DNA of 64,000 bases from Haliotis cracherodii. Lineage: Eukaryota. Under the pieces are notes generated by a model. That model was not told the origin of the DNA. It searched no databases and saw only the letters and a list, made by a program, of their open reading frames with translations. This document shows positions 1 through 64,000 of the stretch, piece after piece. Each line of letters starts with the position of its first letter. Within the stretch, counting starts at the first letter, position 1. The stretch lies in the NCBI RefSeq assembly GCF_022045235.1, contig NW_027266275.1, forward strand, positions 59,148,001 through 59,212,000. Reading direction: 5' to 3'. The position numbers and the translations under genes were made by a program.

Positions 1-39
1 CTTGTCATAAATGCATATTTCTACGTATTTTCGCACCTA

Positions 40-1080
40 TACTCCCCAAAAAGTAGGGGATACACGTAAATAACGTAAAATTTCCAAGAATGTAAGAGAT
101 ATTAGTTTGTTCTACTAGTAATAGTTGTATGAAAGTGATGAACAAATTTGTAACGCATTACAAGGGGTGGTGAAGTATGACAGCAGATGTTATGACCTCC
201 AACGATGTTGAAAAACGATGTTGAAGAACGATTCGGGTAGGATGGGAAATTTTAAAGTGGACGTTTTTGGATCAGTAGTGCGTAATACCGTTACATTTTG
301 TCAAACATTCATACACTCGACAAAGCATATTGCGTATGAATCGCCCAATGGCGATTTGAGGGATCCTGTCCCACTCTTCTTGCATCACCTGGCCAAGTTC
401 AGCCAACGTGGTCTGCAGCATATGGCATTTTGGGTTTGTTGGTACCATTGCCCCAGTCTTAACATTGAACGTATTGGCCACTGCACGCATTCCAGCATGC
501 CAATAGCCCGCAGATGCCCTGCGCGATGTAGACGCTGGACGCTAGTTCATTGATAATGAATGAAGTCAAGTGAACCACAACTGTATGATAAGCAGAATCA
601 ATAAGATTGACAGAAATAATGGTCCACAGAGATTAATCGACCTTCCTTTAATGTGTCAAAATCTGGAAGGACAGCCTACGAACGTGTGTGGTGCTACTTC
701 GTGTGGCACGTGCAAACTACAGGACGTGTTCTGATGTCAAGTTTTACGGACACATCTGTTCTTGCATAGGATGTTTGTCGTCAACACCTATCTTTGTTCT
801 AATACTTGGTATTAGTTTTTATATTTCATTACCCCCAACTCTGTTTTAAGAGTATATTTGTGAACGTTTTCCTATTTTCATTTGACGTGTTCACAATAAT
901 TGAAGCGGGTGCATCTGACACATCATCAATGTTCAAGTCCAGTACAATTCCCTCTGCCAAAATTACACATTGTCTCATTCCATGCATTTCCTAAACGCTA
1001 GCTGCCACAGTCAAAACTGTGCCTTCTGTTGAGGCTGTTCTGTACCACCACCATTTTGACTTACTTTTGGGGCATACATA
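40..1080 (-). mobile_element. Internally deleted Tc1-like DNA transposon remnant
   Basis: Imperfect terminal inverted repeats (TATACTCCCCAAAAAGTAG at ~40; CTTACTTTTGGGGCATACATA at ~1060-1080). The - strand has a Tc1 C-terminus (QEEWDRIPQ...IRNM...ECL...NGITHY, 272-420) joined directly to a degraded N-terminus (LRAIGML), with the DDE core missing. Confidence 0.75.
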
Positions 1081-1295
1081 CTGTACAATGAGTTGCCCCG
1101 TGTCCTTCATTAACCAGTGGCCTTGGACATATATCAACCCCAGTGTCTAGAAGCGGATACAACATCAACTTTGACCCAGGTATCACTCACTCACTCACTC
1201 ACTCACTGGTAGGCTGGAAGGGTATTGTGAGTGAGTGAGTTTGGTTTGACGGCGTGTCAGCGTGATGTGGCAGAGAAACCTCATGTGGTGCAGAG

Positions 1296-1582
1296 TGAGT
1301 GAGTGAGTAAGGGAGTTGGGTTTAACGCCGCTTTTAACAGTATTCAAGTTATATCACGGCGTGTCAGCTTAATGTGGGAGGAAAGCCCGAAGTAATGCAT
1401 GTCTCAGAAGTTTACCACTTTGGTGAAACCCACAAGCACGGGTATGGTGCTGACAAACCTAGAAACATAATCGGGGCGAACCGGGATTCAAACCCACAAT
1501 CATAGGTTTCTGGCGTGTCCAAGGGACGCAACTCTGCACAGCGAATCTCAGCGCTTTAGACGACTGGGCCACCCGTGCCCCC
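1296..1582 (-). mobile_element. tRNA-derived SINE inserted inside a related SINE
   Basis: A-box (TGGCCCAGTCG) and B-box (GGTTTGAATCC) on the - strand, (CTCA)n tail, and a 14-bp target-site duplication CATGTGGTGCAGAG at 1282-1295 and 1583-1596. Related copies at ~9113-9378, ~41920-42165 and ~51575-51826. Confidence 0.85.
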
Positions 1583-1906
1583 CATGTGGTGCAGAGCTTA
1601 GGCGTTTACCACTTATGTAAGACCCACACGCACGGGTATGGTGCTGACAAAAGTAGCGACATAATCAGGGCCAACCGGGATTCGAACCCACGATAATAGG
1701 TGCCGCTAGTATACACGTGTATCCTGCATGTAGCATGAAAAGTTATCAATGAAAGAACACAAGAAACGGTTTTATGTTATTCATATAATTAAACACAAAT
1801 ATATTCAAACAAAATAATACAAAACTGATTTTGATTTAAAATTTAAAATGTACACACTTTTTTTCATTTTCCTTATTTACAGGTATGTACAAATACAAAC
1901 ACATAT

Positions 1907-3393
1907 CTACTCCTCAATCACCTCCAGTCCCCACACAGTGACACGTGACTCCCCCTCCTCACACAGCTGATACTCTGGGGCCACCTCTGCCCCCACCCCT
2001 GCCATATCCCCTACCACGTCGCTCCAATTCACACCATTGTCCAGAACAAAATCAGGGTGGAACTTCAGTTCTCGTTCCATGTCCTTTTTCTCAGAAATGA
2101 AGGCTTGGGATTTTGTCTGCTGGAAGTTGGGCTGCAGGATATCGGGAATGTCTATGCTTGCCATCTCGGCGTCAACGCAGCGAGATAGACGACGGCTGCT
2201 TGTCCGCCATGCAGGTTTCTGTGTCCTTGTGAAAGTCTTCAACAGGATGTAGACGGTGACTACCACAGCTAAAACAGATTATTAAAGTGTGAATATTAAA
2301 ATTGGAAACTTTACAAACTGTGAAATGCGTTAGATCTTGATAGTGTGTGATTTTGAGGTACTAAAAGATTCAGAAGAGGAGGAAGTGAGAAATAACCTAC
2401 CAATTACTGCAAGTATTGCGAGAGTGACAGGACAGATGTTTCCTGGGCAAAACCACGTGACATCTGAAAGGAAACAATCCCATGTGAACTATTTCAAAAG
2501 TAACAAGATGTTCGACCTTTTACACCATGAGGGACTGATATTGGTCAGTTTCCCAGCAGTAATTTAATACGTTTACATAATGATGAGGTATTATATATAT
2601 GAAATGACATCCAACATTAAATTCAGATACGAACATTAGTTGTCGTGTGCTGTGTAATATACTCACCACGAAAAGAAACGTAGGAGGTGACGTCAGCTGA
2701 CGAGAGTATCTTAGTACTGAAACAGAGCGGGTTCAATAAATAGAGGGTTGACATATGGCATAAAGTCATCTTGTAACCATAAAGTTGTTTTGAATTAAGA
2801 TATCACCATGAAAATAATTCTATTGTGATAAGCTAAATGTCGGGCAAAAGAAAGTATACACCCATGTTTGAAGATGGCTAAAAATGAAACAAATCAAAGT
2901 GATTATTAGGGGATGATGTATTCGATATGGATATCAAAGTAATGTTTGGACCTTAACTTTGCAGAGTTTCGGCGACTGTTTTCAGTCAAGTAACGATTTG
3001 ATAACGTGTGTTAATGTTTTGGTCAAATCTATTTTTCAAGTATGCACTTTTCTTTGCCCGTTACTTTTACTTTGATATAATGACCCAAAAGTGTTGAGTT
3101 GATATTCTGTCCCAATAATGATTAGTTATTAAAACAAACTTATTTGGATTTATATGCAACGACTGATACCATCAGAGTTGAGTGAGTGAGTTGGGTTTTA
3201 ATGCCGCTTCAAGCATTATCACGGCTGGGCCACACCTACAATATATGCTTCACACGTTGTACCCATGTGGGGACTCGAAGCGGGTCTTTGGTTTGACAAG
3301 CGAAAACATAAACCACTGGCCCATACCACTGCCCCCAGCAAAATCAAGAAACTCTTACCTCGTACGAGCCGGTAGAATCCAGTTAGGAGGCAT
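1907..3393 (-). CDS. Uncharacterised 148-aa protein, copy 1 of a triplicated 3-exon gene (exons 3393-3359, 2716-2667, 2268-1907)
   Basis: GT-AG introns (donors GTAAGA and GTGAGT) with compatible phases give MPPNWILPARTSTKILSSADVTSYVSFRAVVVTVYILLKTFTRTQKPAWRTSSRRLSRCVDAEMASIDIPDILQPNFQQ...VWGLEVIEE*. Exon sizes and splice sites are kept in all three copies. Paralog differences include synonymous changes and an in-frame 15-nt indel. Confidence 0.75.
3181..3336 (-). mobile_element. Short tRNA-derived SINE in intron 1 (also at ~10888-11040 and ~19990-20148)
   Basis: Degenerate A/B boxes and ACTC-type tail; same family as 28366-28540. It sits at the same intron position in all three gene copies, so it predates the triplication. 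Confidence 0.7.
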
Positions 3394-3471
3394 CTAGGTG
3401 TTCAACACGACGGAAAACTCGAAGAGCGTGACAAGTTAGTACCATATGGGCAGACAGCTTTGTCGTGATTG

Positions 3472-3860
3472 TGACGTCATGGCACATAGTGACAATTGTG
3501 ACGTGTAACACCAGTGACGTCACGTGTTTGCGTAGACTTAACTGGGTTCCATCTTAAGCTGGCTCCCGGCTCCCTTTGCGCGTCGTCAACTTGCGATATT
3601 AAAGACGAAGTCCAGCTCCGGACTTTTCTCTTGTTTGTAAACAAACGCGCTTTTTTAGAAATCAGTATAGAACGGACAAATACAAGTATTGGGGGGCGCT
3701 TTACATATTGTTTTGCATAATTATATATATATGCTACTACAACTGCGACAGTGAGTTGCATGACAATATATATTTATACATCAAAGTGACCGTATCGCTA
3801 GCTCTCCCTTGGGCTTCGATGACAGCACGTGGAGCCGTACAACCAATGTAAACAAAGGAT
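3472..3860 (-). promoter_or_regulatory. Putative proximal promoter of gene copy 1: CRE/ATF, E-box, FOXO and C/EBP-like motif cluster
   Basis: TGACGTCA at 3472-3479 and 3515-3522, TGACGTGT at 3499, CACGTG at 3521-3526, GTAAACAA at ~3637 and ~3848, TTGCATAA at ~3713. These lie 80-460 nt upstream of the ATG and are largely conserved in copies 2 and 3. Confidence 0.6.
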
Positions 3861-5165
3861 AACTACGCAAAAACAAGTAGATTTTCACGTATTAGAATAC
3901 TACCCTTATGAACCGTAACCGTTCTTTGACTTTTGTTTATGAAAATGTGTAGACTTGTCAAACATGAAACGGATGAAAAGCATATGCAATATGTTGAATG
4001 GACTGTGAAAGATGTGATGAATCGTGACAGTCATGGCGCTTGGTCGCAGGAACTCTGGGTAGGAGAGTGACAAAAGATAGATACGAAGAGAAAGCGAGGA
4101 ACCAGCCTATGTGAACGATGAGGACGTCATTTTATTATTCATTCGTGACCAGCTCGTGCTATTCCGGGACAAGTCGTATTTTCGCAAATGACATTCATCG
4201 ATAGGGGGACGAATCTTCTTGCAGTTACTGAAAGGGGCGATTGGTAACGAATGTGGATTAGTGTGTTTCCCTAATGGAACGGGCCGTCCTCTATACAGTT
4301 ATTCCTAGACAGGAGTACAACTCCCATGTTTTCAACACAGAGTGCATGTGGAGCTGTTGATGGACTTAACGCAAATATGAAATTAGGCAGTGATGTAGAA
4401 GTATAATTTTCTCATGACATAAGCAGATATGCAGGGTTCTGTGCGTCCACTAGTCATACCCTGTTCTGCACTTAAACGATTATGTGTATTTATTATATGC
4501 AACTAATGTTGAGAATGTCTGCACAGGAAGTCATTAATTTATACTGCAAAAATATGCAACAAAATAATTTGTGCGACGAATGTAAGGTAACAAAAAACTA
4601 ATCTGCCTACAGTCCGAATGGCATGGCATTATATTAATTTATTGGTAAAGCCATGATATCAATCACAGGATTGTCTGGTCCAGACTCGATTATTTACAGA
4701 CCGCCGTCAAACACCTGGAATATTGCTGAGTGCGGCGTAAAAAAATCCAAACAAACAAACCATGTTATGGAGCCGGACAATCTCGAAATATCACGAGTAT
4801 TTGTTTTTCATCTGGAATCCTTATCTAATGTCCACTTTTGATGAAATAAAGTAAAAACGTTTTAAATATTTATGATTTGTAGCCAGTCAGAGGTGTAATT
4901 TTTTTAATCCGACAGTGCATATTGACGGACTTTCTTTCCGGACGATCTGTAGTCCCTTGGGGTGAATATCTGATATAAGACGATGGACTGATGAGGGGGC
5001 GCGGTAACGGAAGCTATGGATTCTTGCTACGCATGTGGTGGTAATAATTGATTGTCCGTCAAACATGTTCCATGGTCGGTGGGCTCAAAGGCTCCCTGTA
5101 CAAAGACAACACCGCTCTATCATGACGAGAACGTAGGTCAGCGGTGGAACAGCTATACATCTGCA

Positions 5166-5408
5166 GACCCGTGGATTCTGGGTAAAATTATAGGTCTCCA
5201 TCAACCTGCATATGTTTGTCGTAAGAGACGACTCGATGGGTAGGGTGGTCACTGGTCAGACTCGCACCATATAGGCGGTTTTGGTTGATTGCATTATCGT
5301 ATCCCAAATGCGCCGATCGGTGCTCATGATGACAATCACTGGCTTGTCTGGTCCAGACCGACGTCGTATAGGTGGAATGATTTCGGCTTTAAACAACCAA
5401 AACAAACG
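5166..5408 (+). mobile_element. ~260-bp interspersed element (GACCCGTGAAGATCC family), diverged copy
   Basis: Homologous to 22017-22265, 27449-27695, 55183-55440 and 58729-58990; (CAAA)n-like tail. Confidence 0.7.
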
Positions 5409-5539
5409 TATAGTTGACAAAGTCATCTATATCCCCAGCCCATTTTAACACGTTATGGTCCCAAACCAGGTAACTGACCCAACTTTACTCTTAGCCATTG
5501 TCAAAATAGCTGCAATGGAAATTCTAAAATAAACATTTC

Positions 5540-6185
5540 TAAAACTCCTTAATATCAAATGGCACTAGTTCAGTGTGCGCTTTATGTATAGACATGCAAT
5601 GTTTGGCAAGGAAATATTTAACACTTTATTTGTTATACTCTTTAAGTAAACCAATCCTATATTAAAACTTAAATCCAATTTGTTGTCATGAAAACATAAA
5701 CAATAAAAAAAATCTAAAAGTGCTATATATCAAAAGGCACCAGTTCAGTATGTGCCTGGTAGACATGCAAAGTTTTGTAAGAAAGTATTTAACGGTTTTT
5801 GAGTTACACCACTCCTGTAGATCCTAAGTCCAACTTATTGCCATGGAACCGTGAAAAATAAAAAAATCTAAAATTCCTAAATAGCAAGGGGCACTAGTCC
5901 AGTATGTGTCTGGTAAACATGCAAAGTTTTTGTTGGAAAGTATTGAATGGGTTTTGAGTTATGCTTCGGAAACAAACTCTACCATATAGAACCTAAGTCC
6001 AACATGTTGCAATGGAAACGTAAAAAATAAAAATTTATAAAATTCCTAAATAGCAAAAGGCACCAGTTCAGTGTGTGTCTGGTAAACATTCAAAGTTTTG
6101 TAAGAAATTATTTAACAGTTTTTGAGTTACGCTCCGGAAACGAACAGCACCCTTATAGAACCTAAGTCCAACTTGTTGCCATGGA
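5540..6185. repeat. Degenerate tandem ~160-170-bp cores, probably a Helentron/pearl-type non-autonomous element
   Basis: About four imperfect units containing GGCACYAGTTCAGT...AAAGTTTTG...GAGTTA...CCTAAGTCCAAC. Absent from the paralogous site in copy 3 (~22265-22430). A related inverted array lies at ~61740-62260. Confidence 0.55.
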
Positions 6186-7611
6186 ATCAAATCGACATGA
6201 AATAATTCCAACCCGTTAGCCCCAGTGACGTCATCGTTTACAATAATTTGTCAGTGCAATTTTAGTGATATCGTCTCTTCCTTGTTTGAATTTTGCTCCC
6301 TTTCACGACAGATATGTGAAATATTAGTTCCACTGTAAGGCTTTGACGATTGGTTCCATGGTACATACCATTAGGACATACACTAGTGGTCGTATGTCCA
6401 CGCACAATGTATAAATCATCTTCAAACAATATGCACGAGGAAAGGACCGCGAATTCAAATGGGCTTCAGCTTCGAAAATGTGCAAAATTTGTGATGCGAT
6501 CGACGGAAAGAAATATTTACTCTCACTTATACTAACTCCGACAACTTTGTGTGGTTGATATAACAGCCACTGTAAACACCGACATGTGAAACAAATCGTT
6601 AGTTCTCGACCAGAGCTACTTTCCTGCAATGTGTTTATATATAACATGCATAAGATATATTCCATCGACATCCAGGTAAACATCAGAAGACCTCCATACC
6701 ATGCCATGCACCAGGTGCTCCGGGATAGGACACGTGCCAAATACATCACCATCATTTAGGCAACTCTACAACAAAACCTGTCACTGGCTGAACGCGCGAT
6801 TTACTTTGAGCGCATGCCTTTCGATACTTTGGATAGTTTAATATCAAAGTGTTGCCTGGTAAAGAGTATAGCTGATCTGATGGTATGTCACACCTCTACT
6901 TGTATGATTTGGCACCATCACAAAAGTTTTCTGGAACTTATCTAATGATATTTGGGTTTACCTCACACATCCTGTACGCGTAAACTAGCTTTGCAGATTG
7001 TTTATTGGACCTTTCTAACCACCCTCAGTACTTCTTTGATCTCTTTCGATCGCCCTAATAAGTAAAATCTCAATTTACCGGACATCTTTAAAATATCCAC
7101 GGATCAATTTAGCGTTTCGAATGAGACATATGTCATAAATTGTAACTATATATTGCTGATGTAACTAGGCAGAAATGTAGGCCTAGATGTACCATTAGTG
7201 GTTATTTTTCTCATAACGTTGGACTCATTATCGAATTACTGTGCAGAATGTATATGAAAGGCCAGGGAAGTACTCCGTAATTTCAGTGTTTGTAACAAAC
7301 ATGGCGTCACCACGTCTATGGGCGATCGTGTCAGAATTGACAAATCTGGACTAATAACTGGTATACGTTTTGTTTTATTACTATCAAGATAATGGAAGGA
7401 TACAGAAACCCAGTTCCTGGCACGTGCATTTACATGGAAGTGTAGGCACATAGATGTAGCGAGGACGCTATCGGGATCTGTTGCCTTTCCAGCTAACTGG
7501 AGTATTTTACATGTGCAGCAACATTGCCCTTGAGACATAAGCGAAGTGATTTAGCGAATACAGATGGCATATCAATATCCATATCTGTGCCTATGGACCT
7601 AAGCGACTTTG

Positions 7612-7613
<2 letters not shown>

Positions 7614-7642
<29 letters not shown>
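7614..7642. repeat. (GT)n microsatellite
   Basis: Read directly from the sequence. Confidence 0.95.
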
Positions 7643-7645
<3 letters not shown>

Positions 7646-8381
7646 TTCCCGAGTTTATAACAGTTGGATTTGGCCTAAATTGTACGGTAACCTTGTTTCA
7701 TTTTGCCAACATTTGTGTGGGACATTTGACTGCGTTCTGTAACGTTATCACAGGCCACGCAGAATCTAAACAAACGTGACGTCGTAGAGACTAGAGTCGC
7801 GCCCCTTTGATAAGGGACTCTAGATGGACCGATGGATTGCCTCGAAGGGCGATCACTGAGGAAGATGAAAATCATGTGAAGGCATTTGCCGTTTTGACTT
7901 GCAATGTTTATGAACTGCTGTCAGAGATAAGAGTACAAATTAGACGATAAGTTTGAGGATAACATTATGATGACTATTTAACGCATATCCCAGGAAAACT
8001 TGCAATGTTCAGATAATGCTGTCGACGATATAGAACGGAACTTTCTTAACTATTTTACGCACAAACCATTTGGAAAAAACATTCACCCTTTTTACGAAAT
8101 TATACATACCATAGGAAAATTAAATTGCGAGAAGCCCGAAAATCGAACGTTCCTCATGGAGTCAAAACACGAAGTCGAGTTGCACACACCCATCTATTAT
8201 GACTACCACATGTGTGTCATGAATTCAAGCTGCGGTTACCGCATTCACCTCATCGTTTAAATTAGGTTTTTTTTCTACATGTCATTACAGGGGACGACGG
8301 AATGTCCCGTATGAATAGTGCGTTGTCTTGTCATACTTGCATATTTCTAACGTATTTTCGCATATATACTCTTTGGAAAAA

Positions 8382-8613
8382 GACCGCCTCCGTGGTCTAG
8401 TGGTAGAGCGTCCGCCGTGAGAGCGAAGGTCCGGGGTTCGATCCCCGGTCACATCATACCAAAAGATGTTAAAAGATGGTTCTTGTTGTTACCCTATCTG
8501 GCGCTCGGCAATAAGGGGCATTAAACAATCTGGTCGGCTCGGAGTCAGTATACTGTGTCAGGGAGGGCTATTCATGTTAAACTGCGGCAATAGTACAAGC
8601 AACCACACACACA

Positions 8614-8658
<45 letters not shown>
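8382..8658 (+). mobile_element. tRNA-derived SINE with (CA)n tail
   Basis: A-box TGGTCTAGTGG and B-box GGTTCGATCCC; body ACCCTRTCTGGCGCTCGGCA shared with 28025-28362, 43637-43979 (-) and 50161-50460. Confidence 0.85.
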
Positions 8659-8660
<2 letters not shown>

Positions 8661-9650
8661 TGAACGGTGAACACGGGCAAGGTGAATTGGGACTTATCTG
8701 AAAACATGACACTATATAGTTTAAGAGTATACAATATGGAAGGTTTTCCTATTTTTATTTGACTTGGCCACAAGAGTTAAAGGGGTTGCTAACGCAATAT
8801 CATTTTATAAATCCTGTACTATTCCCTCTGCCATAATTACCATTGTATTATTCAATGTATTTCCTAAACGCTAGCTGCCACAGTCGAAACTACTTATGTG
8901 TATACAGTGCCTTCTGTTGTGGTTGTTCTGTACAGCGAGATAGCACCATTGGTGACTTACTACTGTACTGTATAAAGAGTTGCCCTGTTTCCTACAATAA
9001 CCAGTGGTATTGGACATTGATCAGCTCCAGTGTCTGGAAGCGGATACAACATCAACTTTGGCCGGGGAATCACTCACTCACTCACTCGATCGCTGGTAGG
9101 CTGGAAGGGTATTATGAGTGAGTGAGTTGGGTTAACACTGCTTTGAACAATTTTCTCAGTCATATCACGCCGTGTCAACGAGATGTGGAAGACAAACCCG
9201 ATGTAAAGCAGATCTTAGGCGTTTACCGTTTAGGTAAGACCCACACGCACGGGTATGGTGCTGACAAAACTAGCGACATAATCAGGGCCAACCGGGATTC
9301 GAACCCACGATAATAGGCTTCTAAAAATCTGCACTGGGATTTGTGGCGCCTTTGATGACTGAGCCACCCGTGCCGCCAGTATACATGTGTATTTTGCATG
9401 TAGCATGAAATGTTATCAATGAAAGAACACAAGAAACGGTTCTATGTTATTCATTTAATTAAACACAAACATACTCAAACAAAATAATACAAAACTGATT
9501 TTGATTTAACATTAAAAATGTACACAGTTATTTTCATTTTCCTTATTTACAGGTATGTACAAATACAAACACACATCTACTCCTCCTCCTCCATCACCTC
9601 CAGTCCCCACACAGTGACACGTGACTCCCCCTCCTCACACAGCTGATACT

Positions 9651-11098
9651 CTAGGGCCACCTCTGCCCCAACCCTGCCATATCCCCAACCACGTCACTCC
9701 AATTCACACCATTGTCCAGACAATATTCAGGGTGGAACTTCAGTACTCGTTCAATGTCCATTTTCTGTTTTTTTGTCTGCTGGAAGTTGGGCTGCAGGAT
9801 ATCGATAATGTCTATGCTTGCCATATCGGCGTCAACGCAGCGAGAAAGACGACGGTTGCTTGTCCGCCATGCAGGTTTCTGTGTCCTTATGAAAGTCTTC
9901 AACAGGACGTAGACAGTAACTACCACAGCTGAAACAGAATATTAAAGTGTGAATATTAAAATGGGAAACTTTAGAAACTGTGAAATGCGTTAAATCTTGA
10001 TAGTGTGTGATTTTGAGGTGCTAAACGATTCAGAAGAGGAGGAAGAGAGAAATAACCTACCAATTCCTGCAAGTATTGCGAGAGTGAGAAGACAGATGTT
10101 TCCTGGGCAAAACCACGTGACATCTGAAAGAAAACAATCACATGTGTACTATTTCAAACGTAACAAGATGTTCGACCTTTTACATCATGAGGGACTGATA
10201 TTGGACATTTCCCATAAGTTTATTTAATACGTTTACATAATGATGATGTATTATATATATGAAATGACATCCAACATAGAATTCAGATACATCAAATATT
10301 CATAAATGAACATCAGTTGTCGGCTGCTGTGTAATATACTCACCACGAAAAGAAACGTAGGAGGTGACGTCAGCTGACGAGAGTGTCGTAGTACTGAAAC
10401 AGAGTGGGTTTAATAAAAAGAGGGATGATATATGGCATAAAGTCATCTTGTAACCATAAAGACTTAGTTGTTTTGAATAAAGATAATACCATGAAAATAA
10501 TTTTATTTTTATAAGCTAAATGTCGGGCAAAAGAAAGTATACATCCATGTTTGAAGATGGCTAAAAATGAAACAAACCAAAGTGATTATTAGGGGATGAT
10601 GTATTCGATATGGATATCATAGTAATGTTTGGTTCTTAACTTTGAAGAGTTTCGGCGTCTGTTTTCAGCCAAGTAACGATTTGATAATGTGTGTTAATGT
10701 TTTGGTCAAATCTATTTTTTCAAGTATGCACTTTCCTTTGCCCGTTACCTCTACTTTGACATAATGGCCCAAAAGTGTTGAGTTGATATTCTGTCCCAAT
10801 AATGATTAGTTATTTAAACTAAGTAAAAATGTTACAATTAAAGGCCCTTATTTGGATTTATATGCAACGACTGATACCATCAGGGTTGAGTGAGTTAGTT
10901 GGGTTTTAATGCCGCTTCAAGCATTATCACGGCGGGGGACACCTACAATATGCTTCACACGTTGTACCCATGTGGGGACTCGAAGCGGGTCTTCGGTTTG
11001 ACGAGCGAAAACTTAACCTACTGGCCAATACCCCTGCCCCCAGCCAAAACAAGACAATCTTACCTCGTACGAGCCGGTAGATTCCAGTTAGGAGGCAT
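9651..11098 (-). CDS. Uncharacterised 120-aa protein, copy 2 (exons 11098-11064, 10393-10344, 9928-9651)
   Basis: Same exon structure as copy 1: MPPNWNLPARTSTTTLSSADVTSYVSFRAVVVTVYVLLKTF...DMAGLGQRWP*. A 1-nt deletion in a G-run shortens the C-terminus relative to copy 1. Confidence 0.7.
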
Positions 11099-11175
11099 CT
11101 TGGTGTTCAAAACGACGAAAACTCGAAGAGCGTGACAAGTTAGTACCATACAGGCAGACAGCTTTGTCGTGATTG

Positions 11176-11470
11176 TGACGTCATGGCACATAGTGACAAT
11201 TGTGACGTGTAACACCAGTGACGTCACGTGTTTGCGTAGACTTAGCTGGGTTCCAGCTTAAGCTGGCTCCCGGCTCCCTTTGCGCGTCGTCAACTTGCGA
11301 TATTGAAGACGAGGTCCAGCTTCGAACTCCGGCGCAGTGGTGACTCAGCATAAGACCGTTGCCACAAGTTAATTTGCATATCAAGTGACCGGACTTTTCT
11401 CTTGTTTGTAAACAGTATAGAGCGGACAAATACAAGTATTTGGGGGCGTTTTACATATTGTTTTGCATAA
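11176..11470 (-). promoter_or_regulatory. Putative promoter of copy 2: CRE cluster plus ARE/AP-1 and octamer
   Basis: Two TGACGTCA, CACGTG, TGACTCAGCA at 11341-11350, ATTTGCAT at ~11372, TTGCATAA at ~11463. Confidence 0.6.
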
Positions 11471-14400
11471 TTATATAGATATGCTACTACAACTGCGACA
11501 GTGAGTTGCATGACAATATATATTAACACATCAAAGTGACCGTATCGCTAGCTCTCCGTTGGGCTTCGATGACAGCACGTGGATCCGTACAACCAATGTA
11601 AACAAAGGATAACTACGCAAAAACAAGTAGATTTTCACGTATTAGGATACTTTCTTTATGAACCGTAACCATTCTTTGACATTTGTTTATGAAAATGTGT
11701 AGACTTGTCAAACATGAAACGGATGAAAAGCATAGGCAATATGTTGAATGGACTGTGAAAGATGTGACGAATCGTCACAGTCATGGCGCTTGCCTGTGGC
11801 AGAGGTACCATGATGGTCGCATGGAACTCTGTGTAGGAGAGTGACAAAAGATAGATGCGTAGAGAAAGCGAGGAATCAGCCTATGTGAACGATGAGGACG
11901 TCATTGTATTATTCATTCGTGACCAGCTCGTGCTATTCCGGGACAAGTCGTATTTTCGCAAATGACATTCATCGATAGTGGGACGAGTCTTCTTGCGGGT
12001 TACGGAAAGGGGCGAGTGGTGACGAATGTGGATTTTTGTGTTGCACTTATGGAACGGGCAGTCCTCTATACAGTTATTCCTAGACAGGATTCCAACTCCC
12101 ATGTTTTCAACACAGATAGAGTGCATGTGGAGCTGTTGATGGACTGAACGCAAATATGAAATTAGGCAGAGATGTAGAAATATAATTTGCTCATGACATA
12201 AGCAGATATGCAGGGATTATGCGTACACTAGTCATACCCTGCACTCCACGTAAACGATTATGTGTATTTATTATATGCAACTGATGTTGAGAATGTCTGC
12301 ACAGGAAGTCGTGAATTTATACTGCAAAATTTTGCAACAAAATAATTTGTGCCACAAAAATATGGTAACCAAACTAATCTGCCTACAGTCCGAATGGCAT
12401 GGCATAATATTAATTTATTGGTAAAGCCATGATATCAATCACCATTTTTTACCATGCGGAAGATGCAAATCGGATCAGATTCGGATTGAGAACGGGAGAA
12501 TGGGGACGAATTCGGCTGGAAACGGTTGAATCGGGACGCTTCCTGAAAAATATCTGTTTGTTTGTGAATTTCTCGCCGCCATGAATAACAGGTTCTTGAT
12601 CAGAATTTGATGAATTTTAATCGGGAATGGTCCTATCAAGGACTGCAGTAAAAATCCTGAATGTGTGACTGAGCCCTAAAGGACTGGATTGGATTGGATT
12701 GCCTTGAAGTGCGATCACTGACAAAGTTGAAAATCATGGATAAGCGATTGCCGTTTCGACCTGCAATGATTATGTACTGTTGTAGAGATAAGAGAACAAA
12801 TTAGACGATAAATTTGAGGATAACATAATGATGACTATTTTACACAAATTCCAGGAAAACTTGCAATGTTTAGGTACTGTTGTCATAGATGATAATTACA
12901 GTTTCGACAATTAAGAACGGAATTTTCTTAACTATTTTACGCACAAACCATTTGGAAAACTATTTATTTATGGCCATAAATTAGAGAGGTTATCACGCGG
13001 GTGTGTTTTGGATTGGTAAATGTCCTAAGTTGGTAATATTCATCGCCTTCACTCCCACCACAGGACATTTACCACCCAACAGCACACCATATTTTATAAC
13101 TTTGCATGGAATCGAACTTTCCATATGGAGTCAAAACACGACGTTGAGCTGCACACATCTACCAAGAATAAGAAAATCTGTTGTAACTTCCACATGTGAA
13201 TCATGAATTCAAGCTGCCGTTACCGCATTCCCCTCATCGTTCTATATAGTTTTTTCTCTCTATATGTCATTACTGGGAACGACGGAATGTCCCGTAAGAA
13301 AAGTCTTCCAATAGTGCTCCAACCAGTCATACATGCACACATCGAACGTATTTCCGCATATATACTCTAAACAAAATAGCGGATACACAGAAATAATGTA
13401 AAATGTCCAAGAATGTAAGAGGTATTAGTTTGTCGTAATAGTTGTATGATAGTAATGAACGAATTTGTAATGCGTTACAAGGGGTAGTGAAGATTGACAG
13501 CAGATGTTATGACCGCCAACGTACGATGTTGAAGGACGATAATATTAAGATGGGAAATTTCAGAGTGGACGTTTTTGGATCAGTAGTGCGTTATCCGGTT
13601 ACGATTTGTCAAACATTCATTCACTCCAAGACGCAAACTGCGTATGAATCTCCGAAATGCGATTTGAGGGAGCCTGTTCCACTCCTCTTGCTACACCTGG
13701 CCAAGTTCGACCAACGTTGTCGGCAGCATATGACGTTGGTTCGATCACACGTCTCCCTACCATGTCCAAGACGTGTTCATTTAGGAGATAAACCTATTGT
13801 GTTTTGAAATTTGATGTAGTCCCACTGTAGAATAGATACCTCTTTATTATAATTTTGAACCGAGCGCTTTAGCACAGTAGGTTTATCTCCATTCTACCAT
13901 GACGGCAACAAGGCTTTAAAAACGGCGCTCTTTTGCAACGCGTAATAACACAGGTGCACAGGTGCAATCTTAGAACAATCTGCAAAGTGGTCACATGTAG
14001 TTATATATGTAACAATTATTATTAAAGTTCAAGATTAAAAAACACCATAGTCGTGAGTAGTTCATAATAAGTATTGAAAACACATAGTTTTTCAAACAGA
14101 AGTTGACAAATAACACTCCTAACTTAATCCAAAGGGAGATGTTTTAATTTCTATCAAACTGTTATACACTGTGGACTGGCTGTCGTTTCTCGGAATTTGT
14201 GAGAGAGGTCATTTCTTGGAAATCGAACATGCCATCATTTCTATTGTAGGGGTGACGGGTAATAGAAAAAGGTTTTCAAATGCTAAACGAATATATTTCT
14301 ACAGCACACTTTATGAATTAACATTCTAATATACATTTAACATGTCTAAGAGTTATTAGATAGATAGCAATTACCTCCAGTAAACAATAATAACATCAAA

Positions 14401-15463
14401 GTAAATGCCTCTCCACCCCGAGCTTGGATGTGGCAGAACCTGACCTACATCACGGTTACTCACACCTCACAGCTGTCAATGGCTGACGATCATTTGTTTA
14501 CATTAACTAGATCTAGTTAAAAGAAGCAAGATGACAACCCCGATCTATGATGTGGTTCAACATTTACCTGTAGATTTACTGAGATTGATCGAGCCTGCGG
14601 GTACATCCATATGATTACTAATGGAACTGAGTATGACTGAACAGCCGCTGTTTAGGCTGCAGACGAGCCGGATATTTTGAAACGAGGAATCTGCATGGTG
14701 TGACCTGTCAATTTCAAGATTTCACGGATCCAAAGCCAAATAGTGACAGAACTTAGACATTTCTGGTCCAGAAATAGTAGGTCGTGTATGATTTTCATAA
14801 TTGTGCGTGTTCTGAAATGCAAGTTTGATAAGCTTTGACCTTCAGTTGGGGCATTGTTTTCGTGGACTTTCGAAGGGGAGTGTTTTCTGATGCACTTTCA
14901 AATCCCCTCCTGCCAAATTCTAACGGTGGTGGTTGACGGAGATGGCAATGGATATCGATCAGAAAAAGGTTTGTAAACACCATGTTGTCATGAATAAAAT
15001 GTCTTCAAACACATTTCATTATGTTATATTTCACTTTCATTGTCGGTTGTTTCAATAATGAAATTACCAATACCTGTTCGTGGGTTTCAGAAAAAGTTAC
15101 CAAAAAAATGAACAATTATTATTTTCTCAACAAAATTTATTAGATATTACTCTTTCACTTATTTTGAATGTGTGAATCTTTGAATTATACCTCTGGATCC
15201 CCACCCTGAATTCAGAACCGTCCTAACGTGTCCCGGTTGTCACTATATCTGCACTGCACTTAGTTATGGCTGCCAAAGAAATTGTTAACAGTAAGAGTGC
15301 TGTTAAAGAATTGCAGGAAACCAGAAGACAACCCAGTACTGATGCACAGTGTGATGCTGTTCAACGTTAACATGTTGACTAACTATCCCTGCTGGTGTGA
15401 TGTTGTTTTTTCAAACAAATTTTTATAATGTTATATTTTACTTTCATTGTCGGTTGTTTCAAT

Positions 15464-16050
15464 GAGGAAATAGCTTAAATTGTTCCGATTGTGGTCCATC
15501 TTCCCGAGGCAAGTGAGTTAACTGACTATAAAAGTCCAGTTTCCACCCTTGCCGAACTAGGCTGGTATTATGGAGTCTATGCATAGTCCAATCAAAGTCG
15601 CGCTCCGAAATCGAAATCCGGTTCGTAAAGTGTCATGCAGATTTCGGTCGACTGCAGAATTTGCAAAGTATGTGCACCGCTAACTCGTTGTCAACAGATA
15701 TTTTCTATATCTTTTCATGTTTTTAATCAAGGTGCTCACGTGATTTGATGCACTTCGCGATGTAAGACTCGTTTGATCACAATATAGATCTTGATTATCG
15801 ATCAGATCGTCTTGACTGGGCGCCACCGTTTTGTTTGAAGCAAATGCAAGTGATACGAGAGGTTGAATCTGATAGGTCAATAGGAGAGGCATAGAAAGGA
15901 TATTACTCGTAATAGCCACTGGTGGCGCTACGATCGAGCCCAGGAATTCCAGCCTAGTTCGGCAAGGGTGGAAATTGGACTTTTAAAGTCAATTAACACA
16001 CTTGCCTCGGGAAGATGGACCACAATCGGAACAATTTAAGCTATTTCTCT
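15464..16050. mobile_element. MITE-like element with ~100-bp terminal inverted repeats
   Basis: GAAATAGCTTAAATTGTTCCGATTGTGGTCCATCTTCCCGAGGCAAG...CCGAACTAGGCTGG is mirrored at ~15950-16047. A diverged relative lies at ~40445-40830. Confidence 0.8.
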
Positions 16051-17313
16051 CTTGCCTCGGGAATATGATTCTGGTCACCATAGAACATTTCTCAAACAGT
16101 TTCATAAACATTTCATTTCATGTCATCATCGAAGTAGTCAGGGTTGCGGCCTAGAACGCCCCAAACATCCGATATCAAACTACCGTATTTCCTCTATTTG
16201 ACACTACGCCGTTTATTAATTTTGCGAGAGCCCTTGACTCGGCGTGTATTAGAGACCTGGGCCCCGTTCCTCAAAGCGATCTTAGCGCTAAGATGATCGT
16301 AAGCCTATGTTAAAGTATGGGATATCTGGCTGGTATTAGAGACCCAGCGTGTATTAGAGGAAATATAGATATGTTTTACAGTTCATAAGGGGACGATCGA
16401 TCGGCAGCCATTTTCTGTGAATCGATATGTGTAGGCTATCTATGTATTCATACGCACGTTTTTTTGTGAAAAGGCTTAATATTTGAAAGGGGTTTCCGTA
16501 GCAAAAAGGAAATCTCTATTTAACCAATCAGAATCAAGCATTCATCAATGTCATGGTAGAATTCGACGTCACCAGAACCGACCACGCCTATCAAGGCATT
16601 GCAAAATGAATCGGGACTCATCTGAAATCATGAGACGTGACCAGCGACGATTTCGAGGTTATGTACATCATTGACGTATGTGTGAGAAGTTGCACAACAC
16701 GTGGCCATCGAGCATGGAGATGGGCTGCATGTAGACGATTTCTAATCATCTGACCCGTACCTCCTATTCCAGTAGCCTGACGATAGTTTGTATCAGTTTG
16801 ATTCACCTTTTGAGCTCGATTTCGTAGAGCCTGGTTTCGGATCAATCGGTCCTGTAATCTTTTTACCCCTGAACGGGGTAGATCGTCAACATTTTGGGTT
16901 TGCTGGTACCCCTGCCATAGTCTTAACATTGGCCACTGCACGCTGACTTCCAAGCATGCCAATAGCCTTAAACGCTCCGCGCGATGCAGACGCTGAATCG
17001 CAAGTTAATTGACAAACATTGAATGCAACCATGTAAATCACAACTGTATGATAAGAATTAATAGGATTGACATAAATAATGGTCCACGGAGATTACTTGA
17101 CCTTTCTTGAAAGCTTCAAAATCAGGAATGACAGCCTACGCACGTGTATGGTGCTACTCCGTGTGGCACGTGAAACTATAGGAAGTTTTACAGATACATC
17201 TGTTCTAGCATAGGATGTTTGTCGGCAACACTTATCTTTGTTCTAATACTTGGTATTAATATTTATATTTCATTACCCCCAACTGTGTTGTAAGAGTATA
17301 TTTGTGAAAGTTT

Positions 17314-17963
17314 CTGTCCCCCGCCGCGCGAAAGCGCGAAGCGGGGGAGATAGTATTCACGACCGTCCGTACGTACGTTCTACCTGTTTGTTGCCGCGAT
17401 ATCTCAAGAACTAAACACTGGATTGTCTTCATATTTGGAACTATGGTGTATATACAGACACCGCAGACACCAGTCGGTTTTGGTGACCTTGACCTCATTT
17501 TCAAGGTCACAGCAGGCAAATCTGCTTTTGGAGTTGGAAAACGGTGTTGCAGCGATATCTCAAGAACTAAACACTGGATTGTTTTCATATTTGGAACTAT
17601 GGTGTATATACAGACTCCGCAGACACCAGTCGGTTTTGGTGACCTTGACCTCATTTTCAAGGTCACAGCAGTCAAATCTGCTTTTGGAGTGTGAAAACGG
17701 TGTTGCCGTGATATCTCAAGAACCAAACACTGGATTGTCTTCATATTTGGAACTATGGTGTATATAAAGACTCCGCAGACACCAGTCGGTTTTGGTGACC
17801 TTGACCCCATTTTCAAGGTCACAGCAGGCAAATCTGCTTTTGGAGTTGGAAAACGGTATTTGCCGCGATATCTCAAGAACTAATCGCTGGATTGTCTTCA
17901 TATTTGGTACTATGGTGTATATACAGGCGGGGGGACATTTTGTCACTTTGTGACAAATACTTG
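17314..17963 (+). mobile_element. pearl/DINE-1-like Helentron-associated element with 156-bp core repeats
   Basis: Subterminal IR TGTCCCCCGCC (17315) / GGCGGGGGGACA (17926-17937), 5' hairpin, GTCC/GTAC-type microsatellite, cores starting at 17401, 17557, 17713 and 17870, and 3' hairpin TGTCAC-TTT-GTGACA. Inserted in a T-run; the empty site is visible at ~865-875. Confidence 0.85.
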
Positions 17964-18760
17964 TCCTATTTTCATTTGACGTGTCGACAATAATTGAAGC
18001 GGGTGCATCTGACACATCATCAATGTTCAAGTCCAGTACAATTCCCCCTGCCAAAATTACACATTGTCTCATTCCATGCATTTCCTAAACGCTAGCTGCC
18101 AGTCAAAACTGTGCCTTCTGTTGGGGCTGTTCTGTACCACCACCATTTTTGACTTACTTTTGGGGAATACATACTGTACAATGAGTTGCCCCGTGTCCTT
18201 CATTAACCAGCGGCCTTAGACATTTATCAACCCCAGTGTCTAGAAGCGGATACAACATCAACTTTGACCCAGGTATCACTCACTCACTCACTGGTAGGCT
18301 GGAAGGGTATTGTGAGTGAGTGAGTTTGGTTTGGACAGTGTGTCTCAGTCATATCACGGCGTGTCAGCGAGTTTAGGCGTTTACCACTTATGTAAGACCC
18401 ACACGCACGGGTATGGTGCTGACAAAACTAGCGACATAATCAGGGCCAACCGGGATTCGAACCCACGATAATAGGTGCCGCTAGTATACACGTGTATCCT
18501 GCATGTAGCATGAAAGATATCAACGAAAGAACACAAGAAACGGTTCTATGTTATTCATTTAATTAAACACAAACATATTCAAACAAAATAATACAAAACT
18601 GATTTTGATTTAAAGTTAAAAATGTACACAGTTATTTTCATTTTCCTTATTTACAAGTATGTACAAATACAAACACATATCTACTCCTCCTCCTCCTCCT
18701 CCATCACCTCCAGTCCCCACACAGTGGCACGTGACTCCCCCTCCTCACACAGCTGATACT

Positions 18761-20203
18761 CTAGGGCCACCTCTGCCCCAACCCTGCCATATCCCCAACC
18801 ACGTCACTCCAATTCACACCATTGTCCAGACAATATTCAGGGTGGAACTTCAGTTCTCGTTCAATGTCCATTTTCTGGGTTTTTGTCTGCTGGAAGTTGG
18901 GCTGCAGGATATCGATAATGTCTATGCTTGCCATCTCGGCGTCAACGCAGCGAGATAGACGACGGTTGCTTGTCCGCCATGCAGGTTTCTGTGTCCTTAT
19001 GAAAGTCTTCAACAGGACGTAGACAGTAACTACCACAGCTGAAACAGAATATTAAAGTGTGAATATTAAAATGGGAAACTTTAGAAACTGTGAAATGCGT
19101 TAAATCTTGATAGTGTGTGATTTTGAGGTACTAAATGATTCAGAAGAGGAGGAAGAGAGAAATAACCTACCAATTCCTGCAAGTATTGCGAGAGTGAGAA
19201 GACAGATGTTTCCTGGGCAAAACCACGTGACATCTGAAAGAAAACAATCACATGTGTACTATTTCAAACGTAACAAGATGTTCGACCTTTTACATCATTA
19301 AGGGACTGATATTGGACATTTCCCATGAGTTTATTTAATACGTTTATATAATGATGATGTATTATATATATGAAATGACATCCAACATAGAATTCAGATA
19401 CATCAAATATTCATTAATGAACATCAGTTGTCGGCTGCTGTGTAATATACTCACCACGAAAAGAAACGTAGGAGGTGACGTCAGCTGACGAGAGTGTCGT
19501 AGTACTGGAACAGAGTGGGATTAATAAAAAGAGGGATGACATATGGCATAAAGTCATCTTGTAACCATAAAGTTGTTTTGAATAAAGATAATAGCATGAA
19601 AATAATTTTATTGTGATAAGCTAAATGTCGGGCAAAAGAAAGTATACATCCATGATTGAAGATGGCTAAAAATGAAACAAACCAAAGTGATTATTAGGGG
19701 ATGATGTATTCAATATGGATATCAAAGTAATGTTTGGTTCTTAACTTTGAAGAGTTTCGGCGTCTGTTTTCAGCCAAGTAACGATTTGATAATGTGTGTT
19801 AATGTTTTGGTCAAATCTATTTTTCAAGTTTGCACTTTCATTTGCCCGTTACCTCTACTTTGACATAATGATCCAAAAGTGTTGAGTTGATATTCTGTCC
19901 CAATAATGATTAGTTATTTAAACTAAGTAAAAATGTGACAATTAAAGGCCCTTAATTGGATTTATATGCAACGACTGCTACCATCAGGGTTGAGTGAGTT
20001 AGTTGGGTTTTAATTCCGCTTCAAGCATTATCACGGCGGGGGACACCTACAATATGCTTCACACGTTGTACCCATGTGGGGACTCGAAGCGGGTCTTCGG
20101 TTTGACGAGCGAAAACTTAACCCACTGGCCCATACCACCTCCCCCAAGCAAAAACAAGACAATCTTACCTCGTACGAGCCGGTAGATTCCAGTTAGGAGG
20201 CAT
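18761..20203 (-). CDS. Uncharacterised 120-aa protein, copy 3 (exons 20203-20169, 19504-19455, 19038-18761)
   Basis: Nearly identical to copy 2, with intact splice sites and the same C-terminal frameshift. Confidence 0.7.
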
Positions 20204-20279
20204 CTTGGTGTTCAAAAAGACGAAAACTCGAAGAGCGTGACAAGTTAGTACCATGCAGGCAGACAGCTTTGTCGTGATT

Positions 20280-20580
20280 GTGACGTCATGACACATAGTG
20301 ACAATTGTGACGTGTAACACCAGTGACGTCACGTGTTTGCGTAGACTTAGCTGGGTTCCATCTTAAGCTGGCTCTCGGCTCTCTTTGCGCGTCGTCAACT
20401 TGCGATATTAAAGACGAAGTCCAGCTTCGAACTCCGGCGCAGTGGTGACTCAGCATAAGACCGTTGCCACAAGCTAATTTGCATATCACATGACCGGACT
20501 TTTCTCTTGTTTGTAAACAGTATAGAGCGGACAAATACAAGTATTTGGGGGCGCTTTACATATTGTTTTGCATAATTAGA
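20280..20580 (-). promoter_or_regulatory. Putative promoter of copy 3
   Basis: Two TGACGTCA, CACGTG, TGACTCAGCA at 20446-20455, ATTTGCAT and TTGCATAA. Confidence 0.6.
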
Positions 20581-22433
20581 AAGATATGCTACTACAACTG
20601 CGACAGTGATTTGCATGACAATATATATTTACACATCAAAGTGACCGTATCGCTAGCTCTCCGTTGGGCTTCGATGACAGCACGTGGATCCGTACAACCA
20701 ATGTAAACAAAGGATAACTACGCAAAAACAAGTAGATTTTCACGTATTAGGATACTTTCTTAATGAACCGTAACCATTCTTTGACATTTGTTAATGAAAA
20801 TGTGTAGATTTGTCAAACATGAAACGGATGAAAAGCATATGCAATATGTTGAATGGACTGTGAAAGATGTGACGAATCGTCACAGTCATGGCGCTTGCCT
20901 GTGGCAGAGGTACCATGATGGTCGCATGGAACTCTGTGTAGGAGAGTGACAAAAGATAGATGCGTAGAGAAAGCGAGGAACCAGCCTATGTGAACGATGA
21001 GGACGTCATTGTATTATTCATTCGTGACCAGCTCGTGCTATTCCAGGACAAGTCGTATTTTCGCAAATGACATTCATCGATAGTGGGACGAGTCTTCTTG
21101 CGGGTTACGGAAAGGTGGATTTTTGTGTTGCACTTATGGAACGGGCAGTCCTCTATACAGTCCTGCTAGACAGGATTCCAGCTCCCTTGTTTTCAACACA
21201 GATAGAGTGCATGTGGAGCTGTTGATGGACTGAACGCAAATATGAAATTAGGCAGAGATGTAGAAATATAATTTGCTCATGACATAAGCAGATATGCAGG
21301 GATTGTGCGTACACTAGTCATACCCTGCACTCCACGTAAACAATTATGTGTATTTATTATATGCAACTGATGTTGAGAATGTCTGCACAGGAAGTCATGA
21401 ATTTATACTGCAAAAATGTGCAACAAAATAATTTGTGCGACGAAAGTAAGGTAACAAAAAACTAATCTGCCTACAGTCCGAATGGCATGGCATAATATTA
21501 GTTTATTGGTAAAGCCATGATATCAATCACAGGATTGTCTGGTCCAGACTCGATTATTTACAGACCGCCGTCATACACTTGGAATATTGTTGAGTGCGGC
21601 GTAAAATGCAACAACAAACAAACCATGTTATGGCGCCAGAAAATCTCGAAATATCACGAGTATTTGTTTTTCATCTGGAATCCTTGTATGATATCCACTT
21701 TTGATGAAATAAAGTAAATATTTATGATTTGTAGCCAGTCAGAGGTGTAAAGATTTAAATCCTACAGTGCGCATTGACGGACTTTCTTTCCGGACGATCT
21801 GTGGTCCTCTGTGGTGAATACCTGATATAAGACGATGGACTGATGATGATGCGCGGTAACGGCAGCTATGGATTCTTGCTACGCATGTGGTGGTTATAAT
21901 TGATTGTCCGTCAAACATGTTTCATGGTCGGTGGGCTCAAAGGCTCCCTGTACAAAGACAACACCGCTCTATCATGACGAGAACGTAGGTCAGCCGTGGA
22001 AGAGCTATACATCTGCAGACCCGTGGGATTCTGGGTAAAAATATAGGTCTCCAGCAACCTACATATGTTTGTTGTAAGAGACGACTCGATGGGTAGGGTA
22101 GTCACTGGTCAGACTCGCAGACTTGGTTGATTGCATTGTCGTATCCCAAATGCGCAGATCGGTGCTCATGATGTCAATCACTGGCTTGTCTGGTCCAGAC
22201 TCGATCATTTACAGACCGACGTCATATAGCTGGAATGTGTTCGGCCTTAAACAAAAAACAAACATGCTGGAGGTAACATCTGTGACCCTCCTGGGTGCCA
22301 TGCAATGCAATAATCATGGCGAGTCAAATATTCCAGAATTTGGAAGGACGTATGCTCTTTCTAGAGGCAACTGCACATGCACTGTAACCCCGACTTTCGG
22401 TCGACAGATGGCAGAAATAGGGCAGGACATGAA

Positions 22434-22645
22434 ATAATTCAAACCCGTTAGCCCTAGTGACGTGATCGTTTACAATAATTCCAACCCGTTAGCCCTAGTG
22501 ACCTGATCGTTTACAATGATTCCCACCCGTTAGCCCCAGTGACGTGATCGTTTACAATAATTCCAACCCGTTAGCCCCAGTGACGTGATCGTTTGCAATA
22601 ATTCCAACCCGTTAGCCCTAGTGAAGTGATAGTTTACAATAATTC
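22434..22645. repeat. 41-bp tandem repeat, 5 units
   Basis: Unit ATAATTCCAACCCGTTAGCCCCAGTGACGTGATCGTTTACA; only a single unit at the paralogous site (~6201-6247). Confidence 0.9.
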
Positions 22646-24289
22646 GTCAGTGCAATTTAAGTGATATTGTTGCTTCCTTGTTTGAATTTTGTTCCTTTTC
22701 ACGACAGATATGTGAAATATTAGTACCACTGTAAGGCTTTGACGGATTGGTTCCATGGTACATACCATTAGGACTATACACTAGTGGTCGTATGTCTACG
22801 CACAGTGTATAAATCATCTTCAAACAATATGCACGAGGAAAGGACCGCGAATTCAAATGGGCTCCAGCTTCGAAAAATGTGCAAAATTGGTGATGCGATC
22901 GACGGGAAGAAATATTTACTCTCACTTATACTAACTCCGACAACTTTGTGTGGTTGATATAACAGCCACTGTAAACACCGACATGTGAAACAAATCGTTA
23001 GTTCTCGACCAGAGCTACTTTCCTGCAATGTGTTTATATCTAACATGCATAAGATATATTCCATCGACATCCAGGTAAACATCAGAAGACCTCCATACCA
23101 TGCCATGCACCAGGTGCTCCGGGAAGATAGGACACGTGCCAAATACATCACCGACATTTAGGCAACTCTACAGCAAAAACTGTCACTGGCTGAACGCGCT
23201 GAATACTTTGAGTGCATGTCTTTCGACAATGTGGATAGTTTAATATCAAAGCGTTCCCTGGTTAAGACTATAGCTGATCTGATGGTATGTCACGCTTCCA
23301 CTTGTATGATTTGGCACATCACAACTTTATTTTGCTGGAACTTAGCTAATGATATTTGGGTTTACCTCACACATCCCGTATGCGTAAACTAGCTTTGCAG
23401 ATTGTTTATTGGACCTTTCTAACCACCCTCAGTACTTCTTTGATCTATTTTAGTCGCCCTGATAAGTAAAGTCTCAATTACCTGACATCTTTTAAATATC
23501 GACGGATCAGTTCTGCGTTTTGTATGAGACATATTTCAAAAAACAATATTTTCAACATTTTAGCTTATAGGTAAGGAACAAATTGTTTGATAGGCATTAC
23601 TTAGAACTTGGCGGATGATAAAGTAGACACAATTTTATCTTGCATCTTTTGCTGTTACGCTCATGGATTAGAGAACAAAAAACCAACAGGGCTGGGTTAC
23701 CGCATAGAATAACGTGACCATGGATAGAAAACATTAGGCATTTTATGTTTGCTTCAATTACTTTTGTGTACACAACGGCTCCCTAATATGAAACAAGGAG
23801 GCTAATTACGCAGACTCGCTGTATTAACAAATCATCTACTCTTGTTAATAAAGTCGAATCTTGATTAATAATTTGATACAAACAAAACCCGTTATTCCAC
23901 TCACGCAAGCCTGAAATAACACGACAAGATTTAACATTGAATTCCAATCTCCAATTATGCTTAATAATTCATTCTGATCTACTGTCGTCTAATGTTTTAT
24001 CCGACTTAATGAAATATTTATAATGCAACGTGAATCTTAACCTTTTATCGGGAGAAATACTACAATCTGAGACTTAAATTAAAACATTCTGGTAACCATA
24101 GCAGCATATAAACACAGCGGGGGTTATCGCGGAAACACGATCCAGGATGTAACCTCTGCGCACTCTCACTGCGCATAACGTGTCTTCCCTTCATTTGTCG
24201 CGGCGCGAAATATCACTGATATGTAGCGAAACATTGAATAATACACCAGTTCTGTGTGTGTTGTCTCATTGACAGGAAACCGGGTAGTC

Positions 24290-27200
24290 ATGGCGGTGCA
24301 ATTCATCTCATCGGTGTTCCTGTTTTCCCTCTTCTCTCATGTTTACTGTGACGGAGCCATCAAGGGGTTGGATCAAAGTGATGATGGTTCTTCCGGAACA
24401 ATCAGTTTCAAAACACCCGAGTTGGACGATGAAGATGCTTACAGCTTTCATATGCCCTCATCTCTCAAGTGTGACGGATGCAGGGTGATTGCACATTTGG
24501 TGAGTGCGGAAGTATACGTGTCCATACTGACGATGTTGCTTTGTTGTCAGACTTTTGTGAATTGCTGTTGAACGTTGTTTACTTCAGAAGTGGGCGTGGC
24601 ACTTTTGTTTTATGGGTTGACTGGGAGTGTCATTATGGAGATTACATGGGTTATAAGATTTGAGACAGTTATGTGTATTGGAGGACTTAGGTTCTTTGGA
24701 ATCAATAGCATATCGGACTGAAACGTTTAAACTTAAATTCTATATGGCCCCAACAAATGTAGATTGTCATCAAAGTAAATTAACCTGTTAAAAGATATGT
24801 GGCGGGTAGCATATAGTTTTGTTAAAATAAAAATAATAATACACGAAACTGTTCAACAGCTGTTCATGGCATCTGTGTGCCTGTTCACATTTAGATTATT
24901 AGGACATACCTAACATATGCATACTTTGGATTATAGATTGGTATTTGGACTGTATTTGCTTCTAACCTTTACATCCAAATGAATAAATAATATCATTATT
25001 AATGTTAGTCAGTGATTTTGAAGTAGACAAATGCTGCTTAAATGACATGAAAACGTACTGAAACATGTATATGAATTTATCAAATTTGGAAAGGACATTC
25101 TTCTATGCCAGTATCAGTTTTGAAAAGAATATAGGGCTAACAGTCAGTCAATGAATGTGAAGCAGTCTGTACCACATGTGTAATGATAGTCCTTTATACA
25201 TTTTAAAGGGGTTCGGTGTGGTGTGGTCATGGTGGCCATTTCTAGTCTAGGCCTAGATGTAATTAGTGCTATGTGAGAAACTGACTATGGCTGTGTGTGT
25301 TAGGACACCTTCCAATAGGATTTGGTAGGGTTGCATATGTAGCTATGCAAATTGCAGATAATACCAAGGTTCGTCAGGTAAGTGTTTTGCAAGCATGAAT
25401 CCTGCTTCATGTCTTATTGTTCAAATGTTATTAATTAAATAAACGTTAAACAACCATATACTAATACCAGTGACTGAATCTTATACTTTTACATTAATGA
25501 AGAGTGGGAATGTTGAATCATGTATTTATAGCTTGTGTCAGATTCTTTTCAGTTGGTATGTGTCAGAGCTCCAGATAACCTGTGTAATTGACTAATGTTT
25601 GAAATATATCATTATTTCCCAGTTCAGGTTGAGTTGATTGCATACAGATACACATGAAACATTTCTTAACCCCAACAGTATAACAACACTGCCTAATTCC
25701 CCATATATCCGACCACCTCCGTGGCCTAGTGGAAGGAATGAACATAAACCAGAGCTCCAGATAAGCTTTTGGTGTTGTGGGTATTTTACCCATGCATTTT
25801 AAAATCATTGGGTATCAGTAATTCTATCTGGGTATTCAAATTTCTGTTACCCTCTTGTTTTTACACATGTGGGTAATTAAGTTAAATATTTAAAAACACT
25901 ATTCATTTAGTCCCTGCAAACTGGTGTTCGAGAGCTTTATAGGACTAAAAAATACCACGATACTTCCATAAGAAAGTGTGATGGCAAATGATCATGATGT
26001 AACTGTCATCGTGGAGTTTGGCAAGGTTGACGGAATGTCCGTATATAATTTCAAAATAAGTTGCTGATTTGCTAATCGAATATACAGGGTGACTTCACAA
26101 TATTTTGATGATATGCACAAGTTTTATTTGTGTAGCGTATCTGTAATGTTCGTTGCGTATTTGATAAGCTTGAATATTATTTTACTGCATATTTCGGCAT
26201 TTCTGATGCGTATTTTACGCAGATACTCAGTTTATCAGGAGCTCTGTAAACTACCCAATGGTAGATAACATATATTAAAACAGTACATGATAAGAGTAGG
26301 AGATTAAACTGCTAGAGAATAAAAGGACAAAAAATTCTCTAACAATACCCTAATTAGCATAGAGACACAACAGTGCCGGATCGCACTGACTTCGAGACAT
26401 TTACGACTAGGGAGGCACTACAATCACAGGACCGTGACGAACTGAATGGAAATCTGTTTAATCTAATTATTAACTGGATAATCTTGGATGGAATCCTGAT
26501 CATGTTTTATGTATAGAATGACTTGTTTATGCATCCTTTCTTCCAGATGCATTCCAAGTTTGACAAGATTCATAAGAATAGACCGTCTGTGAAAACTTTA
26601 CCAGAACATGAGATTCTCGACATCTTTGAAGTCGTTTGTACAGATAAGTTTGAAAGGTAAGTCAGGATCACAGTTATCTGGGAAAGAGTCCAAGTGATCT
26701 AATATAGCCTGTGCAGTTTGACTACTTGTGTGGTGGTTGTGTCATCTTGTTGGTTGTCAGTTGTCTCTGCTGAAAATACTTTGTTTCAGAATCAGGAGCT
26801 GTATTCAACTTTGGCTGTTGTTTACAATATATCAAAATGATGTTTTACTCTTGTTTGTCGAAAACAATGTGAGCAGTGTAACAAGTAATATGATCTCTAA
26901 TAAGATCTCCCATAATTATAACATTGATTACTGTATTCGATGTAATAAGCGCTCAGCTCTAATAAGCGCCCATGGCGATATTTGCTAATGTATTGTCTAG
27001 TGAACAATCCCAATTAGCACATCTTCCGATTAGTAGTCCATTTACTGTATTTTCTCTGATCAAAAAAGAGATATTTAATAAAGAAAGCCAAACTGTGAAA
27101 TTTCTGTTGTGCGCATGCATGTATTTAGTTGTAAATGACCTTTAAAAAATCTATTGATTGTTTTATGAATATTTAACATTCTTATCTGTGTTTCTTAATA

Positions 27201-29085
27201 TAGAAGAAAATTATGTTTGGAAAAATTTACATTATTATCTATTTTACCATATACAGCTGTGGGGTGAAGGACATCAAGGGAGTTAAGCGGTTGTCAGGCC
27301 CCGGGCTGGAGACAGCTGATGTCCCCGGGGTGATGCAGGGGGGTGGCAAATGGCCTGGCAGGTGAGTTGCCTGTTTTCTCATTAGGCTTGACATGTACAC
27401 AGGAACCAGGGGTGATCCAGTTGTCTGAGGCCGCTCAATTTACAGTGCAGGTAGAATAGGTCTTCAGCAACCCATGCTTGCAGTAAAAGGTGACTATGCT
27501 TGTCGTAAGAGGCGAGTAAGGGGATCGGGTGGTCAGGCTCGCTGAATTAGTTGATGCATGTCATCGATCCCAATTTCGTGGATCGATGCTCATGATGTCA
27601 ATCACTGGAGTCTGGTCCAGACTATTACTCACAGACCGCCGTCATATAGCTGGAATATTGCTGAGTGCGGCGTTAAACAACAAACCGACCAACCAGAGTG
27701 CAGGGGAACCAGTAGGGAATCCAGGGAAAGAATATGTTCCCAGAAACCTATGCTCGTTGTAAGAGGTGACTAAATGGATTGGGTGGTCATGCTTGGTGAT
27801 TTGAGTGATACATGTCATCATCTCCCAATTGTCTGGATCGATGCTCATGATATCAATCACTGGATCGTATGATCCAGACCTCATATTGCTGGAATATTGC
27901 AATGTGCATTGTTAAACAACAAACACACACAGTGCAGGTGCTTTGTTTTACGCATACTGAACATTCATTTGCAGTCTGTGCCCTATACATATGGTCTCTC
28001 AGCATGAATTTCAGAAGATCTTAGGACTGCCTCCTTGGTCTGGTGGTAGAGTGTCTGCCTGGAGAGTGGAAGGTCCGGGGTTCGATCCCCGGCCTTGTCA
28101 CACAAAAATATGTTAAAAGATGGCACTTGTTTTTACCCTGTCTGGTGCTCGGCATTAAGGGGCTAAAACAAGGACTGGTCGGCTCGGAGTCAGTATACTG
28201 TGTCTGAATGGGATATTCATGTTAAACTGCGGCATGGTATCTCAGTGAGCTAGCACTATAAATGGGCATCAGTCCGGACTAGTACAAGCAGCCACACAAA
28301 CACACACGTACATGCATATTGCTATATAAGTGCAATAATCTTGGATGCGACCCCATTTCACCTCAGGGGCGGTTGGGTAGCCTAGTGGTTAAAGCGTTCG
28401 CTTGTCACGCTGAAAAGACCCGGTTTCGATTCCCGACATGGGTTCAATGTGTGAAGCCCATTTCTGGTGTCCCCGCCGTGATATTGCTGGTATGTTGCTA
28501 AAAGTGGTGTAAGACCAAACTCACTCACTCACTCACTCACCCATTTTACCTCACCAATAGATTTTAGTGTTAAAATATGGACTATTATCAGCTAGACCAA
28601 ACACCAAACTACGCGACAAAACAAAACTTTAGTAGACTCAGACTTTGGACCAGCTGCTGAAATTGCAGACTGCATATGTTTTATAGGTGATCAGATATAC
28701 AAAGTGTAATCATTTTACAGCACTTCATCCAACTCACGTGGTATATATGTCATCATCCAAAGAATCACAGTACCAAATAGCAATTGCTTGACATGTTATT
28801 TGTAATCATCTTACATCTTTGTTGAGTTGAGATCACAAAATGTGCCCCTCCTTCCCATGAACCTGTGAGTGGTTGTCATGTGTGTGGCGTTGTGTTGGCA
28901 GGCTGCAGCAGATGTGCCAGAACTACGTCGGGGAACTGGGGGAGGAGGAGATCTACCACGCCTACAAGGAGCACGGCAAGCACCTCGAGAAGTTCCTGTG
29001 TTACGGAGAGGGCGTACAGGGGGACTGTAGCTCGCTTAACAAGACCAAGAAGAAGAAAGGGAAGAAGTCGAAGGAAGAGTTGTGA
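24290..29085 (+). CDS. MZB1: MZB1/pERp1-like (canopy/saposin-fold) ER-luminal protein, ~202 aa; exons 24290-24499, 26547-26656, 27257-27361, 28902-29085
   Basis: Signal peptide; HMPSSLKCDGCRVIAH (CxxC); GVKDIKGVKRLSGPGL...GGGKWPGRLQQMCQNYVGELGEEEIY matches MZB1-family motifs; C-terminal KEEL ER-retention signal. All introns GT-AG and in phase. Confidence 0.9.
27449..27695 (+). mobile_element. GACCCGTGAAGATCC-family element (5'-truncated), followed by a second degenerate copy to ~27925
   Basis: TGCTTGTCGTAAGAGGCGA core and GCGGCGTTAAACAACAAAC tail. Confidence 0.75.
28025..28540 (+). mobile_element. Two adjacent tRNA-derived SINEs of different families (28025-28362; 28366-28540)
   Basis: Each has an A/B-box head; the second ends in (ACTC)n. 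Further copies of the second family at ~30795-30950, 30960-31120, 36610-36770, 41445-41596 (-) and 60730-60845 (-). Confidence 0.8.
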
Positions 29086-29300
29086 AGTGTGATTCAAGAA
29101 TATGTGTGACATTAAGGGGTGATTGTCATATTTGTGTGACATCAAGGAGATGATTGTCTTGTTTGTGTGTGACATCGAGGGGGTGATTGTTATGTTTGTG
29201 TGCGACATCACAGGATGATCATCATGTTTGTGTTTGTCACCAAGGGATGATTGTCATGTTTGGTAAATATATGTGTGTTGAGGGGATGAATGTTGTAGAT

Positions 29301-29997
29301 GTTGACATACTTGTAGTGGGGAGAATCCATGATTGTGTGACATGTTTATGTTGACATACTTGTAGTGGGGAGTATCAGTGATCGTGTGACATGTTTATGT
29401 TGACATACGTGTAGTGGGGAGTATCAGTGATCGTGTGACATGTTTATGTTGACATACGTGTAGTGGGGAGTATCAGTGGTCGTGTGACATGTTTATGTTG
29501 ACATACATGTAGTGGGGAGTATCAGTGATCGTGTGACATGTTTATGTTGACATACATGTAGTGGGGAGTATCAGTGATCGTGTGACATGTTTATGTTGAC
29601 ATACATGTAGTGGGGAGTATCAGTGGTCGTGTGACATGTTTATGTTGACATACGTTTAGTGGGGAGTATCAGTGATTGTGTGACATGTTTATGTTGACAT
29701 ACGTGTAGTGGGGAGTATCAGTGATCGTGTGACATGTTTATGTTGACATTCGTGTAGTGGGGAGTATCAGTGATCGTGTGACATGTTTATGTTGACATAC
29801 TTGTAGTGGGGAGAATCCATGATCGTGTGACATCTTTATGTTGACATACGTGTAGTTGGGAGCATCAGTGATCGTGTGACATGTTTATGTTGACATATGT
29901 GTAGTTGGGAGTATCAGTGATCGTGTGACATGTTTATGTTGACATACGTGTAGTGGGGAGTATCAGTGGTCGTGTGACATGTTTATGTTGACATACA
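29301..29997. repeat. 49-bp minisatellite, ~14 units, just downstream of the MZB1-like stop codon
   Basis: Unit GTTGACATACGTGTAGTGGGGAGTATCAGTGATCGTGTGACATGTTTAT; preceded by degenerate ~30-bp TGTGTGACATC repeats (29103-29270). Confidence 0.95.
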
Positions 29998-32900
29998 AGG
30001 TCGTGATGGTTGGTGTGTTTGTGTACTGGTACATGTACATGTATGTACGTTGAGAAATTATTACGGAGTTGATTATTGAATGAAGATTCTGTGTAGTTCC
30101 TGGCTTTTAACAACAAGTAACGATGTGGGTATGATGTCTCGGGTCCTGTTTCTGTATCAGGGGAGGAGTTAAGGACATAAGCTGATACCCAGATTCCAGA
30201 GTGTCCCTTGCAAGGCATCAACTTCAAGTCAAGTCAGATTTCTGCTAGGGATCTCGACATGTTGAACATACTGCTATGCAGTGAAACTTGCAGACTGGTA
30301 CTGTGACTGAAGTGCAATAAAGCTTCTAGCCAGTGTTACACTAAAAATCCCTATCATATTTTCCCAGAAGACTTTGATTTGTTCATCTTCACATTAAATG
30401 AGCACACTACAGATTTACAGTGAACAAACAATAGAAACTGACAGAATTTTACTGGTTATGCAGCACTGTATAAAGCTATTAAAGATGTTCTACGAAGTGT
30501 CCAATGAAAAGATAATGTTATTTTATTAATTGATCTTGTCCATTAAAGTCAAAAGTGTGGGATGGAAAGAAAGGGATTGGTCCAGAATTGTTTAAATAGC
30601 TGGGGAAAACTGCCTCTCTGACAATGTATCGCATGTAACTGGGCCTACTGGCAGAAATGTTTTCAAGTAGGCAGTGATAACATGAAAAAAACCCTGATAC
30701 TGTATTAAATAAGCATTGGCAAAAACATTGCTATAATGTTATATTAATGAGATGGTTAGTAGTTGCTGACAATATTGTGTCATGCTCAACATGGGCAGTG
30801 GAGTAGTCTACTGGTTAAAGCTTTGTCCTGTTACCCGAATCCCTGGCTTCAATTCTCAATATGAGTACAATGTGAGCCCCATTTCTGGTGTCCCCCTGCA
30901 GTGATATGGTGGGAATAATGCTGAAAGGGATGCAAGACCCTACTCACTGATACCTTCAAGGGGCGGTCGGGTAGCCTAGTGGTTAAAGTGTTCACTTGTC
31001 ACGCCTTAGACCCGGGTTCGATTCCCATCATGGGTACAATGAGTGAAGCCCATTTATCGTGTCCCCCGCCGTGATATTGCTGGAATGTTGCTAAAAGCGG
31101 TGTAAAACCTTACTCACTCATACCTACTGTAATTAATCAAAGGCTAACATGAACATATGCAGATATCCAAGTATGTGGGAACACCAAGCGGTTGAAGGGT
31201 ACCAGTTTCTATATTTGGCATAGTTAGGGACCAATCATTTGTTATAGCTGCTAGTGGGTCAGAGGGAATCATGGGAGCATCGCCAAAAATATGACTTGTC
31301 TCTTGCGGAGTGTTAGAAAAAAGAAATACACATATTTTTGGAGGGTCAAGACAAAAATGTACAAGGATGTGGGGAGGGTCATATGTAATTATTTTCAGTA
31401 CAAAAATGCATCAAAAGCCTCTTGCCACCCCTATGTAATAAATGACCTGTCCCTTAGGGGTCAACAAAGCCAGGGTACACAGTGCTGTGGTGCAAGTCTG
31501 ACATGAGTTTAATGCAACAATATCTTCATTCATTACTTTGTACACAGGGATATGTGCAAATAAAGTGAGAATGTTACTTGGTGAAGAATATTTTAATAAT
31601 AGAAGTATGTTGTTCTGCAGCAGGCAGGAATCTGAATGTGTGTGTGGACAGAATGTATGAGGCAGACTTACGGTTATAAATATGGCAGTTTTCATATCGT
31701 ACCCCATATCAACAGGAGACCCCATATCAGCCTAAGGGCTAATGTGGGGGTCGAGGGTTGATATGGGGTTTGATATGAAAAATGCAATATAACCATTTTA
31801 TCATATACCATTACATAATATTGGAAAATGTATCCATTTGCAAGTGAATGCAAAACATTTTCACGTTTGGATGTCATTATCACAGGAAAGCTAGCTGAGC
31901 AGACGAAAAATTAAGGGACGTAACTCTAATTTCTTACCGTCTGGGCTGATATTGACCGCCCATTCAAAATGCATTAACAAGCCATATCAGCAGAGCAGGG
32001 GATGTAATACGACTCCCCCTGTGATATGACCATCTCCATGTTGGCTCTATCGCACATGCAAAATGCCTCATATCATTGATAGGTATACAATAATTGTACA
32101 TATTTAATGTTTACTGATTGAGATGTTTTCCCTAGAATTAAACCATTGTGATTATGTCACGCTGATGTTGTTGCAGTTGATTCTGAGCCAGGATTTCACT
32201 GGCCATTCAGGAGGTGCATTTTGTGCAAGTGATTTGTATCAACCATAGCATGGTTTGAACTTCCTGAAATGTTTGAGAGCAGATTCATCCATAAACAACA
32301 CTGTCATGTCGGACTATGTTGGTGTACATTCCTGTCTGTGTACAGTGTGTTTTAGCAGTTTAATTTCCTCATGCTTTTATTCATACTATCATATACTTCA
32401 CAAGTCATTTTGTTCAATCATGAAATTGTTGGTTCAATCCTTTTCAGTTGTCACTTGTGGTCATTTAGTGTTCCCTTGTGATGGTACGGAGGCAGTGTAT
32501 TTGCCAGTAACCCAATAAACCACAAAGTGGCTAACATATGACAATGATAGTAATCTTTGTTGTCTACAAATAATCAACTTTTCACAGTTGGTACCGGGTA
32601 TGTACAAAGCAGTCCATTATTGTGGAGGTTTTTCATATTCATCTACTAAAGCTGTGAAGTGTTTGGTCGGCCTGTGATATGGACTACAGAGTTTCCCTCC
32701 GTTCTGCTGCTTTTCTTTCACACCTTGAAGTCCACTCGAGTCCTTTCATCTATTTGTGCAGAAACAACCGATGTGGTATCACAGCAGTTCACATCAATCC
32801 CAGTAATGCATTGCCCTGTGTAACCTGGGGCGTAGCGTAGGCAGGGAAGAGAACTTCATCACAAACATATGCCGTTATACTATCAATTCTTCTAGGCCTC

Positions 32901-33781
32901 AGTGATTAGAGACAAACCATTATGTATCAGTACTGAATGAGATGTACATATTTATATTTGATACTTTATGTTATATATACATGTTAAACAGATATATATA
33001 TGAAATCTAGATGTATAGTTCAGGATCTTTTAAGTTATAGAATCTCTATGACTGAGAAAGAATCGGATGTTTGATGTTCATATATTCAATTGTTAATGCG
33101 AGAAAAGGTGTTTTTTAAACATTCAATGCTACAATGAATTTGGAAATTACTTGATTTTGACTGGTCAATCAGAGGTTTCAAACCACAGTTACCACAACTG
33201 ATGATTTGAGGAATGCCTCAAAGCGGAAGCTAATATACAAAGAAATTCCTCAATAATTTTGGTAGGCATTTTGAATTAATATGTACAGATTTAACTGTGC
33301 TAAATTTATGATTTGAAACTTCTGCATGATTACATAGTATGTTTATGTCTTAAGTATATGTGCCCTTCAAACAAAATTCAAACATCATAACAATTTCTTC
33401 AAAAATGAGTTTGTACAAGTTATTTTATTGTGGCAATCCATAGCAAATTCTTAAGATTGTATTTGAACTCTTGTTGCTGTATATCATCAGGTCTTATTGA
33501 CAAATTCTTAATAAATTGAAAATAAATTGTTAAACAGTTTGTGTTCTTTGTTTTCAAAGGGAATAGTGTTGCCATTATCACCTGTCCTGTAGAATATCTG
33601 TCTGAATCAATACAATTAGCAGTTGGTAGGCCATGGTGTTCTGTATCATTGTCGGTAATAGGACAACGTTGTTGTAATCAAAGGCTCCATGACACAGCCA
33701 ACTCTGCTGTATCATGACGACAACCGTGTCTAGGTCAGCAATATAAGAGCTACATGTATACTACTGCAGCCTGGAACACCC

Positions 33782-36300
33782 AACCAGCAGTCATAGTCAG
33801 CGACATCAGAGCTATACCACTACAGCCTTGACTAACCAGCAGTCATAGTCAGCGACATCAGAGCTATACCACTACAGCCTTGACCAACCAGCAGTCATAG
33901 TCAGCGACATCAGAGCTATACCACTGCAGCCTTGACCAACCAGCAGTCATAGTCAGCGACATCAGAGCTATACCACTACAGCCTTGACCAACCAGCAGTC
34001 ATAGTCAGCGACATCAGAGCTATACCACTACAGCCTTGACCAACCAGCAGTCATAGTCAGCGACATCAGAGCTATACCACTACAGCCTTGACTAACCAGC
34101 AGTCATAGTCAGCGACATCAGAGCTATACCACTACAGCCTTGACCAACCAGCAGTCATAGTCAGCGACATCAGAGCTATACCACTGCAGCCTGGACCAAC
34201 CAACCAACCAGCAGTCATAGTCAGCGACATCAGAGCTATACCACTACAGCCTTGACTAACCAGCAGTCATAGTCAGCGACATCAGAGTTATACCACTACA
34301 GCCTTGACCAACCAGCAGTCATAGTCAGCGACATCAGAGCTATACCACTACAGCCTTGACCAACCAGCAGTCATAGTCAGCGACATCAGAGCTATACCAC
34401 TACAGCCTTGACCAACCAGCAGTCATAGTCAGCGGCATCAGAGCTATACCACTACAGCCTTGACCGACCAACAGACCAACCAGCAGTCATAGTCAGCGAC
34501 ATCAGAGCTATACCACTACAGCCTTGACCAACCAGCAGTCATAGTCAGCGACATCAGAGCTATACCACTACAGCCTTGACCAACCAGCAGTCATAGTCAG
34601 CGACATAAGAGCTATACCACTGCAGCCTTGACGAACCAGCAGTCATAGTCTGCAACATAAGAGCTATACCACTTCAGCCTTGACCAACCAACCAACCAGC
34701 AGTCATAGTCAGCGAAATAAGAGTTATACCACTGCAGCCTTGACCAACCAACCAGCAGTCATAGTCAGCAACATAAGAGCTATACCACTTCAGCCTTGAC
34801 CAACCAACCAACCAGCAGTCATAGTCAGCGACATTAGAGCTATACCACTACAGCCTTGACCAACCAACAGACCAACCAGCAGTCATAGTCAGCAACATAA
34901 GAGCTATACCACTTCAGCCTTGACCAACCAACCAGCAGTCATAGTCAGTAACATAACAGCTATACCACTTCAGCCTTGACCAACCAACCAACCAGCAGTC
35001 ATAGTCAGCGAAATAAGAGTTATACCACTGCAGCCTTGACCAACCAACCAACCAGCAGTCATAGTCAGCGGCATCAGAGCTATACCACTACAGCCTTGAC
35101 CGACCAACAGACCAACCAGCAGTCATAGTCAGCGACATCAGAGCTATACCACTACAGCCTTGACCAACCAGCAGTCATAGTCAGCGACATCAGAGCTATA
35201 CCACTACAGCCTTGACTAACCAGCAGTCATAGTCAGCGACATCAGAGCTATACCACTACAGCCTTGACCAACCAGCAGTCATAGTCAGCGACATCAGAGC
35301 TATACCACTGCAGCCTGGACCAACCAACCAACCAGCAGTCATAGTCAGCGACATCAGAGCTATACCACTACAGCCTTGACTAACCAGCAGTCATAGTCAG
35401 CGACATCAGAGTTATACCACTACAGCCTTGACCAACCAGCAGTCATAGTCAGCGACATCAGAGCTATACCACTACAGCCTTGACCAACCAGCAGTCATAG
35501 TCAGCGACATCAGAGCTATACCACTACAGCCTTGACCAACCAGCAGTCATAGTCAGCGGCATCAGAGCTATACCACTACAGCCTTGACCGACCAACAGAC
35601 CAACCAGCAGTCATAGTCAGCGACATCAGAGCTATACCACTACAGCCTTGACCAACCAGCAGTCATAGTCAGCGACATCAGAGCTATACCACTACAGCCT
35701 TGACCAACCAGCAGTCATAGTCAGCGACATAAGAGCTATACCACTGCAGCCTTGACGAACCAGCAGTCATAGTCAGCAACATAAGAGCTATACCACTTCA
35801 GCCTTGACCAACCAACCAACCAGCAGTCATAGTCAGCGAAATAAGAGTTATACCACTGCAGCCTTGACCAACCAACCAGCAGTCATAGTCAGCAACATAA
35901 GAGCTATACCACTTCAGCCTTGACCAACCAACCAACCAGCAGTCATAGTCAGCGACATTAGAGCTATACCACTACAGCCTTGACCAACCAACAGACCAAC
36001 CAGCAGTCATAGTCAGCAACATAAGAGCTATACCACTTCAGCCTTGACCAACCAACCAGCAGTCATAGTCAGTAACATAACAGCTATACCACTTCAGCCT
36101 TGACCAACCAACCAACCAGCAGTCATAGTCAGCGAAATAAGAGTTATACCACTGCAGCCTTGACCAACCAACCAACCAGCAGTCATAGTCAGCGACATTA
36201 GAGCTATACCACTACAGCCTTGACCAACCAACAGACCAACCAGCAGTCATTGTCGGCAACATAAGAGCTATACCACTGCAGCCTTGACCAACCAACCAGA
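33782..36300. repeat. 52-bp minisatellite with variable (ACCA)n and a 1124-bp higher-order duplication
   Basis: Unit AACCAGCAGTCATAGTCAGCGACATCAGAGCTATACCACTACAGCCTTGACC. Diagnostic variants recur 1124 nt apart (CTGGACC at 34191 and 35315; AGCGGC at 34431 and 35555). Confidence 0.95.
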
Positions 36301-37260
36301 AGTCACTGGTCAATAGTGAGAGTATCTAAATGTTAATTTCTAGGTGGTTCTCATCCCAGTTGCAAGTGGAATGGAATTTGTAGTGAAATCTTTAGCCACT
36401 AAATAAGCAAAGAATAATGTAGCCTGGTTCATGTGATAAGACAGAAACTAGTGTCATTTATTTAATTACATATTACTGGCATGAACCTATCTGAACACCA
36501 TTGTGTTGCTGTTTCTCAAAGGATTATAAAAGATCTTTTATATCAATTTGCTTATACGACATTTTAACACCATCAATAGTCAGACTCATCTTAGATCTTT
36601 CAGATATGAGGGGCGATTGGGTAGCCTAGTGGTTAAAGTGTTCTCTCGTCACGCTGAAGACCCGGGTTTGATTCCCGACATGGGTGCAATGTGTAAAGCC
36701 CATTTCTGGTGTCCCCTGCCGTGATATTTCTGGAATATTGCTTAAAGCTGTGTAAAACCATACTCACTCAATTTCAGATACAAAGAAGTTAACAAGAAAG
36801 CAAAACATCACAATCAAAGAGTTTAATATCATATTCATTACCTGAGTAGACATGGTAGAAGATGATATTTCTGAAACCATCACACGGAATACAGTATTCT
36901 AAATATATATTCAGAATAACATAACTTGTATATAAAGTATAATGTAAATCACTCATCACTTTAATAACAAGACATCATCCCTTTACAACATTCTGATTGT
37001 AGAAGAATGTCACGCAGACCTCAATGGGGAGGTGTTCCTGTTGCCATGACCTGTCTGAGAACCATGGCTTCTGTCAGCCTTCAGATAGATCTTGGTAACA
37101 GGGAGTGGAGCTGTGTTCCAAAGGCAGGCAGTATGCTGCTGCCATGGTATTCATCCCATATGCTGCACACAACTCTGGTCACATTTATCTGCATATATTC
37201 CGGCCTAATACTGTACACACTTCACTAGGACAATCCACACATCTCCAGCTTCAGCCTGTG

Positions 37261-40200
37261 TTATAAGCTACTGTTGATGCACTTTGTAACAGCTTGTACA
37301 GTTGCCTCAGCAGAATCTAGGGCCCCAGAGAAGTTTCCTTTCTGAGCAAATGCATCCCCAGCGAGGATGACTAGAGGCTTGGTCTCCAGCACCACACAGC
37401 CTGGGGAACCTTCATACTGCTGGAATACCTGTAACATAGGGCCAAACCTGTAACATAGTATCACCTGTAACATAAGGTCACCAGTAACATAGGGTCACAC
37501 CTGTATCTAGGGAACACCTGTAACTGGGGAACACCTGTAACTGGGGAACACCTGGAACAAGGTCACACCTTTAACTGGGGAACACCTGTAACATAGGGTC
37601 ACACCTGTAACAGGGTCACACCTGTAACTGGGGAACACCTGTAACATAGGGTCACACCTGTCACTGCGGAACACCTGTAACTTGGGAACACCTGGAACAG
37701 GGTCACACCTTTAACTGGGGAACACCTGTAGCATAGGGTCACACCTGTCACTGGGGAACACCTGTAACTTGGGAACACCTGGAACAGGGTCACACCTTTA
37801 ACTGGGGAACACCTTTAAATGGGGAACACCTGTAACATAGGGTCACACCTGTCACTGGGGAACACCTGTAACTTGGGAACACCTCGAACAGGGTCACACC
37901 TTTAACTGGGAACACCAGTAACATAGGGTCACACCTGTAACTGGGGAACACCTGGAACAGGGTCACACCTGTAACTGGGGAACACCTGTAACATAGGATC
38001 ACACCTGTAACATAGGGTCACACCTGTAACATAGGGTCACACCTGTAACAGGGTCACACCTGTAACTGGGGAACACCTGTAACATAGGATCACACCTGTA
38101 ACATAGGGTCACACCTGTAACATAGGGTCACACCTGTAACAGGGTCACACCTGTAACTGGGGAACACCTGTAACATAGGGTCACACCTGTAACTGGGGAA
38201 CACCTGTAACTTGGGAACACCTGGAACAGGGTCACACCTTTAACTGGGGAACACCTGTAACATAGGGTCACACCTTTAACTGGGGAACACCTGTAACTGG
38301 GGAACACCTGGAACAGGGTCACACCTGTAACTGGGGAACACCTGTAACATAGGATCACACCTGTAACATAGGGTCACACCTGTAACATAGGGTCACACCT
38401 GTAACAGGGTCACACCTGTAACTGGGGAACACCTGTAACATAGGATCACACCTGTAACATAGGGTCACACCTGTAACATAGGGTCACACCTGTAACAGGG
38501 TCACACCTGTAACTGGGGAACACCTGTAACATAGGGTCACACCTGTAACTGGGGAACACCTGTAACTTGGGAACACCTGGAACAGGGTCACACCTTTAAC
38601 TGGGGAACACCTGTAACATAGGGTCACACCTTTAACTGGGGAACACCTGTAACTTGGGAACACCTGGAACAGGGTCACACCTGTAACTGGGGAACACCTG
38701 TAACATAGGGTCACACCTGTAACACAGGGTCACACCTGTAACTGGGGAACACCTGTAACTGGGGAACACCTGGAACAAGGTCACACATGTAACTGGGGAA
38801 CACCTGTAAGTGATGTAAATTAGTGCATCGTGAAGATGGGCATGAGGCATATGAACAAATGGGCAAATTTGGCTCCAATTTCGTACATTTCTCTCCAAAT
38901 TTGACTCTTTTAATTTATTTTTCTACATTTTATATAATATATATATTACCCATTTCAAAATTGTTTTTCTTATACGTGATCAAAATACATTTCCTCCTTG
39001 TTCTAACCACGAAACTACGCGCTAAATAAATATCGTGGATATTATACACGCACCATTCTGATTCAGACACATTTAGTGTAACAAGACGGATGTTCTGATT
39101 GAACATTTTAGTCAGGCATCGTTTACCTCCCTTTATTGACTTGTTGACCAGTCACTTGTACACGCGGTTCGCACAGTTTCGAAGAAAGTAAACATGTTTC
39201 AACGCGATGGCAAATGGGTGTGCGTTAGTGTGCGTGAAATAATTCATATATTTTGTAACTCTACGATGAATAAGCTTTTAGAAAATACTACATGTAAGTT
39301 TCTGAAAAATATGTACACAGGAGAAAATTGCTGTAAAAACAGAACATTTTGCTCAATTTTTGCACATTTTTCTCCAAATTTGACTGTTTATTATTTTTCT
39401 TCTGACATTTTTTTCATGTCATACGATAACTAGTATGATGATCAATGACTCTACGTAATTTTGTTTCATTATTTTCACAAATAACACTTGTAGAGACATT
39501 TGTGTGCAAGAAATCCATGGTCCACTGACAGACCGTCACGCATACGAGTGACCCCTCTCAGGTGGACACGATTCCAGGTCCTTGAGTGTGTCGAAAAAGT
39601 GAATTACACAGTGGAAAAGCTATGTGGAAGTAATCATAACACGTTGGGTGAGAGGGGATCCAAGGTCAAAATTTATAATAAGGCCTCTCACGCTGGAGCT
39701 GACATTGGGAATAGGTAGCACAGATTGGTCACTACTTTGTGTGATCCTTATGTGTTTACATACACATCACTATGATATTGCTAAAACCATTTCTGGCTGT
39801 TGCATTCAACATCATTCACCCACTCGTTCATCAGTACTCTGGATCTTCACAGGTCGCTTACCTGTGAATACCTCCACTTGTGACTTTTAACGACCTCTGG
39901 CTCGGGTAGATCAGGTAGGATGTCACGCAGGTGCTGCATGATCAGGGGCTTCATAGCCTCCTTGTCTGTCTCCAAGTGCTGGAGGCTGAAGGGCACGCTG
40001 GTGTGGACTAGCACCGACGGGGGCACATCTGAGGCAGATCACACCAGTGTCAAAACAAACCTCCAAGCTATATCACTATGTTGTCATTCCAAAAGGGGAA
40101 TCAGGTACAGTGCTATATTACCCATAGGAACAATCTCATTAAAATCATACAGAGATATATCATATGGGAGATAAAGATTTGATTGAGACTGTCCATTGGA

Positions 40201-43200
40201 GGATCAATAGAGGAGGAATAATGTCAGTAATTACATGTATTATTATACCGTAATTATAATTTTGGCTTTATGCTGATTGGCTGGTTTGTCCCAATTGTTG
40301 TACTGTTTGCAAAGAAGCTCATAGCAACGTGATGCCATACAAATACATTGTTGCAAATAACACAAGATAGTCATCCATTGTTCACGATCTCACACTTTTC
40401 CACATTTTCTCAGAAAATCGTCTTCCCAAGGCAAGGGAGATAACTGTGAAAGTCAAGCTTCCACCATTGCCGAACTAGGCTGAAATTTCTGTGCTTGATC
40501 ATAGCGCCACCACTGGCCTTTATGAGTTATGTCTCTTCTATGTCCCTCCTATTGACCAATCAGATTCCATCTCTCACATCACTTGCATTTGTTTAAAAAA
40601 AAATGGCGGGGCTAAGGCAAGACAATCTGAACAAATGAACCGAAATCAGTAAGGCATTTATAAAATAGATGTCGATTTTGATTTTGATTGGACTATGCAC
40701 AGACTTGTTAGTCAAGCCAAAATATACCTCCATAATTCCGGCCAAGGTTGGCAAGTGTGGAAACTGTACTTTTATAGTCAATTAACACCCTTGCCTGAGG
40801 AGATGCAGCAAATAGACTGTGGGCAATATGTTGATAAACTGACTCCAAACTCGGCATCACAGATTATCTTTTCCCCCCAAGACTTTGAAAATTAATTCAT
40901 TCTAGACCGATGATCATAACTCCTTCTTGTTCATAATATTCTCAAATCGTCTGAGTACACACTGGTTTCCTTCTCACTGGGACCAGGCCAAGACACGATG
41001 CACTGGGTAAAAATAGTGACTGCACTAAACACTGAGCGTTTTGTCATGGGTGATGGGATGAACGTAGTGTATTCCAACCAGGTAAGTACAGATGATGCAC
41101 AGTTGTAGGTTATTCTATAAATAGTTTACCACGCAATCCTCGTTTCCTGTTATCTATGGCCACAAATCGTATACAGGGACCATCAAAGAAGTACTTGGCA
41201 TCCCACTGGAAGGGCAGCTGTGTTCCTGGTGGGTAGAAGAGACCCAGACAGAACCGTGAAGAGTACGACACCTTCTCCAGACACGCCCTCACACTGGACT
41301 GGCCAGCTGAAATAAATACAACATGCAGCTGTTCAGCTTTCAACAGCGAGTGACAGAATGAAGTTTTATGTGGGAACTTCGGTTTGCCCCCTTGGTTTTT
41401 CCCTCTCCCCAGGGCATGCTCTGTCTACCAAAACCTCATGAGCGTGTTTTCTCCAATACTTAGCAATATTCCAGCAATATCACGATGGGGGGACACCAGA
41501 AATGGGCTTCACACATTGTACCCATGTCGGGATTCAAACCCGGGTCTTCGGCGCGACGACAGAACGCTTTAACCACTAGCGTACCCCACTGCCCCCATAG
41601 TAAAACCACCTGCCCCCAATGCCAAATTTAGAAGACATGGGACCATTTCTGGGTTACACTTCCTTCCGTGGCTCACAGCTGAGAACGTATGACCTATGGA
41701 ATAGGAATATGGTACCCCTAATCCTAGTCTCCCCTTATGAATAGTCAACTTCTTCCCCTGTATCTGCCACACTCTGACAACACTCCAGAAAAGGGTAAAC
41801 CTAACCTCATAAATTGTATGAAAGAGTTGAGGGATGAAAACAGCAGAATTGTATGGTTTTAATTGCATGATGAGAAGGAATATACACTTTGTTACACCTG
41901 TGCATCTATACACTGGATAAGTGAGTTTGTTTTAATGCCGCTTTGAACAGTATGGAGCACATCAGCTCGATATTGGCGGAATTGTCTTAGACTTTGGGGA
42001 AACCAAAAATCATGGTAATGGTGCTGACCAACCTGGAAACAATCCAGGGATTACAAAAATAATAATTAGGGATTCAAACCCATTATCATAGGTTTCTGAC
42101 ACACCTAAGGGATGCAACTCTGCACAGTTAATCGTGGCTCCTTGAACAACTTGGCCACCAGAGTTCCCTACATTGGATCAACAGCCCACAGATAAAATTA
42201 TAAGAAAACAGATGTCAAACTCTCAACAAACATTTCCTGTAAGTAGTCACTTACCTATACTTCGCTGTATGGCCCCTTTGAGCTGGAGAATCTGGGGTAC
42301 TGGCATGGTCAGTATAACAGCATCAAACTCCTGACTGGTGCCTGCCTGAGTTGTCACCTGGACCGCTTGACAATCTCCTGACTTGAAGTCCACCTGAGAT
42401 ATGTGGTGCTCATACTTGGCCTCAGCCCCTTGTACACAAAAACATCAGTCTTATCCACTGGGTACGACCCCTAAATACATGTGTGTTTCTGGCTAAGTGA
42501 CTGACCCTAATCCCTGGCCCTTCTTTGGGATTTTTCTCAATAATACTATCACTATAGATCCTCCAGTCACTGTCTTCATTTGAAAGCTGGCTTTGTCTGC
42601 CATACACCAAATTACGGTTGACGAAAGAAATAAGGTTTAAAAACCCCTCTCATAAACCCCCTACACCATATTTTGAAGGGCTGAAATTGGAAACACATAT
42701 AATTTTGTTGGCCAAAATGTATAGAACGGTTTATTGAAAGTAATATTAATTCTGGCTGCTTTAAAATGATTTATGTCCTTTTTTCCTGTATGTGCTGTGA
42801 ACCTGGCAACATATCCAGATTAAAATGCATCAAGTTTTCAATGTAAGTGACACTCATTCTTCACTGGCATTGATTTCATAGTACTGTAGCTTAATAGCTG
42901 TAATACATATTCATTTGATGAGCTGGGGTAAGAGGAGATGGCAATGTCACTGTTGACCTTCCAGTGCCTCATGGTTAGCTTGGGTTGTACAAGGACATAA
43001 ATTACCTGATTTAGCGAGGTAGTGTTTGACGAGAGATCCGCTTCCTGCTGGCGTCACATAATGCCGGCAGTCGACGGAGTTGTCTCCCTCTAACACGCCC
43101 TTGAAGGGTTTAACTACTCCAGCAGACTCCAGCTCATCAAACAGACTGCAACAGAGAGGACGATGGTTATTTGTTGTCATTTGTACACTCTTCAGCAATG

Positions 43201-46200
43201 AAGACTGATATTACAATGCTGCAATTGGACATTGAGGAAAATTGACAGTTTTCATTTATTTCATTTATTCTGGTGCATTTGCCCTATGTTTCAAATAATT
43301 ACAGCTCATTTTATTATTTCTGCTTCACCGATTCTTCAGATTCTTGATTATATATTAAGGTGTCTTTTTTTATTTTTTCTGTTTGCAGATTCAGCTGAAA
43401 TGAGCTGCAATCACAAAAAAAAAAAATGTAGTATATAATCCTTTTTTAGAGAAAAATGTATCTGTAAATCAACAAAACAAAAGTAGTCCATGTGAATCAA
43501 CCTTTGTCTCTTGGTCTTGTATTGTGGTGTCAAGGTGAAGTACTGAGCTCCCAAGTCGACAGTACAAGTGTCATCTCCTGGCTTTCGCGATGTTGACATG
43601 CGACCTCCTGTAAAAATGATTGTCAATAATAAACAATGAGGTGAGGTGAAATTGGGTTTAACGTCGCGTCCAAGATTATTGCACTTATATAGCGACGTGC
43701 ATGGATGTGTATGTGTGTGTGTGGCTGCTTGTACTAGTCTAGACTGATGCCGATTTATAGTGCTAGCACACTGAGATACCATGCCGCAGTTTAACATGAA
43801 TACCCCACTCAGACACAGTATACTGACTACGAGCCGACCAGCCCTTTAATGCTGTGCGCCAGACAGGGTAACAACAAGTACCATCTTTTAACGTCTTTTG
43901 GTATGATGCAGCCGTGGATCGAACCTGGGACCTTCCACTCTCCGGGCGGACGCTCTACCACTAGACCACGGAGGCGGTCTAATAAACAATGACATCGCTG
44001 AATAACCCCACAAAAGATTTCCACCCACTCAAAAATGTTTAACTCTTGTCCAAAGAGCATGATGAAATTTGAAGAGATGAAACATGATAAGAGTATATTT
44101 GGCTCCATAGATGAACCATGAGGTGAGGTGAGGTGAGGTGATGTGAGGTGAGGTGATGTGAGGTGAGGTGAGGTGAGGTGAGGTGAGGTGAGGTGAGGTG
44201 AGGTGAGACAATTCTGTATTGCCCAGAATTCTCTTACATCAGAGCATCACGAAACATAATACAAGAAAAAAACTGGAATAAAAGAGGTCTGGGATCATTT
44301 CCATTTAACTTTTGGAGTGAGATATCTTTGCCCAGATGGGAAATCAGAAAAACAAGGGTTTAAGATGTTAGAACTAAGGTAATGTTCCACAAACTCAGCC
44401 AGCCTTTTGGAGGCATGTTCATATTTTGAGTTAAAACATGGCCACAAGTCTGCTCATCCCAAAAGTTGAAAAAAACATTGAATGAACATGTATACATATA
44501 ACATTTAGCATGTAGGCTAGTTCAGGTGGTTGGATTTACATTATTGTGTGTGTAGCGGCCATAAAATTTCCGAGTCCGGTAATGGGATTCGAACCACGGA
44601 CCTTCTGATCCGAGGTCGGACGCCTTGTCCACATGACCAAAGAGGTTAACCCTGTCAGCAAGCTGACAAGGTAAGGATGTCATCTGTGGGATGACTCCAC
44701 GCCCTGCTACACACTCCCTCGTCAATGGAAGGCATGTCCTGGGCTGCATAGTTGGGTAGTGAGGCTTACTTTGCTCAAATTTAATATGAACGTGCTCTGC
44801 CCAACGTTGGGTGCCAATGTAACGGCCATCAAATTTCCGAGTCCCGTGATGGGATTCGAACCACAGACCTTCTGATCCGAGGTCGTACGCCTTGTCGACA
44901 TGAACATAGAGGTTAACCCTGTCAGCAAGCTGACAAAGTAAGGATGTCATCTGTGGGATGACTCCACACCCTGCCACATGTGTATCCCTGTATTACATAG
45001 GTAATCAAACAGCCATATTGGCTCGGGCCCCAAAACTGATTTTTGTGTGTTTCTGTTGTCCTAAACCTTTTCACTTGGTTTTGGCCTCAGCAAAATAGTT
45101 ATTAGATAGACAAAAGTATGAGGAGATCCTACAGAACAGAAATCAATTTAAAACCAGATTCCAAAATTAGAGCCACAAAGCTCTGCAGGTCACCTGAGTT
45201 TTTTTCTTTTCTGATCAGAAAGGTCATACAAATAGAAAAGGAGCATAATTAAAAGAAGTCTTTACACAACAGACATTGTCGTGTGCGCTTATTAGTGCGG
45301 GGCGGTTATTACGTCGAATATGGTAATACGTGACTAACTGGCTATACAGAGAGCATGAATAGCATATTCATCAGGACTGTCATGGCACTATATTGGCTGC
45401 CACAAGGACACATGTAAAGATGAAAAGATTGTGTCAATTAAATCTCACAGTAACTAGCAACATGTTATTGGGCATACATTAGACTAATATCTGGTCTCTG
45501 GAATGAATATATTTTAAAGAAAAAAACAACAGTTGTTAAATTATAGTTATGAAATTTTCATTTTCAGATGATAGTATGACACAGTAGTAATTTAGACTTG
45601 CCAAACATTACAGACTTGCACGGGCTGTATTGGATATATTTATTTCAGGGTCTGTTTAATCAGAGATATGGTCTCTGGTTTAATAGATTAGGCATAACTC
45701 ACACTTACTGGATATCAAATTTCAAAACAATCTGCACATAAATGATTGAGTAATAGGCAAGAATTACAATTTTAATATCGCTGTCCAGATCGATGTTTAA
45801 ATCAGATCTGATAAAGTTTACCATGGACACGCTTCAAACAATAGATTACCAGGTGAACCATAATCCATGACAGTTCTGCAACTGTTGGTTTATAACTATA
45901 TTTGATCACCTGATTAGGTATGGTAAAATCAGTTTCAAACATGCATGTCCCTTGTGATAAATGATTGCAGGACTCAATGCCCAGGTGTACTGTCAACGAG
46001 TTTATTCACGGAGTGTGGGTGCAATATAAGAGTGAATATTCTCCTACCCTATTTTTTTTATCCCAGTGATGAAATTCTCTCGTGTCAGGATGATTCTCCC
46101 TAGGGAATTTGAACCCATACCAGTGTGTTTAATCCTATCCTATACTATACTCTAGAGTAAAACTTCTCCTGGGATAATATTTAGGTAGGATAGAATCCTT

Positions 46201-46451
46201 GCTTACACAAGCACCTGCCAGTAACGACATTCGATCACGTTTACCTATTACATCACATCATATTCCTACGTTCTGGATAATGATCATAATTATCATGTCT
46301 TGTTCATTAGGGAGGAACCGTGCTGCTGCTAACCTGCCCCATGAGACTTGTCCCACAATGTGATCGTCGCGTCCTCAGGTAGTTCCTGACGCAACGCAGC
46401 CGCGGTTGCCGCTCCTGTGATGCCTGTGCCTGCAACCAACACCCGCGCCAT
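37261..46451 (-). CDS. RNLS: Renalase (FAD-dependent oxidase), 349 aa; exons 46451-46334, 43607-43502, 43145-43006, 42428-42255, 41306-41130, 40028-39862, 37428-37261
   Basis: N-terminal Rossmann motif VLVAGTGITG; WDKSHGAGGRMSTSR; DLGAQYFT; FDAVILTMPVPQIL; VSYSSRFCLGLFY; HKWRYSQV; LAGDAF. All six introns GT-AG with consistent phases. Confidence 0.93.
37429..38808. repeat. Complex minisatellite built from splice-junction-like modules, abutting the last renalase exon
   Basis: On the - strand, shuffled modules CTATGTTACAG/GTGTTCCCCAGTTACAG/GTGTGACC resemble the real junction CTATGTTACAG|GTATTCCAGCAG. Confidence 0.9.
40445..40830. mobile_element. Diverged long-TIR MITE related to 15464-16050
   Basis: Shares TTGCCGAACTAGGCTG, TAGCGCCACCA and AGTCAATTAACAC-CTTGCCT motifs with that element. 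Confidence 0.6.
43637..43979 (-). mobile_element. tRNA-derived SINE (8382 family)
   Basis: Reverse complement begins GACCGCCTCCGTGGTCTAGTGGTAGAGCGTCCGCC; (CACCT)n tail. Confidence 0.85.
44119..44206. repeat. (GAGGT)n pentanucleotide microsatellite
   Basis: Read directly; same motif as the tail of the neighbouring SINE. Confidence 0.95.
44551..44978 (-). mobile_element. Complete miniature LTR retrotransposon (TRIM) with a tRNA-Arg-derived segment in both LTRs
   Basis: Two 161-bp TGT...ACA direct repeats (44551-44711, 44818-44978), 106-bp internal region, tRNA-Lys-like PBS TGGCACCCAACGTTGGGC, PPT GACGAGGGAGTG, and 4-bp TSD TGTG. Confidence 0.88.
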
Positions 46452-47153
46452 GGTGTGTCGGAGCATCGATTTGATCGAGGTCAAATTCCTTATCTCCCTG
46501 AAACAGTCTCACGTGTGATCGTGACAGAGAGAGCAAAACTCAAACAAAGCAAGGGAGGTAACTCTAAATTACTATTTCTCCCTACTACACAAGAGAGCTT
46601 CGATGGTCGCCGGATCTAGGAGTGATACCCGAAAGATCTTACCCGAAAGAACCCAGAGCTTTGGGTCTTAAATGTGACATTAGTTTTAAAACAGATTGCT
46701 CGAAACATTGTACATTATTCGTGAAAAATATGATTTAATATATTCACGAATTCGATTCTAGATCTCTCTGGGTAATATGTACACTCTTTTCGGGAAAAAG
46801 GAAAACATGCGAAGGCGAACCCCCACTTGCACAGAAAACCAAGAACAACCACTGACCACTTAGACAGAACAAGCTGCTACGATGATATGTCAATGAGCCA
46901 CCACTCACCTGCTGAAGCTTAGGTCTCTGTAATGTATTGAAGCGCTTGTAAAATGCAACATTGAGCAATGCAATCCGGAAGAAAAACTTAGAAAAAAACA
47001 GCTCCACCTCATTTAGCTCCCGTGCACAAGATGACCTTGCAATGGGAACATTTTAAACATAGGTGCGATTCATAATCATTTCGTAAAAATGTTTATTATC
47101 TTATGATTTTTATAATGGTAATCATCCCAGAAAAATGTTCAGACCAATATCTA

Positions 47154-48572
47154 TACTCACACGCTAAAGAAACGCAAGTGGTTTTAAGCAAATAGGTAAC
47201 AACACGGAGCCATAAATTGATACGATTTTTAGCATGTAGTGAAGCCTGATGGTGTTATCAATATTTTTGGTTGTATTTTTGAAGCCCCGAGTAAAAACGC
47301 AACATAAAAGACGAATCGCCAAAACGCACCATTTCAATGAATATGTGGGTATCATGCACCCTTTTCTCGCGAAACTGTAGTTGGTATAGACTGTGGCCCA
47401 TTTTTGGACCTACCACTCCTTGGTCAACAATGCCACGCCTAACTCAAATTCAGAGAAACCAGGCTATCGGACGTTTTGAAGCTGGAGAGTCTGTCCAAGA
47501 TGCTGCCCGTCATTTCAACGTTAACATAACCACAATTTACCGTCTCCTGCATCGATACAATGCTACACAGACCACAGATGACCTTCCACGGAGCGGTCGT
47601 CCTAGGGTCACCACACCTCGACAAGATCGGCAGATTACCCGTCAACACCAGCGACATCCGTTCCTAACTGCAAGTGAAAGTTCTTGACAGACCATAGGAA
47701 CATAATCGACACATTAGCCGGGACACTGTGTTCCGACGTCTCCGTTCCAACAACCTCAGATGTCGCCGACCAGCACGTTGTCCTGTTCTCCAACCACGGC
47801 ATCGACAAGCACGACTTCAGTGGGCAAAGGGGCGTCATCGTGAGTGGAGGCGTGTCATCTTCTCTGATGAAAGAAAGTCGCTTTTGTGTCTCCCATGCAG
47901 ACGGAAGAGTCCGAGTTTGGCGGCGTCGAGATGATCGTTTCGCTGACAGAAACATTGTGGAAAGGGATCCATGGGGTGGACCTAGCGTCATGATATGGGC
48001 AGGGATTGGACTTAATGCGAGACTTGGACCCATGTGCTTTCTGAATGTTGGTCAAGGTCGGGGACACGGCGTCACTGCTCAGCGATATATCGACCGAGTG
48101 ATCAGACCCCATGTTGTTCCATTTTTTGCACAACATCAACAACACATTTTCCAGCAGGACAACGCTCGTCCCCACGTTGCCAGAGCTACCATGGCCTTTC
48201 TGCAACAACACACCATCCGTGTTCTACCGTGGCCAGCCCTCAGCCCTGATCTGAACCCCATCGAACACTTGTGGGATGAGGTTCAAAGGCGTTTGCACAA
48301 TGTGCGCCAAGTCCGTACAACTGCCGATGAACTACGCACAGCTGCTCTGGATGTGTGCAGGAGGATCTCTAGGGCCTTCACAAATCGTCTGATCCACTCA
48401 ATGTACAGGAGATGTGTGGCAGTGATCAATGGTAATGGTGGTCACACCAGGTATTGACTGACAGTTTGGGTATTGACCCAAATTGGCCCTATTAGTATAT
48501 CTTGTCTTTACTGCTGAAAATAAATAACATGTTTACTGCATACTCGACTTGCGTTTCTTTTGCGCGTGAGGA
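47154..48572 (+). mobile_element. Full-length Tc1 (DD34E-type) transposon
   Basis: TIRs TACTCACACGCTAAAGAAACGCAAGT / ACTTGCGTTTCTTTTGCGCGTGAGGA flanked by TA; encloses a transposase gene. Confidence 0.92.
47430..48457 (+). pseudogene. Tc1 transposase with two frameshifts (~47680 and ~47870)
   Basis: MPRLTQIQRNQAIG...DLPRSGRPRVTT; WRRVIFSDE/ESRF; FQQDNARPH; WPALSPDLNPIEHLW; NGGHTRY*. The motifs are split over three ORFs. Confidence 0.9.
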
Positions 48573-50160
48573 TATATTTTAGTGACCGAAAATATTTGCC
48601 CTCATTTTAGTGAAACGAGAAGAGTCGTAAACTGTTCTCTTCTTATGGATTTCTCATATTGCTTGAGTAAACGACCAGTTCCGCTGAGAATTTATTCCAA
48701 CCAGTAAATGAGTATAAAAACTTCTCTGGTAAAATTGGTTCCTGGCCACACTGCTAAACGAACATAAATAAAAGCATGATCTGATAATTTGTGACCTTCG
48801 GATCTGTACAATTCGCGCATTCCATAACATCAGCATGGGTGTAAGGTGACGAATCTATAAAGACGTGCTACATGAAATCCACGTGCATTGCGTTACACTC
48901 CACACGCAGTTCCCTGTTCAAAGGAAATGGATTTTTCCGTTGAATTTGGAACGCTTACTGTCCAAATTCGACAAAACATATTTTAATGTTTGATTAGCAG
49001 TAGATGTGACAGCTCAGTATAGAGCCCCAGTGTTATCTACGACACGATTTTTGTTAGGCACCTTATCTGTCAGTGCCCACGTCATTTCCAGGACATGGAT
49101 TTGGGTCAGGATTTGAATTCTGTTTGAAGTTTGTTTTTTGTTTGTTGTTCAACACCGCAATCACCAATTTTCCAGCGATTAGACGGCGGCTTCAAAGCAA
49201 TCGAATCTGGAGTAACGTCATGAATATCGATCTAGGCACATTTGGATACGATGACATGCATCAACTAAGTCGGAAGGCCAGACCACTCGATTCCGTTAGT
49301 CGCGCCTCTTACGACAAGTACATGGAGATCTTGTTACGACGTAAATTGTAAAAACGCGGTTAATTACACTTTACGTCGTAACAGATATCCTGAGAGTATT
49401 ATCGTTGTACCTTAATGGCGAGGATCGTTGCTCATGCTGTCAACCACAGGTTCAGACAATCATTTACTGATGTAGCTTTAATATTGATGACTACAGCAGT
49501 GTGCAACACCAGCCACATTATGGTAAATATATGAGGAGTGGTTTTTGTTTCTTTGGGTGTTTACAACATCGCACTCAGCAATGTTCCAGCTATATAACGG
49601 CGCCCTGTACGTACTCGAGTCCGGATCAAACAAACCAGTGATTTATATTTATATGAACAACTTTCCACGATGTCGGGATAGGATGCCATTCAATCAACCA
49701 GGTTACCGAGCCTGACTACCAGATCCATTAAGTAGTTGTCTCTACAGCTAAACACGGTAGCGAGCACTAAGATCTGATTTCAATGAGATTAATCCACTTA
49801 GTCGCCTTTTACGACAAGCCTAGGTCGCCGGGGATTCGAACTAGGAATCCTCACGGCGAAAAGACAAAAGCTTCAAATATACAACATTCTTCTCATGATA
49901 GAGATTATGTCATAATTAAGAAATAAACGACGAGTGGGAGTATTTTATCGTACAATAAAACTCTGCAGGGAGCATAAGCCATGAGGCTCGAAGCATTCTG
50001 CTATTAAGGCCTGCTATCTACAAAGCTATTTGTCTTGTCACCTGCGACGAGCCGAACTATAGCCAGGAATCTATGTATAGCATGGCCTCGGATCTCACTG
50101 ACCGAGATATAGCGGCCAAGGCCATTCCACCCAATATCTACGTTACTCCATTGTCATGGG

Positions 50161-50460
50161 GCCGCCTCCGTGGTCCAGTGGTAGAGCGTCCGCCCGGAGA
50201 GCGGAAGGTCAGGGGTTCGGTCCCCGACCGCGTCATACTAAAAGACGTTAAAAAATGGTACTTGTTGTTACCCTGTCTGGCGCTCGGCATTAAGGGGCTA
50301 AAACAAGCAGTGGTTGGCTCGGAGTCAAGTGCGGCATTGTATATCAGTGTGCTAGGACTACAAATCGGCATCAGTCCGGACTCGCATACACATGCATGCA
50401 CATTGCTATATATTTGCAATAATCTGGAACGCAATGTTAAACTCTATCTCACCTCACCAT
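50161..50460 (+). mobile_element. tRNA-derived SINE (8382 family)
   Basis: GCCGCCTCCGTGGTCCAGTGGTAGAGCG head and shared body. Confidence 0.8.
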
Positions 50461-50559
50461 CGTCATGGTTGCAGTGTCATCCTCAAGGGAGAACAATGCC
50501 AACACTTATACTACGGTGGTCATGTAGCAATATTGAAAACGACCTGATCTGATATCGTT

Positions 50560-50910
50560 TGATAGACAATTTCCATTTCGCTCCAGCCTATGATGTCTAC
50601 ATTGCACGACTTTTGAGGTACAATCGAGCATGCCCTTTCTATGAAGATTTCAAAGAACGTCATACAACTCTTGCTGAGAGGTTGTTTGATAAAGGTTACA
50701 ACATTCAAGACCTCACTAAAGCTGTGAAAGTCTTATGGCAGACATGTGGAGCGCATTTCCAACTTTGAGGTATCAGTGACAAAAATGAAGTGCGATGCAA
50801 TTCCCTATTTTGATTTCCACCATAGGTACGTTCCTCTGCATGCGTTGTGACGAGTGTCACGGATAGGGCAGGATCCGCTCACCATTTTGTGAATAACCGG
50901 TATCATATTA
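50560..50910 (+). mobile_element. Penelope-like retroelement 3' fragment
   Basis: PAYDVYIARLLRYNRACPFYEDFKERHTTLAERLFDKGY resembles the region just after the RT core of Penelope-like elements (recognition only, not searched). Confidence 0.5.
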
Positions 50911-51574
50911 CTATTTGACAGCGATGTATAAACACATACACATGCTATGGTCTGAATCGTACAATCGACTCTGCTTTTAGCAGAGATTTCCTGTGAATAT
51001 GGAATGTGTTATGTCACTTTTATTTACAGTAAAACCGACTATGTTTGCCGTATAAAGCGACTATACTTGTAAGAGGCGGCTAACGGTATTGGGTGGTCAG
51101 GCTCGCTGACTTGGTTTATGTGTCTCATCGTATCCCTATGGCGTGGACCGATGCTCATGATATCAATCACTGGATTATCTGGTCCAGACTCTATTATTTA
51201 CAGACTACTGTCATTTACTGGAATATTGGTGTGTGCGACGTTAAACAACAAACAAAAAACTCCCTGTTGCTGTGGCAACGTCTGTTTCGGGATCCAGATC
51301 AACTGATCTACCTATTTAAAGAAAACAGGACCCTTCACCCACGATTATCCTGTGTGTCAAATCTTCATTGCATTAAGATATATTAATATATATATACAGT
51401 TATAGGATGGAAATGTAATACATTAGATAATGAAGGATGTCTTTTTCTACCTATGAGTTGCCTGCTTTTGCACTGAGGCCATGCTCATACCACATTTTTA
51501 TTTGTGCATCAGCATTAAAATATAGACTTTTCATGAAGAATGAATTACATAGAGTTGATGGTAGTTTCGAATCC

Positions 51575-51826
51575 CAAATGCTCCGCGATTCGCTGTACAG
51601 AGTTGCGTCACTTGGGCACGCCAGAAACCTATGATTGGGGTTCGAATCCTGGTTCGCCTCGATTATGTTTCTAGGTTTGTCAGCACCATACCCGTGCTTG
51701 TGGGTTTCACCGAAGTGGTAAACGTCTGAGACCTGCATCACGTCGGGCTTACCTCCCACATTAAGCTAACACGCCGTGATATAACTTGAATACTGTTAAA
51801 AGCGGCGTTAAACCCAACTCACTCAC
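51575..51826 (+). mobile_element. tRNA-derived SINE (1296 family), 5'-truncated
   Basis: Near-identical reverse complement of 1300-1555. Confidence 0.85.
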
Positions 51827-52245
51827 ACGAATCCCTAATTCGCCCTTATTTTGATTCAAAGTTACAGCGATAAAACGTCCATTTTAGGCTTTCGTCCCAC
51901 ACGCCATGATATAACTGATGCTTTAAACCTCACTCACTCACTCACTCACTCACACACTCATCTGCGATGACGGCCTCTTCATCAGTTCCAATAAGTAAAG
52001 TTAAACCCCAATAGATAATGTTTGCTTCATACGTTTCACAAATAAAACCATGCACCTAGTATTTGTGTAACCAAACCCAGTTCTAATCAACCACTCGAAC
52101 AACTCCACCTCTTGCACTGAGATATAGGTGAGGCCATGTGACACATTCCCATTAATTTATCAGTAAAAACCAGGTATCTGGACATATGTATTAAACGGAC
52201 AGACACGTTCAAAGGTTATTCTCCAAAGACATTCATTGGAGAAAC

Positions 52246-55200
52246 ATGTTAAGGGTTGTCCTCGTCCTGTGTTTGGGGTACTCCTTTGCTGTGCCTATTG
52301 GGCAGGTATGCGGGGGCATCTACTTTTTATCTGCATTACTATTTTAGTACTTTTCGGCGTATTTTATTATACAGGCAGTGATGTGCTTTATTGTCAATAG
52401 AAACCATAAAATGTGTTTACGATGGTAACTTGGTTCGCTCATCTGATAGCATATGGTTCCTTGCAACCGATGTTTGTTTTGAGAGGGGACTTCAGGGATC
52501 GGTAGGTCATAATTGTTGACTTGGTTGATTGTGTGACTTCGTACCCTGGCAGAGTGGGACGTTTCTCTTAATGCAGTGTTTATTCAAAAACATGCACAAT
52601 ATCATTCATGAATTCAAGGATTGTTTAATTGTATTTTGCTGTTTGTTAAGGAATTATGATTTAGAGTTGTGAAAATACTATGACGATAATACGTTTGGAA
52701 TCAGAGTTACTACAATCGTTTTGTGGAACGAGCAAGGAACGTGTACGCTAATTTAACTCACGAAAATGTTATTAATATGTCGGAGTTATATTTTAAAGTT
52801 TTTCAAAGAAAAAACACGTACGTATATCTTATTTGTATCCCGCTATAATTATGTTTATCTTTTTACCACCAGGCCCCAGTATTCGATCGTAAGTATGAGT
52901 AATAAACAACACAATGAACAAATATCATTTATACATCTTTTGCATAATTTACTGGCAAAAATAAATGTATGTATTCTTTCAAAATCAATTCAAAAGCCGT
53001 AATGCCTTCACAATAACTTAAACGGCGAATAATAACTAAAATTAATGAAAGAGGAAAAATATGGAACATATGAAACACATACCTTTATTCCTCATGATGA
53101 TCAAGTTTTATCTGAATATTGTGATATTGTTTATATTTTCTTATAGCGGCATATCCTGAGGAAAACCCTGGTGAGTTATGATTAAACATTAAACGATATG
53201 ATTTAACACGGTAATGTAATTTAACACCTACATGTAGGTGATATATGTACCACTTATTGATTGTTTGGATATCACCAAAGTGGTGTATGTCTGAGAAGTT
53301 CGGCCGTTCCTCACACGCTGTGATAAAACGGAAATACTGTACAAAGCGGCCCTCAAATACACACACTCACTTTCATTATCCAGGATAATCAGTTGTGTTT
53401 TTGACTCACACCCGTTCTTTAGGCAAGGGAAGATACATGAACTGAATAAAGTCAATGTTGTGGTAACATGTGCACAATCATCCATAGGTCTGAGCACGAG
53501 ATCCCATGTATATGGTAAACCTTATATCTTCCCCCACACAGGTCTCTTTGAGGGTGACATCATTCTTCATCCGGGTCAAAACCCTAAGGTAACCATTCAT
53601 CTGTTCTTTACTGTATCACTGTCAAATTAGTTGAATAAAACAGTTTTCAATTAAATGACTCATTATTTGAACAAGAAATTCTCACAGCTTAAAGTAAATC
53701 ATCCCCAAACTGAATTCAACATATTTTTCCTTTGAAGAACCGAAATGCTCAAAGGAACAGGAATTATAGATGGCCGAACGGCGTCATCCCCTACGTCATA
53801 GACACCAACCATTTCAGTGAGTACTGTTTGCAGTATACCAAAGCTGTAGCATGACGAGTTAGAACGTCAGCTTAAAATTGAGAACTTTGAATGAAAATTT
53901 GTTTAACTTATAAAATCTGTTATTTGACCTTTTTTTTATTTTCTATGTCTGTATTCAACTAAATTTAGACAATATTTAAAAAAAATGGATTTTACTATCA
54001 TGGACATCTTTACTACACAGATTTTGTAACTTTTTGAAACGCTTTTTCGATTTCTTAGTGAAATGGATTATTGGAGGTTTTTAGAAAGTGTTTCACTTGG
54101 CCATGTCTATACTGTGTATCTAGGCGCCTCTGAGCAGAAGACCATCCATCAGGCCATAACCAACCTACAGGAAAAGACAAAGGTCAATGGTAAAGCCTGC
54201 CTCACGTTCAAACCCCGCACCAACGAGGCCGCCTACATCAGATACCAAGGAGGAAGCGGGTATGTTCATGCTGTTAGTTTATGTACGTTCTAAGTCATCA
54301 ACAAGGATCACACCCTTTGCTCCCCAGAATACAGTGGCCATAGATTTCTTCACTGATCTTGAAGACTTGAATTTCTTTTTTGAACTGGAATGGTGCCATT
54401 CAATGGATTGACGTTAGTGGTTAACCCATGTTTCATCACCTGTTATCTCTTTTGAATTTGGCGAAATCCTCCTCAATTAGCTCTAATTTTTCTCTGGCAA
54501 TGTTGTTTTTTCCCGCCTTAAGATACAAATTCAGAAACTTTGGCACCCAAAAAGCAGATATCTTATTCATCTGTAAATGTTAATGAATAATAGTTTCAAT
54601 GGATCCATGGATTAGACCTGTGTCTTCCTTAAATTCAGCAATGATAATACCTCTATCTGACAGTATAAGTTTTTTTAATTTCCTTGATTGAATCTTGATT
54701 GAAGACAAAGGACGTCCAGACCTAGGGTCATCATCAAGGCTTGTTCTCCCAACCTTAAACAAAGCTGCCCAATATTTAACAGTAGAATAATAGCTAGGGC
54801 ATATATCCCCATACACTTGTGATATGCGGTCATGAATTTCTTGGGGAGTACTATTCTTTTAAGTCAAAGACTTGATGACTGCTCAGTACCCGTTCCTTTT
54901 CATTTCTGTGTCCATTTGAACCCCTATCACGTTCAACAGGCTGTCACTAATATACAAACGGGTCAAAAGACCAAATGCACTTGCAATGAACTACCCAAAC
55001 AATGTACTACATTGACTAGTTCACTTTCTTATGGTCCACAGTTGAAAGTTAGTCGGGCTAAGAACGTGCTAATGATATAACCTATCCTCTCTCAGTCAGT
55101 GTGAAACAAAATGAAACAACAGAGTCTTTCAATCTCATTGATGAGGCCGAAACAGACGTTCCCACACCGACTGAGAGTTTTTTGTTTGTTGTTTAACGGC

Positions 55201-57622
55201 GCACTTGTCAATATTACAGCTATATGAGAGCGGTCTGTAAATAATCGAATCTTGACCAGACAATCAAGTGATTGACATCCTGAGCATCGATCCACTTTAA
55301 TTGGGATACGATGAACTACATGAAGTCAGCGAGCCTGACCACCCGATCCCGTTAGTCGCCTCTTACGACAAGCAAAGTCGCCTTTTACGGCAAGCATGGG
55401 TTGCCGAAGACCTATTCTACTCCGGATCTTCACGGGTCCCAACTGAGAGAGGATAGGTGATATCAGACATCTTTCCTTAAGGGAAAAGGCAAAAAACACA
55501 AACCCAAACCCCCCAAAACAAACAAACCAAAAACACCCCAAAAAACAATCAAGCGTGCCGGGAAACACGTGCCGGGTTGATGACAACCAGTAAAGCTCGA
55601 ACTGAACAGGCTTTCACTGGTCCTTGAAACTCAGCAAGTGTATGAACAGCCAAATCGTAATCGTCGTAAATACCTGTACTATACTAAAAGTCTGAAGCTT
55701 TTACGACATGCATCAAGTTGTCTACAGTGACACGTCAGAAGTTAGTGATTATGAATTATAACGCCAGAGAATAATCAGTGTCCACCATCTGCCTAAAAAG
55801 ATTCTTTTGGCGTAAAATGCAAAAGGAAAATAGCGACGAAAGGTATGAATGGACGAAAGTTATGAACGGAACACTGTAAATCAGTGATGACACCAGTAGT
55901 TCACGAAAAGGGTAAGTGTGTCTTGCTCTACCGGTAGCACCAGCCACACATTTGCATGAAAAAGTAAATGGCAGTACTCTACCGTACGCCGGCGGCCTGT
56001 GAAACGAGTCTTGACAGACAATCCAGTGACACGATAGCACAGTTACTGAGTTTGTTGAAACTAGAAACGATACGTTAATTTTGAATTACTGTTAAAAATG
56101 GCATTAAATTCACGCACCCTATGCTGGTATTAGCTCCATCTCTGTTGTGTTGTTGCAAAGATATGATCGTTGTTGTAGGTGTCACACACCAGTTGGCTAT
56201 CACCACACTGTGTCCGGTGTCACCCTTGGAGTTGGGTGTGGCAGAATCGGCACCATCATGCACGAGACAATGCACGCCCTGGGCTTCTGGCACGAGCAGA
56301 GCCGTCCCGATAGAGACAACTACGTCACCATTGACTTTAGCAACATCCAGAGAGGTATATCATGAGTGAACAGAAATTAAAAAATGCAGTTATTGTCTTA
56401 AAGTTATTTTTTAGTAAGTAACCCCCGAAAAGTGAGCTGAGTTATCAACAATAATTCACTCGATCTGAAAGTTCAGCTTATCATAAAGTAACATATTTCT
56501 CTACGATAATGGTTTCCGGTCTCTTGTTTCAATGACGGTGATGTTGCAGGGCACGAACGCAACTTCGACAAGTACACCACCACACAGGTTGACACTCTTG
56601 GACTCCAGTACGACTACGAGTCCGTCATGCACTACAACGCCTACAGCTTCGCCGTCGACCGTAGGAAGCCAACCATTATTGTCAAGCAGAAGGGAGCAGT
56701 CATTGGACAGAGAACTCACCTGAGTCCTTTTGACATCAAGGAGATCCAGATGTACTATGGTTGTTTGGCTTCCCAGGGCTCCCTCAACACGCCAGCTCGT
56801 AAGTCAACTAAAAACTTCAGCATAAAGGATAGTTATTCCTATAAATGTAAATCACGTTAAACTGAGGAGCGCTACTTGTAGTTGTGTTACTTATTTATGT
56901 ATTTCCACCATACAAAAATGAAATGATTATTCGATGGTGATGTATTTGATACGGGTATTATAGGCGATATTCCATGTATCATATCATTGAGCATATGGGA
57001 CTCGAGGTAACATGAACATGACGTCTTTAGGAACACGGGGGTCGCAATTTCACAGTACACGGTAATGAGCAGAGTGAAGCAGGTATTAGTTAAACTTTCT
57101 TGTGTTATTTCTACCTCTTAGAAACGGTAACAGCGTTAACTGAAAATTCTTTATTTTGATAATTGCTTTGTTGATTGTTGACATTGTACTGTAGAAATAA
57201 ACATTACCAACTTTTCATTGTGGTCAAATAAAATGTGTTTCAGCTGCAACTCTGTCACCTGTCCAAGGTAAGTAACGTTAACATCTTCATCTTTAAACAC
57301 TTTTATTCAGGGATAAGGTCGTGATAGTGCCTTTTGTTCATGTGCTTCTTAGTTTTGTACTGTAAAAAAATCACATTATAAATCCCAACAATAAACATCA
57401 AGCAGATTGTATGAAAAAAGACATTTGTCTCAGCACATATCCCTGAACCCTTTTCTCTGTTTGTAATTAGCTGCTGAAACCTGTACCTTCCAATCCGATT
57501 TCTGCACATGGAGCAACGTTGGAGGAGACACCATGGACTGGCTCCGTCACAGGGGCCAAACCCCCAGTATAGGGACTGGTCCCACCTCCGACCACTCGGG
57601 ATCATCAACAGGTCAGTCTGTG

Positions 57623-57680
<58 letters not shown>

Positions 57681-58528
57681 TCCATTCAGGTCTTTCTTAA
57701 ATACCTTAAAATAATGATGTGTTTCAATGACAAGGTTTACTGAGGAATACGCTAATAATAATATTAATATAATAATAATGATAATGTTAATAATAATAAT
57801 ATTAATAATATGTTTTTAATATTAGGTATATCAATAAAAGAGTGACCTTCCATCCAAGCATTTCTTAAATACTTAAAACACACACACTTTATTTCATGTT
57901 TTTATTTTGTAAATAGCAGTAATGTTTAAATTTTGCCTTGAAAAGGTTACTACGCCTACCTTGAAGCATCAGGACACACCAGACAGAAGGGATACCTGCT
58001 GTCTCGCCTCTTGCCCGCGGGACACTACTGTTTTAGCATGTACTACTACATGAGCGGCCAAGATGAAGGTAGCCTTAAAGTCGAGGCTGTTTCGTCAGGC
58101 AACACAAGGAAAGTTATTCATACCATTACTGGTAACCAGGGCAACACGTGGCATCAGTACCTCGTTAACATCAATCTGAACGGAGCCAACTTTCACGTAA
58201 GAATTCATTATTGAAATAAAAATACAGATGCAGTTCCGGTACAGTTGATCATTTATCATCCGAACTGAGACCATTGCTCAATATCTTTATCGGTTTTATT
58301 TTTTCCAAGTTTATTGACAGTTTGCCGTAAGATATGTATTTGTTTTAAATTGCCTATAGTTTCTCAGAAAAAAATCCACATCAGATTGACATTCTGTATA
58401 ATGAATTTTTGTTGTATCTTCAGCTCGAAATCGAAGGTGACGTCGGAAATAACTACAGAAGCGACATTGCCATCGATGACATCACAATCCATAGCGGTGA
58501 CTGTTCAACTCTTCCCGCTGCCGGTTAG
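52246..58528 (+). CDS. Secreted astacin-family (M12A) zinc metalloprotease with C-terminal MAM domain (meprin-like), 435 aa; exons 52246-52305, 52873-52888, 53147-53170, 53542-53588, 53738-53816, 54124-54259, 56179-56354, 56550-56798, 57244-57267, 57471-57611, 57946-58196, 58424-58528
   Basis: Signal peptide, prodomain [20 protein letters not shown], zinc motif [19 protein letters not shown], Met-turn SVMHY, MAM motifs ([25 protein letters not shown]). All phases consistent; AATAAA at 58584-58589. Confidence 0.92.
54300..55080 (-). mobile_element. Decayed mariner-type transposon in astacin intron 6
   Basis: [27 protein letters not shown]...ILSDRGI...GSIETIIH resembles a mariner HTH region; the frame is broken and boundaries are approximate. 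Confidence 0.7.
55183..55440 (-). mobile_element. Best-preserved copy of the ~260-bp GACCCGTGAAGATCC element
   Basis: 5' end GACCCGTGAAGATCCGGAGTAGAATAGGTCTTC; duplicated TGCTTGYCGTAARAGGCGAC hairpin; (CAAA)n tail. Confidence 0.8.
57623..57680. repeat. (TAC)n microsatellite directly after an astacin exon donor
   Basis: Read directly from the sequence. Confidence 0.95.
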
Positions 58529-58728
58529 AGGGCCGTGGAAGCAGGATTCATCGACATCTAAAATATAGCAACAACATCAAGCCAATAAACATATCGAACT
58601 TTTGATACGGAGTTGTCATTGGTTATTAAGTTAGAACAATGATCTGTCTTCAAATATAAACCATAGCCATCGGTTCATAAAAGAGTAACGACATGGGTGG
58701 CCGAGTCGTTTTGGTGCCGCATTTTGCC

Positions 58729-58990
58729 GACACGTGAAGATCTGGGGTAGGATAGGTCTTCAGCAACCGATGCTTGCCGTAAAAGGCGAGTCTGCTCGTC
58801 GTAAGTGGCGACTAACGGGATCAGGTGGTAAGGCTTGCTGACTTGGTTGATGATACATGCCGTGTATCCCGATTGCGTGGATCTATTCTCATGATGTCAA
58901 TCTCTAGATTGTCTGGTCCAGACTCGATTATTCATAGATCGCCGTCATATAGCTGGAATATTGGCGAGTGCGGCGTTAAACAACAGACAA
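58729..58990 (+). mobile_element. GACCCGTGAAGATCC-family element
   Basis: Full-length homolog of 55183-55440. Confidence 0.8.
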
Positions 58991-59235
58991 ATAAAAAATC
59001 CATTATCTGTCCTCTCCCTCTAATTCCGCCCTCCCATGTCAAACGAGGTATTCGTCCTTTTTTCCAGCCCTGTATTTCTCAAGCCCTTATTTTCTCTCTT
59101 TTGGGAACAAATGCAGAGCCAAGGTTGGTCATTAATCACCAGCTTTCACCATGTTGGCAAGCTCAGAGCTGAACTTCAAACATCACAATCTCTGCTCAGA
59201 TCCGAGGAAAATTCCTGTAACTGGAGGATTTAATA

Positions 59236-60688
59236 TACTCTTCAATAAAAAAAAGAAACGTAAAGCCAGAATTGTGTGTAGAAAAATACATATATACGAG
59301 GAAACGCACAAGGTATTGAGACAAAATGTTGTGGAGAGAACACATGGTGATTGTAGTCATCTTAGTTATCGGTAAATGTCCAAGGTAAAGGTCAGCTACC
59401 GACAATAACGCAATTGGCCCCCGTTGACATCTCCTGTCCATGGAAGAGACGAGTATGCGAATCACATCGTTGGGAATGGTAGCCCTCTCAACCAGCAACG
59501 CAAATCCAAACTGCTGCAACGTCTGAGGTTGTGGTTGACGTCGGCGAAGCCGTCTATTCAAAATTATCCCACAGGTGCTCTATCGGGTTGAAATCTGGGG
59601 ATCTGGAGGGCCAGGGGAGAACATCAACGTTGTTGTTGTGTAGACAGGCTCTTATGATCCGTGCTGTATGCGATCGAGCGTTGTCCTGCTGGAATACACC
59701 GTTGCCGTTGGCTGCAATTGGGATGACGTGTGGTAGGAGAATTTCGTTAATGTATCGTTGGTCGTAAGATTGCCCTGAATATGGACCAAACATGTAATGA
59801 TGTAATGCAATGATGAGAGACAGCCGCCCACATCATAACACTACCCCAACCAAACCTGTCCACTTGTACGCAGTTTCCGACGTAACGTTCTCGCCGACGT
59901 CTGTAGACCTGTGCTTTTCCATCTCCTCCACGGAGAAGAAATCTTGATTCGTCGCTGAACCAGACATCTCTCCATCGCAGTTGAGGCCATACCCTGTGTT
60001 GACGACACCAATGTAGTCGTTGTTGACGATGTTGTCTACTCAATATGACGCGTCGAACAGGACGTTTTGCTCGTAAACCTGCTGCTCTTAAACGGTTTCG
60101 TACGGTCTGGTCGGAGATTCTGCGCAGTCCGGGTATTTAGGATGCGGTTGAAGTGACTGTGGTCGTTCTTTCACGTAGGTGGCGCAGTCGGATGTAACGA
60201 TCTTGGGCGGGGATCGTCATCCCGACCTTGGCCGATCACGTGTTGACCCATGCTGTTTAAACCAATCCCATAGCCTTGTGATGGTGCTGGGCGCGTCATT
60301 AAAAACCCTGGCTACAGCTGATCGGGATTCCCCTACCTGAAAGCGGCCTATGACGTTTCTTCTGACGCACTTCTGTTAATCTTGGCATGTTGTTGAACTG
60401 CCACTGTTCGATTAACGCAGATGCCAGGCAATAAAAAACCTGTACTTTAATACCGTTCAAAGTGCTGCTGCACGTGCAGTGCGTGCAGCTCCAAGGCCCT
60501 TTTGTTAAATACACTGGGTGCGTTATTCCGAATCCTACGTGTTTCCCGACTAATGGTTTGCATGTCCTTGTTGCGATCATTTTGATCCGAGAAATATATC
60601 ACTGACACTATAACATATTAAACCTCTTCATTTTGCGCCTCTTTTATTGCCAAAAATATCCGTAATTCGTTTCTTTTTTTGAAGAGTA
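59236..60688 (-). mobile_element. Full-length but pseudogenised Tc1 transposon (transposase ~60388 to ~59400)
   Basis: TIRs TACTCTTCAA...AAAAAGAAACG at both ends with flanking TA. MPRLTEV, WFSDESRF, FQQDNARSH and WPSRSPDFNPIEHLW lie in several frames. Confidence 0.9.
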
Positions 60689-61247
60689 TATATTGGAAAA
60701 CTGTCGGGGAGCAAAAGCATGAGAACTTTAATGAGTTGGGTTTACGCCGCTTTTAACAATATTCTAGCTCCTGAAATGGGCTTCACATATTGTACCCATT
60801 TGGGGAATCGAACTCAGGCCTTTGGCGAGAGAACGCTGAAGCCATAATTATACCTTTACTGTCCAGGCCCCGTGAAGATCCGGGTTAGAATTAATCTACA
60901 GCTATCTGTGCTTGTAGTAAGAGGTGAATAACGGGATCGGATGGTCAGGCTGGTTATATGGTTATATGGTCAGTCAGACTATGTACACACATCACATCCC
61001 AGAGACGTGATGACTGCTCTACCGGACAGTGGTTTCGAAGTTGTACACATCTACAACCTGTGACTTATGTTTTCCATCTCTCAATAAAATAACCTAAACT
61101 CAGTTCTTATCAAGCACACCAACAAACTCGGCTTCTTACACCGACTGCGAGATATCTATGAGACCATGTGACACATTCCCATTATTATGTCAGCAAAAAT
61201 CTGGAATGTGGACATATTTATATAACTCTGACTTCTATCGAAGAGAC

Positions 61248-64000
61248 ATGTTGAGGGTTCTCTTGGCTTTGTGTTTGGGGTATACCCTTGCTGTGCCTAT
61301 TGAGCAGGTATTTGGGGACATCTTTCTTTTAATTGCATTTCTGTTTTAGTTCCCTTGGAAAAAGTATTTTCGTAACAACGCATTTTATACGCTTTTTTAT
61401 GTATATGCAGTGCCTTGCCGTGCTGTGCTTATTGATAAGAGAGACTTATCACATCTTTTTTCGAAAAGTTCTGTGAAGTTTAAACATTGATATGGTTAAC
61501 ACATTCGACATGACACAAGGGAAGTGTCGAAAGAAGCGAGTTCGAACGTGTTAGTTCATTCATATTTCCAGGTTAACTCAAACATTTGTGCTTTTAGGAG
61601 TGTATTAGGAAAATACATTTGCAGGGATATGAAGAACCGGGCTTTGTCCGTCACGTTTCGTTTCCAGAACATTATTCATAAACCGTTTAAAATATCTCCA
61701 TCTTTGTAATGCACCTCACGACAAATGAGGGTAGTGTTCATGTTTGGAGCATAACTCACAAACCGTTTCATATTTCTTCATGAAACTTTGTATACACATC
61801 AGGCATGCTCTGAACTAGTGTCCTTTTTATTTCGGGAATGTATGAATTTTTAAATATTTTTTTTCTCGTTTCCAAGAAAACATTTTCAAATAGAAAATAG
61901 GGATCGTTTCAGGAGTATAACTCGTAAACAGTTATTATTACTTTGTGAAACGTTTAAACACATCAGGCAAGCACTGAACTGGGCATTTTGTTAATTAGAA
62001 GGTTTTGATTTTGTATTATTGTATTTGCATTTCAAAGGCAACACATGGAAATGAAGGTATATGAGTAGGGTTCGTGTCGTTGCGTAAATCATAAACTGTA
62101 CATTTTTGTGAAACTAAGTATGTCCTTTAGGTACATGTTGAACTGATGCCTTTTGCTACTTTTTAAAATTGTTTAGATGTTTTTATATATCAGGCAAAAA
62201 CAACATGGACTCAAACGCAGTAGTTCAAAACTCATTGAATGTTTCTTCATGAAATTTGGTAAGCTCAGATATCACGTGGTTCCCTGTAACCGATGCTTGT
62301 TTTGAAAGGTGACTAAATGGATCGGTAGGTCAGAATTGGTGACTTGGTTGATTGTGTGACTTCGTACCCTGGCAGAGTTAAATTAAAGAATAGTTTAATT
62401 TTATTTTGTTATTTTGTTATGGGATTATAATTAAGAGTTTTGAAAATACTATATGTAACATTGCTATCGAATGAATTTTTTTCTATGGAAAAGTGTCATT
62501 ACTAATTCACGTGATTGGAAGGTATAAAAGCATTTTAAAAAATAGGGGATATAATTCGTTGTACTTTCAGTAACCAGTCATAATGTCAAATGTGCTAACA
62601 TTTATAGGATTAACCATTTATGGTATGATGAGATCTATGTCATATCTTGTGTGTCATATTATGCACATATTCATAAGGGCGATATCGATAGTTTCTTTTT
62701 CTTCTTGTAATTGAAACACAATCACAACTTATTTTCAGGAAAGATTGCAGAAATATAGCCTCGATTAGGCTCCCTTTCACAATGCCATAATCGATCTTAT
62801 GACGATCCTACTTTTGTGTTAAAGGAATCAGAGTTACCAAAATCGCTTTCTGGAACAGGTAACAGACGTGTATGCTAATTAACTCACGTCATTAATATGT
62901 CGGAGTCACATTTTAAAGTTTTTCAAATGATTTGAAATACGTTCACACCAAATTAGTAGTAGTCCAAACACAACCGTATATCTTAATTGTATCCTACTAT
63001 AATTATGCTTATCTCTCTTAACCACCAGGCCCCAGCATTCGATCGTAAGTACATTGATGATAATTATATATACAACACAAGGAACAAACATTAATGGGCG
63101 TGTGGCCCAACGTGAAAGGAACAAAATGTATTCACATATTTAGCATAACTTACCAGAAAATCTAAATGTATGTATCTTTATGAAAAACATATCAAAACCC
63201 GTAATGCCTCAGAATAATTTCAACGGGGAATAATAACTAAAATCAATAAAGGGGAAAATATGGAAGTTATGAAACATATAATGTTTATCCTTATTCCACA
63301 TGATGATCAATTTTAAATTGAATATTGTAAACATGTTTATATTTTCTTATAGCGGCATATCCTGAGGAAAACCCTGGTGAGTTATGATTAAACATTAAAC
63401 GATATGATTTTACCCTCTAATGTAATTTAACATTGATATAATGCACCTATTATTGATTGTTTGGATATTACCAAAAGTGGTAAATGTCTAGGAATGTCGG
63501 ACATTTCTGACATGCCCTGATACAACGGAAATACTGTACAAAGTGGTCTTCAAATCCACACATTCACGTACATTATCCAGGATAAACAGCTGTTTTTGAC
63601 CCAAACCCAAGTTCTTTAGGCAATGGAAGATACATGAACTGAATAAAGTCAATGTTGTGGTAACATGCGCACAATCATCCATAGGTCTGAGCACGAGATC
63701 CCATGTATATGGTAAACCTTATATCTTCCCCCACACAGGTCTCTTTGAGGGTGACATCATTCTTCATCCGGGTCAAAACCCTAAGGTAACCATTCATCTG
63801 GCCTTTACTGTATCACTGTCAAATTAGTTGAATAAAACAGTTTTCAATTAAATGACGCATTATTTGAACAAGAAATTCCACACTTTAAAGTAAATCATCC
63901 CCAAACTGAATTCAACATATTTTTCCTTTGAAGAACCGAAATGCTCGAAGGAACAGGAATTATAGATGGCCGAACGGCGTCATCCCCTACGTCATAGACA
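61248..64000 (+). CDS. Second tandem astacin paralog, 5' part only (exons 61248-61307, 63029-63044, 63353-63376, 63739-63785, 63934 to beyond window)
   Basis: [71 protein letters not shown]; same exon sizes as the first copy. Confidence 0.88.
61740..62260. repeat. Degenerate tandem cores related (inverted) to 5540-6185, in intron 1 of astacin copy 2
   Basis: Recurrent ATAACTC...AAAC...GAAAC...TGAACTRGTGCC motifs; absent from intron 1 of copy 1. Confidence 0.5.

What the first reader, a model, noticed from the sequence alone, without database searches (positions are those of the whole stretch)
1907..20203. Triplicated compact gene of unknown function, only partly visible in the ORF track
Seen: three copies of a 3-exon - strand gene (35-nt and 50-nt coding exons plus a terminal exon) splice in frame to 148/120/120-aa proteins. 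Each has a hydrophobic helix (YVSFRAVVVTVYILLKTF), a basic segment (PAWRTSSRRLSRC), IDIxDILQP, ERxLKFHP and an acidic WSDV motif. Synonymous differences (GTC/GTT, ACC/ACT, CTA/CTT, AGC/AGT, GTA/GTT) and a 15-nt in-frame indel favour this frame. I cannot assign it to a named family. Inference: a small, amplified, inducible regulator, possibly membrane-associated; WSDV fits the WxxV LIR pattern, but such short motifs are common by chance. The first duplication unit runs off the window start, so more copies may exist.
Basis: partly seen in the sequence, partly recalled or inferred. Interest (0 to 1): 0.8.

Follow-up and report, generated by a model that had tools for sequence, protein, structure and literature searches.

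The report
Abalone-only small membrane-protein gene array
This is a real, spliced gene found only in abalones.

Summary
The triplication is real. The model lacks a fourth coding exon of 63 nt (copy 1: 2401-2463) between the 50-nt and terminal exons.

- **Products:** 169/141/141 aa, not 148/120/120. They match NCBI models from Haliotis cracherodii: P0001 for copy 1, P0007 for copy 2.
- **RNA evidence:** one spliced contig joins 2667 to 2463. Other contigs stop exactly at 2269 and 3359.
- **Protein:** the missed exon supplies half of a 26-residue membrane helix. The protein is bitopic, probably N-out/C-in, with a Ser/Thr-rich N-terminus, a CxxxxC loop, a basic juxtamembrane segment and a disordered acidic tail with conserved short motifs.
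- **Array:** six tandem copies in the genome, three just before the window, plus two short paralogs on another contig.
- **Broken tails:** copies 2 and 3 and the outermost copy share a 1-nt loss that removes the conserved C-terminus.
- **Homology:** searches of 1.84 and 5.8 billion proteins found only Haliotis relatives. There is no Pfam, PDB or literature match.
- **Function:** unknown. My best guess, about 0.3, is a membrane-anchored adaptor.

The finding is ordinary to modest in interest.

The parts
3359..3393 (-). Copy 1, coding part of exon 1 (35 nt, ATG at 3393). The transcribed 5' UTR reaches at least 3525.
   Evidence: the peptide is a substring of P0001, and GT follows the exon. X3 record 28 lies on 3359-3525 and then continues for 28 letters that do not fit the intron.
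2667..2716 (-). Copy 1, exon 2 (50 nt). It contains a TGACGTCA at 2688.
   Evidence: AG/GT borders, peptide in P0001; joint 2463->2667 in X1..
2401..2463 (-). It encodes the CxxxxC loop and the N-terminal half of the membrane helix.
   Evidence: AG/GT borders, peptide in P0001. X1 joint 2463->2667, ends CT..AC, which is GT..AG on the - strand; invariant residues D29, T31, C34, G36, I38, C39.
1907..2268 (-). Copy 1, terminal coding exon (stop at 1907-1909). It encodes the rest of the helix, the basic segment and the full acidic tail. The 3' UTR runs to about 1770 or beyond.
   Evidence: contigs X10 record 9 and X3 records 26/27 end exactly at 2269, and contigs begin at 1667-1770.
11064..11098 (-). 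Copy 2, exon 1 coding part
   Evidence: peptide in P0007
10344..10393 (-). Copy 2, exon 2
10061..10123 (-). Copy 2, exon 3 (63 nt)
9651..9928 (-). Copy 2, terminal coding exon, cut short. One G is missing from the G run at about 9666-9669, which leads to a TAG stop at 9651-9653.
   Evidence: The product equals P0007 (141 aa).
20169..20203 (-). Copy 3, exon 1 coding part
19455..19504 (-). Copy 3, exon 2
19171..19233 (-). Copy 3, exon 3 (63 nt)
18761..19038 (-). Copy 3, terminal coding exon, with the same 1-nt loss (G run at about 18776-18779) and an early TAG stop
1990..1994 (-). Copy 1: the intact G5 run. Its one-base-shorter version in copies 2, 3 and u0 shifts the frame and removes the conserved C-terminal motifs.
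   Evidence: sequence; alignment; translations

Best explanation
Shown:
- The window comes from black abalone (Haliotis cracherodii). It holds three of six tandem copies of a protein-coding gene with four coding exons (35, 50, 63 nt and a terminal exon).
- Relatives were found only in abalones.
- AlphaFold2 predicts one confident membrane helix (residues 40-65) and leaves everything else disordered.

Inferred from the sequence:
- The protein has no signal peptide.
- About 38 Ser/Thr-rich residues lie outside the membrane. They carry an NxS/T site in some species and end in an invariant C-x4-C loop next to the membrane.
- After the helix comes a strongly basic segment with an invariant Leu-Ser-Arg (RRLSR in most members).
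- Then comes a roughly 90-residue acidic tail (pI about 4.1). It has four conserved short blocks: IDIPDIL, NWSDVVGDM, EYQLCEE and VTVWGLEVIEE.
- By the positive-inside rule the tail faces the cytosol.

Most likely mechanism, inferred and at about 0.3: a membrane-anchored adaptor. The disordered tail would recruit cytosolic partners, such as sorting or trafficking machinery and perhaps a basophilic kinase at the RRLS site, through these short linear motifs.

The array grew by very recent duplication or gene conversion. Copies 2 and 3 (141 aa) lack the last two motifs, so they are either tail-less variants or decaying copies.
For: - **Gene structure:**, exon by exon. All exon peptides of copy 1 are in P0001 and all those of copy 2 are in P0007.
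- **Splicing:**. X1 shows the joint 2463->2667, and contigs end at 2269 and 3359.
- **Array:**. There are six copies on C12, and three share an identical block of at least 2122 bp that holds the whole gene.
- **Restricted range:**. Ten clusters were found, all Haliotis, in searches of 5.8 and 1.84 billion proteins.
- **Architecture:** one search gives the helix at 40-65 and mean pLDDT below 50 elsewhere. One search gives hydropathy 2.3-3.0, charge 0 to +1 before the helix, +5 to +8 in the 22 residues after it, and -8 to -23 in the rest of the tail.
- **Conserved blocks:**. The short C5 paralog keeps the exon-3 loop, the helix, PAWR..RRLSR, DIPDI and a W..DVI-acidic C-terminus.
- **Constraint:**. 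dN/dS is 0.33-0.57 against the C5 paralogs and 0.13 between the two C5 copies.
Against: - There is no functional evidence of any kind.
- Within the array dN/dS is 0.56-1.07, and coding identity is about the same as intron identity. Recent constraint is therefore weak or masked by gene conversion.
- Half of the array copies have lost the conserved C-terminus.
- The motif readings (acidic di-leucine-like DIPDIL, RRLS kinase site, WxxV) are pattern resemblances from general knowledge and were not tested.
- The runs laid are only guessed to be RNA, and they come from related species, not this one.
- Only run X1 shows exon 3 in a junction directly.
Confidence: 0.6

Rival explanations
1. It is a young, fast-evolving orphan gene family with little or no conserved biochemical role. 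It is transcribed and perhaps translated, but the array copies drift almost neutrally and several are already decaying.
For: - dN/dS is 0.56-1.07 among array copies.
- CDS identity is 0.93-0.95 against 0.92-0.93 for introns.
- Three of the six copies carry the frame-shifting 1-nt loss.
- No relatives were found outside one genus.
- The protein is almost wholly disordered.
Against: - The frame is open and the same motif blocks are kept in four Haliotis species.
- They are also kept in a paralog on another contig, with dN/dS 0.33-0.57. The two C5 copies give 0.13.
- All indels among full-length members are in frame.
- Spliced contigs come from three studies.
Confidence: 0.2
2. It is an accessory subunit of an ion pump or channel, working like the FXYD or KCNE proteins, or a small pore-forming bitopic protein. 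These are also short N-out single-pass proteins with a basic juxtamembrane segment that can be phosphorylated.
For: - Size, inferred topology and an RRLS-type site after the helix.
- Language-model neighbours are small bitopic proteins such as influenza M2, at scores of 0.78-0.80. The tool states these scores are below significance.
Against: - Neither family's Pfam model appears, even at E<=10.
- There is no PDB sequence match.
- The long acidic tail with conserved motifs is not a feature of those families (my own knowledge).
Confidence: 0.1
3. One reading: a 3-exon transcript that skips the 63-nt exon and gives a 148/120-aa protein with only a short hydrophobic patch, acting as a soluble or peripheral LIR-bearing regulator.
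For: Skipping 63 nt keeps the frame. Twenty-three joints were not listed, so a minor skipped isoform is not excluded.
Against: - The only listed junction at 2667 goes to 2463.
- In X1 the depth over exon 3 (44) is similar to that over the 5' part of the terminal exon (50-62).
- All ten public models include the exon.
- The exon holds six invariant residues, and its equivalent is kept in the C5 paralog.
Confidence: 0.05
4. It is a transposon-borne or virus-derived ORF, copied along with a mobile element.
For: The duplication units contain SINE-like high-copy repeats and Tc1/mariner-like fragments (depth table; ORF at 272-490, judged by eye).
Against: - The gene has three spliceosomal introns.
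- It has no transposase, RT or integrase match.
- It is found at only two genomic places in this genome.
- The high-copy repeats lie in the introns and spacers, not in the exons.
Confidence: 0.02

Closest known systems
NCBI/UniRef 'uncharacterized protein' models of Haliotis: H. cracherodii P0001, P0007, P0008 and P0010; H. rufescens LOC125382652 and LOC125382656; H. rubra LOC124262118; three H. asinina proteins
   Same: These are the same genes or their orthologs and paralogs. P0001 is 99% identical to the terminal exon of copy 1 and contains all four of its exon peptides, and P0007 does the same for copy 2. In the tree, the outermost copy u0 pairs with LOC125382652, and copies 1 and 2 group with LOC125382656.
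   Different: Nothing differs in substance. Copy 3 differs from P0007 by a few residues.
FXYD (phospholemman-type) and KCNE small bitopic regulators of pumps and channels
   Same: A short N-out single-pass protein without an obvious signal peptide, with a basic juxtamembrane segment that has an RRLS-like site. This is a resemblance in design only, from my own knowledge.
   Different: There is no match to either Pfam family at E<=10. There is no FXYD motif. The roughly 90-residue acidic tail with conserved motifs has no counterpart in those families.
Membrane-anchored cargo adaptors with W-acidic or Y-acidic motifs (calsyntenin-1, SKIP, JIP1; PMC6214655)
   Same: A disordered acidic cytosolic tail with conserved Trp and Tyr residues among Asp/Glu. 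In the long forms there are two Trp-containing blocks.
   Different: The paper describes the W-acidic motif as a Trp directly flanked by Asp/Glu (for example EWD, SKIP TNLEWDDSAI). Here the Trp sits in NWSD and VWGLE, with no acidic residue directly beside it. This is not a match to the described motif.
Taxonomically restricted ('orphan') tandem gene families
   Same: The family is restricted to one genus, short, disordered, fast-evolving and amplified in tandem with nearly identical copies.
   Different: It is not a single-species novelty. It is shared by at least four Haliotis species, and several lineages predate their split.

Membership tests
Haliotis LOC125382656-like uncharacterized protein family | Significant full-length sequence similarity to the annotated members | tested here: met
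   E values from 1.8e-72 to 2.1e-33; profile E values from 6e-97 to 1e-47; exon peptides are identical to P0001 and P0007.
Haliotis LOC125382656-like uncharacterized protein family | Shared architecture: CxxxxC loop, one membrane helix, PAWR..LSR basic segment, IDIPDI block and a W-containing acidic C-terminus | tested here: met
   Copy 1 has all of these features. Copies 2 and 3 lack the last two tail blocks because of the 1-nt loss.
FXYD family (Pfam ATP1G1_PLM_MAT8) | Match to the family profile or the FXYD motif before the helix | tested here: not met
   The family is not listed in hmmscan at E<=10 for seven family proteins or exons.
KCNE family (Pfam ISK_Channel) | Match to the family profile | tested here: not met
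   The family is not listed at E<=10.
LIR-bearing autophagy receptor or adaptor | Core [W/F/Y]xx[L/I/V] with acidic residues before it, conserved across the family | tested here: inconclusive
   WSDV or WGDV is kept in all nine long forms. The short paralog has WRLD at the aligned place. In this species the three residues before the Trp are G-V-N, which are not acidic.
LIR-bearing autophagy receptor or adaptor | Binding to Atg8/LC3-family proteins | not testable with these tools
   This needs a binding assay.
Kinesin-1 W-acidic cargo adaptors | Trp directly flanked by Asp/Glu (for example EWD), as described in PMC6214655 | tested here: not met
   the Trp residues lie in NWSD and VWGLE.
Transposable-element or viral gene | Transposase, RT, integrase or a viral protein domain; many dispersed copies | tested here: not met
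   There is no such Pfam hit. Matches occur at only two genomic places.

The most novel reading that the evidence does not exclude
This would be a genus-restricted membrane adaptor family whose tandem array makes two kinds of product. Full-length proteins would carry the conserved C-terminal motifs. Naturally tail-less forms (copies 2, 3 and u0) would act as decoys or modulators. The array would be kept uniform by gene conversion and switched on through the TGACGTCA sites at its 5' end, serving some abalone-specific process such as stress, immunity or reproduction.
Probability: 0.08. Interest if true: 0.5.

Novelty: new member of a known kind. Interest (0 to 1): 0.3.

Why it matters
The interest is modest.
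- It documents a lineage-restricted, tandemly amplified small membrane protein family in an endangered abalone. Public databases hold only unnamed models for it, and I found no paper.
- It is a clean case for studying how orphan genes spread and decay: three identical copies, three frame-shifted copies, and a likely gene-conversion tract in the tail.
- For the scan itself, it shows that an in-frame model built by eye can silently skip a micro-exon whose length is a multiple of three. Here that exon decides whether the protein is read as membrane-spanning.

Tried and rejected
- **Pfam** on the terminal exons and on four family proteins gave only sub-threshold noise: DUF6222, DUF7916, TNFR_16_TM, Wzy_C_2 and H_PPase, all far below the gathering scores.
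- **PDB** profile search gave nothing at E<=10.
- **ESM Atlas**: the best scores were 0.81-0.87, which the tool says shuffled proteins often reach. I treat them as no evidence.
- **Profile search of 1.84 billion representatives**: the only non-Haliotis hit was P0011, a 1015-aa repeat protein matching profile positions 104-137 five times at E 4.8e-5. I rejected it as a repeat-inflated chance match to 'DNGISWSNIVG'.
- **Fold search:** the AlphaFold2 model has mean pLDDT 47.9. I ran no fold search because matches to such a model are meaningless.
- **Literature search** for the three LOC identifiers found 0 papers.
I therefore had no ortholog DNA, and cross-species dN/dS could not be computed. Only paralogs within this genome were compared.
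- I did not retype those letters, and redid the calculation from stored files and coordinates.
- **No joined model:** Exons were translated and checked one by one, and full-length searches used the database proteins P0001 to P0010.
- **Flanking DNA:** ORF lists of the 20 kb before the array and of window 24-64 kb showed no informative neighbour, apart from transposase-like fragments and the renalase gene noted by another reader.
Full report
**What the window is**

The window contains no N. The terminal-exon peptide of copy 1 is 99% identical to a 169-aa NCBI/UniRef "uncharacterized protein" of Haliotis cracherodii, the black abalone (P0001). The genome tool places the window at G000:C12:59148001-59212000.

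**Checking the observation**

- Direct-repeat analysis finds three units with start-to-start spacing of about 7.7 and 9.1 kb across 1-22 kb.
- A three-way alignment of the - strand gene regions has 95% mean column identity.
For copy 1 they are a 35-nt first coding exon (3393..3359), a 50-nt exon (2716..2667) and a terminal exon (2268..1907).
- The 15-nt in-frame indel and the listed synonymous differences are visible.

The alignment also shows a conserved block between the 50-nt and terminal exons, bounded by a polypyrimidine tract plus AG on one side and GTAGGT on the other. It is a 63-nt exon: copy 1 at 2463..2401, copy 2 at 10123..10061, copy 3 at 19233..19171.

I translated each exon on its own, without joining them. 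Every exon of every copy has AG/GT borders. All exon peptides of copy 1 are substrings of P0001, and all those of copy 2 are substrings of P0007, a 141-aa H. cracherodii protein. The products are therefore 169, 141 and 141 aa, not 148/120/120.

**RNA evidence**

No run is on record as RNA, and none comes from this species with a high share of the sampled words. I laid four runs on window 1600-3900.

- Run X2 behaves as genomic DNA: one contig spans 1695-3208.
- Runs X1, X3 and X10 come from three studies and three coded organisms, and their contigs are about 90-95% alike to the window. They behave as spliced RNA.
- X1 has a joint from 2463 to 2667 with ends CT..AC, which is GT..AG on the - strand. 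That is exon 2 joined to the 63-nt exon.
- X10 record 9 and X3 records 26 and 27 end exactly at 2269 and continue for 205 and 96 unlaid letters.
- X3 record 28 lies on 3359-3525 and continues for 28 letters.

The exon borders at 2268/2269 and 3359 are thus supported, and the 5' UTR is at least 132 nt. Only X1 shows exon 3 directly.

**The array is larger than the window**

A six-frame search of the whole assembly finds six copies on C12 between 59127.7 and 59168.2 kb, all on the - strand. Each has all four exons. In order they are:

| Copy | Product | Note |
|---|---|---|
| u0 | P0008, 161 aa | Outermost and most divergent copy |
| uA | as copy 1 | 7402-bp unit |
| uB | as copy 1 | 7402-bp unit |
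| copy 1 | 169 aa | In the window |
| copy 2 | 141 aa | In the window |
| copy 3 | 141 aa | In the window |

- uA, uB and copy 1 share a perfectly identical block of at least 2122 bp that contains the whole gene.
- Two short paralogs lie 52 kb apart on contig C5. They correspond to P0010 (127 aa) and have an equivalent exon 3 and a shorter terminal exon.

**Truncated copies**

- Copies 2 and 3 and u0 have one G fewer in a G5 run (copy 1 positions 1990-1994).
- Copies 2 and 3 then hit a TAG stop after six altered residues. u0 reads on in the wrong frame.
- The orthologs in H. rufescens, H. rubra and H. asinina keep the full tail. So does LOC125382652, which pairs with u0 in the tree.
- The nucleotides after the shift are 96-97% identical to copy 1 even in u0, whose other parts are only 82-86% identical. 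This suggests gene conversion, but I cannot rule out an assembly error in the homopolymer.

**What the protein looks like**

- AlphaFold2 with the nine-sequence alignment gives one confident helix, residues 40-65, and pLDDT below 50 everywhere else.
- The most hydrophobic 19-residue window scores 2.3-3.0 on the Kyte-Doolittle scale.
- The N-terminal part has net charge 0 to +1 and is 23-32% Ser/Thr.
- The 22 residues after the helix carry +5 to +8. The rest of the tail carries -8 to -23, with pI about 4.1.
- By the positive-inside rule (established knowledge) the N-terminus faces outward or into the lumen and the tail faces the cytosol.
- H. rubra and H. asinina have an NxS/T site in the N-terminal part.

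Invariant columns include D29, T31, C34, G36, I38 and C39 (the C-x4-C loop encoded by the missed exon). They also include L77, S78 and R79 (RRLSR in most members), I88 and D89 (the IDIPDIL block), and W131, D133, V134, V135, G136 and D137. The C5 paralog keeps the loop, the helix, PAWR..RRLSR, DIPDI and a W..DVI-acidic C-terminus, but lacks the middle of the tail.

**Family range**

- A profile of nine members run against 1.84 billion representative proteins returned only P0001, P0010 and one spurious repeat protein.
- Word-seeded searches of 5.8 billion proteins returned ten clusters, all Haliotis and all "uncharacterized".
- There is no Pfam family above noise and no PDB sequence match.
- ESM Atlas neighbours score below the level that shuffled sequences reach.
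- No paper mentions the LOC identifiers.

**Selection**

- Among array copies, dN/dS over the 80-85 codons before the frameshift is 0.56-1.07.
- Coding identity is about equal to intron identity: 0.93-0.95 against 0.92-0.93.
- Against the C5 paralogs dN/dS is 0.33-0.57, and between the two C5 copies it is 0.13.

The case for constraint therefore rests on three things: the open frame kept in four species, the in-frame indels, and the blockwise conservation pattern.

**How it most likely works**

Shown: a spliced, abalone-restricted gene with four coding exons in a six-copy array, encoding a protein with one predicted membrane helix and disordered flanks.

Inferred: N-out/C-in topology, and a cytosolic tail made of short linear motifs. 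My best mechanistic guess, at about 0.3, is a membrane-anchored adaptor whose tail recruits cytosolic partners. The candidate readings below are pattern resemblances from general knowledge, not tests.

- DIPDIL resembles an acidic di-leucine-type sorting signal.
- RRLS resembles a basophilic-kinase site.
- The Trp blocks do not fit the published W-acidic motif, in which Trp is directly flanked by Asp/Glu (PMC6214655).
- The LIR reading is inconclusive.

**Verdict**

The genes are already modelled in public annotation but uncharacterised. Interest is 0.3.

**Procedural notes**

- Read laying was given 2301 letters.

Noticed in passing
window 1600-1753, 2832-2908, 3140-3293, 3602-3900: In all four runs, summed contig depth in these stretches is in the hundreds to over 100,000, against about 5-60 in the exons. 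They are high-copy repeats in intron 1 and in the gene's flanks; the one at 3179-3330 looks like a tRNA-derived SINE by eye. The stretch at 3602-3900 overlaps the 'dense bZIP motif cluster' noted by another reader, so part of that cluster is repeat-derived.
   Followed up: partly
window 2688, 10365, 19476 and 3472, 3515, 11176, 11219, 20281, 20324: A perfect TGACGTCA palindrome sits inside coding exon 2 of every copy. Two more sit within 125 nt upstream of each ATG. RNA-type contigs reach 3525, so those two lie in or at the edge of the 5' UTR, not clearly in an untranscribed promoter.
   Followed up: partly
G000:C12:59127700-59148000 (loci L013, L014, L015): Three further copies of the gene lie just before the window. 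Two have a CDS identical to copy 1, in 7402-bp units. One is divergent (P0008, 161 aa) and has a longer intron 1 and an unrelated 5' region.
   Followed up: yes
L007 (G000:C5:3498769-3501927) and L011 (G000:C5:3551206-3554358): Two nearly identical short paralogs (P0010, 127 aa) lie 52 kb apart on another contig. They keep the loop, helix, basic segment, DIPDI block and acidic W-containing C-terminus, but lack the middle of the tail.
   Followed up: partly
window 1907-2002 and its equivalents in copies 2, 3 and u0: The roughly 95 nt after the frameshift site are 96-97% identical between copy 1 and all frame-shifted copies. This holds even for u0, which is only 82-86% identical elsewhere. It is a possible gene-conversion tract, or a nucleotide-level constraint.
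   Followed up: partly
window 17389-17860: A 156-nt unit is repeated three times in tandem at 96% identity. It creates a 206-aa ORF on the - strand in the spacer between copies 2 and 3.
   Followed up: no
window 47684-48457 (+) and 272-490 (-): There are ORFs that look like Tc1/mariner transposase, by eye only: a 257-aa ORF and a short C-terminal fragment. They were not run against Pfam.
   Followed up: no
window 7600-7650 and 8600-8700: There are (GT)n/(CA)n microsatellites in the spacer between copies 1 and 2, seen as poly-Cys/Val and poly-His/Thr ORF translations.
   Followed up: no

What the first reader, a model, noticed from the sequence alone, without database searches (positions are those of the whole stretch)
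37420..38825. A 1.4-kb minisatellite made of splice-acceptor copies in front of the last renalase exon
Seen on the - strand: the distal end reads CTAATTTACATCACTTACAG|GTGTTCCCCAG, with a branch-point-like CTAAT and an acceptor at 38805-38804. Dozens of CAG|GT junctions follow (roughly one every 15-25 nt), each resembling the true junction TGTTACAG|GTATTCCAGCAG at 37430/37428. Use of the distal AG would give VFPSYMCDLVPG...LQV* and lose the C-terminal LAGDAF segment. Inference: the intron/exon boundary itself was tandemly amplified. The spliceosome must skip many decoys or remove the array stepwise through AG|GT sites (recursive splicing, or intron creation by tandem duplication). Array length could modulate functional renalase output.
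Basis: partly seen in the sequence, partly recalled or inferred. Interest (0 to 1): 0.7.

Follow-up and report, generated by a model that had tools for sequence, protein, structure and literature searches.

The report
Splice-acceptor minisatellite in abalone renalase
The last intron of an abalone enzyme gene (renalase) ends in 78 head-to-tail copies of a short piece resembling its own splice signal, yet the assembled transcripts join only at the last, genuine copy, so it is likely a harmless repeat of a kind already described in lancelets and in a human gene.

Summary
A 1,375-nt array of 78 units (16-19 nt; window 38803-37429, - strand) fills 57% of the last intron of abalone renalase and carries 65 decoy CAG|GT sites. 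Its units were found nowhere else in the genome, so it is not a dispersed satellite. Unit A joins the intron's last 6 nt to a 9-mer from the exon start, which is the signature of a duplicated junction; the likely original acceptor is stranded at 38804. Contigs from four RNA runs (four organisms) join donor 39862 to the last acceptor, 37428 (two listed directly, two inferred), and array units lie in runs of all four organisms. This matches amphioxus 'mirages' and human CBS 844ins68. It is not intron creation, and it lacks the donor consensus and intron length of recursive splicing. Rare decoy use and length effects are untested. Similar splice-motif arrays are common in this genome: motif triplets are 3-5 times more frequent than reversed controls for two of three motifs, and 6 of 26 arrays versus 0 of 13 controls abut Pfam-supported exons (p=0.07). 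The scan has reported this class before at other loci of this genome. Verdict: new member of a known kind.

The parts
37429..38803 (-). Minisatellite of 78 units: 37 type A (17 nt), 25 type B (19 nt), 16 type b (17 nt, 3 differences from A); units at the exon-proximal end are more degenerate
38804..38843 (-). Stranded distal acceptor, likely the original intron end: CTAAT at 38823-38819, 67 nt free of AG, CAG at 38806-38804; shares exactly TTACAG with the units
   Evidence: matched in organism B DNA (X6 piece 38783-38863); original status is inferred
37429..37430 (-). Acceptor AG that is actually used (last copy)
   Evidence: spliced contigs X14 and X15 listed, X12 and X13 inferred; loose end of X15
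37261..37428 (-). Coding part of the last renalase exon (VFQQYEGSPG...GDAF...SSL*)
   Evidence: single copy in the genome
37401..37409 (-). Exon +20..+28 9-mer identical to positions 3-11 of unit A
   Evidence: 3 of 3118 control 40-nt windows share a 9-mer with unit A
37465..37466 (-). The only decoy AG whose use would stay in frame and open (12 extra residues)
   Evidence: of 111 AGs, only this decoy and the true site read through to the true stop
37931..38654 (-). Perfect 356-nt higher-order duplication inside the array (368 identical positions)
   Evidence: TRF period 356
39862..40028 (-). Renalase exon 6; donor CAG|GTAAGC at 39862/39861
41130..46466 (-). Renalase coding exons 1-5 (46466-46334, 43607-43502, 43145-43006, 42428-42255, 41306-41130)
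   Evidence: tblastn with P0001; boundaries read

Best explanation
The array is a locus-specific minisatellite likely born by tandem duplication of the renalase intron-6/exon-7 junction, and the assembled transcripts splice across all of it to the last copy, so it is likely a tolerated passenger. Inferred history: a short segment covering the intron's last 6 nt and the exon's first ~28 nt was duplicated and then shortened by slippage between two TTCC words that lie 17 nt apart in the exon head. It was amplified and homogenised by slippage or unequal exchange (91- and 356-nt higher-order blocks). This left the original branch point and AG stranded 1,375 nt upstream and only the last copy attached to an intact exon. 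Inferred mechanism of choice: terminal-exon definition (exonic signals and 3'-end coupling), not local acceptor strength, picks the last AG. Transcripts made at almost any decoy would lose the C-terminal GDAF segment, so selection would keep decoy use low.
For: Shown: unit A = GT + exon(+20..+28) 9-mer + intron-tail TTACAG; the 9-mer match has a null rate of 3 of 3118; the unique upstream flank ends in exactly that 6-mer. The TTCC words are at exon +4 and +21, one unit length apart. Unit patterns occur only at this locus: 4 of 4, 16 of 16 and 16 of 16 genome matches. Spliced contigs join 39862 to 37428 with no extra letters: X14 record 18 and X15 record 24 are listed; X12 record 7 and X13 record 11 follow from record lengths, depths and end distances; the X15 loose end is the exon-6 tail. 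Array units lie in DNA runs of organisms A, B and C and in the RNA run of D. The distal site has the highest pyrimidine fraction of the 66 CAG|GT sites (0.69 versus 0.62 at the used site), a CTAAT at -17 like two other renalase acceptors (-16, -17), and 67 AG-free nt versus 17, yet it is not the one used. RefSeq proteins of three Haliotis species all read WRYSQ-VFQQY. Precedent: mirages do not disturb splicing (PMC3087553, PMC3902484); in CBS 844ins68, a duplicated intron/exon junction, splicing strongly favours the downstream site (PMC2630376).
Against: Units B and b (41 of 78) share only 5 nt with the exon head, which is chance level; their junction origin rests on b being 3 changes from A. 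No array-free orthologous intron was seen, so the ancestral state is inferred. The 9-mer test was chosen after looking at the sequence. Contigs drop rare variants and the output tables were cut, so low-level decoy use cannot be excluded. The array has persisted across organisms that differ by about 4% in the exon and UTR, and its exon-proximal 92 nt differ by only 1 letter in organism C (Poisson p=0.08), which could reflect constraint. Exon definition was not tested here.
Confidence: 0.8

Rival explanations
1. Regulated or length-dependent decoy: the stranded distal acceptor or the in-frame decoy at 37465 is used in some tissues or alleles, so array length tunes the share of full-length renalase mRNA.
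For: The distal site looks like the best local acceptor and is matched in organism B. One decoy is in frame. The array is retained in four organisms. A recent perfect 356-nt duplication shows that length changes.
Against: The four spliced contigs use the last AG. The five Haliotis RefSeq proteins read (P0001-P0003, P0013, P0014) all have the normal last exon; the shorter H. rufescens isoform X2 lacks an internal exon instead. Mirages are reported not to give aberrant mRNAs.
Confidence: 0.08
2. Recursive (stepwise) removal: donor 39862 first joins an AG|GT in or before the array, the regenerated GT acts as donor, and a second step reaches 37428.
For: There are 65 decoy CAG|GT juxtapositions, 30 of them CAG|GTGTGA. 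A clean exon-exon join is what recursive splicing would also leave. One real renalase donor is weak (GTTGAT).
Against: None of the 111 AGs is followed by GTAAG or GTRAG, whereas the fly consensus is (Y)nNCAG|GTAAGT and the process is described for very long introns (PMC5126111). This intron is 2,433 nt. The distal site would regenerate only GTGTTC.
Confidence: 0.05
3. The array is an intronic minisatellite that arose next to the acceptor from purely intronic sequence, and its likeness to the exon head is coincidence.
For: Units B and b do not resemble the exon beyond chance. The last unit before the exon is B-like. Some other motif arrays abut an acceptor or lie about 85 nt from one without clearly copying the exon (L049, L035).
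Against: Unit A has a 9-mer exon match (3 of 3118) directly followed by the intron-tail 6-mer, and the first unit behind the stranded acceptor is type A. It is not dispersed.
Confidence: 0.06
4. Intron creation by tandem duplication of an exonic AGGT segment.
For: The junction is an AG|GT proto-splice site, and the mechanism is documented (PMC3443670).
Against: The donor lies 1,058 nt upstream of the array in unique sequence. Genomic ORFs of distant renalases (P0004, P0005, P0007, P0009) leave the coding alignment right after WRYSQV, so the intron predates the array. No listed contig treats the array as a separate intron.
Confidence: 0.01

Closest known systems
Amphioxus 'mirage' minisatellites (globin BflGb6 acceptor-side; Adh3, troponin C, PGBD5). 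PMC3087553 passages and PMC3902484 passage; the original Adh3 paper was not held
   Same: Tandem repeats spanning an intron-exon boundary; many but not all units keep AG/GT; regular splicing is undisturbed; cluster ends escape homogenisation; the 17-19 nt unit is within the 10-72 bp range given for Adh3.
   Different: Mollusc rather than cephalochordate; 78 units versus 3-6 in BflGb6; much of the exon-derived sequence has eroded; higher-order structure; shared by four organisms. Somatic and allelic instability not tested here.
[quoted passage not shown] PMC2630376 passages
   Same: A duplicated junction in which splicing strongly favours the downstream site and gives normal mRNA; a VNTR whose unit spans an exon end plus intron bases.
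   Different: ins68 has two copies, not 78; the 31-bp VNTR is on the donor side.
Recursive splice sites (fly ratchet points, vertebrate RS-sites). Review PMC5126111 passages
   Same: AG|GT juxtapositions inside an intron.
   Different: No GTAAGT-like donor, a short intron, and dozens of sites 17-19 nt apart instead of isolated conserved sites.
Intron gain by tandem genomic duplication. Review PMC3443670 passages
   Same: Duplication around an AG|GT site.
   Different: No new intron was made; an old intron was lengthened.

Membership tests
Mirage (junction-spanning minisatellite) | Tandem array abutting an exon-intron boundary | tested here: met
   The array ends at the used AG 37429
Mirage (junction-spanning minisatellite) | Unit contains both intronic and exonic sequence of that boundary | tested here: met
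   Unit A: 6 nt intron tail + GT + exon 9-mer, null 3 of 3118; units B and b carry only the intron tail and GT
Mirage (junction-spanning minisatellite) | Many units keep AG/GT signals | tested here: met
   65 decoy CAG|GT among 78 units
Mirage (junction-spanning minisatellite) | Locus-specific, not dispersed | tested here: met
   All exact matches of three unit patterns lie in this array (the tool notes that counts are lower bounds)
Mirage (junction-spanning minisatellite) | Regular splicing preserved | tested here: met
   4 of 4 RNA-run contigs join 39862 to 37428 (2 listed, 2 inferred); major form only
Mirage (junction-spanning minisatellite) | Length instability between alleles or cells | tested here: inconclusive
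   A perfect 356-nt internal duplication implies a recent change; contigs cannot give array length
Recursive splice site | Acceptor immediately followed by a consensus donor (GTAAGT-like) | tested here: not met
   0 of 111 AGs followed by GTRAG; the review notes non-canonical human RS donors exist
Recursive splice site | Very long intron | tested here: not met
   2,433 nt
Recursive splice site | Intermediates or saw-tooth nascent RNA | not testable with these tools
   Only assembled contigs were available for RNA
Intron gained by tandem duplication | Intron absent in relatives and bounded by duplicated AGGT | tested here: not met
   Same intron position in distant renalase ORFs; donor outside the array

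The most novel reading that the evidence does not exclude
The original acceptor stranded at 38804 is still engaged by the spliceosome, as a hidden first step or a competing dead end, so array length sets how much full-length renalase mRNA is made. If so, the likely hundreds of junction-built arrays in abalone would be a genome-wide layer of length-variable splicing rheostats.
Probability: 0.08. Interest if true: 0.65.

Novelty: new member of a known kind. Interest (0 to 1): 0.27.

Why it matters
As a single locus it is ordinary. It is still a clean natural test of 3' splice-site choice: an apparently stronger upstream acceptor and 64 further CAG|GT decoys are bypassed for the last one, the opposite of a first-AG scanning rule and what exon definition predicts (both models recalled). 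The class matters more than the locus. Splice-motif arrays are enriched in this genome, and the same renalase intron carries a donor-side repeat in another animal (P0004, P0005, P0007). This suggests mirages are common in molluscs rather than an amphioxus peculiarity. My one search for that found no paper, in a library that lacks most subscription journals. Such arrays can also mislead gene predictors and are candidate VNTR markers.

Tried and rejected
No RNA holder is on record and no raw RNA reads were offered; only contigs of guessed-RNA runs. X12, X13 and X14 have no cover in the array bins 37502-38837, and X15 has only short low-depth pieces there; absence in contigs is not evidence against rare isoforms. 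The joint, loose-end and piece tables were cut (106, 1495 and 23263 rows hidden; 8 loose ends and 72 pieces). An X15 loose end at 38743 may be another locus and was not interpreted. The distal boundary is not covered in X10. No renalase paralogue with an array-free acceptor exists in G000, and the distal flank is single copy. PDB searches for the exon-like frames beside L036 and L040 gave nothing significant. The Atlas did not answer. One fold of 37560-37380 was run without a shuffle control and is not used. The TTACAGGT triplet was only modestly above its control (187 versus 103). A Fisher test on a by-eye count of 9 of 26 (p=0.015) is not used, because those extra exons are unsupported by any database hit. 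The search for recursive splicing with four required terms returned 0 papers. A look-up of earlier findings by exon-6 sequence returned nothing. No supplements were read; Additional file 4 of PMC3087553 holds the BflGb6 alignment and could refine the comparison.

Full report
Observation. On the - strand, 38803-37429 is an array of 78 units: 37 type A (GTGTTCCCCAGTTACAG), 25 type B (GTGTGACCCTATGTTACAG) and 16 type b (17 nt, three changes from A). It holds 111 AGs, of which 66 are CAG|GT including the true acceptor; about 1.2 CAGGT would be expected from the rest of the window. Inner units are homogeneous, with a perfect 356-nt duplication and 91-nt blocks. Three of the last units next to the exon are more diverged. 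The array makes up 57% of a 2,433-nt intron.

Gene. Seven exons match 'renalase-like [Haliotis cracherodii]' (P0001) at 97-100%. Exon 6 matches human renalase 3qj4 at E=5.6e-12, and exon 7 matches it weakly at E=0.12. Exon 7 is single copy. Only one decoy, at 37465, reads in frame to the true stop (+12 aa); the other 109 decoy AGs do not reach the true stop in frame and would lose the GDAF segment. That this segment helps bind FAD is recalled, not tested.

Which acceptor is used. Four guessed-RNA runs from four organisms were laid. X14 record 18 and X15 record 24 run contiguously from exon 7 to exon 6 to exon 5 with no extra letters. For X12 record 7 and X13 record 11 only one side is listed, but the unlisted 130 and 69 letters fit the other exon by depth and end distance. 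The X15 loose end at the exon-7 edge is the exon-6 tail. The major mRNA therefore joins 39862 to 37428. Contigs drop rare variants and the tables were cut, so minor forms remain open. RefSeq proteins of three Haliotis species agree.

The array is shared. DNA run X1 (organism A) matches both ends without differences. X6 (B) covers 37100-37508 and has a contig that joins array units to the same distal flank. X10 (C) covers 37422-37513 with one difference and has internal units. X15 (D) has array-like pieces. The skipped array is thus present in organisms that differ by about 4% in exon 7 and its UTR.

Origin. Three unit patterns match only at this locus. Unit A consists of GT, a 9-mer identical to exon +20..+28, and the intron's last six bases; 3 of 3118 control windows share a 9-mer with it; the unique flank upstream ends in exactly those six bases. 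Two TTCC words in the exon head lie 17 nt apart, one unit length. I infer a junction duplication, a slippage deletion between these words, and then amplification. One indirect hint points the same way: in organism C the unitig starting at 37422 has twice the flank depth (76 versus 38), so a second copy of the proximal block shares seven exon-head letters. Units B and b resemble the exon only at chance level, and no array-free orthologue was available, so the history is inferred.

Mechanism of choice. The distal site has the highest pyrimidine fraction of the CAG|GT sites, a CTAAT at -17 as in two other renalase acceptors, and a 67-nt AG-free stretch. The used site has 0.62, a GTGAT at -33, and an AG 17 nt upstream. 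Local strength and first-AG scanning therefore do not explain the choice; definition of the terminal exon is the likely cause (inference from established splicing models, recalled). Recursive splicing is unlikely: no AG is followed by GTRAG and the intron is short, against the features in PMC5126111 (passages). Intron creation (PMC3443670, passages) is excluded: distant renalase ORFs leave the alignment at the same WRYSQV position.

A class, not a one-off. Triplets of splice motifs at short spacing give 721 matches versus 232 reversed controls for TTTCAGGT, 880 versus 183 for CAGGTAAG, and 187 versus 103 for TTACAGGT. Matches within an array are not independent. The listed places show 14 distinct TTTCAGGT arrays on C1-C3 and 12 CAGGTAAG arrays on C1-C2, which extrapolates to roughly 80-95 each genome-wide. 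I fetched 26 motif arrays (the 11 other arrays among the first 100 of 187 places, and the 15 among the first 100 of 721) and 13 reversed-motif arrays. I then scanned the 99 open frames of at least 32 aa crossing their ends against Pfam. Six of 26 abut a Pfam-matching exon: L056 ubiquitin, L057 SBF, L060 PR domain, L052 Sel1 (acceptor side); L049 ASC (acceptor, opposite strand); L041 Ig (donor, opposite strand). None of the 13 controls does (one-sided p=0.07; control L073 had no flank in the fetched stretch). Dropped rows: the L040 EF-hand hit (not abutting) and repeat- or proline-driven hits in L040, L041 and L055. Two of the six (L052, L049) are below Pfam's curated cut-off. The enrichment is suggestive, not proven.

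Known counterparts. [quoted passage not shown] Human CBS 844ins68 duplicates an intron/exon junction and splicing favours the downstream site (PMC2630376, passages). Other papers were seen only as search listings. Earlier notes of this scan reached the same class at three other places in this genome; they are AI notes, not independent support.

Verdict. Real, junction-derived, skipped in the major mRNA, and a new member of a known kind. Interest 0.27.

Noticed in passing
P0004, P0005, P0007 (unnamed JGI/ENA proteins, up to 95% identical to P0010 over the exon): Genomic ORFs of another animal's renalase run from exon 6 into tandem copies of the exon end (KSHKWRYSQV, then frame-shifted KSQVEIFS repeats): a donor-side mirage of the same intron, apparently independent of the abalone array.
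   Followed up: partly
L036:2513-3200 (G000:C1:84.36 Mb): A 19-nt acceptor array whose unit copies 12 nt of the following exon-like frame; the putative donor of that exon is also duplicated. No Pfam or PDB support.
   Followed up: partly
L056, L057, L060, L052 (G000:C2 and C4): Acceptor arrays directly before ubiquitin-like, bile-acid symporter, PR-domain and Sel1 exons.
   Followed up: partly
L035 (G000:C1:51.245 Mb): A 60-copy TTACAG|GT array ends about 85 nt before what looks like a real acceptor and a sugar-kinase-like exon (label recalled by eye).
   Followed up: no
window 38857-39569: A high-copy dispersed element with similar ends in opposite orientation sits in intron 6 about 55 nt upstream of the stranded acceptor (high depth in DNA runs).
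   Followed up: no
window 33780-36234, 29299-29996, 29103-29262, 22433-22645: Further minisatellites (periods 52, 49, 32, 41); their ends were printed but no exon link was tested.
   Followed up: partly
P0002, P0003: H. rufescens renalase isoform X2 lacks the 59-aa exon 5; H. asinina has a second, 150-aa renalase-like entry on a contig of the same length as the full one.
   Followed up: no
window 37426 (exon 7, third base): The splice joint is cut one base differently in X14 and X15 than in X12 and X13, hinting that organisms C and D carry another letter there, possibly the one in unit A; the letter is not shown.
   Followed up: no

What the first reader, a model, noticed from the sequence alone, without database searches (positions are those of the whole stretch)
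44551..44978. 428-bp LTR retrotransposon in miniature whose LTRs contain a tRNA-Arg-derived Pol III promoter
Seen: 161-bp TG...CA LTRs with about 12 mismatches by eye and a TGTG TSD. The PBS TGGCACCCAACGTTGGGC is two mismatches from the tRNA-Lys(CTT) PBS TGGCGCCCAACGTGGGGC. A PPT precedes the second LTR, and there is no coding capacity. Each LTR carries TGGACAAGGCGTCCGACCTCGGATCAGAAGGTCCGTGGTTCGAATCCC (tRNA-Arg-TCG-like, with A/B boxes) and two short hairpins (TGTCAGC-AA-GCTGACA; GTCATC-TGTGG-GATGAC). Established: TRIMs with small-RNA genes in their LTRs are rare (5S-bearing Cassandra; tRNA-bearing Helenus-type). Inference: a SINE/LTR hybrid transcribed by Pol III and mobilised in trans by an autonomous, probably Gypsy-type, partner. 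It lies in renalase intron 1 in sense orientation, and this family may be unannotated.
Basis: partly seen in the sequence, partly recalled or inferred. Interest (0 to 1): 0.72.

Follow-up and report, generated by a model that had tools for sequence, protein, structure and literature searches.

The report
Abalone mini-retrotransposon fused to its helpers
This is one old copy of a tiny gene-less jumping element that carries a broken tRNA look-alike (a kind described in 2024 as Helenus) and has hundreds of copies in an abalone genome; hybrid copies joined to two larger Gypsy elements at the shared primer site point to the helpers it likely borrows its enzymes from, while its tRNA-type transcription is still only predicted.

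Summary
Confirmed: a 428-bp TRIM (161-bp LTRs, 12 mismatches; 106-bp internal part; TGTG TSD), sense in renalase intron 1 of an abalone. The family has at least 657 LTRs and 138 LTR-internal junctions, independent 4-bp TSDs (24 of 29 loci), solo LTRs and tandem arrays, so a local SINE duplication is refuted. It meets every sequence feature of Helenus (Kojima 2024), whose mollusc list holds bivalves only; the tRNA part matches host tRNA-Arg-TCG (26 of 29 nt in the core) but is no tRNA. New beyond the finding: two sister Gypsy families share its tRNA-Lys-CTT PBS and terminal bases, and family A shares its target-site bias. Seven hybrids run Gypsy LTR-PBS-TRIM internal-TRIM LTR and two run TRIM LTR-PBS-Gypsy internal; two hybrid loci have perfect outer TSDs and a third has an empty site. 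This is direct fossil evidence of likely co-packaging and of the helper's identity. Pol III transcription is untested; the only T4 stop lies inside the LTR, so the template RNA would need read-through. This copy is a fossil, apparently shared with two other species. An earlier unchecked scan note saw Helenus-Copia hybrids in a fungus. Verdict: new member of a known kind, with useful partner evidence.

The parts
44979..44982 (.). Target-site duplication, copy beside the 5' LTR (TGTG on +, CACA on -)
44818..44978 (-). 5' LTR, 161 bp, TG...CA; 9 or so private changes, box A and T4 damaged
44838..44913 (-). tRNA-Arg-TCG-derived segment of the 5' LTR (box A 44896-44906 with 2 changes; box B 44851-44861 intact)
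44799..44816 (-). Primer-binding site for tRNA-Lys-CTT (2 mismatches in this copy), after a 1-nt spacer at 44817
44712..44817 (-). Internal part, 106 bp, non-coding; shares only the PBS (19-20 nt) with the two Gypsy families
44712..44723 (-). Polypurine tract next to the 3' LTR
44551..44711 (-). 3' LTR, 161 bp; first 10 nt identical to Gypsy family A LTR, last 6 nt shared with families A and B
44674..44698 (-). Predicted hairpin 1 in U3 (9-bp stem, one bulge); twin at 44941-44965
44649..44672 (-). Predicted hairpin 2 in U3 (10-bp stem, CUUG loop); twin at 44916-44939
44571..44646 (-). tRNA-Arg-TCG-derived segment of the 3' LTR: box A 44629-44639, box B 44584-44594; 52 of 75 aligned columns identical to the host tRNA gene, 26 of 29 in the core; not a functional tRNA
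44563..44566 (-). T4 run, 12 nt before the LTR end; the only T4 of the sense strand in a young copy; candidate leaky Pol III terminator
   Evidence: intact in 89 of 101 LTR copies
44547..44550 (.). Target-site duplication, copy beside the 3' LTR
46332..46466 (-). Context: renalase-like coding exon 1
43498..43608 (-). Context: renalase-like coding exon 2

Best explanation
This is an old copy of a non-coding, tRNA-bearing miniature LTR retrotransposon family (Helenus type) with hundreds of copies in this abalone genome, which is likely transcribed by RNA polymerase III from the tRNA-Arg-derived boxes in its LTR and likely copied and integrated inside the particles of two sister Gypsy families with which it shares its primer site and ends and forms hybrids. 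Shown: LTR-PBS-internal-PPT-LTR anatomy, independent 4-bp TSDs, solo LTRs, tandem arrays, recent activity of the family, shared PBS, termini and target bias with the Gypsy elements, and hybrids joined at the PBS. Inferred: (1) Pol III starts about LTR position 60-66, often stops at the T4 at 146-149 (an RNA of about 85 nt) and, when it reads through, ends at the T4 of the 3' LTR (about 350 nt, R about 85 nt, U5 12 nt, both hairpins in U3); (2) this RNA is packaged with Gypsy RNA and primed by tRNA-Lys-CTT; (3) because the second strand jump of reverse transcription is guided by the PBS alone, it sometimes crosses between TRIM and Gypsy molecules, giving the hybrids, and between TRIM molecules, giving some tandem arrays; (4) Gypsy integrase accepts the TRIM ends. 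The window copy itself is likely a dead fossil (damaged 5' box A and PBS).
For: Family: 51 matches from 40 scored of 1859 candidates; 657 exact LTR 19-mers, control 0; 138 exact LTR-PBS-internal junctions, control 0. TSD: 24 of 29 loci (L008 dropped as a duplicate of L007), many different 4-mers; 7 of 27 scorable copies have identical LTRs. Of 27 places sampled in genome order: 8 solo LTRs with TSD, 7 two-LTR copies with TSD, 2 tandem arrays. Host tRNA-Arg-TCG gene found and aligned. Boxes A and B vary less than the rest of the LTR among 101 copies (27 of 1818 against 246 of 8989 non-CpG cells, p 0.001, cells not independent). Gypsy A: 861-bp LTR, RT-RNase H-integrase order, PNMA-like gag, same first 10 and last 6 nt and 19-nt PBS match. 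Gypsy B: 848-bp LTR, 9 of 10 first nt, 20-nt PBS match, one copy with 99.9% LTRs. Target bias alike: YNNR in 27 of 38 TRIM and 11 of 14 Gypsy A sites, T at -2 in 24 of 38 and 12 of 14. Hybrids: 6 of 13 Gypsy-A LTR/PBS junctions and 1 of 11 Gypsy-B junctions lead into the TRIM internal part, each with a Gypsy-length spacer; two TRIM LTRs lead into Gypsy A internal DNA. Outer TSDs: L147 CTGG/CTGG, L074 CGTG/CGTG, L112 CAAG/CGAG with contigs of two runs joining its flanks as an empty site. L129: an A-type LTR followed by an antisense tRNA-Lys-CTT, a mark of that primer in use.
Against: No transcript evidence: the RNA-labelled runs are contigs only and their label is a guess. Box A is one base off the TRGCY motif that Kojima gives. 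The T4 before the PBS works against making a template RNA unless it leaks. Four of the 7 Gypsy-to-TRIM hybrids (L118, L119, L123, L125) have lost their 5' end, so no TSD can be read; L073 is 5'-truncated too; L074 carries a later duplication of LTR plus right flank and a Gypsy-type spacer where a TRIM spacer is expected; the 5' end of L147 is a fold-back of the Gypsy U5. The junction searches required a PBS, so they cannot show junctions elsewhere; the unbiased set gave 2 hybrids in 30 loci. The L112 flanks are repetitive, so its empty site may be a paralogue. 5 of 29 loci lack a perfect TSD. No compensatory change supports the hairpins. Other Gypsy families with a more diverged Lys PBS were not surveyed.
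Confidence: 0.78

Rival explanations
1. Same TRIM and same Gypsy helpers, but the template RNA is made by RNA polymerase II (from U3 or from host read-through); the tRNA boxes only give a short dead-end RNA or act on chromatin.
For: The only T4 lies between box B and the PBS and is kept in 89 of 101 copies, so Pol III would often stop before the PBS; about 24 of 43 bivalve Helenus LTRs read by eye have the same T4 placement. Kojima states that Pol III activity of Helenus is unvalidated.
Against: U3 is only about 60 nt and is filled by two hairpins, with no evident Pol II promoter (inference). Boxes A and B vary least among copies. T4 flanked by A is a weak terminator (recalled, no call). No poly(A) signal was noted in the LTR by eye.
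Confidence: 0.14
2. The hybrids were made on the chromosome after insertion (microhomology repair or conversion at the 18-20-nt PBS), so Gypsy A and B merely share a primer type and are not proven helpers.
For: Five hybrid loci are truncated, and L074, L073 and L147 are rearranged. Most complex LTR elements in plants are ascribed to recombination after insertion (PMC1950507; PMC13570524).
Against: Such crossovers leave unlike flanks (PMC1950507), yet L147 and L074 have perfect outer TSDs and L112 has a 3-of-4 match with an empty site; 18-20 nt is little homology for 9 events; hybrids form only with the two families that also share termini, and family A shares the target bias.
Confidence: 0.07
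3. A tRNA-derived SINE duplicated locally in tandem, with chance TG...CA ends.
For: The repeat holds A/B boxes like a SINE head, and tRNA-derived SINE-like repeats lie nearby.
Against: At least 138 copies of the same LTR-PBS-internal junction, fixed termini, 4-bp TSDs at independent sites, solo LTRs, an exact tRNA-Lys PBS.
Confidence: 0.01

Closest known systems
Helenus / TRIMp3 (Kojima 2024, PMC10886601; main text parts 1-5 of 6 read, supplement parts 1, 5, 6, 7, 11 of 11 read, motif searches over the whole supplement)
   Same: TRIM under 1 kb, tRNA-like segment with boxes A and B in both LTRs, PBS for a tRNA 3' end (Lys is among those used by bivalve families), PPT, 4-bp TSD as in animal families, solo LTRs and tandem arrays, no working tRNA. 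A hairpin followed by GGGTTAACC and CTTT just before box A is shared with 3 or more oyster families, and the PPT end GGGGGAGTA occurs 12 times in the supplement.
   Different: Host is a gastropod (Table S1 lists bivalves only among molluscs; 'gastropod' 0 times in the text). The tRNA part is Arg-TCG-derived, while molluscan families are aligned there to tRNA-Lys-TTT. No family in Data S1 matched five exact family motifs or the shorter ones as the same family. Kojima infers animal helpers from PBS likeness and TSD length only; here hybrids tie the TRIM to named Gypsy families.
Cassandra (5S-bearing plant TRIM; PMC7215508, passages read; the 2008 paper PMC2311327 was not held, known here only through Kojima's text)
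   Same: Pol III-type promoter and terminator inside the LTR, tandem arrays, read-through of inner LTRs.
   Different: 5S rather than tRNA; plants; its autonomous partner is stated to be unknown.
Complex three-LTR insertions made by template switching (Sabot and Schulman 2007, PMC1950507, part 1 of 2 read; review PMC6894440, passages read)
   Same: Two elements fused in one reverse-transcription round and flanked by one TSD.
   Different: Those join members of one family through R-region homology; here the partners share only the PBS and a few terminal bases, and one is a non-coding Pol III-type TRIM.
biv-TRIM of bivalves (PMC6934838, passages read)
   Same: Mollusc TRIM with solo repeats and tandem arrays.
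   Different: No canonical PBS, no tRNA promoter reported in the LTR, no partner found.

Membership tests
TRIM | Two short LTRs with TG...CA ends, total under 1000 bp, no coding domain | tested here: met
   428 bp, 161-bp LTRs; similarity to the Gypsy elements limited to PBS and termini
TRIM | PBS after the 5' LTR and PPT before the 3' LTR | tested here: met
   PBS matches host tRNA-Lys-CTT 3' end plus CCA; purine tract in all aligned copies
TRIM | Dispersed copies with independent TSDs | tested here: met
   24 of 29 loci; 38 distinct sites
Helenus (TRIMp3) | tRNA-like sequence with boxes A and B inside the LTR | tested here: met
   52 of 75 columns identical to host tRNA-Arg-TCG, box B exact, box A one base off the TRGCY motif
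Helenus (TRIMp3) | 4-bp TSD in animal families | tested here: met
Helenus (TRIMp3) | tRNA-like part is not a working tRNA and is not the primer | tested here: met
   No ARAGORN gene, no Rfam match at E 10 in a young tandem copy, no cloverleaf, C in place of the loop U before the anticodon; the primer is Lys, the LTR part Arg
Helenus (TRIMp3) | Mobilised by a Gypsy element (animal families) | tested here: met
   By sequence fossils only: shared PBS, termini, target bias and 9 hybrid junctions at 8 loci; not shown by experiment
Helenus (TRIMp3) | Transcription by RNA polymerase III (proposed, not validated, in the defining paper) | not testable with these tools
   Only contigs of runs guessed to be RNA were on offer
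tRNA-derived SINE (SINE2) | tRNA head at the 5' end, LINE-like or simple-repeat tail, variable-length TSD | tested here: not met
   tRNA part starts at LTR position 66, fixed TG...CA ends, fixed 4-bp TSD
LTR retrozyme (ribozyme-bearing non-autonomous LTR element) | Self-cleaving ribozyme in the LTR | tested here: not met
   No Rfam family at E 10 over a three-LTR copy or at E 5 over the window copy; a ribozyme outside Rfam's models is not excluded

The most novel reading that the evidence does not exclude
A Pol III TRIM that picks its helper by nothing more than an 18-20-nt primer site and a few terminal bases, rides two sister Gypsy families, and often captures the helper's own plus-strand strong-stop DNA (6 of 13 family-A LTR/PBS junctions lead into the TRIM), so that it both borrows and spoils the helper's replication; one leaky T4 would set both an 85-nt small RNA and the 350-nt template. 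The hairpin-GGG-CTTT-box A frame shared with oyster families would mean an old molluscan TRIM scaffold that swapped its tRNA head.
Probability: 0.45. Interest if true: 0.62.

Novelty: new member of a known kind. Interest (0 to 1): 0.45.

Why it matters
The kind is known, but how Pol III TRIMs find their helpers is an open question: Cassandra's partner is stated to be unknown (PMC7215508) and animal Helenus partners were inferred from PBS likeness alone (PMC10886601). Here TSD-flanked hybrids name the helpers and suggest that the PBS and the integrase ends are enough, which can be checked by sequencing particle RNA and extrachromosomal cDNA. The same hybrids give a general genome-mining rule: search for 'foreign LTR + PBS + TRIM internal' to find any TRIM's helper. 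It also extends Helenus to gastropods. For the renalase gene the copy is probably inert, though useful as a shared-insertion marker between species.

Tried and rejected
tRNA gene: rejected. Ribozyme in the LTR, prompted by earlier scan notes: no Rfam match. Internal part as a deletion derivative of Gypsy A or B: no similarity beyond the PBS. A second, bivalve-like Helenus family in this genome: one motif search, 0 matches; one exact motif is a weak test. L129 as a hybrid with a second TRIM: it is an antisense tRNA-Lys instead. Covariation in the hairpins: no two-sided change among 101 copies, which are too alike to tell. Insertion polymorphism from raw reads: X18 and X19 had almost no depth on the unique flanks, so no verdict. 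Expression: X12 contigs cover TRIM and Gypsy LTR pieces but are only guessed to be RNA; X17 had one record; no verdict. Summed contig depth was not used as a copy number. Literature searches for a gastropod or abalone record, or for follow-up on Helenus partners; none found (PMC9587614, PMC10294476 and PMC4758252 seen as listings only; PMC12859917 passages only). Repbase and Dfam could not be searched, so the family may already be entered there. Exact-motif searches of the supplement can miss matches across line breaks, and supplement parts 2-4 and 8-10 were not read.

Full report
Observation. The repeat pair is real: 44551-44711 and 44818-44978, 161 nt, 93%, 12 mismatches, 106 nt between them, with TGTG on both sides. 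On the minus strand it reads LTR, 1-nt spacer, PBS, internal part, purine tract, LTR. It lies between coding exons 1 and 2 of a renalase-like gene on the same strand. The source label of the identical protein is Haliotis cracherodii, so the host is an abalone, a gastropod.

Family. A DNA search of the genome gave 51 matches from 40 scored of 1859 candidates. Of 29 independent loci (L008 dropped as a duplicate of L007), 24 have identical 4-bp flanks and 5 do not; 7 of 27 scorable copies have identical LTRs (L010 and L021 left out for indels). An exact LTR 19-mer occurs 657 times and the exact LTR-PBS-internal junction 138 times, both with 0 for the reversed control; these are lower bounds. The first 30 19-mer loci in genome order (27 places) hold 8 solo LTRs with TSD, 7 two-LTR copies with TSD, 2 tandem arrays, and truncated or rearranged forms. 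L007 has three LTRs inside one TSD. The family has therefore moved recently; the window copy is among the older ones.

Age of this copy. Contigs of organisms B and C run from the unique flanks into the element at both ends (the left junction is bridged by the 31-base rule in X10 and the right in X5; the other two records reach 27 bases in). Their flanks differ from the window by about 3-7%, in line with the 7.5% between the two LTRs. The insertion is thus likely shared between species. Its 5' LTR has two changes in box A and a broken T4, and its PBS two changes, so it is likely dead.

The tRNA part. A host tRNA-Arg-TCG gene was found. LTR positions 66-141 align with it at 52 of 75 columns, 26 of 29 over the D-stem and anticodon arm, with box B exact. 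It is no tRNA: no ARAGORN call, no Rfam match, no cloverleaf, C for the loop U before the anticodon. Among 101 LTR copies boxes A and B vary less than the rest (27 of 1818 against 246 of 8989 non-CpG cells; positions 82-101 left out because the sampling fixed or split them; cells are not independent). This is weak support for promoter function. U3 folds into two hairpins (z -2.2 to -3.1), without covariation support. The only T4 on the sense strand of a young copy is at LTR 146-149. By tRNA-gene geometry (established knowledge) Pol III would start near position 60-66; it would give about 85 nt if it stops there and about 350 nt if it reads through to the 3' LTR. Only the second is a template. 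About 24 of 43 bivalve Helenus LTRs read by eye have a T4 in the same place; the paper mentions terminators only for Cassandra.

Primer. The PBS of young copies is the exact complement of the host tRNA-Lys-CTT 3' end plus CCA. At L129 a Gypsy-A-type LTR is followed by an antisense tRNA-Lys-CTT (39.5 bits), as expected if plus-strand synthesis ran on through that primer (inference).

Helpers. A search for other holders of this PBS (11 matches) led to Gypsy family A (L075-L077): 861-bp LTRs, a PNMA-like gag and pol in RT, RNase H, integrase order. Its LTR begins with the same 10 nt as the TRIM, ends in the same 6 nt, and has a 4-nt spacer where the TRIM has 1 nt. A sister family B (about 80% in pol) has 848-bp LTRs, 9 of the 10 first nt, a 3-nt spacer, a 20-nt PBS match and a copy with 99.9% LTRs. 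TRIM and family A prefer the same palindromic target: YNNR in 27 of 38 and 11 of 14 sites, T at -2 in 24 of 38 and 12 of 14, A at +6 in 30 of 38 and 9 of 14; family B was not tested. Nothing but the PBS and the termini is shared.

Hybrids. Of 16 junctions with a 4-nt spacer, 13 follow a family-A LTR; 6 of these go on into the TRIM internal part and a TRIM LTR, 6 into Gypsy internal DNA (two of them one duplicated locus), 1 into the tRNA; the other 3 follow TRIM LTRs. Of 13 junctions with a 2-3-nt spacer, 11 follow a family-B LTR and 1 of these goes into the TRIM. Two TRIM LTRs lead into family-A internal DNA (L073, L074). L147 has CTGG on both outer sides, with a folded-back Gypsy end at its 5' side. 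L074 reads TRIM LTR, PBS, Gypsy internal, Gypsy LTR, PBS, TRIM internal, TRIM LTR inside CGTG, with a later duplication of LTR plus right flank in its 5' part. L112 has CAAG and CGAG, and contigs of X1 and X10 join its flanks with 1138 bases skipped, the hybrid plus one TSD. L118, L119, L123 and L125 lack their 5' ends. These searches required a PBS; the unbiased set of 30 Gypsy-A LTR loci held 2 hybrids, both at the PBS, and mostly solo LTRs. Hybrids cannot collapse to solo LTRs, so 6 of 13 overstates the rate per insertion.

Mechanism. The second strand jump of LTR reverse transcription is guided by the PBS (established knowledge; outline in PMC6894440). If TRIM and Gypsy RNA share a particle and a primer, a Gypsy plus-strand strong-stop DNA (LTR, spacer, PBS) can land on a TRIM minus strand, which gives exactly the hybrids seen, spacer included; the reverse gives L073; both together give L074. 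A minus-strand switch at the PBS would give the same and also needs co-packaging. A single outer TSD is the test that Sabot and Schulman used for fusion before integration. Steps shown: anatomy, mobility, shared cis signals, hybrids. Steps inferred: Pol III transcription, read-through, co-packaging, strand jump.

Known kin and novelty. All sequence features of animal Helenus are met. The family is not in Data S1 by motif search, and no gastropod is listed; a short frame before box A is shared with oyster families. Seven literature searches found no gastropod record and no Helenus-helper hybrids; Repbase and Dfam were out of reach. An unreviewed scan note reports Helenus-Copia hybrids in a fungus; I did not check it and had found the hybrids here before reading it. 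Verdict: new member of a known kind; interest 0.45, mainly for the helper evidence.

Noticed in passing
L071 / L160 (G000:C1:86396893-86398474): About 32 tandem copies of LTR positions 1-49 sit before one full LTR: a 49-bp minisatellite born from the TRIM's U3. The same 49-bp joint shows in reads or contigs of organisms A, B, C and D, so more arrays likely exist.
   Followed up: partly
L138-L141 (G000:C2 from 45989455): 216 exact matches to the tRNA-Lys-CTT 3' end, all on one strand; the first 100 listed form one tandem array with 297-bp (later 297/212-bp) spacing; ARAGORN genes in L138. This is the primer tRNA of the TRIM and both Gypsy families.
   Followed up: partly
L129 (G000:C45:13081504-13084523): Gypsy-A-type LTR followed by a nearly whole antisense tRNA-Lys-CTT and then pol-like DNA: likely run-on copying of the primer.
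   Followed up: partly
L037, L054, L058/L059, L155, L073: TRIM pieces joined head to head in inverted orientation, several at or near the near-palindromic PBS.
   Followed up: no
L117, L124, L150, L074 (5' junction): TRIM LTRs followed by a 3- or 4-nt Gypsy-type spacer instead of the usual single T; may mark switches within the shared last 6 nt of the LTR.
   Followed up: no
TRIM LTR position 101 (window 44611 and 44878): Third anticodon base splits the family: T in 55 and G in 35 of 101 copies; T copies are younger (median 1 against 4 other differences) and carry a 10-nt palindrome there. Meaning unknown.
   Followed up: partly
L022 and L028: Two TRIM copies of different sub-lineage sit at the same base of near-identical flanks: repeated insertion into one site of a repeat, or a duplication.
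   Followed up: no
window 43795-43980 (-) and about 50140-50330 (+): A very abundant tRNA-derived SINE-like repeat, one copy in the same renalase intron.
   Followed up: no
window 47295-48457 (+) and 59483-60600 (-): Tc1/mariner-like transposase frames in pieces (named by eye from the translations, no family scan); 37-bp inverted arms at 47143-47179 and 48547-48583.
   Followed up: no
window 56075-58214 (+): Exons that look like an astacin metalloprotease with a MAM domain (named by eye, no family scan).
   Followed up: no
window 44119-44207: (TGAGG)n microsatellite in renalase intron 1.
   Followed up: no
runs X18, X19 on window 43900-45600: Strong C>T and G>A excess and almost no depth on unique DNA; unexplained, treated as uninformative.
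   Followed up: no
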